From Phaeosaccion multiseriatum (lineage: Eukaryota; Protista; Ochrophyta, other classes), in contig OZ218951.1 of assembly GCA_965112735.1 (NCBI GenBank), forward strand, positions 2,480,001 to 2,544,000: 64,000 nt of DNA, given 5' to 3'. This document shows, one piece after another, positions 1 through 64,000 of this stretch; positions within the stretch are counted from its first letter, which is position 1, and each line of letters opens with the position of its first letter. The notes below the pieces were generated by a model. That model was not told the DNA's origin, did not search any database, and saw only the letters and a list, made by a program, of their open reading frames with translations. Position numbers and translations under genes: made by a program.

Positions 1-400
1 GCCCAAGCAAGACAAAAACAAAAAGCACATAAGCAAGCAAGCAAGCCAGCAAATAAGCAGAGGGGGAGGTGGAGGTGGAGGACTTTCGGGTCGATATTGC
101 TGATCGATATTGCGGATGGTCGGATCGAAACATTGGTTAGAACAGAACAAAAACTAATAATGAAGCTGGAGAGTGATAAAGCTATAAAACCAAGGACTAT
201 GCCTATGGGGTGATGGTGCAGGCAGCAGCTGTCTCGTCCCTTGCCCCATGATGGGGTATGGGGTTATCCTCCCCTTCTGCGCCACTACACACACCGCACA
301 GCCCACTTGCTCGGAGAAGAGAGAAGCGGCGCACAAAAGGATAAAGCTATACACTTCACATGTGTAGCAAGGCCTAGTCTGTTGCCATGACGGGGAGGAA

Positions 401-445
<45 letters not shown>

Positions 446-604
446 GCTCATGACTTACTGCAATTAAGTAGGGCATTAATAATATCTCTCAGTAGAAATC
501 ATCCCCCCTCTCTTCCACTTTGACCTAAGTCACATCACCTCAACCAAAACTCTCGTCTCCTTTAGAGTTGCTACAGCTGCGCTACTTTTGAGGCCGGGCC
601 GCTC

Positions 605-1702
605 TCAATCTTCGCAGTCGCAGGGGTGGCCATTGGCGTGCACCCACCGCTTAATCTCCTCGAACGTATCATCTCTCCCGCCATCCCAACAACCAAGGCA
701 TAGTAGCTCCTCCGGGCATGACACCGCGCTCCAAGGACACATGACGCTCTCGGATCGCAGCCACTGCAAAGTCGGTAGGCTCTTTCCCTTCATGACAGCA
801 CCGCCGCAAACAAGGCTTGTCCACTCACAGAGATGGCGAGCGTTTGCATGCAGCCAGCGCAGCACCTCCAGCTGTCCCCGTCCCGCAGCATGAAAAGCCC
901 CCAATCGCCACCTGCCGCCTTCCCCTGCCGCTTCCATCTCTGGCCTAACCCTGGGATGATTCACGACCATTTCCAGCACATTGATTTGTCCCATAAGCGC
1001 AGCCGCCGTCCAGACATTCGGGCAAAACGGGGCGTTGGCCTCATCCGACAGCAGCCACGTTAGCATATCCACATCCCCTCTCCTTGCAGCTGCAGCACAG
1101 ATTCCCTCGGCCCACGGACACGGTCTCTTCTTGTCAGACCCTTCGGAGCGAAGCCACTTGAGAATGCCCAGACCGTGCTTCTTGGTATTCTGAGCAGCAG
1201 CTTCACACACTGTCTCATCCCATGGACAGCCGTAGTGATGGAGGGCCTTGCACATGCTCACATCTCCCCACCTCGCCGCATCTACAAACGTTTCCATGCG
1301 CAGCTCTATGTAGCTATGCACGATGGCCCAGTTGAGGCACTCCACAGAATTGAAGACGCTGTGGGGAAGAGAGGTTTTCAACCCGGGATGGGCAATGCTG
1401 TACAGCCTCCTCCAATCCTTGCTCACCCCCGCGACGAAGAGGTGCTTCCCCCCACCCACAATGCCCATGACCTTCAGCATCGTGTCCTTCAGACCCAGCA
1501 CCTTGGCATGGGGTGAAGGCTCATCCTCGTTTGGGCCATCCTGAGCAGCAGCACCACCAGCAGCAGCAGCAGCAGCAGCAGAGGATGCAGAGGGGGCACC
1601 TGATGGAGAGGCAGACGCAGCAGCTGCCGGTCCTTGACGTCGGGCACGTTTGGTGGCCATGGGCTCTTCTACTCGCCGCCGCTTGATGCTTCCTGGCACC
1701 AT
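605..1702 (-). CDS. Intronless ankyrin-like repeat protein with N-terminal F-box-like segment (paralog A)
   Basis: First ATG of the 379-aa ORF is at 1702. Repeated CPW-x4-C-x2-AA...L-x-WL motifs (GCPWDETVCEAAA, PCPWAEGICAAAA, GQLEVLRWLH); F-box-like LFVAGVSKDWRRLY; basic KRRR stretch; ends HPCDCED. Confidence 0.8.
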   Translation of the reverse strand: MVPGSIKRRRVEEPMATKRARRQGPAAAASASPSGAPSASSAAAAAAAGGAAAQDGPNEDEPSPHAKVLGLKDTMLKVMGIVGGGKHLFVAGVSKDWRRLYSIAHPGLKTSLPHSVFNSVECLNWAIVHSYIELRMETFVDAARWGDVSMCKALHHYGCPWDETVCEAAAQNTKKHGLGILKWLRSEGSDKKRPCPWAEGICAAAARRGDVDMLTWLLSDEANAPFCPNVWTAAALMGQINVLEMVVNHPRVRPEMEAAGEGGRWRLGAFHAAGRGQLEVLRWLHANARHLCEWTSLVCGGAVMKGKSLPTLQWLRSESVMCPWSAVSCPEELLCLGCWDGGRDDTFEEIKRWVHANGHPCDCED

Positions 1703-1869
1703 GATGTCCCTCTTCACAAGTTGGTTCTCGAGAGTCGTCGACAATCAAGGGGGGACAGGGGGGGTGATCTGGAAAGGAAAAAATAAAAATATTCCTTGTT
1801 CCATTACCAGGGAGCAGTAAGCTGTGCCGCGAAGCTTCCAGGGCCTCGTGTAGAGAGAGAAGTGAAGCC

Positions 1870-2883
1870 ATGGCCGAGGAGAGCACTAAGCGGCGACGAG
1901 GAGCTTCCAGGGCCTCTTCTGTGCGGGGGGGGAACAGTGCACCCTCTAACGCGGAGGAGCCGCGTGCCAAGGTATTGGCTCTGGAGGTCACGATGCTGAA
2001 GATCATGGACATTGTAGGGGAGGGGCATCATCTTTTCGTCGCTGGGGTGAGCAAGAACTGGAGGGGGCTGTACGACGGCGCTCATCCATGGTTGCTAACC
2101 TCACTTCGTCGCAGCTTGTTCGGGTCTGTGGAGTGCCTCAACTGGGCCATCAAGCACGGCTGCATAGAGCTGGGTATGGACGTGGGCCTGGAGACTTTTG
2201 AAGCTGCAGCGGGGTTTGGGGACGTGAGCGTCTGCCAGACCCTTCATCACCACGGCTGTCCATGGGACGAGAAAGTGTGTGAAGCTGCTGGCGAGAATGC
2301 AAAGCACGGCCTGAGCATTCTCAAGTGGCTCCGCTCCGAAGACCTGCCCGACAAGAGACCGTGTCCGTGGAACGAGAATACTTGCTCTGCAGCGGTATAT
2401 AGAGGGGACGTGGACATGGTCACGTGGCTGCTCTCGGACGAGGCGAATGCCCCATTTGAAGTCACATCGAACTTGTTGTATTCCGCTGTGAAAGAGGGAC
2501 GTATAACTATGCTCGAGATGCTTCTGGCTCAACCCAGTCTCAGGACCGACCTGGAGGCGGAAGGGGAAGGCGACATGTGGCGACATGGGGCTTTCTTTGC
2601 TGCGGTTTATGGCCGCTTGGAGGTGCTGCGCTGTCTGCATGCAAACGCTCGTGACCTGTGCGTTTGGGACAACACTGTTTGCTACGGTGCCGTCACGAAT
2701 GCCAAAAGCCTGGAAGTGCTGCAGTGGCTGCGATCCGAGAGCGTCATGTGTGGATGGGACAGGTTCTCGTGCCCGGAGGTGCTGCTCCACGAGGGGGAAT
2801 GGGACGGAGGGAGGGATGATAGGTTTGAGGAGATCAAGCAATGGGTGCACGCCAATGGCCACCCCTGCGACTGCGAGGACTGA
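1870..2883 (+). CDS. Intronless ankyrin-like repeat protein (paralog B), head-to-head with paralog A
   Basis: 337-aa ORF colinear with paralog A (LFVAGVSKNWRGLY, GCPWDEKVCEAA, WVHANGHPCDCED); 167 bp between the two ATGs. Confidence 0.85.
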   Translation: MAEESTKRRRGASRASSVRGGNSAPSNAEEPRAKVLALEVTMLKIMDIVGEGHHLFVAGVSKNWRGLYDGAHPWLLTSLRRSLFGSVECLNWAIKHGCIELGMDVGLETFEAAAGFGDVSVCQTLHHHGCPWDEKVCEAAGENAKHGLSILKWLRSEDLPDKRPCPWNENTCSAAVYRGDVDMVTWLLSDEANAPFEVTSNLLYSAVKEGRITMLEMLLAQPSLRTDLEAEGEGDMWRHGAFFAAVYGRLEVLRCLHANARDLCVWDNTVCYGAVTNAKSLEVLQWLRSESVMCGWDRFSCPEVLLHEGEWDGGRDDRFEEIKQWVHANGHPCDCED

Positions 2884-3267
2884 GGGCTTTGTGCACTTGC
2901 AAAACGTCCCAACACCTCCCAGCATGATTCTCCCTCAGATTCCTTCAAAAAGCTTTCAGTGCGAGGACTGACTTCGAGCACCACACCACATGAGAAAATA
3001 ACGAGGGGCATATTCGACCACAGGCCAAGTACACTTTATGTATGGATGTAGCAGCACAGCCTACAACCCGACTCCGATAGGTGTATGACGTTCCTAAACA
3101 AGAAACCAGCTCCATCACACACATCTCCCACCCTGCCCAACCAGCCCAACCAGCCCAATTCACCTCCCCCCGCCCCGATCCGGATGGGTCAGTAGGCACG
3201 GGGAGGAGGACGCCAGTAGGCACAGGGAGGAGGACGCCCCCACATAAGTACATACGTAGGATAGCAA

Positions 3268-3616
3268 TCAAGTGTTCATGCCGGAGTGAGCCGGAGCAGC
3301 CTTTCTTCTGAGCTGTGGGATTTGGACGCTCAGCATGTCTGTGGTTGTGGGGAAGGAGGGTGAAGGGAAGGCGACGTGAGGACGCACGCACGGAGGGAGG
3401 GAGGGAGGGAGGGAGGGAAGGAGGGAGGGAGTGGTTGGAGACAGGTACAGTACGCAGTCCGGCGAAGCAGAGCACAATTTATATAAGTACTGTTAATATA
3501 TAAAAGACTAAAGCAGCACCACGACTTTACATGCCGAACTCACACTACAAATTACCACAGTTTCACCTCATCATTCTGGTGTAATCGGAGTAATAAGATC
3601 GACAGCAGCCCCCAAG

Positions 3617-3655
<39 letters not shown>

Positions 3656-6600
3656 ACGCACCGTCCAGATTGGCCATCTCCTTGTCCCTGACACTGCCCA
3701 TGTTGGCCAGCCCCGCCGTCTTTAGGGACAGCCGCAGGCCCTCTTCTACACGCGCCCACGTTGCCCGAACGTACTCGTCTCCCTCTGCTAGCTCTCTGGC
3801 GTACACCTGAAGGAAGGGGTGGGAGGGAAGGAGGGAAGGAAAGATGGCAGTGGATGAGGGGGGTGGAACCATCAGCGTTAGTCGGTCGATGCTTCAGAGA
3901 TATACTGCATCAGGAGTATGGATGTGCTGTGTGTGTTTCACACTCCCTTCCCTCCATCCCTTCCTCCCTTCCTCCCTCTCTCTCTCCCTCCCCCTACCTT
4001 CCTTCCTTCCTCCCTCCCTCCCTCCCCCTCCTCCGTCCATCTCCCCCCCCTCCTCCCCCCCACCCCCCCCAGTACCTTGTGGAAAGTAGCCGAGAGGCCC
4101 TCAGCTCCAATGAGGTGTTGTTCCAACGCTGCCGAGGCTTTGTAGTTGAGGAACTGCATCACAAAGAGGCTTACTGCGGTGGCCCCTGCCACACCCAGCG
4201 AGAGCTCCACAGGAGCCGTGATGTAAATTGACCCCGCTGCCAGCAGAGCTCCCTGACGAGTGGGTGGAGGGAAGGGTGCGCGGGTGGGGGTGGACAAGTT
4301 GGTGCTCAGTTACTGTGGGTCATTCTGGGGCCGGGGGGGGGAGGGGGGTGTCAGTGCGTGTTCATCATTCGTAAGTGAGATGAAGCACTGGTGGGGGGGG
4401 GGCCTTGAGGTATGAGGAAGGAAAGGGACGGTATGCCTTGAGGTATGAGGAAGGAAAGGGACGGTGTAGCCGAGGGGAGGAGTAAGTGGCAAGGGCTAAG
4501 AGCGACAGTGCGACTGTACGACTGTGCGACTGTGCGAATGTGCGAATACGGCAGGAGGGCTAATGGTGGAGTCTCTTCTCTCTCATGATGTGAAGTGTCA
4601 TTTAGTGTGTGTACTTACCGTTCCTCCAACGCCCACCAGTGTCCCTCTCTGACGCCACTTCGCAGCACTGTACTCCGCCTGCACTGCTTGCAGCACCTGA
4701 GGGGATGGCAGTGGATGGGGAGTGAGGGAAGGGCGGGCGGGCGGGAGGGAGGGAGAGAGAGAGAGGGGGGCAGAACAAGAGAGAGAGGAGGGGAGAGGAG
4801 GGTAGGGTAGGGTAGGGTATGGGAGGGGAAAGAGAGGACGGGGCAGGAGAAGAAGAGAAAGGTAAAGAGTCCAGAAGACAGACTGGAGTAGGGAGGGTGT
4901 GAAGCAGTGATGGAGAGAACACACAGAGGTGTGCGAGAGGATTAGCGTACCGTGGCGTGCACTTGCAGGAGGTGAACAGAGTCGGTGAGGCGCGTGATGA
5001 CATTGTCCACCCTCCGCTTGGGTGCCTTCATCACCTCCGCCTTCACGTCTGCAAAGAGCCAGAGGGAAGGGGAGGGAGGGAGAGGAGGGAAGGGAGGGCG
5101 GTGAGGGAGGTGAGGGACGGGAAGGGACAGGAAGCGCACTTCCATCATCTCCGTCTTCCATGTCTAAAGAGTCAGAGGCCAAAAAGCACATGACATTCCA
5201 TATCGCATTCAATATCGCCCTCGACATCGCATCAACATCGCACTCAGTCACTCAATATCGCATCAACATCGCACTCAAATAGCACCCGATACCGTACCAT
5301 TCCGTGTGTTCTCGAGGTCCTGCAGGCCCTGTCCCAGGCTGGTGACGTTGTGCTCCGCCTCGTAGCCCTGCCATTTGTACCTCTCCTGCAAGGGAAGGGA
5401 AGGGCACCGAGAAGCAGACGGACGGGCAGGGGGGCGCAGGGGAGAGGGAGAGGGAGACGGAGAGAGGGAGAGGGAGAGGGAGAGAGGGAGAGAGGGAGAG
5501 GGAGAGAGGGAGAGAGGGAGAGAGAGGGAACGGGAAGTGAAAGACGGAGGGAGAGGGAGGGAGAGAGAGTGAGTGAGAGGTAGGTAGAGAGAGACACACA
5601 CACAAAGAGAGAAAGCCTCGGTTGGGGTATAGGGGACAGCAGAGCACAACAAAGCACAGCACAACACCAAATGATGGACAGCGACAGATAAGCGCACCTT
5701 GACGGGCAGACACATTGTGTAGATCCGGGGCAGGTCCTTCCTCTGGATCACCTTACTGAGGTTCCAGCAGAGGCTGCCGTAGGCCCTTGCAAAGTCGTGG
5801 ATCTTCTGAAACTGGTCGGCCTTGTTCAGGATGATGTATAGCTGGGAGGAAAAGGGGGGGAGGGGGGAGGGAGGGAGGGGGGGGAGCGGCCGCGCAGGTC
5901 ATTCAGGTAAACAGTGCCAATGGGCGTGACAGACCGACAGAGAGACCGACCAACCGACGAACCGACCTGTACCGACCAACCAGCCGACCAACCGACCCAC
6001 CGACCTACCTTGTGGTCCATGCCCGGCAGAGAGTTGGTGAGGATGGAGAGCGTCTCCCCGGTGGTGCCCGGCTTGTCGGGGTCGAAGAAGAGGAGGATCA
6101 CATCCGCCCTCTCCGCGAACCATCGCACCACACCCTCAAAGTCGTAGCCCCTGTCCATGAGGGACCTGCTGCGGGTGTTGGAGGGCCCCGGTCCGTCATG
6201 ATGGTGGTCGTATTGGCTGCGGCTGATGGGGCTGTCGATCATGCCGGGGGAGTCGACCATCATAAATGCGTCTGTGCTAATCTCGGAGCGGATCTTTGCA
6301 CGGAAGGGGTGTGTGGAGCGAGGGGGGGGGGGGGGGGAGGAGGGGAAGGGAGGCGTACTTGTCGCTATTAGGCAAAAAGAGCGGTCTGAGCTGATAGAGC
6401 CGAGCTACCTGCCAGAGCGAATCCATGTACATTCACTATCTCCTCTCCTTTCCGCTCCTCTCCGCTCCTCTCCTCTCCCCTCCTCTCGTCTCTTCTCTTC
6501 TCTTCTCTTCTTTTCCTCCGTCGACTCAAGTGTTGCGACTCAAGTCTTGCCTATCTTACCTTGAGCCCTGTGTGGTGGATTAGGGTTGGCCCGAACTGCC

Positions 6601-6866
6601 TCAAGCCGTTGAAGCCCATGTCGGGGTCTCCCACCTGAGCGAGCACCACACATACCACACACACGCCACACACACGTTAAACACACGTAAAACGCAGAGC
6701 AGCGTTGACATGATTCACGATGGCCTTGGCTCAGGCTGAAGCGCAAACCTCACTTCGAAGGACTTGAACTTGTCATGTTTATCTCATCGATGATCCTTGA
6801 TTTGCTCACTGATCCTCCCTCCCTCCCTCCCTACACCCTTCCTCCTTCCCTCCCTCCCTGCTTCAT

Positions 6867-6934
<68 letters not shown>

Positions 6935-8474
6935 TTTTTCTTTCGTTCATTCGTTCTCACACACACTCCCTCCCCCTCTCTCTAAACTCACCAAGGCTGG
7001 TCCATCCTGGTCAATATCTGAGGGTCCTGGCGCGATGATTGTGAAACTGTCGTCGGTAGGGGCCACCCCTGCCGTCTGAATGGTACGCCCTAGCACGTAG
7101 TTGATGAACGACGACTTTCCTGGAGACGGAGAGGGCACAACATCACATCACATGACGAAACATAGATAGTTCCATAGCCAATCGTTTGAGAGACTCCTCT
7201 GCGTGTAAAGTGTTCAGATTCATTCACACACAACGCCCCCCTCTTGAGCACCTTACTAACTCCAGCGGAGCGTGCCGGTATTCAGACTCACTTACTCTAT
7301 CTCACTCACTCTTTATCTCACTCACTCACTCACTCACTCACTCACTCACTCACTCACTCACTCACTCACTCACTCACTCACTCACCCACTCACTCACTCT
7401 CTACCTCACTCACTCTCTACCTCACTCACTCACTCACTCACTCGCTACCTCACACACTCATTCACTCACTTCCTCACTCACTTCCTCACTCACCCACTCA
7501 CTCACTCCCTCACTCACTCACTCACTCACTCACTCACTCACTCACTCACTCACTCACTTACTCACCACTGCTGTGGTTGCCCAGTAAGAATACAAAGGGC
7601 AGTTTGGTCGAGCGATACGCCCCGGCACTTCCCCCGCTGCGCTCCAGGGGGCCATGTAAGCGGTCGTTCAGCGGCTGCACCAGAGAAGAGTGCAGAGACT
7701 CGCACTTGTCCTGCGGAGAGCGAGAGCGAGTAGCAGGCAGGGGCGGTAAGTGACAGCAGTAGCAGGGGTTGGTGATACAGGCGGTCGGGGAGGGGTTAGG
7801 GATAGGGTTGGAGGGTAAGATGAGGTGCCTGAGGGTTAGGGTAGGCAGGGAATGGTTACGAAATGGGTGTGTTCCTGGAGGTAATAATGGGAGGTAGACA
7901 TAGACTTCAGCGGTCACAATGGAGGCCGGGAAGAGCGACAGAGAGGCGGTAGAAATAGGTGAGGCCGGGCAAGGACCGAACGAGAGTTCTCGCATCGCCT
8001 TCAATGTCGAACTGTGGTGATAGTATTCCTTCCCCTCTCACGCACCATAATCTCCTTCTGGACCTTCCCATCAAGCACTCCTTCAGCAGAGCGACTGCTC
8101 TCGTTGGAATAGCACCTCTTCTTGCCAAGGGCCGCCCCTGTTGCTGCCGCTCCTCCTCCTCCTCCTCCTCCTCCTCCTCCTCCCAAACAGCCTGAACCAG
8201 AGCCCTCCCCTGCAGCCGGGCCTCTTCTCCTCCTTCTCACTGTTGAGCCGCTCCCTCTCCAGCTCCCACATAACGCTCCGCTGCTGATACTGCTGCTGCT
8301 ACTACTACTTCTACTGTGCGCTCTTCGCTCCTCTGGTCCCGCCCCTTTTGTGAACAAGTTACTGCCCTCAGCGTGCCCACAAGTCGTCGCTCTGCCTCCA
8401 TCAGCTCGAATTCGACGCAGCTGCAGCAGACCTATCGACCGCAGGCGCTCCACCCGGAGCCCAGACGCCAGCAT
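3268..8474 (-). CDS. Multi-exon EHD/sarcalumenin-like dynamin-superfamily P-loop NTPase with C-terminal hydrophobic segments
   Basis: Spliced motifs: LLGNHSSGKSSFIN (P-loop, split by an intron at 7566), GVAPTDD, VDSPGMID, DRGYDF, LLFFDPDKPG, IILNKAD, RAYGSLCWNL. Exon 1 8474-8046, exon 2 7710-7566, last exon 3338-3268; these boundaries are GT-AG and in phase. Confidence 0.85.
6868..7560. repeat. Intronic microsatellites (CTTT)n at about 6868-6940 and (CTCA)n at about 7300-7560
   Basis: Visible tandem tetranucleotide runs inside introns of the EHD-like gene. Confidence 0.95.
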
Positions 8475-9088
8475 CGCCCGAGAAGCCTCCCTTGGTTGTC
8501 TGTCCCTCCTAAGAGGCTTCTTCGACTAATTTGCCCGCCTACTCTAGGGAGACTCCTGCTCCTGTTGCTGCTCCTAAAGCTTCCGCTGCTACTGCTACTG
8601 CTGGTTCTGATGCTGTCTGTCCTACACCGCAGCTTAGCTTTCTCGAAGACCCTCTACTAAAAGAGGGGAAGGCAAATCAAAATCGAAAATCGAAAATCGG
8701 TGTCCTGTTTCCGCGCTGGCATTTGCGCCCAAATAACCCGAATATATCGAATACCCCAGCCCCTTAAAGAGAGGAAATATCAGCTTCCAGCCTAGCAGCA
8801 GCGGTTGCAGCAGCGCGAGCGCGTTGGGATGAGAAAGGAGTGAGCCTGACGAGCGAAAAGACCAGCTTGAAAGCTCTCACAACGCACACTCCGCCCGAAT
8901 TCTCACGCGACTTTCCGCCACTCAACTCCCCTTCTGGAGAGAGAGCGTGTGCTGGTTCCCTATTTGCCCCGCAGGCTCACTACAAGTGCGACAAAAGTAG
9001 CTTCTCTCTGCCCTGCGTGGCCCCTTTACCGTGATTGGGTGCGTGCTTGGGTCGACCACACTTTCTAAACGCAGAGGGTGGGTTCGAG

Positions 9089-11174
9089 ATGAAGCGTGAT
9101 CACCCTAACAAACACAGCTGTTACAGCGGCGGCAAAGGCGGCGTCCATAGTGCCTACGCGAATGAGTGGTGCTGTGGAAACAGTGATGATAGTAATGGCG
9201 GGACTCACGACGGCACTGCTGCTACAACCCCCAGTAGTAGCAGTAGCAATAGCCTGAGCAGCATGGTAGAGGAGGGGCCGCAGCAGCAGCAGCCGGGCAC
9301 TCGGCACTGTCGGCGCTGCAATGTTGTAATCACAGGAGGATCTCGTGGTATCGGGAAAGCCATGGTCGAGCGATTCGCTGCAGCAGGCTGTCGCGTGCTG
9401 TTCACTTACCTCTCCACCTCGAAAGAAGAGGCTCACAGAGTAGGACGAGACGCCACGACTAGCGCATCTGGCCTTGGCCAATGCGACGTGACGGCTGCAA
9501 GGTTGGATATTGGCGACCACGGCTCGGTGCAGGCTTTTGCCAAGACCGTAGACGAGTGGAGGGCTGGGCATGCCGTGGACATACTCGTCAACAACGCCGC
9601 CCTCGGCTCCAAGACCGTGGAGAACTACTATGCAAGCAAGCAGCAGGAAGGTCAAGAGCAAACTACAGACGGTGGACCGAGGAATGGGCGGTGCAGCGGG
9701 AGCGCTGGGGATGGGCGTAGGAAAGAGGAGGAGGGTGGGGAGAAGCCCCAAGAGATACCCCACCGCGACGCCCATGAGGGCAATGGCCATCTGCGCAATG
9801 GAGAGGGGCTCAACAGTAGCAGCAGCGGCGAAGACTTGACGCGTGAGCAGCAGCAGCAGCTGTTGATACAGGAGCAGCAGGTTGTGATACAGCAACAACA
9901 GTTGGTGATACAGCAGCAGCAGCAGCAGCAGCAGCGTGTGTGGGAGGACGAGGCGCTAATGCGTGTGAATGCACTGGGGCCGGTGTGGCTGACAGAGGCC
10001 TTGCTGCCCTTTATGAGGAAGGCAGTATCCACAGAACCCAGGTACGTAGCGGTGTTGGTACTTCGGGAGGTGGTGGAGTGGCGTTATGAGTCACAGTTTG
10101 CGTCCCACCTCCGCCCCCTTCCCTTCTCTCTCTTTTTTTTTTTTTTTTCTGTTTTGATTATACTGACCCACCTACCTTTCCAGCTTCTCCAGTGCTTTGC
10201 TCACCGACAATCGCCACCTCCTTCTCTCCTCCAACACATGCCCTTCCACCACCACCACCACCTCCATCCCCCAAACTGCCTCCAGTAGCAGCTCGACGGA
10301 GGCAATACAACCGCTAAGGGACACCCCCGCCCCCCCCCTTGCCAGTGGTGGCGGCGAGGGTCTCCCGCCCGTCATGTTCGGCAAAGCCCTCCACTCTACC
10401 GTCATGTTCATTGGCAGCGTGGGGGGCGGCTCTGCCTCCGTGCTGCCGCTGCCCTCGGCCAAGATCGCCGACATGATGAGCAAGGCGGCCTTGGCCTATG
10501 CAGTCAAGCACCTTGCAGCTTGCCACGTGAGGACGGAGGTGGACTTTCTGAGCATCTGCCCCGGGGCCACCCTCACCGATATGTTCAAGGAGAGCACCCT
10601 CAACACGTAAGTTATCTATGTTCGTACGTTTACGCCATTGTCAATCACCCATGGGATGGAAGAGCCTGTCGTGTTTGGCTTTTCTTTCTGTCTGTGTGTG
10701 AGTCTGTTGGTTCGTTTGCTTCTAGGTGGGTTTGCGTGTTGATGTAGTTTTTTGTCTGTGGTGTTGTGGCAGCACCTCCTGCCTCTCATCATACCCCCCC
10801 CGCCTTCCCACTAACTGCCCGGAGCATCCCACCTCTCACCTTGTGTCCTCCTTCCCTCCTTCCCTCCTTCCCTCCCTCCCTCCATCCACCCTTCCCCCAA
10901 CCACCCCACATAATCTTCTCCCCGCTTCTGTCTTCCTACTCCCCTCTCCCCTACCCCACCTTGCCCCTCTCTCTCTCTTAAACTCAGAATGGAAAATCCC
11001 GAGCGTTTTGTGGACTCCATGCCGAAACGCCGCATCATCCCCCCAGCAGAAGTGGCCGAGTCGGTCTTTTGGCTCTGCACCTCCCCCGCAGGCAGGATCT
11101 TTCACGGAGCGGTCTTGGACGCCTCTCAGGGCCTCGCCGTCCGGCCTGGCTTGGTGACGGAGGGGCACGGCTGA
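9089..11174 (+). CDS. Short-chain dehydrogenase/reductase (SDR), 3 exons, atypical catalytic motif
   Basis: VVITGGSRGIG (TGxxxGxG), DILVNNAA, VNALG, ICPGATLTDM, IFHGAVLDASQG. Exons about 9089-10041, about 10286-10606, 10988-11174. Start codon uncertain. Confidence 0.85.
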
Positions 11175-11208
11175 GGGGAGGAGGAGCGCGCGCGCGCGCG
11201 TGTGTGTG

Positions 11209-11253
<45 letters not shown>

Positions 11254-11768
11254 AGGGTGCGGATTGGAGATAAGTCTCCTTCAGTACTGATCACTGTTGT
11301 TCTGACCATGAAGAAGAATGCGAGGCAGGCTACAGCCCATACCTGGAGCGACGAGAGCGAATGCACGTCGTCGCTTAGAGAAAGTTACAGTCCAACACAC
11401 AAGTGTGTGTGTCGGCCACAGGAGAGGGCGTGGCGTTGAAGACCCACCGCGGCGGGTGGGTAAGGGGTCGGAGGGGAGGAGTCTGTACAGAGCCGCGGAT
11501 CCCGAGTAAGGGAGTTTTCTTTGTGAAAGAGCGGCATGTGTGCGAGGTCTCCTACAGCGGTTGTGGTGGCACTAACGAGGGGGAGGAGGAGCGGCCCATC
11601 TCGACAGGTCGTCTGGGAGAGGCCGTGGGCGGAGTTCAAGCCCAAAGAGAGCGATTGATTTCAAATTGATCTCGAGTCACATTATTCTCAACCTTCTTTC
11701 CGCGCCGATTTGCCCTGCCGGGTCTGCTCTTTGCCGCCAAGGTTTTGAAAAGTCGGCCGAGAGGCGCA

Positions 11769-12942
11769 CCTCTTCACAAGTTGGTTCTCGAGAGTCGTCG
11801 ACAATCAAGGGGGGACAGGGGGGGTGATCTGGAAACAAAAAATAAAAATATTCCCTGTTCCATTAACGGGGAGCAGTAAGCTGTGCCGCGAAGCTTCCAG
11901 GGCCTCGTGTAGAGAGAGAAGTGAAGCCATGGCCGAGGAGAGCACTAAGCGGCGACGAGGAGCTTCCAGGGCATCTTCTGTGCGGGGGGGGAACAGTGCA
12001 CCCTCTAACGCGGAGGAGCCGCGTGCCAAGGTATTGGCTCTGGAGGTCACGATGCTGAAGATCATGGGCATTGTAGGGGAGGGGCATCATCTTTTCGTCG
12101 CTGGGGTGAGCAAGAACTGGAGGGGGCTGTACGACGGCGCTCATCCAGGGTTGAAAACCTCTCTTCGTCGCAGCTTGTTCGGGTCTGTGGAGTGCCTCAA
12201 CTGGGCCATCAAGCACGGCTGCATAGAGCTGGGTATGGACGTGGGCCTGGAGATTTTTGAAGCTGCAGCGAGGTTTGGGGACGTGAGCGTCTGCCAGACC
12301 CTCCATCACCACGGCTGTCCATGGGACGAGAAAGTGTGTGAAGCTGCTGGCGAGAATGCAAAGCACGGCCTGAGCATTCTCAAGTGGCTCCGCTCCGAAG
12401 ACCTGCCCGACAAGAGACCGTGTCCGTGGAACGAGAATACTTGCTCTGCAGCGGTATATAGAGGGGACGTGGACATGCTCACGTGGCTGCTCTCGGACGA
12501 GGCGAATGCCCCATTTGAAGTCACATCGAACTTGTTGTATTCCGCTGTGAGAGAGGGACGTATAACTATGCTCGAGATACTTCTGGCTCAACCCAGTCTC
12601 AGGACCGACCTGGAGGCGGGAGGCGAAGGCGGCATGTGGCGAGATGGGGCTTTCTTTGCTGCGGTTTTTGGCCGCTTGGAGGTGCTGCGCTGTCTGCATG
12701 CAAACGCTCGTGACCTGTGCGTTTGGGACGGCGTTGTTTGCTACGGTGCCGTCACGAATGCCAAAAGCCTTGAAATGTTGCAGTGGCTGCGATCCGAGAG
12801 CGTCATGTGCCCATGGGACATGTTCTCGTGCCCGGAGGTACTGCTCCACAAGGGGCGATGGGACGGAGGGAGGGATGATAGGTTTGAGGAGATCAAGCAA
12901 TGGGTGCACGCCAATGGCCACCCCTGCGACTGCGAGGACTGA
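11769..12942 (+). repeat. Dispersed duplication of 1709-2883 (promoter plus paralog B)
   Basis: Identity starts at cctcttcacaagttggttctcgag (1709 vs 11769) and ends exactly at the TGA stop (2883 vs 12942). Confidence 0.95.
11929..12942 (+). CDS. Intronless ankyrin-like repeat protein (paralog C), recent duplicate of paralog B
   Basis: Same length (1014 nt) and nearly the same sequence as 1870-2883. Confidence 0.85.
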   Translation: MAEESTKRRRGASRASSVRGGNSAPSNAEEPRAKVLALEVTMLKIMGIVGEGHHLFVAGVSKNWRGLYDGAHPGLKTSLRRSLFGSVECLNWAIKHGCIELGMDVGLEIFEAAARFGDVSVCQTLHHHGCPWDEKVCEAAGENAKHGLSILKWLRSEDLPDKRPCPWNENTCSAAVYRGDVDMLTWLLSDEANAPFEVTSNLLYSAVREGRITMLEILLAQPSLRTDLEAGGEGGMWRDGAFFAAVFGRLEVLRCLHANARDLCVWDGVVCYGAVTNAKSLEMLQWLRSESVMCPWDMFSCPEVLLHKGRWDGGRDDRFEEIKQWVHANGHPCDCED

Positions 12943-14402
12943 TCAGCGCCATCGGGCCATGGGCCTTGAGGCATCGTCCTGCAAATAGCATTGGTGCGTT
13001 GCTTGTGGTGAAGGGTGGTGTGGCCGGAGCCTCCGACGAGATTTACGGACACTGAGTTGAGTTGTCTCTGGGCATGCCATGGCGTGCATCGCCCGCTCTG
13101 CAGCTCTCGCTGTGCCATTAATGGGGGCAGAGGTCGGGGGGGGGGGGGGGGGGTAGACGTATATGCTGCCTTGTGCGCACACGCAGGGGAGTTGTGGGGG
13201 GTGTGTTGAGGCGGGTGCACGGAAGCATAGGAAACAGGCCATGGTGAAGCGTTTTGTTCTCTGTGTGAGGCGCAGAGGCAGAAAGAGGTCAACGTGAAGA
13301 CTGAAAACGAGTGTTGGAGGGCTTGGGTGGCACCTCGAATCAAGGAGTGTCGTGTTGAGCACGATGTTGGACTGGACGACCTGAGCTCAGCAGCACGGTT
13401 GTACTCACCGACGGCCTCGCCAACAGGAGAGGGAGACAGGGAGAGGGGCGAGGACTGAAACTCGCATCCCTCTTCTTCCCCGGGGGCTGTCCGCGCCTGA
13501 GCGTGTCTCTCTTACTCTTCTTTCCTTCTCTTTGTTCTTCAGACTCAAGAACTCGCCGCATGTGGAGAGAGACAAGACGAAGGACAGCAAGCTGTAGGAC
13601 CGTAGGACCGTGGGTCCAGAGCCAGGGGCATGGGCAGGGGAAGCCAGGGGCAGAGGGGACAGCAGACAAGGAGCCACTTGACGGAGCCGCCGTAGATACG
13701 ACTAGAGAGGCCGATGTAGTGGGGGAGGAGAAGATGGGAGATGGGAGGGGGGTGATGACGGAGGAGCCGGGGAGGAGGGGCTTGGTCTCTCTTGTCTGTC
13801 GTCTCTGCTTCGCCTCCCTCCCTTCCTTGTTTGCGCTGGCGCTCAGTAGACAAGCTGGACGGGGGGGAGGGCTCATTGCTCGGGGTGGGGCGGACGGGTC
13901 CGTGGGGAAATAGACCTACATAAGATTTCTTCTACCCGTACGCCTCCAAATGTGCCAAAATGCTGCACGCTCAGCGCTCTAACCATATGCCTCTACGATT
14001 TTCCTCCGGAACGCCTCCCCACTGCCTTCTCCTGTAGTACAGGCTCCCCGGTACCTCGTCCAGCACGCTGGGCGCCCCCTTCGTGCGGGAAAATCCGCTT
14101 GAAGATGACTTTTCACCCGCTTGCACTTTCTGGCCAGCACACACGCTGTGCCTATTTTTTTTTTTGTAAGCTTCTCTGTCACGCCCATCAATTCTCTTCG
14201 TCTGTCTTCTCTCCTACAGCCACCTCTTCTCCTTCCCCTCCTCTATCTTCTCTCCTGCAGACTTCGAGTCTTTCGCCTTCCCACCCATTTCCTCCACGCG
14301 GCAGCCGATTTCCCGCATGGATTACCTGCAGGCCCACCCGCTCAAGTCCGGAGACGCATCGCAGCCAGACCGTTATCTGGAGACGCATCGCAGCCAGACT
14401 AA

Positions 14403-14562
14403 CCTCCTCCTCCTCCTCCTCCTCCTCCTCCTCCTCCTCCTCCTCCTCCTCCTCCTCCTCCTCCTCCTCCTCCTCCTCCTCCTCCTCCTCCTCCTCCTCC
14501 TCCTCCTCCTCCTCCTCCTCCTCCTCCTCCTCCTCCTCCTCCTTCTCCTCCTCCTCCTCCTC
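14403..14562. repeat. (CCT)n microsatellite
   Basis: About 160 bp of nearly pure trinucleotide repeat, intergenic. Confidence 0.95.
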
Positions 14563-14912
14563 CCACATCCTGCACTCGCCATCTGTGAGTCCCTCCTACT
14601 TTTGCTCCTCCTGCCTCCCCTCCCCTTTTCACCTTCCTATCCTCCACTCTCCCTTCTCCCACTTCTTGCCAACTCCAACCCTCTTCTCGCCTCCTCCTCC
14701 CTGCCGAGGGCGCAGCCCGAAGCACCACCTTGTTATAAATTAAATTATGTGAAATTATGTGTTGAGCCCGAATTCAATTTCAGTTTGTGGCTCCGAACTG
14801 AAACGCCAAACTGTCACGGGTTTTTTGCCTGATCGGCGCCCGATCCAAAATAAATCATACCATACGAGCGATCTTGCTCACAATCAAGAGAACACACAGA
14901 GGCACGAAGGCG

Positions 14913-17900
14913 ATGCAACTCTTCAGAAAGGTGCTTACTCGACTGCGCCAGCGGGAGGGGGGGGCACGAAGGGAACAGCAGGAGCAGCAGGAGGAGGAGG
15001 CAGCCGTGACAAGAGCTTCCGGCGACGAGCCCTGCCTTGTCCTGCCCCATGCCCCTGTCGTTCATGTAGTGAACCACTACCGACGGAGAGGACCTCATGA
15101 GATGCCCCTGCCCGCGTGGCTGGTGCAACTGGATCATCAGCTTGTCCTTTCGGGCAACCCTTCACTCATGCCCACAACTCCCCTAGAGCGCCGCACCCGG
15201 AGAAGGGTCCTCGCTGAGCTGATGACGGGTCAGCAGGAGCAGGCAGACCACCGAGCCGTCACCGCGCTGGCGATTTTGGAGAACGAGCAGCGACAACTGC
15301 ACACTGCCCCCGAAGAGCCCCAGCAGCAGCAGCAGCAGCAGCAGGGGGAGGAGGAGGGGCAGAGAGAGGGAGAGGTACTCCTTGCTTGGAGTCTCTTTGA
15401 GGACATCCCCGATGAGACTGCTTGCATCCTGGAGAACATGACGAAGAAGGGAGGCTTTTGCCAAATCTGCCTTGAGTCTTGCGACACTCTGACGGCCGCC
15501 TTCCTCCATCAGGGCACCCCGGCGGGAGGCAGCTGCGAGGCCGAGGCATGCATCGGTTGCCTCTCAGCCTTCTTCACGGAGAAAGTGGAGTCTGGCTACT
15601 TTGGAGCGTGCCCCCAGATGAAGTGCTTCGCCTGTTCCTCTATTGTCCGTCGCCCAGTGTGGTCGCTGGTGGTGGAGGGTCGGAACATCGTGACGAGAAG
15701 GGGGCGCGAGGGAGAGGAGGGCCAAGCAGGAGAGCAGGTCCAGACGACGACGACTAGCGTGGTGGACCTCTTCAACCAGCGAGCGACGGCCCTGCTGAGC
15801 ATTCAGTGCGGCACCTGTCATACACGAGGACATATTATGGTGGAGCACCAACCCGGCGAGACAGCAGGAGCGAGCAAGCGTCGGGCCCAGGATGCGATCA
15901 AGGAGGAGATCAGAGGCGCTCTTCTCACGGCTGGCAAGGAGGAGGAGGATGCAGAGAGGGAGTGGGCTCAGCTCTTTGCTGCGTTGGAGGCTTTCGAGCA
16001 CGGTCAGGTACGCCACATTGCTTTCCATCGATGCCTCGTCCCCCCCCCCCACAGTCCAATTCGCTTACGCTTTTCTCCCCTACTCTCTTTCCTTCTCTCT
16101 CTCTCTCTTTCTTCCCCCTCTCTCCAGATTACACAAGTGGAGGCCTTCGCGGCCGTGAGCACTGTCCTCCGCGCAGTCGTCAAGAATGAGGGCGAGAAGG
16201 ACGAGGAAGAGGAGACAAGGGTGGAGGACTACACCCCGGAGAGGCACGACCAAGTGTCGAGCTTCATGGACAAGGTGCTGCTCTGCGTGGAGGATGAGGA
16301 GCGCCGCGCCACCCTCCAGACCCGCTTCCTGCGTCTCCACCCCCGCTGCCTCAGTCTCTGCTGCAGGCGTGAGCACTGCTTCGTATGCAAAAGCGCGGGC
16401 TTCCACAAGGGGCAGACTTGTGACGTCGTCCGGCAACAGATGTACAGTCGCCAGGAGCAGGAGCCCGTCGTCACTTGCCCGGGCTGTGGCGTCTTTGTCG
16501 TCAAGGGAGACGGGTGCAACGCCCTCTCCTGTGTCTGCGGTACCTACTTTGACTGGGGTGAGCGCGTGAGGGACCGCCTGCAGGGCATTCAGCGAGCAGT
16601 TGTGGAGCGCCACGGAGTCGCTGAGTTCGGCCGCCTCGCCGCGAGACTGCTGTACATGGAGGTGTGCCGAGACAGCCAGGCCATCACCTCGTTCACGATC
16701 ACTTCTGTCGACGACGCCACCGCCACCACCACCACCACCACCATCAACGCCCAGCAGGACCGCGTGGCGTGCCTTTCTGCTGCCATTGCCCCCGTTCCCT
16801 TCGACGACGATTTCCGGGAGGTGGTGCAGCTCTTCGTCAGGGAGGCGCAGAGCAGAGGAGGAGAGGAATCCAGGGCCGCCCTGCGCAGGGGCCGAGCGAT
16901 GCTGTGGGAGGAGATTCACGGCACCACGGGCGTATCCGCTTCGTCTCCCTTCGCCTCTCTGTCCGTCCGGAGTGTCACAGCGGTGGGGACTGACGGCAAG
17001 GCAGATGCCTCGAGCTCTGCAGCGGCATGCCTGGCAGCGGCGGCCTCTCTGTGCGGGCCCCTGGCGGCGACGGTGCATCAACTCGCGGGCCCTGGCATGA
17101 GCGGACAACGGCCTGTTGCCGAGAGCAGGGCAGGCAAGCAGCAGCAGTCCGCAGACGACGAGCTGGCTCGGGCGTGGAAGGCGGAGAACGAGGGCGTCTA
17201 CCTGCGCTACCGAAAGGGCGTGGAGCAGGCAAGGGCAGCGTATCTGGAGGCCATGCTCCTGGGTGGAGGTGGAGGAGGAGCAGGAGGAGGAGGTGACGAT
17301 GGTGCTTACCAGTCGGGCAGCAGCAGGGAGGAGGACGCCCCCACTGTCGACACTCTGCCACTGCACCGCCGGAGAGAGAAGGTGGCACGACGAGTGGTGG
17401 AAGTTCTCCACGGACGCAGTCCTACTGACAACGACGCCGCACTTGAGGGGGCCATTGACGACTGGCTGGCGTACCCTCGCAACCGCCGCGTGTACGACCA
17501 ACAGCTGCAGATGTACGAGGACAGTGCCGCCCAGCGAGAGGCGGACGCCTTCCTGGCCCTGTACGGTGGCGGCGGCCTCCCATGGGCGGCGCAAAGGAAG
17601 GGCGCGAAGACTGCAGCGGTAGACAAGGCTGTGACAGTGGAGACGGCGCGGAGGCGTGTCATGTACTTTGAGGAGCACCCAAGCGAGCTGTGCAGGGAGC
17701 AGCGCAGTTTGTTCAAGGCCTTTGCCGGAGTATACATGCCCGACTACACCCTGAGCGAGGAGCTCGAGGCGGAGGAGTTCCTGCAGGCCCTCATGGGGAT
17801 GGACTGCCTCTGGGAGGAGGACGAGGAGGAGAGAAGAGAGGAGAGGAGGGAGGAGAGGATGGAGGAGAGGCGGCAGCAGGAGGAAGAGAACGGGGGGCAG

Positions 17901-18221
17901 CAGCAGCAGCAGCAGGCCGTACAGCCCCGGAGAGGGGGGTGGGGGCTGGACGAGTGGGAGGGGGCAGCGTGGGAGGTGCCCCAAGAGGGGGTGGAGGCGG
18001 CAGGGTGGGAGGTGCCCCAAGAGGGGGTGGTGGAGGAGGCGGTGGAGCAGGAGGGGCAGGGGGCCCTGGTCCGGCTGTTTGGGGCTCAGAGCCGGGAGGC
18101 CGCGGTAGCGGACATGCAGGCACGCCTGGCCGAGGGGAGAGGGAGAGAGGACGAGGGGGGGGAGAGGGAGGAGGCCCTGTGGCGCCCACCAGACATGATG
18201 AGACGCGGCATCACCGCATGA
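14913..18221 (+). CDS. RBR (RING-IBR-RING)-type E3 ubiquitin ligase-like protein with long C-terminal extension
   Basis: RING1-like CQIC...H...C...CIGC...CFAC; IBR-like CGTC...CCRREHCFVCK...H...TC; RING2 CPGCGVFVVKGDGCNALSCVCGTYFDW. One GT-AG intron at 16008-16127. Confidence 0.8.
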   Translation: MQLFRKVLTRLRQREGGARREQQEQQEEEAAVTRASGDEPCLVLPHAPVVHVVNHYRRRGPHEMPLPAWLVQLDHQLVLSGNPSLMPTTPLERRTRRRVLAELMTGQQEQADHRAVTALAILENEQRQLHTAPEEPQQQQQQQQGEEEGQREGEVLLAWSLFEDIPDETACILENMTKKGGFCQICLESCDTLTAAFLHQGTPAGGSCEAEACIGCLSAFFTEKVESGYFGACPQMKCFACSSIVRRPVWSLVVEGRNIVTRRGREGEEGQAGEQVQTTTTSVVDLFNQRATALLSIQCGTCHTRGHIMVEHQPGETAGASKRRAQDAIKEEIRGALLTAGKEEEDAEREWAQLFAALEAFEHGQVRHIAFHRCLVPPPHSPIRLRFSPLLSFLLSLSLSSPSLQITQVEAFAAVSTVLRAVVKNEGEKDEEEETRVEDYTPERHDQVSSFMDKVLLCVEDEERRATLQTRFLRLHPRCLSLCCRREHCFVCKSAGFHKGQTCDVVRQQMYSRQEQEPVVTCPGCGVFVVKGDGCNALSCVCGTYFDWGERVRDRLQGIQRAVVERHGVAEFGRLAARLLYMEVCRDSQAITSFTITSVDDATATTTTTTINAQQDRVACLSAAIAPVPFDDDFREVVQLFVREAQSRGGEESRAALRRGRAMLWEEIHGTTGVSASSPFASLSVRSVTAVGTDGKADASSSAAACLAAAASLCGPLAATVHQLAGPGMSGQRPVAESRAGKQQQSADDELARAWKAENEGVYLRYRKGVEQARAAYLEAMLLGGGGGGAGGGGDDGAYQSGSSREEDAPTVDTLPLHRRREKVARRVVEVLHGRSPTDNDAALEGAIDDWLAYPRNRRVYDQQLQMYEDSAAQREADAFLALYGGGGLPWAAQRKGAKTAAVDKAVTVETARRRVMYFEEHPSELCREQRSLFKAFAGVYMPDYTLSEELEAEEFLQALMGMDCLWEEDEEERREERREERMEERRQQEEENGGQQQQQQAVQPRRGGWGLDEWEGAAWEVPQEGVEAAGWEVPQEGVVEEAVEQEGQGALVRLFGAQSREAAVADMQARLAEGRGREDEGGEREEALWRPPDMMRRGITA

Positions 18222-18518
18222 GGTCACTCACACTATTTTACACAAGTCAGTCACTTTTAGATCATATTATTACTTTGTCGTAACATTAATTGTTATAAAT
18301 TGTTGTTACCATCATGCGCACTCGCGACTTGCTGGGAGAGCCATTTGAAAGAGAAGGGACCCGCATCACCAACGGCTCCCACCCACTCCCATCGATGGCT
18401 ACCAGCATGTGACAATGCTCTCTCTGTCCCTCGTGGAACAGCATGTGGTTCTAGACCAAGCATGACAAGCAGCTTTGTATGTATGTACCTCCTCTCATCC
18501 AACGATCAGACAATTTCA

Positions 18519-19827
18519 TCAGACAGTTTCTTGCTTCCGCATGAGGCAGTATATCCTCTGGTCGATTTGGATGTTGGCGAGGTTGCGTTGGTCACCCGTT
18601 AGGCGCATGAGCAGGCCGCCAAACGACGCAGACACCTCCACCACAGACTCCCCCTGGACAGGAGGAGGGAGGCGGGGTAGGGCGGGGCGAGAGAGGGGAA
18701 CAGGAAGGAGGCAGGGGCGGGGGAGGGAGAGGGGGGGTTAGAGAGAGAGGGTAGCAGAGGGATAGAGGGAAGGGAGAGAGAGAGGGTAGCAGAGGAAACC
18801 CCACCACTCCTCTGATTAAATGGTGGCGCCCCACACTTGATTTTAAAACTGCAGAGAATATTCACACAGGGCACTCGTGATGACGACCTGCTGACGCACA
18901 GTTGGTTCCTTCGCGCGCTGGGAGCAAACCGTGCACTACCGCCACCCCCACCACCACGGGGCGGGGAGGGATGGAGGTGAGCACAAGAGCGACCGCAGAT
19001 GGGTGCTCGTCCTCCTTCTCCTCCTCCTCCTCCTCCTCCTCCTCCTCCTCCTCCCCCTCCTGGGGCAGGAACTGCAGCAGCTGCAGCACAAGCAGTACAC
19101 ATGAAGCCTCACCTTAAACTCATACTTGAACACCCTCCCGTGCATGACGTACTCGTACTGGTCGGCGAGGGTAATCTCCTGGCTAATGTCTTTAAAGGTC
19201 CCGTCGTCAGGGGCGCCGTCGGTTGATAGCGTGCTGGCAAGCACAAAGGTGACTCGGTGCTCCTCTTTGACAGGCCAAATCTCGCTATTAATATCCAGCA
19301 GCAGGTCCGTCTCGTATGTCACTCCTTTGCACGAAAGTCTATTCACTGTGAGTGGGCACGGGAGGGGGGCGGGGGATGGATGGAAGGGACAAGAGAGAAA
19401 GAGATTTGGGGAGAGGTGTGAGTCGGTGAGTAGGTGATAAGCGTACTGACGCATTGAATAGAGAAGGCAGAGTGCGCTCAGCAGCTGTGCAACAGCAACA
19501 CAAGGGGAGGAGGAAGTACCACGACGGAAATTTGACCCATTTCCATTCGATGCCGTGAGGGTGCTCCCTGTATGATTCGTGTGAACCACTCTACGGCTGC
19601 TCCTTCGTCTGGTACTGCCATGTTTTCCCTGTACCCGCCCTCCCTCTTTACATCTCTCCGCCTCCACCAACTTCCTCGACCAGGGGTGGGAAGAGCAGCA
19701 GGACAGTGGGGCACTCTCCTCTAAAAAGGGCAAGCCATGGTCACCGTGGCTCACCTTTCTGGAACTTCTTTCCGTCCGTGTTGAGCGCGTTCACTATGAA
19801 GATGTCCTCAAAGAGAATGTGGGCCAT
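18519..19827 (-). CDS. RPB8: RNA polymerase I/II/III shared subunit RPB8 (RPABC3), 3 exons
   Basis: MAHILFEDIF...KKFQK|VNRL...DLLLDINSEIWP...LADQYEYVMHGRVFKY|...VSASFGGLLMRLTGD...IYCLMRK; GT-AG introns. Confidence 0.95.
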
Positions 19828-20072
19828 GATCCGCCACGCCCTCCAGAGGCCTGCTCCCCTCTCCTCCTCCTCTTCTTATGCCGCTGCTGCTGCTCCTGCG
19901 CCTGTCCCTTATACTCCAAGCCCCTGACTCTCCCAATTCAGTCTTTCTGCAGAGTCTACTTTGGTGGAATTTGTATATCGCCTCTCTCGCCTGAGGCGAG
20001 GAGGGCCGGACCACCAACATGCCAACATCCTCACAGGAGCTCCATCAGCGATTTTGTTAAAGCCTGCTTTGC

Positions 20073-21674
20073 ATGAGGCTGCATCACGTCTCTGTCGTGT
20101 GCTTCGTACTGCCCTGTGTGGTTCAAGGGTGGACGGGACTCACTCTCGCCTCCAATCATCCCTGGACGGGCAGGCATGGTTCGTTCGGCAGTACAGTTTG
20201 GGCCTCTGTGGAGAGGAGCTCGTGTGTGGTACTGAAGGAAGCCTCGGCGCAGCATGGCGTGAAGTTGGATGCGTCTATTCCCTCCTCCGTCAAGGCTTCT
20301 GGACGTAGCGGTGGCACTGTGGACGCAGAACGCTGGAACCGGACCGAAGCTGCGACTAGGGCCTTCACCTACGACCCACCACTGACGCCCCTGGACATAC
20401 TATTTGAAGACGAGCATTTGATCGTCGTAAACAAGCCGAGTGGACTCCTCAGTGTACCAGGGAAATACGAGAAGGACTGCTTGGTGCGCAGGTAAGCGGT
20501 TAGGTCAGGGCTGGGGGAGGGGGGAGAGACAGCGGCAGCAAGCGACTCTTCCTCTCCAGTCCGGTGGGCCTCTTCTGGACAGGCAGATCTCTCATTCACT
20601 CCAACGTCCCCCAAGGCCTGCTGCTAGAAGGCGCTCCACCGAAAACGTATCCGTCCTCACCACCCGCTTCGCCGCTGCCCGCTGCTGCTGTGCCCATCGC
20701 TGCTGCTGCTCCTGCCGCTCCTCTTCCTGTTGCTTCTCTTTGCTCGTTGGTTCGAAAGAGTGGCTGCGGTGCGCGACCTACCCCGCGTCGACAAGATGAT
20801 TGTGCACCGGCTCGACATGGCCACCTCTGGCTGCGTGGTGTTCGCCAAGAGCGACGAAGCCCTTGTGTCTCTCAACGCCATGTTTCGAGAGCGTCGGGTG
20901 AGGAAGCGCTACATCGCAATGCTTTATGGCCATGTCGGAGCGGATTCCGGCGAGGTGGCCCTTGCCCTGAGGATGGACAAGGAGAACGTCCCTCTGCAGG
21001 TGCCGTAGAGGTGTGGTGTGTGCTGTGCTGTGCTTTGCTCTCCTGCGATGCGACGCTCTGACTGCTTCTCCTGCCCAACCATTCAGATGCTCTCCTCGGG
21101 ATGGGAGAGTTGGGGTAGGCGGTGGGGAAGAGAGTGTCGGGCGAACTCTGCAGCCGACTCTGCCCATTTCTTCTCAGTGCCTGCTGCTGCTCTGTGTGGG
21201 CGTAAGTCTCCCTCGCCCTGCCTCAGTCCCCTTCCCCTCCCCTCCCGCCCGCGTCTGTCACTGTGCCCTCCTCCTCGCTAGATGGTAGATCCTGAGCTCG
21301 GTACACGGAGCCTTTCCCTATTTAAGGTGACGGGCCGCTACTTTGCCACCGCGTCTGGAGAAACCTTCACACGGGCCGCAGCACCAGCAGACGCCGCAGC
21401 AGTTGGTGATACAGCAGTAGCGGCACCAACATCTGTGCCCGCCTATCCCGTGACTAGAGTGGAGTTGACCCCCCACACGGGGAAGAGGCACCAGCTGAGG
21501 ATACACATGCAAGAAGGGCTGGGGCACCCTATTCTGGGCGATCAACTCTACTGCCATCGCCGCGGACTTGAGCTCTCCCCAGACCGGTGCATGCTGCATG
21601 CAGAGTCGCTGGGCTTCGACCACCCCGTCACAGAGGGGCAGGAGGTGTACGTTGAGGCGCAATGCCCATACTGA
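20073..21674 (+). CDS. RluA-family pseudouridine synthase, probably plastid-targeted, 3 exons
   Basis: ILFEDEHLIVVNKPSGLLSVPG, catalytic VHRLDMATSG, KRYIA, LTPHTGKRHQLRIH, GHPILGDQLY, MLHAESLGFDHP. Exons about 20073-20491, 20760-20999, 21282-21674. Hydrophobic N-terminal signal-like segment. Confidence 0.92.
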
Positions 21675-22212
21675 CTTGACTTGTTCGCTGGACGGGATGA
21701 ACTTGACCCGTATGACTGCCGCTGACAGACGGGGGACTGCATGCACACACACGCACGAGTAGTGGTATATGTCCTCCAGTGCGCGTGACAGCAGCAGCAA
21801 CAACAGCAGAGGCAGCAACGTCTGTACCATCAGCAGCAGCAGCGTCAGGAAAACACACGAACTGGTGCTTCACACTCCGCGAGCAGATATCACGGTCCGT
21901 GACCGACTTTGAGGCCCTAGCCGAGGCCCTCTGCTGCACCTTCAGCACAACCGCCCATTCTTCCTGTGCCGCTTTGGGCTCTTTTCGTGTCTTGGGCTCT
22001 TCCCGCCGGCCCTTCGCTCTGAGCATTGGACCATTGGCGTCTCTCCCTTCCGTCGGAGCGTGTTTTGACGCTTGAGCCCGGCCCTGACAATAGACAACAG
22101 GCCCTGCTTCGAATGAGTCGAGTTCCGACGAGCTCTGAGGAGAAGGAGGCCTTGGGTGCAGACGTGGGTTGACAGAGGAACGTCTCACAACAGGCCACGT
22201 TGCAGTCTAGAT

Positions 22213-22249
<37 letters not shown>

Positions 22250-22456
22250 CAGCAGTAGCGGGGTGTTGTGTCTAGCCGGTTTGGAGCAAGAGCGACCAAC
22301 TGACCATTGATTGACCACCTCCGGAGAGAGACCACGCCGGCCAGCGCGCCAGTAAGCGAAGCGGTCTGAGGCAGACGAGAGTAGGGTGGAGGGAGAGAGG
22401 AGAGTCTGGGGCAGACGAGTGGAGGCGGTGCATGCGTCGATGCACTGCTCGACCCC

Positions 22457-22624
22457 TGACGCGCTATCCGCTATCGCCGGCGCCAGCCGGCGTGCTATGC
22501 TATCGCCAGCGTCAGCCGGCTTTGGGGGGGGCGTGCTATCCGCTATCGCCGGCGCCAGCCGATCCGCTATCCGCTATCGGCCGGCGGCCGATACGACGCT
22601 ATGAATGTGGGCGATAGCGCGTCA
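22457..22624. mobile_element. 168-bp MITE-like/foldback element with 12-bp terminal inverted repeats
   Basis: TGACGCGCTATC (22457-22468) and its exact reverse complement GATAGCGCGTCA (22613-22624) enclose repeated gctatccgctatcgccggcgccagccg units. No target-site duplication recognised. Confidence 0.5.
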
Positions 22625-22661
22625 TGAATTCCTACTAAGTCAATAAATTGGTCCCCCCCGG

Positions 22662-25389
22662 GCCCTTGTATGTCAATTAACCGCCCTGGATGTCAGTAGG
22701 ACCGAAATTTTTGGTCAATTTTTTTTCATCGGCTGGGGCGCGTGAGGGAGGAGATGAATACTAGATACAAGGACTATCCCAGACGAAGCGCTTGTGCAAG
22801 CTTGAGGAAAACACAGTGAACTCGGGATTAGGCAGCTGAGAGCGTGCTCGCAGCAGCTTTGTGGCAAGAACTAGCGGGTGAGCTGCAAAGGTGCGTTTTT
22901 CGCCAACCTTGGTTTCGAGAGAGAGAGAGGACGGAGGGGGGTATACCCATAGAGATCAGCCGTGGGCAAGATAGGATCTCTTCTCCAGGAGTATGCGAAA
23001 CTTTTCATATGCGTCGCATGCTCTTCCGCCTCCAGCTCGTCGGCACTTTTGCCCCTGAAGTTAGGGTACTCCACCTTCACAGTTGGATGTCTCTGAGACG
23101 TGGACACTGCTCTATTCTACCGATTTTCAGGGCCCATGAGGGCGTCATCTCGTCCGCAGGACACGTCTGATGACCCCCATACCGCTGCTGTCCATGGGCG
23201 GGGGGCAAGAGGTCTATGGCAGGTCGTCACCCGAGGTGGCCGAAAAGGTGAGGGCGCACGAGAGGGGGAGAGGGCGTGAGATGGAAGGCTTCGCCTGGCA
23301 GTTACGAGCGGGGCAAGAGGGATTAACATCACTCATATATAGCCTGGCTTGTGACCAAGTTTTAGCTTCAAAGGTCATAATCCCATGTGCACAATCGCAT
23401 ACGTGTGCTCCCCTCTCTTTTGCCTTTGAAGGGTCCTTTTTGTGAGGTCATGAGCAGCCGATCCCACGCCCTGTCAGAGCATCGGTCTTGCTCAAGGGGC
23501 GTAATACTAACTCCCCTGCCCCCTGTTATTGCGGGACGTGGGTGGTGGGGCCTTCGGGGGGACTTCGACATCTTCTCCCGAGGTCACTGCACAGGTGGCG
23601 AAGTATGAGGGTGGAGAGGAAAGGGAAGGAACCTTCCCGGCAGAGTCAAGGGCGACACAAGGTATGTTGTGGCATCTAGTGTGTGAGTTGTCAGATGTCC
23701 AACTTTCAGCTTCAGCGAGCTTAACCAGACATGGGAAATCACCTCGTGTCCACCTCCCTAATTTTGGCCCCTTCGGTTAGGTCATCACGAGGGTCATTAC
23801 CGGGGCAGGAGAACGACTGCGGCGACCATCCTGCCTCTCTTCAGGGAGCGAGAAGGTAAGGAGCAAGGGGTTCACGAGCGGCAGTGGCCAGACGAGCGGG
23901 GGGAAGAGAAGCAAGCGTCCAGATAGAAGTCAAGCTTATCCGCCTCGTCGTCCACCCCGGGGGACGCCGTTGCTGCACGATCAGCTGCAGCTCCTCTTGG
24001 CTACTGCGGATGAGCGTGCTCGTATTGAAGCCTACCAGCCACGAGTGAGAGAAGCTCAATCAAGCAGCAGCTGGACGCGCCATCGGCTGCCGAGGCGGCC
24101 ATGGGAGCTGAGCCGGAGAAAGGGGGGGGGGGTAGCGTGCTGTTGCTGTGGGTGGTGGTGTTCGTCGTGGCACATGGTCGAAAAGCGAGAATGACTCAGG
24201 GGCGACAGGACGATGAGCCGCAAGGCCATACTCAAGTCGCTGACCGCCCTGTATGCAGAGAAAGTGGGGTGGAGGCCGTGGCAGGGGGGTTAGGAGCTGC
24301 CAGAGGAGGGCTTGGCGGGCTACCGAGACGGATTTCGCAGGTAAGACGGAGCCTCGTGCAGCATCTATAGTAGTAGTAGCTGTAGCAGCACCGATAAGGG
24401 GAGGAGGGGCAGTGTGTGTACAGTTGGAGCTGCCCATCCGTGAAATTGGGTTAAAATGACGAATATACACATAGATAGCGTTGTAAATCGCATCCTCGCC
24501 AAGGAGAGCATGTAAAGAGTACCAAATCGGCGCATGGTCATGAGGTATAGCCTCGCGTTGTATCTGGCCCATATCTATCGTCATACCCTCTCTTCCCCCT
24601 CGATCGAGGGTCAGGATGACGACGAAAAGGGGCCCTTCACACTTGTAAATTCTCTCCCTCACTCTGTAGCTCCTGAAAGGACACTTCGAGCTGCCCAGCA
24701 CTCAGCAGACTATGTATCCCTCAAGTCATCTCAAGGGTTTCATATCTCGTGGTCTGCTGGTCGCACACGCTCCTCCCTCTCCTCACCATTTTTGAGGTGA
24801 AAACTGCTGCCATAAGTGTTTCCATCTCGCCTCACCCCTTCTGCTCCACAGCACCTGCAATCGCACTCTTAGCTGCTCAACGTCGACTTCCATATGTGGG
24901 TCGCAGTCTGCTCAAAACCATTCCTCCCTCATGGGCTCTTGCTCGCACACGCTCTTCCCCCACTCCCCCCTTGTTTGAGGCCCAAATTCCCGCCAAAGCA
25001 ACGGACATTTCAGCTCCACATGTTAGCCCACTATCTCCTAAGACCGCGCTCCCAGCTTCACATCGGCTATTTGACTACATAATCCGTATTCAGCCCGAAG
25101 ATTATCACCTCTTGTGTGAGCTACGCCTCTCTCTTTCTCCCTTGTTCAGGGGCAAAGATCTCGTCAACATAGAAGCACATTTCACCTCCTAAATCGCTCT
25201 ATACAGACGCAACAATCAGACTTTAAGCTGCTCAACATCTAGAATACTGTCTTTGCCTCAGACCTCCCGAAGAGCTTCGCCTGTGGTGCTCTGTAGCGTG
25301 CGTAATACCTCTTTTCCTGAGCCCACTCAAAATGTTGATTCTACTGATTTTCTACTGACATCCAGGGCGGTTAATTGACATACAAGGGC
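22662..25389. mobile_element. 2.7-kb non-autonomous or decayed DNA transposon-like element with perfect 38-bp terminal inverted repeats
   Basis: GCCCTTGTATGTCAATTAACCGCCCTGGATGTCAGTAG (22662-22699) is the exact reverse complement of 25352-25389. No intact transposase ORF inside; no clear target-site duplication. Confidence 0.8.
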
Positions 25390-25483
25390 GCCCCAGACCC
25401 CATACCTTCCCCCCAATACTCGTCCTCTTTTGATTGCTGCTGGTGCTGCTTTCACCTTCTCCCCTGCCCTTGCACAGAGGGCT

Positions 25484-27202
25484 ATGGAAAGGCGTAGCGT
25501 CAAGCAGCACGGCTTTGATCTGTCCATCGTCGTGGATGGCGAACTGCTTGTGGTTGATATGCTCAGGGGAGTCGACACGGTGGTGGTGCCAAGCTATGGG
25601 GACGAGCACCCCAAAAGATACAAAATCAAGGCGCGTGAGCAAAGTGGGGTTGCGGAGGGTGGAGAATATTTTAATTAAAAAAGTCTCCTTCTTCCCTTCT
25701 TCCCCCCTTCCAGTACTGCTGTCTTAATGTCCCCGCCCACATTGTGGTGTCAATATCTCCACTACTGTCCTTCTGACCGCCCTTCTGAACCACCCCGCAG
25801 CAGGTGGTGAACCGCATCGAGAGAAAGGAGAAGCTCGTCATGCGGCTCTGTGTGGACGGGCGGGAAAACAAGGGTCAGTTGAACACACTGACTCCCTCAC
25901 TCCCTCACCCATCCACTCACTCACTCACTCACTCACTCACTCACTCACTCACTTACTCACTCACTCACTCACTCACTCACTCACTCACTCACTCACTCAC
26001 TCACCGAATCAGGTAGCGTCCACGTGATCGGCAAGCACGTGGGGAGTACCTCAAGTATGTCGACGTTCGGGGGGAATTTCCTTGCCTTCGGGAGGATGGA
26101 CACCGTTGAAGGCGCGGGCGGTGCAAACGCCAACCCGGAGACGCTTCAGGCGGTGAGTGTCCCGCTCTCACTTGCCCGCCATGCCTCTGACCTTTCCCTC
26201 CGTGGAGATGTGGAGGAAGAACGTTCTTTCTCACTCAGGACCGGCCTCCTTTCCTCCCTTCCCTCCCTGCCGCCCTGCCTCCCTCCCTGCCTCCCTCTCT
26301 CCCTCCCTCCCTCCCTCCCCCCCCTCCCCCCCCTTCGTTCGCTGCCTCCAAATTTACCCGATCGTATGCAGATCGGAGCTATCACGCTGAAGGTATTCAA
26401 GTTCAAGAAGGAGCGCAAGGGAGTCAACATGAAGGAGAGGAAGGCGCGCACGAGTCTGCTTGGCAGCGAAGTGAAGGTAACCGAAGGTACCAAGAAGAGT
26501 ATCGCAGCGGTGACGGTGAGCGGGGGAGCATGTGGTCCGCGGCGAGGAAAGACGGTTTCGAGAGGGCGCCTCCTGCACACGCTACAGCTAAACTATGCCA
26601 GCGCGGCCACTGTACTGATGGGGAAGGCCAAAGCTCAGAGGGAGGTTGGGGGGGGGGCTGCTGCTGCCGGTCGTGGGGAGGAGGCGGAGGGAGAACAAGG
26701 CGGAGGGAGAGCATCCACACCGGGTCAGCGGAAGAGGAAGAAAGGTGCGCAAGGGGAGGGCGACGGGGAAGCCGGGGGCAAGATGAAGAAGCTTGCATCC
26801 AGCAGTGATATGGCTGCTGTATCACCAACTGCTGGTGGTGCGGCTGGTGGTGCTGCTGGTGGTGTCACACCGGTGGTGTTCGAAGTGCTCGACGAGGAGG
26901 AGGAGGAGGAGGAGGAGGTGGGGACGAAAGCAGGCGGAGGGGATGGCAGTGGAGGAGCAGCAGCGGCAGCAGGAGCAGGAGCGGGGCCCATCAAGGAGGA
27001 GATGGAGGTCGTGCCAACAGTGGCCGAGCGAGGAGTGATCGACTTGATCGACGAAGAGGAGGTGTCCACGAAGCCAGAGGGAGGAGGCGATGGCAGTGGA
27101 GGGGCAGCAGCGGCAGTAGCAGCAGGAGCTGGGCCCGCCAAGGAGGAGCAGGAGGAGGTGGGGCCACGCGTGGCCGAGTTTGGGTTGATCGATCTGTCGT
27201 GA
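25484..27202 (+). CDS. Uncharacterised protein, DUF7918-like domain with acidic tail (paralog 1), 4 exons
   Basis: Exons 25484-25630, about 25804-25873, 26013-26152, 26372-27202. Aligns with paralog 2 (GFDLSI/GFELSI, LCVDG/LVVDG, LAFGRM, AAVTVSGG, HTL-x3-YAS, C-terminal IDL). The DUF7918 label is recalled from motif layout only. Confidence 0.7.
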
Positions 27203-28009
27203 TAAGCGCCACAGTGTGGGAAGAGGAAGGGTTCCAAGCACACTTGGGCTGACGCGGGGGGGGGGGGGGGGGCTCGAGTATGGATGTACATAGATGGCAT
27301 ATAGGGGGGAGTGAAGCATGGCTGGGTGTACATCGAAAGCATGCGGAGAGGGAGAGAAAGATAGAAAAAGAAAGTGAGAGAGAGAGTAGTCATGTGGCGT
27401 GAATATAATATATAGGCAGTCCTCCTTGGCATGTTACGTGTGTGCATTCTCTATACACCCCCTTCCTTCCCCTCCCAAGGCTTTCCTGTTGACTCCCTCT
27501 CGCCCGTTGTCACCTACACAGCTCAGTCTACCCACAAAGCAGTGCTCCCCCCAAACCGACTACACCCCTTCCCCCCAGCGCATGCGAGTCAAACTACAGT
27601 CATTTGTCTGCCAAAGGATCGCACCCTCAGCACGATAGCCAAGCTCACGAGCAGAGCAGCAGTCAGGGCCTTGCCTGCACAGATCAAGAGTCTTGCCTGC
27701 ATAGGACACACTGGCCCTGCCCAAGGTGCTCGTACATCGCAGGGAGAGAGCACCTCAAGCTGTCGACCACAGCCATGATGGACCTGCCCCTCCACAGAGC
27801 AGGGTACAGAGGGTACACTCCAGACGGCCATGTCCCACGCGAAGTGGGGAGCTGAAGAGCCGTCAGCGTCTCGTCGATCAGCACCCCTGCTACTCTGTGA
27901 AATGCCAGGCACAGATAAAATCTTCAGCCCCTACCCGTATAAAGTAAAGAGTGTCAAAATACTTTTGACGTGTACGCGCCTTCAAGGCTGGCATCCCGCG
28001 GTGGCACCT

Positions 28010-28520
28010 TCAGTCCTCGCAGTCGCAGGGATGTCCATTGGCGTGCACCCACTGCTGAATCTCCTCAAGCATGGCATTGTCACCCCCTTCAAGGAGGAAT
28101 AAATAAAAATACCCGAACGGTGTTTCGCGACACTTGGGCACACAAACTTGTCCCAGGGACACATGACCTCCTCGGATCGCAGCCACTAGGATGGGGAGGC
28201 TCTTGTCGGAATACACTGCAGTATGACAAGACATGCAGCCATTGGAAACACTTCCAGGTTGCCTTCTTCGGCCGCGAAAAAAACCAAATGGAGCACCCAC
28301 TCGATTACAGGAAGACACCCAGACTGAATAGATCCTTTCAAGATGCTTAAGTCAGACGGCGCGTTCGCTTCGTCTATGAGCAGCCACTCCAGCATCCTCG
28401 GCTTCCCCTGTCGAGCTTCCGTGCACACCTCTTCATTCTACGGGCACTTCAACTTGTCGGGCAGGATCTCCATTCGCAGCCATTGGAGGATGCTGAGTCC
28501 GTGGTGTCCACATCTCCGTA
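28010..28520 (-). pseudogene. Decayed copy of the ankyrin-like family (paralog D)
   Basis: Fragments in shifting frames: LSILQWLRMEILPDKLKCP*NEEVC, LEWLLIDEANAP, FFAAEEGNLEV, CPWDKFVCP, EEIQQWVHANGHPCDCED. Confidence 0.85.
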
Positions 28521-29077
28521 CTCAGCCAGTTTGGTCGTTTGGGGGAAGGTTGAAGGAAGGGGGGGGGTCTAAGTGCCATCTATGGTCGAAGGGTACTACC
28601 AAGTTGGTACTACCCTTGTTGGTCGTGTGAGCCAGTTGTAAGAAGCCTTTTTTTTTTTTTTTTTTTTTTCCTTTTTTTCCTCTTGCTTCCCTCTCCTCAT
28701 TGATCCTCAATCTCCTTCCCAACCCAAACGCTCGCTGGTCCCCTCTATCTTAGTGCATACCTCTGGCTGGAAGCACATGTTCACCAGTGAATCGTAAAAC
28801 ACCCAGCTAAAGGAAGCGGGAGAGCGTTCATAACGGCAGAACTTGGTCTCTTCCCGCGAAGAAGGAGCCTGTGAGCAGGTAGGACGTAGACAATCGAGCG
28901 AGGAAAGCGAGGACTCTACAAAGTCCCGGTTGTTTCTTGTGGTGGCAAGAGAATCGTGCGCACTACTTCATGACTTTTGATTGAGATTTTGAGAAGGTGT
29001 TTGTCCTCATTGCCGTCTCATTCTCCGTTCTCCTGCGCAGATAAGAGGATCGGCAGCTGCCGTGTGCAACAAAGGAA

Positions 29078-29826
29078 ATGGAGCGGACATCGGTGATGAA
29101 AGATGGCTTTGAGTTGTCTATATATACGGAGGGATCGCCAATGAAGGTGGAGAGCCTCCGAGAGAGGGACATCGTGGTAGTTTGGCTCAAAGACCGGGAT
29201 ATGCTCCACTATCAAGTACATGTGAGTGGGAAGAGAAATAACGAAGAAAAAGAGATTGGGGCGAGAAAGTAAGGGAAGGAGCGAGCTGCAAACTCTTCGT
29301 CACTAACGCTCCAGTCTCCACTTTTCGTCTCGTTGTGTTTGCTGTTACTCAGGTCAAGAATCTCGTCAAGCGCTCAGCGAAACAGGTGAGAGCGGACAGA
29401 CTGGAGAAAGGGCAGGGGCTGTGGGATTTACATTTGAACTTATGGGCTCTGTGGGACAGGGTGGTGAAGAGGGTGACGAGGGGCAGGGCGGCGGTAAACA
29501 TGTGGTGCGGGACAGACACCACACCCCACCCACGAGCACCACGGAAGCTTCGCTCTTTTGTGAAGTGACATGACACTACAGTAGTCACCCACGTCGATAA
29601 GTTTCTGACCAACAATTGGTGCCACCGTACCGTTGCGCCTCGCCATCCCTTCAGATTTTGAGGCTGGTTGTGGACGGGGTCCGGGATACCAAGTTCATTA
29701 CGGTCTTGGACAAGGAGGTGGGCTCGACATGCACCATCAAGTCACACGGACTCACCTACCTCGCCTTTGGAAGGATGGAGATCGAGGAGGGGGGCACCGG
29801 GACCGCTACAATGCAGAAGCTCGCGG

Positions 29827-29867
<41 letters not shown>

Positions 29868-30815
29868 TGTGTGTGTGTGTACGTGTGTACGTGTGTGTAC
29901 GTGTGTGTGTGTGTGTGTACATGTGTGTATGTGTATGTGCAGTGCTTGCGTCCTTGCTTCCTTCCGAAGCGAAACCCTTCGGGCTCTCTACTCTTGTAAC
30001 CGTCGGACGCTCGGCGGCGTGAGTTTAGCGCTAGCCTGCTTGAGATCTCTTCCTCCCCATACACATATATGCACCATGGCCACCATGGCTCGCTGGTTTG
30101 AGCAGTGGCTGAATGGCTGAAAGCTCAACCCTCTCCCCCGACCCCGCCCTCGCTTTCTCCCTCCCTCCCTCCTCCCTCCTTCCTCCCTCCCTCCCCCCCT
30201 CCCTCCCTCCCTCCCTCCCTCCCTCCCTCCCTCCCTCCCTCCCTCCTCCCGGTGTCCGTTGCATGTGTGCACAGCTGGGCAGGATCGAGGTTGAGATAAA
30301 ATCGTGCATTGGCACGACGCAAATGAATGGCTCGAGCCGGGGACCTGCGGCCGACTTGCTCGGGAACAACATTCGGCTGGGGGAGGCAGCTAAGAAAAGC
30401 AAAAAGGCGAGTGCGGCGGTGACTGTGAGCGGCGGTCAGATGGCTGAGCCGACGGGTGCGTTCACGTCCTACAGCACTGGGCCATTGGAGCACACGCTCA
30501 CCATCCGTTACGCCAGTCCTATTCACGTGCTGCTGGACAGACAAAATATCGCCCGCGAGGAGAGGCAGAGGAGGCTGGCGGCGGGGGAGACTTTGGAGGT
30601 GGAGGAGGTTGAAGTGTCCGACGATGAGGAGGAGGAAGACGAGGACGACGTGGAGGAGGAGGCGGCACCTTCCGCAGCAAGAGGCGCAGCGGCAGCAACA
30701 GGAGCAGCCATAGTAGCTGCAGCAGCCGCAGAAAAAGCAGCAGAAGAAGCACGAGTAGCAGCGGCAGCAGCAGCAGAAGAGGCACGAGCAAGAGCAGCAG
30801 CAGCAGAAGAAGCTC

Positions 30816-30849
<34 letters not shown>

Positions 30850-31036
30850 TGGAGAGGCGTCCGGTGCCAAGCGCAAGGCCGGGGAGGGCGCTGACGATGC
30901 CGGCGCCGAGCTGGAGGGCAGCAAGAAGGCGCGATCCGATGCTGTAAAGTCAGAGCCTCTTGCGGCGGCCGCTGCGACTTCGGGTGCCGCTGAGGAGGAT
31001 GACGAGGACGGCGATGACTTTATCGACCTCACGTGA
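29078..31036 (+). CDS. Uncharacterised protein, DUF7918-like domain with Ala/Glu-rich tail (paralog 2), 4 exons
   Basis: Exons 29078-29221, 29353-29385, 29655-29828, 30275-31036, all GT-AG and in phase; ends DDFIDLT. Confidence 0.75.
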
Positions 31037-32117
31037 TACTTACGTGGTCCTTACGTAGGAGGCCGTCCTCTGACCACCCCTCGTACGGCACCCGTAGCTC
31101 GCCGAGGGTACGGTGCGATGGGGTGAGGCCATGCTGGCAGGGCAGGCACTCACGTCAAGTATGCACACCCAGAGAGAGGGAGGGAGAGTGGTTGAGTGAG
31201 TGAGAGAGAGAGAGAGAAGAGAGAGAAGAGGGAGAGAGAGAGAGAAGAGGGAGGGAGAGGGGGGGGGCTGTGGGCGGGCGGGAGGTGCTGCTCTTTCCTC
31301 AAGAAAGACTTAGCGAGACAGAGCATGGGTGGGTGTGCTTGTGTAGTTGGGTGGGTGGGGGGGTGGTTAAGTACTTGAGTGTTTTGATGCGTGTGTGTGC
31401 GTGTGTGGGTGCGTGTGTAGGATGGGTGAGGGGAAGATAGCAGATGCACACTGTTGGTGGGTGGGTGGGTGGGTGAGTGGGTGGGTGGGTGGGTGGGTGA
31501 GGAGGGCGAGCCACGACGAGCGAGGCCCCACTGCAGCAGAGGACTGTGTGGCATGACTGCAGAGGACTGTGTGGCATGACTGCACAGTCCTATGACCACT
31601 GGTCACACCCACGTGTGCATGTGCAGTACACACGCGGATGGGGCGATGGGTATGTGTGTACGTAGGGTCAGTGTGTCGGTGATTTATTGACTTATATGTG
31701 GTTTGGGTGGGGTGGGGAGACGTGAACAAGCGGGGGTTGAGGGTGTATATTGTATATTTCAATTTATGTGTGGCGCACAAGTCCCGACACTGTTGTACAA
31801 GGGCATCAATGGCATCGCCTCTCTTGTACGTAGTTCATAGGAATGTCTCCAATCCATTCAAGCATCGATGAACCACCTGCAGCTGAAACGCAACAAGAAG
31901 GTGGGGTTGGCTATGTAAGTATAGCGATTAGCTCACTAAGTGTGTCAGTAATTGCTGCGCTCTCTCCGCGTCGAGCGGCCTTACATTACGCAGCGTGCTG
32001 CTGCTGCTCTGCTGCTCTGCTGCGACTGCTGTATGCTATTGCTGCCGCTGTATCACCAACTACTGTGGGCGCTGCTGCTACTGCCGCTGTATCACCAACT
32101 GCTACTGCTGGTGCTGC

Positions 32118-35100
32118 TCAAGAGCGCGTCAGGAAGTCATCGTACACTTGGAGCATGTCGGGCGTGACCCCGGGGTGGACGCCTCGCAGGGCCGTCTCAA
32201 AGTCGCTCTGCCGCACCTGTTGACATGGGGAGAAGGGGCAGCCACATCGGAGAGTCAGAAGGAGATCCGTTAGAGCATTGCAAGGAAAAGTGACATACAC
32301 ACATACACACACACCATGCATGTGTCTTCGTAACGTTTCGCTATAGCTAAGCGTTTCACGCGTGGATACACGCATACCTCCTGGCAGTGTAAGCCCCTCT
32401 CTCGAAGGGCATACATGGCGGCTTCTCGACACGCGCTCTCGATCTCCGCCCCGCTGAGGCCCTCTGCTCTCTCCGCCAAGAAGGAAAGGTCGACATCCCC
32501 TCCCAGAGGGGTCTGACGGGTGTGAACCTCAAAGATCTTGAGCATCAGTAGCACAGTGCATTATGATACGGAGGAGGAGGAGGAGGAGGAGGAGGAGCAG
32601 AAGGAGGAGGAGGAGCAGAAGGAGGAGGAAGAGGAGGAGGAGGAGGAGGAGGAGGAGGAGGAGGAGGAGGAGGAGGAGGAGGAGCAGAAGGAGGAGGAAG
32701 AGGAGGAGGAGGAGGAGGAGGAGGAGGAGGAGGAGGAGGAGGACGAGGAGGACGAGGAGGACGAGGAGGAGGAGGAGGAGGAGGAGATGAGACGAGAGGA
32801 GAGAAATAGCTGATGAGCTGTCCGAAGAGGGACGGAAGCGTGGTTGGGTTGCGGGGGGGGACCACCCTTTCCCTTCTCCACACGCCTCCCTCTTCCTTTC
32901 CCCTCCCTGCCTCGCCCCAGCCCTACCCTCAACCTTGCATGTCCCCTTCCTCCATCCTCCTTCTTCCCCACCTACCCACCCCTTTCTCACCCTCGCCCTC
33001 ACCCTCACCCTCACCCTCACCTGCCTTCGCCCTTCCTGGTCGGGCAGCGGCACATAAATGAGCTCGTCGAAACGCCCCTTCCTCAGCAGCGCAGAGTCGA
33101 TGGCACCAGGGCGGTTGGTGGCCGCCACCACCGTCACGCCATCCCCCCCCTGCATGGCGTCTACACCATCCATTTCATTCAGAAACGTCGCCAGCACACT
33201 GGATTCTGCTCTACCTCCTCCTCCTCCTCCATCCCCGCCTCTGTTGCTGACGAGGGCGTCGAGCTCATCGAAAAAGAGAATGCAGGGAGACGCCCCTCGA
33301 GCGACGGTGAAGGCCCTGCGTACCGCTGCCTCGGCCTCACCGAGGTAGGGAGAGTACACGTCAGCACCTGTCCACAAGAAGGGGAGGAGGAAGGAGGAGG
33401 GAGATGAGTATTGTGCACGAGGAGCGGGTGAGGAGGAGGGACTTGATCTACGCAAGGGGGGTATGAGAGGGGGATTAGAAAGAGGCGAAGAGGATACAAG
33501 TGCTCTGCCCACAGGGGTGAAGGAGGAAGGAGGAGAGAAAGGACGGGGCGGTGATGGCGACGCATATGGCTCCTCGATCCTCCACGCACCTGATAGAGAC
33601 ACGAAGGATGCCATCGTTGCGTTGGCGACGGCCTTGACGAGGGTGGTCTTGCTGCACCCCGGGGGGCCGAACAGCAGGATGCCGCGCGGGGGCCTGGGGT
33701 TAGGGGTGGAGGGGTGGATGGGTGGGTGGTGGGGGGGGGTAGGAGATGAGGGGTCAGGACGAGGGTCAGGGTCAGATCCAGGGTCACGGTCAGGGTCAGG
33801 GGCAGGGTCAGGGTCAGGGTCAGGGTCAGGGGCAGGGTCAGGGTCAGGGTCAGGGTCAGGGGCAAGGATAAGGGTGAGGGTGAGGGTCAGCGTCTGGAGG
33901 CAGGAGGACATGCAGGTCACGAGTTGAGAGCAACGATCAAGGCCCTCGCAACAAGCCAAAGACACACCTCCTCCCCCCCTGCCCTCCTCCACCCCTCCCT
34001 CCCACACCAATAATGTAACTCTTAAGGTTGATTCCCATAAGGCAATGTACCTCCCTCCCACACGACACACACCTCAAGTTGAAGCGTGCAAAGGCGTCCT
34101 TGTGCAACAGAGGCCACTCAACCGCCCGCTGTAACCGCCCCTTTGCCTCCCTCACCCCGCCAATGTCTGCCCACGTGACCTTCGGCACCTCGAGTCGGAA
34201 ACCTCGCAGAGACGAGGACCCCACCTTCTCCAATGCCTGGCGCAGATGCTGCTCCTCCACCAACAGCTGACGACGGCGTTCGTTGGCCAGAGAGAGAGAC
34301 ACCGAGAAAGAGACAGAGAGAGACAGAGAGACCGACAGGGAGACAGACAGGGAGGAAGAGACAGAGAGAAAGAGGCAGAGAGACACACAGAGAGAGAGAG
34401 AGAAAGAAAGAGAGAGGAAGACAGAGTTAGGGTTGGGGTCCGATTGGGGCTGCTGGGGGGCTGTAGGGGGCGAAAGAGGGGCCACTCATTCCTTCACATG
34501 CACCTTCACATTCAGATTCACTTTCACATTCGCATTCACATTCACATTCGCATACACATACACATACACATACACAGGTCAGTGTTGTGGGGTGAGGGTG
34601 GCGATGGTGCTGCAGCAGCTTGCCGGCCATTCACTGACTTACTTTCACGTTAGCTGTCGTCGCTCCCGCCTCCACGCCTACCCGCCCCTGCGGCCTCTGT
34701 TTTTCTCCGGCCCCCTCCTTCCTCGCCTCCCCTCCCTCCTCGTCGTCACCCTCTCCCTCCCCCCCCCCCTCCTCCTGACGCTGCTGATAGCGCCTCACGG
34801 CCTGGCTGCTGGCCAAGAGCACCGCTTCTCTGCTGAGGGCTGCGAGGTCCGCCCCCACGTACCCCACTGCTGCAGCCGCTATGGCTCCGATCGTCGCCAA
34901 GCCACCCTCGACCTCCACGCTGGGGGGGGGGGTAGGGTAGGGTAGGCACCAATCACGGATTGGAAGTCAACCAGCAGCACAAGTGAGAGAGAGGGAGAGA
35001 CGGAAAGAGACAGGGATAGAGAGAGTAAGAGAAAGGAGAGTGAGAATTAGAGTTTGAGTTAGGGACGAGGTGAAGAGGGTGGGAAGTGAGTAGGAGGAGC

Positions 35101-36947
35101 GGAGCCCACTTGTGAGTACATACGCACGTGCAAGCGTGCCAGTGACACTTGAAAAGGTTACGCAAGGGGCGGAAGGGTCTTTGGTTGGGACCGTTGTGAA
35201 AGTAAGTCAAAGCAAGCCAAAGGAAGGAACTTTCGAACACACTCCAAAACCCTTATTCCCTCCCTCTCCCCCTCCCCCTCCTCCCTTCCCTCTCCTCTTC
35301 CCTCCTTCCCTCCCTCTCCCCTCCCTCTCCACTCTCACCCTCTGCAATGGTGCCTAAGAATGCCCTCCCGCTCCTTGTCCGACGGTGGCCCCACGAGCAC
35401 TTCAAGATCGAACCTCCCGGGCCTGCGCAAGGCGGGATCAAGGCTATGCGGACGGTTCGTCGCCCCCACCACAATCACATTGTCTGTCACATTGTCTCCA
35501 ACACCCCCTCCTCCTCGTCCTCCTGCTGCTCCTGCTGCTCCTGCTGCTGCTGCTGCTGCTGCTGTATCACCACCCCCTTCTCCTCCCTCTCCTCCTCCTC
35601 CTCCTCCTCCTGCTACTGCTGCTGCTGCTGCTGCTGTTCTTCCTCCTCCTCCTCCTCCTCCTCCTCCTCCTCCTCCTCCTCCTCCTCCTCCTCCTCCTCC
35701 TCCTCCTCCTCTTACTCTCCTTCCTCCCGCTGCTCCACCCTCCCCTCCTACTTGTCCTCCTACTACTCCTCCGGCTCCTTCCCCGCCCCTGCTACTACTG
35801 CTGCTACCAGAACGTTCCGCGGAAGGTTCCGGCCCTCCTCCGCCCCCCGCCCCCACACCGTCCATGAGAGTAAGCACTTGGGCCAACACCCTGGCGTGGG
35901 ATCCGTCGCCGCCCTTCTCCTCTCTCTTGGACAGGAAGGCATCCACCTCGTCCATAAAGATGAGGCTGCAGCTGAAGGAGGGAGGGCAGCAGGTTGAGAT
36001 AGGGAAGGAGGGACATTGGTTGGAGTAGAAGCCCAAGGGAGAGGGGAGGGAGGGAGGGAGGGAGGGACGGAGGGACAGACAGAGGGAGGGGTTGGTGCTA
36101 GAGTACAACGCGTGGTCTATCCAGACTGCTTGGCGCCGGGGGAAGGAGAGAAGCCAGGGGAGGGAAGCGAGCAAGTCCAGTCGAGTGTCCTCTTAAGGCT
36201 GTCCCGCGCAAGGAAAGAGAGAGACACGAGGACCTCAAGTTAAGTCAAGCCAAGCCTGCTCTCCCCCCCATCCCTCGAGTGAGCTGCGTACCGATGAGGT
36301 GTAAGGGCTCTCCCCGCCACCCGCCCTCCTCTCTTCACCCCGCCCTCCTCCTGCTGCTGTAGCACCAACTGCTCCTCCTCCTCCTGCTGCTGCTGCCGCT
36401 GGCGCTGCCCCTGCCTTGAGAAGTCCTGTGCGGTGCGGAAAATGTTCCGCAGCTTGGCCTCCGCCTCTCCGAAGCTGTTAATGGGCAGTAAATGAAGCCG
36501 CAAAAGGACATTAAAGGACACCGTTTAAGGACGCACATCGAAGGACACAAAGTGGAGTCGAGGTGAGTACACACGCACACGGCACACGTTGGTCATTCAC
36601 CGTCATCGCCATTGACGACAAAAGCCAGCATACACAGACGCGCAGAGTACCGCGCGAACTAACCCCTAGTACCTCACCCCAGCGAGAGCAGCTCCGAGCC
36701 GCTGATGACGGCCAAGTGGACGTGTACCCCGCCCGCCTCGAGCACACGCACCGCCTCGCGCACTGCGAAGGTCTTGCCCACGCCTGGGGAGTGGAGGGGA
36801 GGGGAGTGGAGGGGAGGGAAGGGAAGACCACGGGGGTCTGAGGGCCCGCAAACGAGGCAGGAAGGGTACCCCCTACCCCCCCCTCCCACACACACGCACG
36901 CACACACACACACACACCTACATCCTCACCCGACACACACACACCCG

Positions 36948-36978
<31 letters not shown>

Positions 36979-39241
36979 ACACACACACATACACACACAC
37001 ACCTGGTGGTCCGGAGAGCAGCACTCCCCGGGGCACGAATCTCGCCAGCTGCGGCACCCTCGCCTCCTCGCAAAGCATCTGCAGGCAGAACAGCTCCACT
37101 AGAGACCAAGAGACCGCCCCCCCCGAGTCGCCCGCCCCCACCGGCGAGCCTTGTCCCTCCCCCTCCCCCTCTCCCTTCCCCTTCCCATTTCCCTTCCTGC
37201 GCCGCCCCAAGAGGAGGCGCCCTACACCGTGGGACCGGAGCCGCTCCTGCCGCTCCGGGAGGGGAGGAGGGGCCGCGTCAGTACCCAGAGACGGAGTCGG
37301 AGACGCCACTGCTGCTGCTGCTCCTCCTCCTCCTCCTGCTCCTGCTGCTGCTGCTGCTGCTGCTGCTACTACGCTTGTGCCCTCCCTCCTTGCTTCCTCC
37401 TCCTCGTCGTCCTCCTCCTCGTGCTCCTCCTGCTCGACTGTGATGAGTGTCTCCAGCCCAATCGCCAGCGCGCCCACCCCTTCCTTCGGACCTCCTTGCC
37501 CAGGGGTGGGGCGCCTGCCCCCCGGGGCTGCGCTTCGAATGGTAACGCGCAACAGCTCCCCTGCTTGTGCCCCGGTGGCCTTCACCGCCACTTCAGCTCC
37601 CTCCAACACGTGGAGCTGTCTCAGAGACCGCTTGATCATAGTGGTCACCTGACGGGGTCGGGAAGAAAGGGATGGCAGTGGATGTGGGGAGAGGGAGGGG
37701 GAGAGGGAAGGGGGGGGGGGGAAGGCAGTGGACGGGGGAGGGGAGAGAGATGTGTAGTATGTGTATAAAACGGTCAGAGGGAGGGGATGGGTTAGTTCCA
37801 CTTGTTGTCTCGCTCCGCTCTGCTCCACTCCGAGGAGGAGTCAGAGGACCACCCTTTTCCCTTCCACGGCCTTCGTTCCGTCGCTCTGGCGGGCCCTGGT
37901 GTGCGCACTTGCGCGGCACACACACACCGAGTTTCTCTCGCTCACAGACACAACACACGAGTACATACATTCTTCTCTCCCCCATACACCCTCTCTCTCT
38001 CTCTCTGACATGCACCCACTCACACACCCACACACCCGCTTTCTCCCACACATACTCACACACACATACACTCTCCCACGCACTCACGCACGCACACCCT
38101 CCTTCTCCCACACACTCACACACATACACACAGCCTCTTTCTCCCGCCCACTCATGAGAGCAGCTTCTCTTCCCTTCCCCTGCAGGGCCCCTCTCCTCAC
38201 CTCAGGAGACGCCAGATCAAGGCCCGAAGGAGGAGCGGCCGCGTTTACCCCCTCCCGTGCCGTGGACGCCGATGATGGCAAGAAGAAGCGCGGGGCAGGG
38301 GGCGCCACAGGGGTCACAGAGACAAGCAGACGGGAGGCGTACGTTGCCTCTGCAGAGAAAGGGGGAGAGGAGGAGGAGAGTAGGGGAAAGCACATCACCC
38401 AACAGGCTGAAGCCCCGCCTCCTTCTCCTCCTCTCTGGTCGTTCATTCCACCCTTTCTCTGCTCCTCCTGCTCCCTCCAGTCTCTTTCCTGTGCAAAGAG
38501 TCGGAGCGCTTCCTCCAAGCCCCCCACTAACGACTCCCTTTCCCCACCCCCACCCCCACCCTCACCCCCCTCCTCCAGCAGCGGCAGCGGAAGAAGTACC
38601 CGGGCATCTACAGAGACGACGTCACTGCCTCTATCTCTGTCCACAGGTGGCCTTCCTTCGTGCCACGTGTCGACGCCCCAAGCAGCGAGATCCGCCACCC
38701 CACCCGTCCCTACTCTGCCCTTCCTCGGACGTGCCCTCTCGGGCCAGGCTGCACAGATGCAGCATCCTGTGACGGCAGCAGCCCCCCCACCCCCATCGCC
38801 ACCCACCGCAGCAGCAGGAGGGGCGGGTGGCGTGCTGCTGTTATGGTGGGGTGTGGCTGCTGGACGGATGGGCGAGAAGAGTACAACAACCGGGTCACCG
38901 GGGAGGAGCTGGGTGGTCGTAGTTGCATCGCCCCCTCCCTCGTCCTCCTCCCCGCCCCACGCGGAGTGGAAAGCCCCTGCCGGTAGCTGGCAATTACCAC
39001 TAAAGGGACATACACCACCGTCGGAGGGAGAGCGCCCCTCTTGCCCCAAGCGGTTGTTGCCGTTGCCGACCACCCGTCCTCCCGTTTCAGCTCCTCCTCC
39101 GCTCCTCTTGCCACCAGAAGCCCCACCCCCGACAGCGGCCGGCAGAGGGAGGTAGGTGTGCACGTGCCCAGAGAGCAGCGGAGCATTACACCTCTTCTCC
39201 GCCGCAGTGTCTGTAGTCTTCGGCACTCGCACCCACGCCAT
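32118..39241 (-). CDS. AFG2: Type II (two-ring) AAA+ ATPase of the CDC48 family, AFG2/SPATA5-like, multi-exon
   Basis: D1: GVLLSGPPG|[21 protein letters not shown]...[12 protein letters not shown]2: VTWADIGG...[34 protein letters not shown]...[24 protein letters not shown]...CREAA. Start codon and AFG2A versus AFG2B identity are uncertain. Confidence 0.8.
32571..32785. repeat. Intronic (GAG)n microsatellite
   Basis: Imperfect trinucleotide run inside an intron of the AAA gene. Confidence 0.9.
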
Positions 39242-40411
39242 TGCCTCCCAAGCAAGAAGGTCACAGCCCTATGCCATACAAAGCATGTACATGATGACCC
39301 CGGCGTTACTGCCGTCTCTGGTTGTGATTGTGAGTCACTCTCTCTCTCCCCCCCTCCCTTTGTGTGTAGCAGTGTTATGAGCCCCCGAACACTATTCGAT
39401 GATTCCTGCTCCTGCGTGTGTCATGTGCTCCACAAGACAAAGACACTGTTCTCTTTGTCCGGTGTGGTCGCCCCCCCCACCCCTTCTCTCTTTTTTCAGC
39501 GGCTGCTGGTCCTCTCTGGTTGACACTGTGTCACTTGCCCCCTTTCTCATCGATGTTGCTGCATCCCTCTCTGTAATAAATAAAAGCTTTGGGGGTCGGC
39601 ACTACAATCCTCGGTAGTGTGGAACAAGTCAGAGAAGTGAGCCTTGGTTTAGTCCGCGGCGGAGTGGTGGTGCCTAGTCCTACTTCGGCCGTTGCTTCCT
39701 CTTGATCGAGCCATAATTATGGCCACAGGGTACAGCACTCCCACGCAGATGACGAGGAGCCCCAGCCACCAGTGCATGTCCTGTGGCGGACAAGAACGGG
39801 GGGGGGGGGAGGGAAGGTATGTTGTTTTAATGTATGGATCCAGTGCTCAGTTAGACGCAGACGCATTCGCAATAGCAGCAACACAGCAAGGGAGCAGAGT
39901 CTCAGACGGGAGGTTGTGGGTGCTTGTGCTTCTTGCGGAGCGAGAGCAGTGAATGGAGCGTGAAGGAGAGGGGAGAGGAAGGAGGGGGGGGAAGGGGAGG
40001 AAGGATGGAGGTAAACAATGGCTGTTTAGACATTCCATGACCCAGGACACTTGCGCACTCCAAGATACGATACGCGTGGAGAGGAACTGACCTTGTACGA
40101 GGGCGTCAGGTGCAGAACCATGGCAGGATCTGGGACCCCCCCCCCTCTCGCTTCTTTCTGGACCACGCACAGCCCCCAGACTGCACTCCTTCAGAGAGTA
40201 CTTCTGTAGCTACCTGCTGAGCGTCTTTCCCTCTGCCCTTACCACTCGCTCTTTTCCTCCATCCGTGAAGATGGTGGGATCGGATCGGGGATGATAGTCG
40301 TCGCCAAGGCGCGCAGTGGAGACAGAGGTGTGGAAGGAAGGGGCTTCATTTTTCGATTTCCCTCCCAGCCGCCGGGGAGTAGGAGAAAACGGCGGTGTTG
40401 CATCAGCGCGC

Positions 40412-42097
40412 ATGGGCTTGCATGCGCTGCTGCTGCTTCTCATAGTTGGGTTTGCTGCCTTCGTGCTTGCAGATGGTGCAGCCACCCGGGCAACAGCACG
40501 GGATGGAGCACCAGGGGCGGCCCGTGGTGGACGCCTTAGCTGCGCGTTCTTACCACCCTCATTGCCATCTCGCAGGTAACTGGAAGGGCCACAATGAAGC
40601 TTCAAGCGTGAGGGAAGTACCTTAACGCTCTTGTATTGGGGAAGAGAGGACGAGAGCATGTGCACGGACAAGAAGCCCACCGCCATCAACTGGATCGAGG
40701 GGAGGGGGGCGATAGATTGACGTGTTTGAAGGGACAAGAAGGAGAACGGCAACTGAATGAGCGGGAGCAAGCCTAAGTCTGATGATGGAGACGTGTTTTC
40801 ACGCCGTGAGCCCCCCTCTTGCCCTCTTTGCCTTTACGGCTCGGGCGACTCGCCCCCCAACAGATGCAACAGCAGCCGCACCACAATTAGCGGGAGTGGC
40901 AGGACGCTGACGCCCATGACCTGTGGCCTGGAGGTGCAGATTCGCATCCGCGGCAAGAAGGCCGGAGGAGAGGCGTGGCTCAACGACGCGTACGACGAGT
41001 ACGAGAAGCGTCTCAGGCCCTCCCTCGCCCTCTCCACCACGTGGCACAAGACGGACGACGACCTGCTCAAGGCCGTGGAGAGCGACAAGGGTAAGTGGGC
41101 GGGGGATGACGATACCCGGACAGGGTAGGGGGAGGGGGGGGTTGCTTGCTCGCTTGCTGACAGGGGTTGTGGCGAGAGGGCGACAGGAGCGACTGGCCAT
41201 GACCATGCGGGGAAGGACGGTGGTGGTGGCGTGGGAGAAGAGGGCAGTGGTGTGGTACTGCGGCTACGTCCGCTGCTGCCGCCGTTGTGACTGTTCGATT
41301 CGATTCTTAGAGAGGCGGTTTTAGCGCTGGCGCTTTGGACCTGCTGCTGCACCACCTCTCTGCAGCCAACCAACGCTCTCGACATACATGTAACACCTCG
41401 CTCGATCTTCTGTGTCTTCGAAAGGGGCGGTTCTGCTGCTGGACGAAGGCGGGAAGGCAATGGACAGCGTCGCCTTCAGTCGGCATCTCTACGAGAGGTG
41501 CGAGGTGGTTCGAGTAGATGGCAGTAGATGCGCCGTGCTTCCAGGAGCAGATGGGGCAAACGCACCTCCTGCTGGCTTCAGTCTCTCTCTCTCTCTCTGC
41601 ACGCATCTCCGCCTCTTGTCTCCGTTCTTGTCTCGCAAACATGTGAAACTCACACGGTTCATCGCGGGTGCGGGTCGGCCAGCCTTTGGCACCGCTCTGG
41701 ACAGCAAACTCGAACACTTCACCTTCCTACCCCCCCCCCCCCTGTTTTTGTGGTATCTATCGTCCATCTATGCGGTGGCATTCCTCCTTACCACCAACAT
41801 CGCACGTGATAGATGGGCCTGACCCCACTCCACCCCACCCCACTCCACTCCTCTCCTCTCCACTCCACTCCACCGCACGGCCATTCGCACCGGGCCTCAC
41901 GCCCTACCCTTTCCCCTGCCCAACCCTCTTGCCTGCCCACGCCATCTGCAGCCTGGAGAAGGGTGGCAGCCGAGTGACCATGGTCATCGGAGGGGCGGAG
42001 GGGCTTCCCGAGGCGCTCAAGCGGGGGGCGCTCGCCAGCAAGTACCCCAAGCTCTCCCTCAGCAAGATGACCTTCACGCACGTCTGGGCGAGGGTAC

Positions 42098-42138
<41 letters not shown>

Positions 42139-42894
42139 GCTTTTGCTTTCGAGACGGGGAAGGAGGGAGAGGAAGGTTGGGTAGGGAGGCGAGCGTCCTT
42201 TGAGAGGCGGGAGCAACTCTCTTTGTTCTTCCTTCTGTGTTACTAACGAATGAATCATGTGTGTGCGTGCACACGTGTGGTGCACTTTCCGTTTGTCCGG
42301 CCCCTCCCCACCCCTCCTCCTCAGGTGCTGCTGGCAGAGCAAATCTACAGAGCCTCGGAGATTCACAAGGTGAGACAGAGCATCCACGTGTGCGTTGGCC
42401 CCTTGGTGCCGGTTGAGAGGGCGAGGACCCATGTGTTGTCTCTTCTCTGGCGAGAGATGCATGCACGTGCGTGTTGCGAGTCAAGAGGGGAGTGGAGTGA
42501 GAGCTGTTGGGGCCCTCTTCCATACTCTCGTGCGACGGGTGCCCAATCACGTAGTTCTTGGGCTGATTCCCAAACGCCAATCCAATGTATGTCCGCCGGT
42601 GGCGGCGTCCTGTTGTACGGCAGAGGGAGGAAAATGAGGGTCTGACCCACGCTTCCCTATACCCCTCCCCACCCCGACACTACCAAAGCTGAACAGCTGA
42701 CCATGGACGTGGGAAGGCGTTGGGGTGAGCTGTGGTAGGCCCCGTGTGGCGTGTGGGTCGTGCCGACATACAGCAGAGCACAGCAGAGCCCATCCTCCCA
42801 CTGCCTTGGTGCTAATTTTCTAATTTCGTTTGGATTGTTTTTGTCGTCCCTCTGCTGCTCTCTCTTGAAGGGCTCCAAGTACCACAAAGTGTGA
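40412..42894 (+). CDS. rlmH: 23S rRNA pseudouridine-1915 N3-methyltransferase RlmH (SPOUT), probably plastid-targeted, multi-exon
   Basis: EYEKRL, LLLDEGGKAMDSVAFS, MVIGGAEGL, LSLSKMTFTHVWAR|VLLAEQIYRASEI|GSKYHK; hydrophobic leader followed by an LSC-AF ASAFAP-like motif. Confidence 0.92.
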
Positions 42895-43822
42895 CGTGAG
42901 GATGTGTTGACCATCTTCGGATGGGCCCATGACACACTTGGTAACGACGAACCGCCCGCTCGGGTGCTGCTCGTGTCACACGAGTACTCTGGAGCAGTGC
43001 GGTGGACGAAAGGTGCCGCCGGCGGAAGGCGTCTCCCCCAGGGGAGGAGGGCCTTTTACCCCGAGCCACAGAGAGCGCGGTGAAAGCTGCTGCTGATCAA
43101 CTGTGGGAGCGAGGCTCAGCAGGAACACCCCCCGGGGGAGAGGAGGTCCCCGCGAGCCGGTCCGGACGAAGCTCCAAAGTGGGCGCCCCCCCACCCTACC
43201 ACCGCCACCGATCTCGTCGCGGGGGGTCGGCAGACCTCCATAACGTGGAGGAAACCCAAGTCAAGTTAGCGTATCGCTAAGAATATACGTCAGCAACGGG
43301 CCCCTGGTCTCAATCTTCCTCTTGAGGTTGGCTCCTTTGCGCAGTCGGAGAGGGGCAGCAGGCCAAGTCTGAGAGCAAGGGAGAGAAGGAAGAAGTGGTG
43401 AGAGTGGCGTCAGGCAGACTCTGAGAGCCATAGAGAGGCTGAGAAGGAGATGGAAGTAGCTGCCACCGGAAGAGGAGGAAAGTCAGCGGTTCCCGTCAGG
43501 AGGCTCTCGGCCCAGCCGGCAAGACGGGATGTGCAGGGAAAGGTGCCTTTGGGGGGGGAAAGCATGAAGCAATGCCAGGTTGAGATCAATTCCTCCCTCC
43601 TTCTCGTGTCATGGTAGCATGCCAGTATATGGGCATTTGATTCTCGCATTGGGGGGGTGTACGCGACCCTAATCTTGGTTTGTGGAAGCAGGGGCGCTCA
43701 GAGTGTGTGGATGCAATGTTGTTCTCTTGGAAAGGAAGAGAGGTGGAGGGACTTGTCTCAGTGATCAAGGGTGGTGGAAGGAAAGGGGGGGAGAGGGGGG
43801 AAGGCCGGGGAAGAGAGCGGCG

Positions 43823-44431
43823 TCCCTCAGTCAATCACATCCCAGGAGCGAAGCAGCAGCTGTTCCCCCCCCCCCCCCCCCCCCCAGTCGAGACTTACCA
43901 AGACGGGGAGCCCTTTTTCACTGCCATAAACAAATCTGTGTGTGGTATATTTGAAATCACAACCCCCTGCGATAACGAGCTTGAACGAGCACACAACTTG
44001 GCATAGAGCAGCGCATGCATCAATGAGCAGAGAAGGGAGGGAGCATCATCAGGGGAGGAACGAGAGGCGGAGGGGAGGGGGCGCGACGTCTGTACAAGGC
44101 TGTCTCGCACGACGAGGGAGGAGATGGAGGAGATGACAATCGGGGGGAGGAGACGCGGCTAATCGACGACGATGTACAATTGTAGCGGAGATGGACCCGG
44201 CCAGGAGGGTCATGTTCGGTATGGCCGTCATGGTGGAGCTCAAGTCCGGCTTATCGTGGCCTGGAGTCGTGTGCGATCCTCGCTTCGCTCCTCATCCGGT
44301 CATGGTCACGGCCCAAAAATGCCTTCCTCGAGCACAAGACCTGGTCTTCCTCTTCGGCATCAAGTACCCATTCATTATGGCGCCATGCTGGTGAGCGAGG
44401 TCTGGTAGGGTATCAAGCCATCTATCCATCC
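43823..44431 (+). pseudogene. Truncated 5' duplicate of the PWWP-domain gene at 51411
   Basis: Starts with the same tccctcagtcaatcacatcccaggagcgaagcagc as 51411; encodes MDPARRVMFG...LSWPGVVCDPRFAP...VFLFG; homology stops inside intron 1. Confidence 0.8.
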
Positions 44432-45448
44432 GCAGAGTGTTCCGCTGTACCATGTGCATTTCCTTTGGCAGGCCGCCGAGTTTCCTCATTCCACACTCCC
44501 AAAGGTCACAAACGTGCTTGTTTCCTTCAGCGTCCCATCTCCCGTGCAACCATAAAACCCGTCCTGTCTGCCTCTTGAGGATCCAAGTGGGCGTCAGTCA
44601 TGTGTAGCGCATCTCCAAACTCCAAGTCGTGCACTTCGAAGGCGGCGGCAGTTGCAGCAGTAGGAGCAGCGGAGGGGTCGTGGCAGGCTAAGCACACAAG
44701 TCTCGAGGACGGCAAGGAGGGGCAAATACTGTTGCTGTCCACGTCGTTGCTCGTTTCCATGTCCAGCCCCCCGAAGTTAGAGTCGCCACCACGCACCGCC
44801 ACCTCCTCGTCAGCCTGGGTACTTCCTCCTTCGCTCCGCTCTCTTTCTGTCTCTTCCATGTCGCCCTCCTCTTCTTCTCCGCCGCCATCTTCCCCCTCCT
44901 GTCTCCCTGGTACCTCTCCCTTCCTTTGCTGCCGATGGGGAGGAAGGAGCAGAAGGATGCACACACAATGATACAATTGTCCCTAGTGGAGAACCTCTGC
45001 CGTAGACAGCACCGTTGCATCGCGCGCCAAGCTACAAAAGCGAGTGTCCCCCGCAGAGTCGTGCTCATTTCATTTGCCTTATCCTTTTTCCTCCCCCTCC
45101 CAATCAGCCGTACTGCCCATCCCCCCTCTTCCGACGGCGCCACCGCTGGTGTTGCTGCGGCTGCTCCTTGTTCTTGTCATTATCTTCCTCCTCGTGCTCC
45201 TTCGCTCCATCGGCCAGCAGCATTCGACACTCGACACTATCGCCAAACAGAGCGAAGAGAGCGAATTGCGAATTGGATGGTGCATATGTTGGTCCTCCGC
45301 CCCAGCTCACAGCTGGCTGAGAAGGAGGTGGGTCTTTCTCTCCTTCCCCCTCTCCCCCTCCCTTCCTCCCTCCCTCCTTTCCCGCTCCCTCCCTCCCCTC
45401 GCCCCTTCCCTCCCTTCCCGAGAGAGCAGTAAGAGCTTAGGACAGAAA

Positions 45449-47884
45449 ATGTTGATGATGAGAGCGGTGTCATTGAGGGGGGTGACCAGAACGTGCTACT
45501 CCTCTTGCATTGGCAGGAATAGAAGAGGACCGCTGCTTAAACGGCGTACCGACTCTACTCTCCATCAGCAGAAGCAGCTGCCGCAGCAATGGTCCTGCTA
45601 CTCTACTGGGGGAAGTGACAAGTCGAGACAGATACGGCTTATGAGGGAGATCCAGGATCTGGGGAGGAGAAAGGATTGGAAGAAGGTTGCACCTACTCTG
45701 GAGCGCGCACGGCGAGAGGGCCTCAAGCCCAACAAGTACTGTTTGAATGCTGCGATTACCGCGATTGGGAAGAGTGGGCGGTGGAAGGGCGCTTTGAGAC
45801 TTCTGGACGAGATGAAAGCAGAAGGACTCTCTCCCGACGTAATCAGCTACAGCTCCGCCATTGACGCATGCGCCAGAGCCAGCCAGCACATGGAAGCATT
45901 GGTTTTGCTGAGGGAGATGAAGGCAGAAGGACTCGCTCCCAATGAAATCAGCTACAACTCCACCATGAACGCATGCGCCAGAGCCAGCCAGCACATGGAA
46001 GCATTGGTTTTGCTGAGGGAGATGAAGGCAGAAGGACTCGCTCCCAATGAAATCAGCTACAACTCCACCATGAACGCATGCGCCAAGGCCGGCCAACACG
46101 TGGAGGCATTGGTTTTGCTGAGGGAGATGAAGGCAGAAGGACTCGCTCCGGATGAAATCAGCTACAGCTCCACCATTAACGCATGCGCCAGAGCCAGCCA
46201 GCACATGGAAGCATTGGTTTTGCTGAGGGAGATGAAGGCAGAAGGACTCGCTCCGGATGAAATCAGCTACAACTCCACCATGAACGCATGCGCCAAGGCC
46301 GGCCAACACGTGGAGGCATTGGTTTTGCTGAGGGAGATGAAGGCAGAAGGACTCGCTCCGGATGAAATCAGCTACAACTCCACCATTAACGCATGCGCCA
46401 GGGCCAGCCAACACGTGGAGGCATTGGTTTTGCTGAGGGAGATGAAGGCAGAAGGACTCGCTCCGGATGAAATCAGCTACAACTCCACCATTAACGCATG
46501 CGCCAGGGCCAGCCAGCACATGGAAGCATTGGTTTTGCTGAGGGAGATGAAGGCAGAAGGACTCGCTCTGAATGAAATCAGCTACAACTCCACCATTAAC
46601 GCATGCGCCAGGGCCAGCCAACACGTTGAGGCATTGGTTTTGCTGAGGGAGATGAAGGCGGAAGGACTCACTCCCAATGAAATCAGCTACAGCTCCACCA
46701 TTAACGCATGCGCCAGGGCCAGCCAACACGTGGAGGCATTGGTTTTGCTGAGGGAGATGAAGGCGGAAGAACTCACTCCCAATGAAATCAGCTACAACTC
46801 CACCATTAACGCATGCGCCAAGGCCAGCCAACACGTTGAGGCATTGGTTTTACTGAGGGAGATGAAGGCGGAAGGACTCGCTCCGGATGAAATCAGCTAC
46901 AACTCCACCATTAACGCATGCGCCAAGGCCAGCCAACACGTTGATGCATTGGTTTTACTGAGGGAGATGAAGGCGGAAGGACTCGCTCCGGATGAAATCA
47001 GCTACAGTGCCACCATTAACGCATGCGCCAGGGCCAGCCAGCACATGGAAGCATTGGTCTTACTGAGGGAGATGAAGGCGGAAGAACTCGCTCCCAATGA
47101 AATCAGCTACAACTCCACCATTAACGCATGCGCCAGGGCCAGCCAACACGTTGAGGCATTGGTTTTGCTGAGGGAGATGAAGGCGGAAGGACTCGCTCCA
47201 GATGAAATCAGCTACAGTGCCACCATTAACGCATGCGCCAGGGCCAGCCAACACGTTGATGCATTGGTTTTGCTGAGGGAGATGAAGGCAGAAGGACTCG
47301 CTCCCAATGAAATCAGCTACAACTCCACCATTAACGCATGCGCCAAGGCCAGCCAATACGTGGAGGCATTGGTTTTACTGAGGGAGACGAAAGCAGAAGG
47401 ACTCTCTCCCGACGTAATCAGCTACAGCTCCACCATTAACGCATGCGCCAGGGCCAGCCAACACGTGGAGGCATTGGTTTTGCTGAGGGAGATGAAGGCG
47501 GAAGGACTCGCTCCGGATGTAATCAGCTACAGCGCCGTTATTGATGGTCTGCAGGAGGGTGGAGAGGAGGAGGCTGCTGACGAGCTGTACGAAGAGGCCG
47601 TATCGCTGGGGATTTTGAATCACTGGAAGAAAGGTGGGCAGGAGATGGATTTGCACGACTTCACCAGGGGAACGAGCAAGGCAGCGCTTCGTCACGTGCT
47701 CTCAGAGGCGAAGCCGGGGGCTGAGGTCAAAGTCATCACAGGCCGAGGCCGAGGCAGTGAGGGCGGCGTCAGCGTTCTCAAGCCCGCGGTGCTGGCCTAC
47801 TTGCAGGAAAGAGCAGGAGTCGAAGTACGGGAAGACGAACGTAACCCGGGGATGGTGGTGATGCGAGTCACCGGTGCGCGATGA
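45449..47884 (+). CDS. Intronless P-class PPR protein with C-terminal SMR domain, probably mitochondrion-targeted
   Basis: 811 aa from ATG 45449; Arg/Ser-rich, acid-poor leader (MLMMRAVSLRGVTRTCYS); about 18 35-aa PPR motifs; SMR motifs MDLHDFT, VITGRGRGS, NPGMVV from about 47645. Confidence 0.93.
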   Translation: MLMMRAVSLRGVTRTCYSSCIGRNRRGPLLKRRTDSTLHQQKQLPQQWSCYSTGGSDKSRQIRLMREIQDLGRRKDWKKVAPTLERARREGLKPNKYCLNAAITAIGKSGRWKGALRLLDEMKAEGLSPDVISYSSAIDACARASQHMEALVLLREMKAEGLAPNEISYNSTMNACARASQHMEALVLLREMKAEGLAPNEISYNSTMNACAKAGQHVEALVLLREMKAEGLAPDEISYSSTINACARASQHMEALVLLREMKAEGLAPDEISYNSTMNACAKAGQHVEALVLLREMKAEGLAPDEISYNSTINACARASQHVEALVLLREMKAEGLAPDEISYNSTINACARASQHMEALVLLREMKAEGLALNEISYNSTINACARASQHVEALVLLREMKAEGLTPNEISYSSTINACARASQHVEALVLLREMKAEELTPNEISYNSTINACAKASQHVEALVLLREMKAEGLAPDEISYNSTINACAKASQHVDALVLLREMKAEGLAPDEISYSATINACARASQHMEALVLLREMKAEELAPNEISYNSTINACARASQHVEALVLLREMKAEGLAPDEISYSATINACARASQHVDALVLLREMKAEGLAPNEISYNSTINACAKASQYVEALVLLRETKAEGLSPDVISYSSTINACARASQHVEALVLLREMKAEGLAPDVISYSAVIDGLQEGGEEEAADELYEEAVSLGILNHWKKGGQEMDLHDFTRGTSKAALRHVLSEAKPGAEVKVITGRGRGSEGGVSVLKPAVLAYLQERAGVEVREDERNPGMVVMRVTGAR
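45839..47518 (+). repeat. 16 tandem near-identical 105-bp coding repeats (PPR motifs)
   Basis: Exact 105-bp period with no indels (gaag(g/a)actc at 45821, 45926 ... 47501). Confidence 0.97.
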
Positions 47885-48425
47885 CGCTGCCGTTGATGGG
47901 CGTCGAAGGCGTACCCCGTGAGTCTCAGTTGCGTCCTGGTCTTGGTCCTATCACTCGGCGGAATTGTCGGGTGGCTGTGGCTGGCGTGGCAGGCAGTCGC
48001 ACCAACTCCCTGTCTTGGTGTGCTTGCAACTGCTGCTACGGAACCATGTCGAGGCCAAGGAACTGAAACTCATCACCATGGCCGTGGAGCGGGATGACGG
48101 CAGCAACTGAGCACTAGTTAAGCACCAGTGTTATGTGGCCGGAAGGGGCCAGCCCTCCCGCAAGGCTGAGCTCGTGGATAAGACCTTGCGGGTGAAGAGC
48201 TTGCGCGTGGTGTGCGGGGATGGGATCTGCCTGCCGGTCTTGCAGCTGCAGCTGGATACCGGGCATCCCAACGACAGGGGGCGAGTAGGCAGAGAAGAGA
48301 TAGGTAAATAGGTGGATACATGTCGAGCTCACACACATACTTTCAATCGAAACATTGTACTTGACTTTTCCTGCTGCTTCGGAATGCTGTCATAGCGCGC
48401 TGCGTCTCGTTGGACTTCTGCTGCG

Positions 48426-48462
<37 letters not shown>

Positions 48463-48649
48463 TGTCCATTCGTCGTCCTGACCCCCGTTTCCGCGGGGAC
48501 TCGGCGGCGGAACAACAAAGGGGTGTAACGGGTGTAACGGATGCCCGCCTCGGGTCGGACAGGAGAAGGGAAAAGAAGAAAGGAAAGCACCCCGGCCAGC
48601 ACCTCAATCAATTGCACATCACCCTCCAGTGCCATCCCCACCCGCTGCC

Positions 48650-51410
48650 TGCCTGGGTGGGTGGGTGGGGGTGTGGGTACGTGGGTACGTGGGTGGGTGG
48701 GTGCGTGGGTGGGTGGGTGGGTGCGTGCGTGGGTGCTTGTGTGGTGGGGGGTGTGGGGGTGGGTGAGTGAGTGAGTGTGTTGGTGGGTGGATGCGTGCGT
48801 GGGTGGGTGAGTGAGTGTGTAGGTAGGTAGGTGCGTGGGGGTGTGGGGGTGGGTGATTGCGTGGGTGCATGTGTGGGTGGGTGAGTGAATAAGTGAGGGA
48901 GTGAGATAGTGCGTGCAGCCAGTAGGTCTGTGTGATAGGTTCAGGGGGGGGGGGGGGAGTGTGGCAGCCAGGACAGCGCTCCGGCGGGTGATAGACGGGT
49001 GGGGTGCAAACGAACCGTCTTGCCTGTAAACAGAGCAGCTGTCCATTTTGGGAAGGGCGAGAAGAAGCGGAACACTCGCAGACCACGCGAGTAACAAATG
49101 AAGACAAGCAAGTTTTTGTACACCAGCAGCAGCACAGCAAGCAAGAGGCTTGGGTGCCCATGGAGAGGCGTGGGGATGGGTGTGTGATGAGTGGGTAGAT
49201 GGGTGGGTGCGTGCGTGCGTGGGTGGGTGGTTGCGTGCGTGGGTGGGTAGTTGTGCGTGTGGCTGTGGGTGTGTGATGGGGGGTGTGGGGTGTAGGTGCA
49301 TGGGCAGGACAATATCGACATTGGTGTCGAGGAGGTCTACTTCGGTCTAATTCGGGATGGTGGGCGGGAGTGTATCGGGTCAGTGACAAGGCCGTGTGTT
49401 AGAAGTCGAGCTTTTGCTAAGCTCATACCTACCCTCTGAATTCAGACACGTGTATGGGAGGCAAAAGGGATAAGAGCAAGGGCATAGAGGACAGTGCGAC
49501 AAGGACAAGGACATCATCAAGGGAGTGGTATTGGACATTAGCAACAACGTCAATTAATTACATATCAACTCTTATGCACATCGTAGACAACTTGGAGTGA
49601 GCGGTAGGCCACTACGTGGCTACTGAGAGCGGTTCCGGGAAGGGTCGTCTCTGCCCTTGGCTCGGAGACTAACAGGGGGGGGGTGGATGGGTGGGTGGGA
49701 GTGTGGGTACATGGGTGGGTGGGTGCGTGGGTGGGTGTGTGGGTTGGTGGGTGGGTTCGTGCGTGCGTGGGTGCGCGTGTGGTGGGGGGTGTGGGGGTGG
49801 GTGAGTGAGTGAGTGTGTGGGTGAGTGAGTGAGTGAGTGGGTAGGTGGGTGGGTGGGGTGGATGAGTGCGTGGGTGCGTGTGTGGTTGGGGGTGTGGGGG
49901 TGGGTGAGTGCGTGGGTGGGTAGGTGGGTGGGTGCGTGAGTGAGTGCGTGCAGTAGGTCTGTGTGATAGCTTCAGGGGGGAGGTAGGGAGGGTGTGGCAG
50001 CCAGGACAGCGCTCCGGCGGGTGATAGACGGGTGGGGTGCAAACGAACCGTCTTGCCTGGAAACAGAGCGGCTGTCCATTTTGGGAAGGGCGAGAAGAAG
50101 CGGAACACGCGCAGACCACGCGAGTAGCAAATGAAGACAAGCAAGTTTTTACACACCAGCAGCAGCACAGCAAGCAAGAGGCTTGGGTGCCCATGGAGAG
50201 GAGTGGGGGTGGGTGTGTGAGTGAGTGGGGGTGTGGGTAGGTGGGTGGGGGTGTGGGTACGTGGGTGGGTGGGTGCGTGGGTGGGTGGGTAGGTGCGTGC
50301 GTGGGTGGGTGATGGGGGGTGTGGGGTGTAGGTGCATGGGCAGGACATCGACATTGGTATCGAGGAGGTCTATTTCGGTCTAGTTCGGAATGGTGGGCGG
50401 GAGGGTATCGGGTCAGTGACAAGGCCGCGTAGGAGGCAAAAGAGATCAAAGCAAGGGCATACAGCACACTGTGGCAAGTGTATAGACAAGGACATCATCA
50501 AGGGAGTGGTGTTGGACACTAGCGACGTCTATTAATTACATACATTTCCACTTGCTCAACTCTTACGCACATCATAGAGAACTTGGAGGGAGCGGTAGGC
50601 CACTAAGTGGCTACTGGGAGCGGTTCCGGGAAGGGTCGTCTCTGCCCTTGGCTCGGAGGCTGAGAGGGAGTGGGTGGGTGGGTGGGGGTGTGGGTACGTG
50701 AGTGGGTACGTGAGTGGGTACGTGCGTGGGTGTGTGGGTGCGTGCGTGGGTGGATGAATGCGTGCGTGGGTGGGTTCGTGCGTGCGTGGGTGCGTGGGTG
50801 GTGCGGGGTGTGGGGGTGGGTGAGTGAGTGAGTGAGTGAGTGAGTGTGTGGGTAGGTGGGTGGGGGTGTGGGGGGTGGGTGGGTTAGTGAGTGGGTAGGT
50901 GGGTGGGTGGGGTGGATGAGTGCGTGGCTGCGTGTGTGGTTGGGGGTGTGAGGGTGGGTGCGTGCGTGGGTGCGTGTGTGGGTGGGTGCGTGAGTGAGTG
51001 CGTGTAGTAGGTCTGTGTGATCGCTTCGCTCAGGGGGGGGGGGGAGGGTGTGGCAGCCAGGACAGCGCTCCAGCGGGTGGTAGACGGGTGGGGTGCAACA
51101 AGCGGCCCGACTTGCTTGTAAAGAGAGCGGCTGTCCATTTTGGGGAAGCGGAACACGCGCAGACCACGCGAGTAGCAAATGAAGACAAGAAGTATAGCAA
51201 GCAAGAGGCTCGGGTGCCCATGGAGAGAGTGAGGGCGAGGGGGGGTGTGCGTGACTCTCGTCGAATGGGTGGTGTAAAGAAACAACAGTGTTTGGTTCGT
51301 CAAGGGGAATCACGCGGTGCACGTCGCATCTCTTTCAAAAGGGTGGTGTTGAGAAACACCAGTGTTGTTGTTTTGTGTTGACGCACTTGACGCTCACAAA
51401 GAAAGCCGGG
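48650..51410. repeat. Three diverged tandem units of about 1 kb related to the histone H4 downstream flank
   Basis: Shared blocks: gtaggtctgtgtgat...gtgtggcagccaggacagcgctcc (about 48922, 49953, 51007; also about 55407 and 60967), gggtgcccatggagag, gacaaggacatcatcaagggagtggt, gagcggttccgggaagggtcgtctctgcccttggctcggag; separated by GT-rich low-complexity tracts. Confidence 0.9.
51345..51360 (-). promoter_or_regulatory. Orphan histone 3' stem-loop
   Basis: Minus strand reads GGTGTT-TCTC-AACACC-ACCC, with flanks matching the H4 3' UTR but no histone CDS upstream. Confidence 0.8.
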
Positions 51411-51610
51411 TCCCTCAGTCAATCACATCCCAGGAGCGAAGCAGCAGCAGCTAAGTATACATGGGGGGGAATTGATACCTCGCTCCAGGCGGCGGGAGCC
51501 CTTTTTCACTGCCATAAATAAATCTGTGTGTGTGGTATTATTTGAAATCACAACCCCTTGCGATCACGAGCTTGAACGAGCACACAAGTTGGCATAGAGC
51601 AGCGCATACA

Positions 51611-54386
51611 ATGAACAGACGGGAGGGAGCACTATCAGGGGAGGCACGAGAGGCGGAGGGGGCGCGACGTATGAGCAAGGCTGTCGCGCACGACGAGGGA
51701 GGAGATGGAGGACATGACAATCGGGGGGAGGAAACGCGGCTAATCGACGACGATGTAGCGGAGATGGACCCAGCCAGGAGGGCCATGTTCGGTATGACCG
51801 TCATGATGGAGCTCAAGCCCGGCGTCTGGTGGGCTGGAGTCGTGTGCGATCCTCGCTTCGCTCCTCATCCGGTCATGGTCACGGCCCAAAAATGCCTCCC
51901 CCGAGCACAAGACCTGGTCTTCCTCTTCGGCGTCAAGTACCCATTTGTTATGGCGCCGTGCTGGTGAGCGAGGTTTAGTAGGGCATCAAGCAATCTGTCC
52001 ATCCCATCCAGCCTAACGAACAAGCAACGCGTCCCAATCAGGTCCATCAAGCCCTTCGATGGCGATGTGGATGTTCTTCCCGCGATGCTCGAGGGCAGCG
52101 ATGCCCAGGGCTGGATGGAAGGCATGAAGCAAGCCAAGAGGCATGCCTCCCTACCTGAGCACCAGAGGATGCGGTGGATAAGAAAGGGCGGCAGGAGGAG
52201 AGGGGGAATTGGAGGAGAGGTGCGTTCCCTGCTGCCCGCCGCAAATTCTCTGCTTTGTAAGTACCTCACTCTCCACTCTCTATCCCCGCCCCGCAGTCAG
52301 CACACAATCGCATGCACCAATTCTACCGGAACCTCGACCAAGACCGGTCGGCGGCGCCGCTGGTGAGACCGAAGGCACAGCGTCCCGAACATGGCGCCCC
52401 TGTGATGCCGCTCGTGACGGCGCTCGACATGGCTGAGGAGGAGGAGGTTGGCGAGGTCCGTAATGCAGCGGCGCACCTGTATGTTAGACAAAGCAGCAGG
52501 GGCAAGAGCAAGAGAGAGACCGGCCAAAAGCATGGTGAGGAGAATGGGGGGTTGCTTGGGGCGGCGGAGCAGCGGTTGGTGTTTCATTCTTCTTCTTCTT
52601 CTTCTTCTTTCGCTTGCTTCTGGCGGTGAGATGCATACTCACATGGCTACCACCCCCATTGCCGTCGATTGCGTACATACCGCAGCAGCAACCACCCGAG
52701 GGGTTCTTCGTCTATGTGGAGCTGTACGCCGATGACCAAGGAAGGGAAGGCCCTTGCGTCCCTTCCTGGGCCGAGTGGCCGGAGCTCGAGAGCGACAGCA
52801 GCGAGGAGGCCGCCGGCACCGCTGCCCCCTCGCCACCCGGCATCATCAGTGCCAAAAGCAGCGGCGACGAGGGCGACAGCGCGCGAGCACCTCCACCCCC
52901 CCGAGCGAAGCCAATCCAGCACGAGAAGGAGCAGCGGCAGTAGCCACAGCGACCCCACCGGCGACAGCAGCATTGACAGCACCACCACCCGCACCAGCCG
53001 CTCCAGCAGCAGCGACACCCTGTGAGTCGGGCAGCGGCCTCGGAGCAGCTCCGTCACCAGAGGAAAGCGGCACGGGCAGCATCGGAGCAGCGACAGCTCC
53101 ATCCGCAGCACCTTGCGACTCCTCCAGCGGGGCGGCTGCAGCGTCAGGAGACCAGCACTACGGTGGCGACAGCAGCGACGACAGCGACGACGACAGCGGC
53201 GACGACAAGGCGCCCTCGGGAGCAGGGGGCGGGCCTTCGATGCGCCGCACCTCCTGGGCTGCATGCGAGAGGAAGCGCAAGCCAGCAGGGGAGGCGAGAG
53301 CCCCCGCCACTGCCGCCCCGCCAAGGGCGCTGCGGAGGTTCAGCAGCTTTTCGAAGGGCGGCAGGTCCTGGCCAACCCCCGCCCTGGCCCGGGGAGCCAA
53401 CTGCCGCGTAGTCGCCCTGATGAGCAGACACTGCACCCCCTCTTGGATCGCTTCTGCGCGCTAAAGGTAGGTTTGTGACACTTGCTTGTGGGCAGCTGAC
53501 TCACTACACACACACACAGCCACAGCCACACGGCCGGTCGCCTCCTTTGTGTCCCCACCAAATACTAATACAGAATCATGTTCCTCTGCCTTGCTTGCTT
53601 GTTCAGGCTCTTAAGGATCCCAACGCCATGGCCACTCTGCTGCCCATAGTGTCCATGAACACTCTCCTCCACTGGTGCGACGACCTGTCGCCGGGGAAGT
53701 TGGACATGCTGTGGAATTTGCGCCGCCCGGACGAAGGCAAGGCCTTGGCCCCCGAGCAAGTCGTAGGACTCGGTTGCGAGGACGTTCCTCAGGATACGAG
53801 CGTCGTCTATTTCGCCTGGCCATCCGTGGAGCAGGGGAATCGGGACAAGACTCCGGAGAAGGTTCTCGCACTGCTGAGGGAAAATGTGCCTGGGATGGAC
53901 AAGTATGACACCGTGGGCGAGGCGGTGCTCAAGCTCATCGACTCCTTCGAGCCAGAGAATGGAGGACGCATGGCGGGAGGAGGCAAGGTGGGCACCACCA
54001 GGCACCATGGCGGCCGTTTTGGAGTGTACAACACGAGCGGCCCGCTGCAGCACCTGCTCCTACTCGCCAAGAAGCTGGGCCTCGCCGACTACTTCTCCCT
54101 ATATTACGTCGTCCTCTTCCACGCTGTCGAGCTGTACTCCCCCTACCGCGACACGTCCTCGGACGAAGAAGCCACCAAGCGCAAGGACAACCAAATGGTC
54201 TACCTCGAGGCCATCGAGACCACCTGCGCCGCCATCATCGGCCCCCAGTGGCTCCCCGCCTTCGCGCGCTTCGGCCGCTTCAGTGGAGGGGGATCATGCA
54301 ACAACAACGACACCCCCCCCTTCACCATCAAGGCTCAACACCTGAGCCGCCGCAGCAGCAGCAGCAGCAGCAGCGGCGGTGGTGGT

Positions 54387-54419
<33 letters not shown>

Positions 54420-54887
54420 GGTGGTGGTAGCAGCAGCAGCAGCAGCAGCAGCGGCGGTGGTGGTAGCAGCAGCAGCAGCAGCGGCGGTGGCGGTAGCAGC
54501 AGCAGCACTGGGGTGACGAAGAAGAGGAAGCTGTGCAGCGTAGCAGGCTGCGACAAACGAGCGAGAAAAGGCGGCCTTTGCGACAAGCACGGGGGCCAGA
54601 GGAAGAGGAAGCTGTGCAACCACGGCGGAGGAGGCCGCTGCCCCAACCAGGTCGTCAAGGATGGCGTGTGTGTGCAGCATGGCGCCACTGTAAAGCGGTG
54701 CAGCGTGGACCACTGCGACAGTGCTTCCAAGAAGGACGGTCTGTGCATTCGCCACGGGGCCCCTGTGAAGCGGTGCAGCGTACAAGACTGCGACAAGCTC
54801 GCCCAGCAGGGCGGAGTGTGCCGCAGGCATAGCAGCAGCAGAGAGGAGGGACCTCCGCCAAAGAAGCAGAAGCGCGCTCCTGGCTAG
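51611..54887 (+). pseudogene. Multi-exon gene: PWWP-like domain, low-complexity linker, putative GIY-YIG-like domain, WRKY19-like C-x4-C...C-x2-HG zinc-finger repeats; apparent frameshifts
   Basis: PWWP-like: VMMELKPGVWWAGVV...VFLFG...IKPF. Last exon (acceptor about 53606) has SVVYFA...GKVGTT-x4-RFGVY...YLEAIE...GGSCN, then four fingers (e.g. CSVAGCDKRARKGGLCDKHGG). The plausible frame shifts near the C-run at about 52896 and again near 53230-53320. Joining all exons into one gene is inferred. Confidence 0.6.
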
Positions 54888-56084
54888 GCTGAGAGGGGCA
54901 TGGTAGGCAGTCTTGGTGACGGGCTCGGGGTAGCAAGTTGTGAGTGAGGGAGGTAGTGAGTGGGTTAGTAGTAGGGCATGGGTGCGTGGATGCGTGGGTG
55001 GGTGGATGCGTAAGCGCTGGTGGGTACGTGGGTGTGTGTGTGTGTGTGTGTGGGGGTGGTGTGCGTGGATGGGTGGGTGCGTGCGTGGGTGGGCGAATGC
55101 GTGGGTGTGTGGGTGGGTGTGTGGGTGGGTGTGGGGGTGAGTGAGTGAGTGAGTGGGTGAGTGAGTGGGTGGGTGTGTGGGTGGGTGTGGGGGTGGGTGA
55201 GTGAGTGAGTGGGTAGGTGGGTGGGTGCGTGCGTGGGTGGGCGAATGCGTGGGTGTGTGGGTGGGGGTGTGGGTGTATAAGGGCGGGTGCGTTTGTGGGT
55301 GGGTGAGGGTGTGGGTGCGTGGTGGGTGCGTAGGTGGGTGGGTGGGTGCGTGGGTGCGTGCGTGAGTGCGTGAGGGAGTGAGGGAGGGAGTGAGATAGTG
55401 CGTGCAGTAGGTCTGTGTGATCGCTTGAGGGAGGGTGTGGCAGCCAGGACAGCGCTCCGGCGGGTAATACATGTAGGCGGGTGGGGTACAAAAGAACTGG
55501 AACTGTCTTGCCTGTAAACAGGCCATGTGTAAAATGAACATTGCTGGCCCCATTGAAGCCTTACTTGGACGCTATTCCGCCCCGGGATTGGTGCTCCTTC
55601 TCCAAGGACCTTAGCCCTATACAGGAGTGAAGTATAGGTTTAATTAAGGCACCCAATACACAGCGTCTTACTTGGGTTTGCTTAAATCTAAATGTGGCGC
55701 TCGGATCCGAACTTCACTCCCACGTCGTACCAGAGGAAGAACTGCAGCCCCCCCAGTGCATCCCAAGCAGCAATACGGGCGGGACGGATACAGCAGCCAG
55801 CCAGGCAAGATATACCTGCCGGAGGAGCCCTCGGGGCTGACGAAGAGGAAGGGGAGGACTTGAAACTGGGGAGGTAAGTAAGCGATGAAGTATGAAGGGA
55901 CGAAGGGGTGGGGTGGGAGGGGGTTGGCATGGGTAAGGGACGAATACCTGTAGCGAGAGGGCTACAAGTCATGGAGCTATGTCCTTCTCTTGGCTACCAT
56001 TCCTCCTCCTGTTTGCCCCCGCACTCGCCTGCTTCCCATTGTCTGAGACTGTACACTAAAGTAAAGGCATCTCTTCAAAAGGGT

Positions 56085-56100
56085 GGTGTTAAGAAACACC
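56085..56100 (-). promoter_or_regulatory. Histone 3' stem-loop of the truncated H4 copy
   Basis: Minus strand GGTGTT-TCTT-AACACC-ACCC. Confidence 0.85.
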
Positions 56101-56169
56101 AGTGTTGGTTGGGTTGACGCCACAAAGCCGGGTGGTGAGGGCTAAAAAAGGCTAAAGGAAACAAAGCGT

Positions 56170-57048
<879 letters not shown>

Positions 57049-57070
57049 CTAACAATCGGATGTGCCTTAC

Positions 57071-58644
57071 TCACCCTCGGGCGTTTGGGGTGCGTAGTGA
57101 CGACTCCGAGACAAACGGGTGGAAGGCGACGTTCGACTTGGCGATGGTGCAGATGCTGATGCGCAGTCTCTCTGCGGCATAGGGTATGAGCTCCTCAGTA
57201 GCGAAGCTCCGATCGACAGTCAGGACCATGGTCTCCACCGCAGTCTTCAGGTCACTGTGACTCAGGAATTCATCGATGTGCAGACACACACGCGTCTTCG
57301 CGTCCTCGCCTTGCCGGTCCAGCCTGATTCGACGTGACGTGAAGGGGGTGCTCGGAGGAGTGAAAGGACCCGACGAGTGTTGTTTAGACGCACAGAGACA
57401 GCAGAGCATCCCCCCCCCCCCCCCCCCCCCCCCCCCCGGCGCCATCCCGCCGAGCCCCACAGACCCCTCGAGTATCGCCGATGTCCATCCCACAGCCCTC
57501 GTTGCCCGCCGCCTTCCGCATGTTCCGCTTCAAAAAGAAAACATGCTTGGATCTGGTCTTCAGGAGCTCGTCGTCGATCACTTCATTTGAATAGGCAGTG
57601 TTGAACAGAAATCGGAGGGACTTGTTCAGCACCTTCCTCTCAAAGACGTCACAGTGCTTCGTCAGATCCAATTGAGTGTGCCAGGCCATACCACTCGGCT
57701 GCCATCAGGAGTGAGCAGTATCAGAGCAGGGAGGAGACAAAGGCACCTTGGCTTAGGAGGGCATGGGAGTGGAAGTCGCACCCACCCGTGCACACCCACA
57801 GAAGCATCGAAGCAGGGGCAACCAGAGGAGCGTAGAGTCCATCGCTCACCACACTCTACCGAGCCCTCCACCTCCCACATGCCTGCCGACACCCGTGTCA
57901 CCCTCACCTGAGTCGCGGAAGCCGTATAAGGGCGTAGGTGTGCGAAGATGAATCTGAATCGATCCACGCTCATGGAGCGTACGGGCAGCTACAGACGGCG
58001 GCAGTCCTCGAAGGCCACGGACACGGACACCCTCTCACCGTGTTCAAGAAGAAGCACATACCGAGGAAGACCCACATCTCATCCAGGTCAATCCGGTCTG
58101 CCCCGTTCTCGATCCCCTCGTTCGCCCACCCGACGAGCTCCGAGGCCAGGTCCTTCAGGAGGACCCGCAGACACTTTCCCTCCGTCAGGTCGAGTTGCTC
58201 AAGCAGCCTGTCTATCCCCTTGGCCATATACTCGGCGGATTTCCGCGCGGCCTCGTCCAGCGCCGTACCTCTGAAGTCCTGTTCCATCATCACCTCCACC
58301 CTGTCTGGTGGCTCTTACACGTCCCACTCCTCCCCGTTGGCCTCCTTTCTTCGTTCAGCCGCAGTAGGCAGTCTTCCCGCACCAAAGCCCCCACCCAATA
58401 TTTGCACCTCACTGCCGTCGTTCCCACCTACGCGCTGCTCGGCTGCCGCGGCGGCAGCAGCGCCCTCGAGTGCATTTCTGTCCGCAAGAACCGCAGTAGC
58501 TAGTAGACGTACAGGCCTTGCTTTAAGTGCTTCTTCGTCTTCGACCCACAGCAAGCGTGCTTGACCATACGTACACGAGTGAGCGAGACGGGCAGCAGCC
58601 ATAGCACCAAACCCCAGACGCCACAACCCTTCCCCCAACGGCAT
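57071..58644 (-). mobile_element. Decayed, intron-containing piggyBac-like (PGBD) transposase, 3'-truncated
   Basis: Ordered motifs ELVGWAN, IDLDEMWVFLGM, MSVDRFRFIFAHL, EVIDDELL (first catalytic Asp), RK-x4-EG, VLTVDRSFATEEL (second catalytic Asp). In-frame TAA at 58315-58317. GT donors near 58038, 57907 and 57074. No TIRs or TTAA duplication found. Confidence 0.7.
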
Positions 58645-59039
58645 CGACCTAAGTGGCGAAAGCCGGCCAATGTTCTGGCCCTAACGCCTGCTACCACCTT
58701 CCGAAGCCGTGAAGCTTCTCGCGCCTCAGCAAGAGAATGCGACCCTCCCTCCGCCTCAACTCACAGCTCGCTGACACCATCCCACTCGACCCCACCACCC
58801 CTGACCCTCAGTTGGCGGCCAGACGCCCCTGCCATAAAGACCTGACCCTCAAGTAGGTGGATGACCCATGCGATTCCGGCGTGCTCCACTGCGAAGCCTA
58901 GTTAAGCCTCTGCGACGACCGAGGGGATACCAATTGCGCAATGCAGTATCAAGAATACCCAGAGACTATATTCCCGTGCTATCCATATGTATACCGTACG
59001 AGAAAGGCCTCAAACGACGACGGCACGTTTCTAAGCAGT

Positions 59040-60087
<1,048 letters not shown>

Positions 60088-60243
60088 GGTGCGTAGGTGG
60101 GTGTCTGTGTGGGTGTGGGGGTGGGTGAGTGATTGAGTCGGTAGGTGGGTGGGTGGGGGTGTGGGTGTATAAGCGCGGGTGTGTGTGCGTGGGTGTGTGG
60201 GTGGGTGAGTGTGGGTGTGGGTGCGTGGTGGGTGGGTGTGGGG

Positions 60244-60425
60244 GTGAGTGAGTGAGTGAGTGAGTGAGTGAGTGAGTGAGTGAGTGAGTGAGTGAGTGAG
60301 TGAGTGAGTGAGTGAGTGAGTGAGTGAGTGAGTGAGTGAGTGAGTGAGTGAGTGAGTGAGTGAGTGAGTGAGTGAGTGAGTGAGTGAGTGAGTGAGTGAG
60401 TGAGTGAGTGAGTGAGTGAGTGAGT
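60244..60425. repeat. (GAGT)n microsatellite
   Basis: Direct inspection. Confidence 0.95.
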
Positions 60426-61644
60426 GGGTGAGTGAGTGAGTGGGTGAGTGAGTGAGTGGGTAGGTGGGTGGGTGTGGGGGTGAGAGTGGGTAGGTGCGTG
60501 GTTGGGTGGATGCGTAAGCGCTGGTGGGTACGTGGGTGGGTGTGTGGGTGGGTATGGGGGTGGGTGAGTGGGTGGGTGGGTAGGTGGGTTGGGGTTTGGC
60601 TACGTAAGTTTGTGGCTGGGTGGGTTTGGGGGTGGGTACGTGGGTGGTGTGCGTGTGTGGGTGATTGCGTGCGTGGGTGGGCGAATGCGTGGGTGGGTGT
60701 GGGGGTGGGTGAGTGAGTGAGTGAGTGAGTGAGTGAGTGAGTGAGTGAGTGAGTGAGTGAGTGAGTGAGTGGGCGAGTGAGTGAGTGAGTGGGTAGGTGG
60801 GTGGGTGGGGGTGTGGGTGTATAAGGGCGGGTGCGTTTGTGGGTGGGTGTGGGGGTGGGTGGGTGAGGGTGTGGGTGCGTGGTGGGTGCGTAGGTGGGTG
60901 GGTGGGTGCGTGGGTGCGTGCGTGAGTGCGTGAGGGAGTGAGGGAGGGAGTGAGATAGTGCGTGCAGTAGGTCTGTGTGATCGCTTGAGGGAGGGTGTGG
61001 CAGCCAGGACAGCGCTCCGGCGGGTAATACATGTAGGCGGGTGGGGTACAAAAGAACTGGAACTGTCTTGCCTGTAAACAGGCCATGTGTAAAATGAACA
61101 TTGCTGGCCCCATTGAAGCCTTACTTGGACGCTATTCCGCCCCGGGATTGGTGCTCCTTCTCCAAGGACCTTAGCCCTATACAGGAGTGAAGTATAGGTT
61201 TAATTAAGGCACCCAATACACAGCGTCTTACTTGGGTTTGCTTAAATCTAAATGTGGCGCTCGGATCCGAACTTCACTCCCACGTCGTACCAGAGGAAGA
61301 ACTGCAGCCCCCCCAGTGCATCCCAAGCAGCAATACGGGCGGGACGGATACAGCAGCCAGCCAGGCAAGATATACCTGCCGGAGGAGCCCTCGGGGCTGA
61401 CGAAGAGGAAGGGGAGGACTTGAAACTGGGGAGGTAAGTAAGCGATGAACTATGAAGGGACGAAGGGGTGGGGTGGGAGGGGGTTGGCATGGGTAAGGGA
61501 CGAATACCTGTAGCGAGAGGGCTACAAGTCATGGAGCTATGTCCTTCTCTTGGCTACCATTCCTCCTCCTGTTTGCCCCCGCACTCGCCTGCTTCCCATT
61601 GTCTGAGACTGTACACTAAAGTAAAGGCATCTCTTCAAAAGGGT

Positions 61645-61660
61645 GGTGTTAAGAAACACC
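61645..61660 (-). promoter_or_regulatory. Histone H4 mRNA 3' stem-loop
   Basis: 6-bp stem, 4-nt loop: GGTGTT-TCTT-AACACC followed by ACCC, about 70 nt after the stop. Confidence 0.88.
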
Positions 61661-61729
61661 AGTGTTGGTTGGGTTGACGCCACAAAGCCGGGTGGTGAGG
61701 GCTAAAAAAGGCTAAAGGAAACAAAGCGT

Positions 61730-62485
<756 letters not shown>

Positions 62486-62649
62486 TCAACCGCCTGTTTG
62501 GTCAATCACCCGGCTCGACTTCACAACTCACTACTCCCCAAAACCCCAACGTGAGATGTGTGTGTGTGTGTGTCTGAGGGAGGAGGGGGAGGAGAGATCG
62601 AGAGAGAGAGAGAGAGAGGAGGGGAGGAAAGGGGGTGCATGTCTGCTGA

Positions 62650-63243
<594 letters not shown>

Positions 63244-63364
63244 ATGCCTTCTTCCTTTGACGTCGGTGTGATGAGAGCATCGAGTAGGCTGCTGGGATGA
63301 GAGAGATCTCAACTCATTTTTGCCCACCTACTGCCACCGCACGCACGACAAAGCAACCAACACT

Positions 63365-63380
63365 GGTGTTTTTTAACACC
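63365..63380 (+). promoter_or_regulatory. Histone H3 mRNA 3' stem-loop
   Basis: GGTGTT-TTTT-AACACC-ACCC preceded by AACCAACACT, the same context as the H4 loop. Confidence 0.88.
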
Positions 63381-64000
63381 ACCCTTGCACTCGAGATTGT
63401 TGCCCATTGCAAAAGTCCTCCGTCCTGCCTCTCTCTCTCTCCAACACCACACCTCCACCTCTTGTGGCTCGTCTACCACCCACACACTCGCCCATGTCCA
63501 TGCCTCAGCTCACCCCCCCGTGCCCTCGGCTCCTTGTGTTGTAGTGCTTCGTCCCTTTCCATCTGACTGCATCCCCCAAGCACAATACGGTGTTTCTTCA
63601 CCCTCTCTCTCGCTCACACTTAACTCACGCATCACCCGGACTCCGACACTCACCCCACTCACTCACACTCGGGGAGGGAGATTCGGTCCGGCATCCTGCT
63701 TCGTAGCACCATTCGTGCCGGCTCTGCTGATAGCACTTTCACTTTTGCGTCCTACACTCAACATGGAGTAGCATGATGCACTAATTTATTACTAGTACAA
63801 ATTAAAAAACAAAACAATTCACAACACCCACACTCACTCACTCATTCACTCTACGCACCTCCCCTCGCTTCTCGTGCTATCGAGTGAGCATCGGCCCCTC
63901 TCGCGGTCTGTGCCAACTCGACACAACAACACAATGCTCTGACTTACTCATGCGGCTCTCATCGCAGCGACCCCGTTCGCTTCTTGCCTGTCACCGGGCC

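Follow-up and report, generated by a model that had tools for sequence, protein, structure and literature searches.

Gene Structure and Family Placement

The window analyzed here, i.e., the whole 64-kb stretch of DNA, most probably contains an intact nuclear gene encoding an organelle-type P-class PPR-SMR protein. For the complete explanation, including the way in which the protein is proposed to work, the joint probability was estimated at roughly 70%. The unusual feature of the gene is the uniformity of its repeat array.

The gene (45449–47884, plus strand) is one uninterrupted ORF of 811 codons, complete and single-exon, in agreement with the initial annotation, which had described it as intronless. 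It starts with the ATG at 45449 (context AAAATGT), ends with a TGA stop codon at 47884, and encodes a product of 811 aa that matches the Pfam PPR families and Smr. An exact look-up of this product in a public gene index gave no record. The N-terminal 60 residues (45449–45628, plus strand) are presequence-like in composition, with 12 R/K, 2 D/E, and 13 S/T residues and no hydrophobic signal-peptide core (Kyte-Doolittle maximum of 1.04 over 11 aa), which suggests a mitochondrial-type targeting peptide. Because an in-frame hydrophobic stretch lacking a start codon precedes the ATG, an unseen upstream exon could bring a different targeting signal. A CT-rich low-complexity tract, found among the Tandem Repeats Finder rows and visible in the sequence, lies just upstream of the ATG (45338–45419, plus strand) and is likely a 5′ leader or promoter-proximal region. 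On the opposite strand, an ORF of 454 aa (45470–46834, minus strand) showed only a sub-threshold Pfam match with no matched stretch; it was rejected as a gene, being a by-product of the repeat unit, which is stop-free in that frame.

According to the Pfam analysis, the protein belongs to the P-class PPR proteins (PPR_2, E = 3.6e-165, 17 stretches; PPR, E = 1.9e-117). Only 35-aa P motifs are present, without P-L-S triplets, as seen from the strict 105-bp period with 0% indels, and no Pfam match with E or DYW domains was obtained. Sequence matches in the PDB include PPR10 and designer PPRs. The closest protein match was a PPR-SMR protein of Hematodinium (P0001, 39%), followed by PPR proteins of dinoflagellates and a brown alga and by SMR proteins of a pelagophyte and Chrysoparadoxa; the full-length protein search returned nothing above 43% identity. 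Plant matches, including GUN1, ranked lower (27–30% identity), and the SMR tails closest to the one analyzed were those of Hematodinium, heterokonts, and marine metatranscriptomes rather than those of plants. Orthology with SOT1, GUN1, pTAC2, or SVR7 was ruled out, the best matches being from Hematodinium, dinoflagellates, and brown algae (39–43% or less). As part of the preferred explanation, these similarities place the protein, by sequence, in the PPR-SMR group of heterokonts, dinoflagellates, and their relatives. Such proteins have been described before from both of the lineages named (Safonov and Berdieva 2025, via PMC12787238; Liu et al. 2013, PMC3858433), and PPR-SMR fusions are known in plants as well (PMC6662315).

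C-Terminal SMR Domain

The C-terminal 101 aa (47579–47881, plus strand) comprise a linker helix and an SMR domain. With the Pfam Smr profile, the isolated tail scored 28.2 bits against a cut-off of 25.7, whereas within the full-length protein it scored 23.8, i.e., below the cut-off. The tail also matched the solved SMR domain of N4BP2 in sequence (E = 7.9e-5), and its alignment-based model reached a pLDDT of 92, the top Foldseek matches of the model being SMR domains (2d9i, 2vkc, MutS2, 3fau, YdaL, and pTAC2), with N4BP2 again among the folds matched. The isolated-tail score, the N4BP2 match, and this model show that the nuclease-type domain noticed earlier is a genuine SMR domain. A single-sequence model of the last motifs and the tail (pLDDT 65) was too poor and was superseded by the alignment-based one.

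Both characteristic SMR motifs were located by alignment. The LDXH-type motif reads MDLH (47645–47656, plus strand); in the alignment of 39 relatives its D is invariant and its H is found in at least 90%. The TGXG motif is intact within TGRGRGS (47738–47758, plus strand; TGRG at 47738–47749). Residues D24, H26, G55, and G57 of the tail are invariant or nearly so among the same 39 relatives. The usual H of G-x-H-S is G in this protein, and several relatives also lack this H. In SOT1, RNA cleavage depends on TGXG and DNA cleavage on the D and H of LDXH (PMC6662315).

The missing H would be in accord with an unlikely, though by no means negligible, alternative, in which this is an ordinary PPR-SMR protein whose SMR domain is a docking or structural module, as in pTAC2/PAP2 of the plastid RNA polymerase, or is ribosome-associated (MutS2-type), the PPR tract being an RNA stabilizer or adaptor. 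Chains of pTAC2/PAP2 indeed occur among both the sequence and the fold matches, and SOT1 is the only plant PPR-SMR protein for which nuclease activity has been demonstrated (PMC6662315). However, the corresponding motifs of pTAC2 are VDVH and SVRG (PMC6662315), whereas the protein analyzed here retains both D and H in the first motif, together with the full TGRG.

Structure and Evolution of the Repeat Array

The Tandem Repeats Finder program detected an array at 45809–47531 with a period of 105, 16.4 copies, 92% matches, 0% indels, and a score of 2809. In the PPR register, where motif k begins at 45839+105(k−1), the array consists of sixteen near-identical 35-aa PPR motifs (45839–47518, plus strand). 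The 16 tandem 105-bp units reported previously are thus present, with 92% identity in DNA and 87% in amino acids (mean pairwise values between units of 92.2%, range 84.8–100%, and 87.4%, respectively). Across the units, 19 of the 35 residue positions are invariant and 16 vary. The self-similarity of the array is 0.93, as compared with 0.81 or less in 108 relatives; the best of these, P0036 (0.81), has 8 motifs that are 71% identical.

As for the motifs at both ends, only 8–16 of their 35 residues are identical to the array consensus. A weak degenerate PPR-like helix pair (45629–45733, plus strand; 8/35 identical) with M at position 5 and N at position 35 lies ahead of the array. It is followed by motif 0 (45734–45838, plus strand), an ordinary degenerate PPR motif with the code ND (16/35 identical; 54% DNA identity). 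Behind the array, sequence and alignment indicate a degenerate terminal PPR-like motif 17 with S at position 5 (47519–47623, plus strand). The second helix of this motif is the linker (LY..A...G....HW) that is conserved ahead of the SMR domain in relatives.

The array is a young recombining mosaic of few unit types. Two units (3 and 5) have the same sequence, a difference of 1 nt separates unit 10 from unit 11, and the unit pair (u2,u3) resembles (u4,u5). The shuffling of units proposed in the initial annotation is visible in the four-gamete test, which 48 of 105 informative site pairs fail. Neighbouring units were not significantly more alike than distant ones (permutation P = 0.15). Among the units, pN/pS was 0.34, and the pN at the 33 non-code codons was 0.045; the scaffold is under purifying selection.

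Specificity Code of the Repeats

The plant PPR code, which relates positions 5 and 35 of each motif to a base, is established in plants and with designer proteins, though not in this lineage. From motif 0 to unit 16, the string read at these positions was identical to that given before: ND, SN, NN, ND, SD, ND, ND, NN, NN, SN, ND, ND, SN, ND, SN, ND, SD. All 17 motifs (motif 0 and the 16 units) carry canonical pairs only, and all four combinations (ND, NN, SN, and SD) occur, as had been claimed. The earlier translation of the string into 5′-UAYUGUUYYAUUAUAUG-3′ was also correct. In the window, the best match with this predicted 17-mer was one site with 3 mismatches at 39820, and 6 of 100 shuffles gave a match as good; this near-match is meaningless, nuclear DNA being the wrong place to look.

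Amino acid diversity was highest at position 35 (0.53) and position 5 (0.50), almost equalled by positions 13 (R/K, 0.46) and 18 (M/V, 0.46) and followed by positions 33 (0.34) and 8 (0.32). The chance that both pre-defined code positions rank first and second of 35 is 1/595, and the chance that both fall among the five commonly polymorphic positions is 10/595 = 0.017. The two code positions are thus indeed enriched in variation, as suggested, but to a modest degree, and variation extends beyond them. Similarly, the description of most other variation as conservative holds for R/K at position 13 and M/V at position 18, but not for G/E at 31, E/V at 1, P/L at 34, M/T at 27, and H/Y at 17.

Because the pN at the code codons (0.19) is close to the overall pS of the array (0.16), the code positions seem to be free of constraint and not under positive selection, relaxed constraint and diversifying selection being inseparable in one array. 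In addition, N35 occurs together with CCC at codon 34 in 6 of 7 units, and D35 together with CCG in 7 of 9. As the state of position 35 is linked to an adjacent synonymous variant, the D/N states have spread via the copying of unit types and not by repeated toggling. Within the array, homoplasy or recombination was no greater at code sites than at silent sites.

These data were used to weigh two readings of the array. One presents the gene as nature's equivalent of a designer PPR nuclease: concerted evolution would keep the scaffold uniform, selection would preserve differing code pairs, and unequal crossing-over would alter the length and order of the string, so that within short evolutionary times the SMR endonuclease would be directed at new RNAs, whether organellar or foreign. 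This is rather improbable. The other, that of a naturally reprogrammable RNA-guided-like nuclease, is improbable; here, selection would maintain diversity at positions 5 and 35 while the scaffold is homogenised, and shuffling would rewrite the specificity, with selfish ORFs of organelles, introns, or RNA viruses as examples of targets. The top ranks of positions 35 and 5, the occurrence of all four canonical pairs with zero non-canonical ones, the recombining mosaic of units, the extreme outlier uniformity of the scaffold, and the intact SMR motifs are in accord with such a nuclease. Nevertheless, the diversity of the code positions is equal to the synonymous level, positions 13 and 18 are close behind in variability, the D/N state follows an adjacent silent variant, and homoplasy at code sites does not exceed that at silent sites. 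No link to a selfish element or virus was found, and nothing in the analysis points to the suggested defence against selfish ORFs or viruses.

Paralogues or alleles with the same scaffold and other code strings, which this reading would lead one to look for, were found neither in the window nor in the protein database nor in metagenomes. Specifically, tblastn with a three-unit array stretch, the N-terminus, and the SMR tail revealed no other copies in the 64-kb window, and no same-scaffold protein was present among 5.8 billion proteins or in the JGI metagenomes. A 210-aa six-unit query for short fragments gave 4 candidates with shared words, none of which scored, and the JGI metagenome scan gave one distant relative (34% identity, locus L001). 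The literature searched contained nothing relevant on natural near-identical PPR arrays or on PPR repeat shuffling.

Integrity of the Array

An error of assembly, in which the array is collapsed, expanded, or chimeric, its length or unit order is wrong, and the code string is not real, is very improbable. Tandem 105-bp units at 92% identity are difficult to assemble, two of the units (3 and 5) are identical, the copy number rests on a single assembly, and the protein is on record nowhere else. On the other hand, the 105-bp period is perfect with 0% indels, the frame is intact over 2.4 kb, 15 of the 16 units are distinguishable by variants, and the resolution of a 1-kb pure (GACA)n tract in the window implies long-read data. 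It is extremely improbable that a former PPR-SMR gene is decaying or drifting neutrally as a coding minisatellite with an array expanded without function: the orphan scaffold without a close orthologue and the repeat-rich region would fit, but pN/pS is 0.34, pN outside the code positions is 0.045, frameshifts are absent, and the non-repetitive N-terminus and SMR tail are open and retain the family-invariant residues.

Proposed Working of the Protein

In the preferred explanation, that of an intact organelle-type PPR-SMR gene, the N-terminal presequence-like segment would send the protein to an organelle, most likely the mitochondrion. The eighteen to nineteen PPR motifs would form a superhelix in which each motif binds one base of a single-stranded U/A-rich RNA site of about 17 nt, with 5′-UAYUGUUYYAUUAUAUG-3′ as the target predicted from the code. 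In consensus PPR tracts, mismatches are tolerated once the tract exceeds about 11 repeats, chiefly at the 3′ end (PMC5861457). By analogy with designer PPRs built on a consensus scaffold, most of the specificity probably lies in the first 10–11 motifs. Having both motifs that the nuclease activity of SOT1 needs, the SMR domain at the C-terminus could cut RNA near the bound site. The 16 internal motifs would represent a young tandem array that grew by the duplication of units and unit pairs, its similarity being maintained by unequal recombination or gene conversion, and the degenerate cap motifs at both ends would have been left outside this homogenisation. The base-specifying positions would vary at a roughly neutral rate, their states being carried along with whole unit types.

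Comparison with Known Systems

Like the protein analyzed here, the plant PPR-SMR proteins (SOT1/PPR53, GUN1, SVR7, pTAC2, and PPR-SMR1) combine a P-class PPR tract with an SMR domain at the C-terminus; the organelle-type N-terminus of the plant proteins probably has its counterpart in the presequence-like segment, and SOT1 and GUN1 share the LDXH-type and TGXG motifs with it. Identity with them is about 25–30% and comes from the PPR part; their motifs are degenerate, in contrast to the 16 motifs of 87% identity found here. The model of SOT1, in which the PPR tract gives specificity and the SMR domain cuts RNA, serves as the working analogy for this protein (PMC6662315).

The PPR proteins of dinoflagellates and heterokonts (Hematodinium P0001, Polarella, Symbiodinium, and a brown alga) have in common with it the pattern '...PNEISYN..I.AC..', runs of consecutive very similar motifs, and the conserved linker with the SMR domain. 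The SACEK-type PPR is defined by S-A-C-E-K at positions 9–13 of consecutive motifs (review, PMC12787238). In this array, all 16 units have N-A-C-A-R/K at these positions, a variant of SACEK; A10, C11, and the basic residue at position 13 are retained, whereas S9 and E12 are not.

Designer PPRs (dPPR and cPPR; PDB 5i9g, 5i9d, 5i9f, 5orq, and 6een) were the top sequence matches in the PDB (E = 4e-89). They resemble the array in that repeats of an identical scaffold show most of their differences at positions 5 and 35, where canonical pairs alone are used. However, they are artificial, whereas the scaffold here is natural and about 40% identical to the designer unit (judged by eye from the printed alignment); the array also varies at 14 further positions, and the protein carries an SMR domain.

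TAL effectors can be compared by analogy only, since they belong to an unrelated fold family and their target is DNA. Their tandem near-identical repeats of ~34–35 aa have two specificity residues each and recombine with one another. The likening of the array to TAL effectors stands as regards the near-identical repeats and the top ranks of positions 5 and 35, but 16 of the 35 positions vary and the pN of the code is close to pS. While variation in TAL effectors lies almost wholly in the specificity residues, the code diversity here is at the neutral level, and the analogy is overstated because positions 13 and 18 (0.46) come close to 5 and 35 in variability. For plant RFL PPR proteins, it has been proposed that the code positions are under diversifying selection and that recombination drives their evolution against selfish ORFs of mitochondria. 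RFL proteins diversify among clustered paralogues and have no SMR domain, whereas the present protein has one and is without a paralogue in the 64-kb window.

To our knowledge, no natural PPR proteins other than the PPR-SMR proteins have a nuclease-type domain built in, and SOT1 has reportedly been proposed as a programmable RNA cutter. Having one scaffold and four canonical pairs, the array offers a ready test of the plant PPR code in PPR proteins of the heterokont/alveolate type, and as a consensus scaffold that arose naturally in another lineage it is of interest for protein engineering. It also illustrates clearly how RNA binders made of helical repeats expand via the duplication and recombination of units; if strains differ in the code string, this would show binding specificity evolving by repeat shuffling. 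The gene is a member of a known family in an unusual and probably transient evolutionary state. The uniformity of its repeats makes it an evolutionary curiosity; its reading as a TALE-like reprogrammable nuclease is only partly supported.

Genomic Surroundings

In support of the rearranged region noted before, local duplications flank the gene. The flanking direct repeats are 525 bp long; an LTR element was rejected because no gag/pol-like ORF lies between them. A neighbouring ORF encoding an AAA ATPase had its best match in a brown alga (61% over 28% of the query), by which the source is probably heterokont-like. The window also carries a 1-kb pure (GACA)n tract.

Structure of the PPR-SMR gene and its repeat array

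The PPR-SMR gene occupies positions 45449-47884 of the forward strand as an uninterrupted reading frame of 811 codons, with an ATG start codon (A at -3) and a TGA stop codon. According to the analysis in the Tandem Repeats Finder program, it contains a single array (45809-47531; period 105, 16.4 copies, 92% matches, no indels, score 2809). When the unit register is set to the PPR register (motif k starting at 45839 + 105(k - 1)), the 16 units correspond to 35-residue motifs of the type E-I-S-Y-[N/S]-...-P-[D/N]. Mean identity between units is 92.2% for DNA and 87.4% for protein, and 19 of the 35 residue positions are invariant. The reading frame, the repeat search and the unit comparison thus bear out the near-identical array described in the initial annotation; the string of residues at code positions 5 and 35, read by motif register in the degenerate motif directly before the array and in the 16 units, is exactly the one listed there. 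The flanking motifs are ordinary degenerate PPRs, in which 8-16 of 35 residues match the array consensus. The picture is that of an internal expansion within an otherwise normal PPR-SMR protein. An antisense ORF of 454 aa (45470-46834, reverse strand) also spans the array; it owes its existence solely to the absence of stop codons from the repeat unit in that reverse frame.

Domain composition and predicted activity

The PPR part was identified by Pfam PPR_2 (E = 3.6e-165, 17 stretches). Among solved structures, sequence comparison put artificial consensus PPRs first (5i9g, E = 4e-89); maize PPR10 and pTAC2/PAP2, a subunit of the plastid polymerase, came next. As for the C-terminal tail, Smr scored 23.8 bits in the full-length Pfam scan, just under the cut-off of 25.7, and 28.2 bits, above this cut-off, when the 101-residue tail (47579-47881) was isolated. 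The tail also matched the solved SMR domain of human N4BP2 (E = 7.9e-5). In Foldseek, its alignment-based model (pLDDT 92) came closest to the SMR domains of N4BP2, MutS2 and YdaL, together with the SMR end of pTAC2. In an exhaustive HMMER pass covering 1.84 billion representatives, no more than 77 sequences related to the tail turned up, with a Hematodinium PPR-SMR protein (39%) as the best of them. In an alignment of 39 of the tail-related sequences, 30 of which match Pfam Smr by themselves, the LDXH-type motif MDLH (47645-47656, forward strand) has an invariant D and a nearly invariant H, and the TGXG motif TGRG (47738-47749, forward strand) has an invariant first G and a nearly invariant second. 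Where G-x-H-S is usual, a G takes the place of H, a departure shared with several aligned relatives.

The gene is intact and encodes a PPR superhelix of 18-19 motifs and an SMR fold with intact motifs. In the PPR code, ND specifies U, NN C or U, SN A and SD G, from which the RNA predicted to be bound is 5'-UAYUGUUYYAUUAUAUG-3'. In consensus tracts, repeats beyond ~11 bring no added affinity, and mismatches are tolerated, above all at the 3' end (PMC5861457). By analogy with such designer PPRs, the first 10-11 motifs would probably dominate binding, and the predicted 17-mer should not be treated as a strict site. A scan for this 17-mer within the window was uninformative.

Both motifs that define the SMR activity of SOT1 are present in the protein. 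In SOT1, RNA cleavage depends on TGXG and DNA cleavage on the D and H of LDXH (PMC6662315). The SMR domain may, as in SOT1, cleave RNA close to the bound site; a live alternative is that it serves for docking without catalysis, as in pTAC2.

Relatives and predicted targeting

The nearest full-length relatives, from Hematodinium, Polarella, Symbiodinium and brown algae, show only 39-43% identity. The other named relatives of the SMR tail belong to Chrysophaeum and Chrysoparadoxa, and the remainder are marine metatranscriptome fragments. PPR-SMR fusions are already on record for heterokonts (PMC3858433) and dinoflagellates (PMC12787238), and the pattern ...P-N-E-I-S-Y-N-..-I-N-A-C-A-R/K can be read as a variant of the SACEK-type motif reported from them. 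The closest relative, a Hematodinium transcript (998 aa), encodes the PPR-plus-SMR module twice, each time complete, within a single polypeptide, the whole architecture being duplicated internally in tandem.

Uniformity was measured in the query and its 108 best relatives as self-similarity of the best 175-residue window at a shift of one to three motifs. The value was 0.93 for the protein studied, 0.81 for a Polarella glacialis protein and < 0.6 for all others. This Polarella PPR protein (590 aa) is fused to a pseudouridine synthase domain; its eight motifs have 71% mutual identity, positions 5 and 35 ranking second and third in variability, and it is a weaker natural precedent of the same pattern. 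The literature searched, which is incomplete in coverage, contained no account of a natural PPR array of such uniformity. The gene genuinely belongs to the known PPR-SMR kind, and its array is unusually uniform for it.

Residues 1-60 are basic, S/T-rich and almost devoid of acidic residues, with no signal-peptide core. In an organism with a secondary plastid, such an N-terminus would point to the mitochondrion over the plastid. An unseen exon may precede the ATG.

Variation at code positions and history of the array

Amino-acid diversity was highest at position 35 (0.53) and position 5 (0.50), followed by positions 13 (R/K) and 18 (M/V), both 0.46, and then 33 and 8. There is a chance of 1/595 that two pre-defined positions take the first two ranks among 35, and of 0.017 that both fall in the five commonly polymorphic positions. 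The proposed enrichment of variation at the code positions thus holds in part, with positions 13 and 18 close behind.

Over all unit pairs pN/pS was 0.34, which places the scaffold under purifying selection and marks the ORF as truly coding. This signal, together with the retained conserved SMR residues, argues against a dead gene. At the two code codons pN (0.19) is close to the array-wide pS (0.16); these positions look unconstrained, not positively selected. Their states are linked to neighbouring variants: N35 adjoins CCC at codon 34 in six of seven units, D35 adjoins CCG in seven of nine, and the two units with AGT-coded S5 have A at position 6 in common. Codons 16-19 form two linked blocks. 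The four-gamete test failed for 48 of 105 informative site pairs, and the units are therefore recombinant mosaics. The code sites had 7 and 9 incompatibilities, versus 9-10 for silent sites, and are not more homoplasious. The closeness of pN at the code codons to the array-wide pS, the linkage to silent variants and the homoplasy counts argue against targeted toggling, and a TALE-like reprogrammable nuclease goes beyond this evidence.

Single units and pairs of units have been duplicated recently, as shown by units 3 and 5, which do not differ at all, by units 10 and 11, which are one base apart, and by the resemblance of the pair of units 2 and 3 to that of units 4 and 5. Repeat shuffling is thus real as a process in which whole unit types move; the initial annotation further held that it can rewrite specificity, a use that goes beyond what the present data can show. 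Paralogues with the same scaffold and other code strings were also suggested there; no protein with this scaffold was found by the full-length protein database search, as fragments with a 210-residue six-unit query, in JGI metagenomes or elsewhere in the 64-kb window. The gene would be of high interest only if strains or paralogues carried different code strings on this scaffold. An assembly artefact is argued against by the perfect period, the frame open over 2.4 kb, the 15 of 16 distinguishable units and the resolved 1-kb pure (GACA)n tract in the same window, all of which argue for a long-read assembly and speak against gross error, the copy number being that of the assembly.

Genomic surroundings

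The window has a G+C content of 52-65% (mean about 58%), many microsatellites, and ankyrin and WRKY19-zinc-finger ORFs; by its sequence character, the relatives of the PPR-SMR protein and those of a neighbouring AAA ATPase ORF, the last two being the only taxonomic hints, it is from a eukaryotic nuclear genome that is probably heterokont-like. A 525-bp direct repeat (43906-44431 and 51494-52004, 89% identity) encloses the PPR-SMR gene together with the downstream repeats. An obvious LTR element was rejected, as no gag/pol-like ORF lies between the copies; the repeat may be of the dispersed type or mark the edge of a segmental duplication. At 48654-51193, a (TGGG)n-rich unit of ~1.03 kb is present in three tandem copies (77-86% identity), the long minus-strand ORFs of which are of low complexity (T-H-P-P-type) and have no Pfam match.

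A 1.17-kb direct duplication with ankyrin-repeat ORFs (1709-2883 and 11769-12942, 97% identity) has a third, inverted copy at 604-1508 (about 75% identity), and together the copies resemble a small local family of ankyrin genes. Another direct duplication of 1.45 kb (54980-56429 and 60558-61989, 94% identity) adjoins long microsatellites. At 59040-60088 lies a nearly pure (GACA)262 microsatellite (98% matches) and after it, at 60088-60932, an 845-bp (GGTG)n-type tract; the lengths of these tracts imply a long-read assembly. The ORF at 53475-54884 (forward strand), preceded by a GCA/GGT-rich trinucleotide repeat region, contains three WRKY19-type zinc-finger matches (PF24906, E = 3.2e-19). An AAA ATPase ORF (32532-34070, reverse strand) includes a long (GGA)n-encoded tract, and its best database match, at 61% over 28% of the query, comes from the brown alga Discosporangium.
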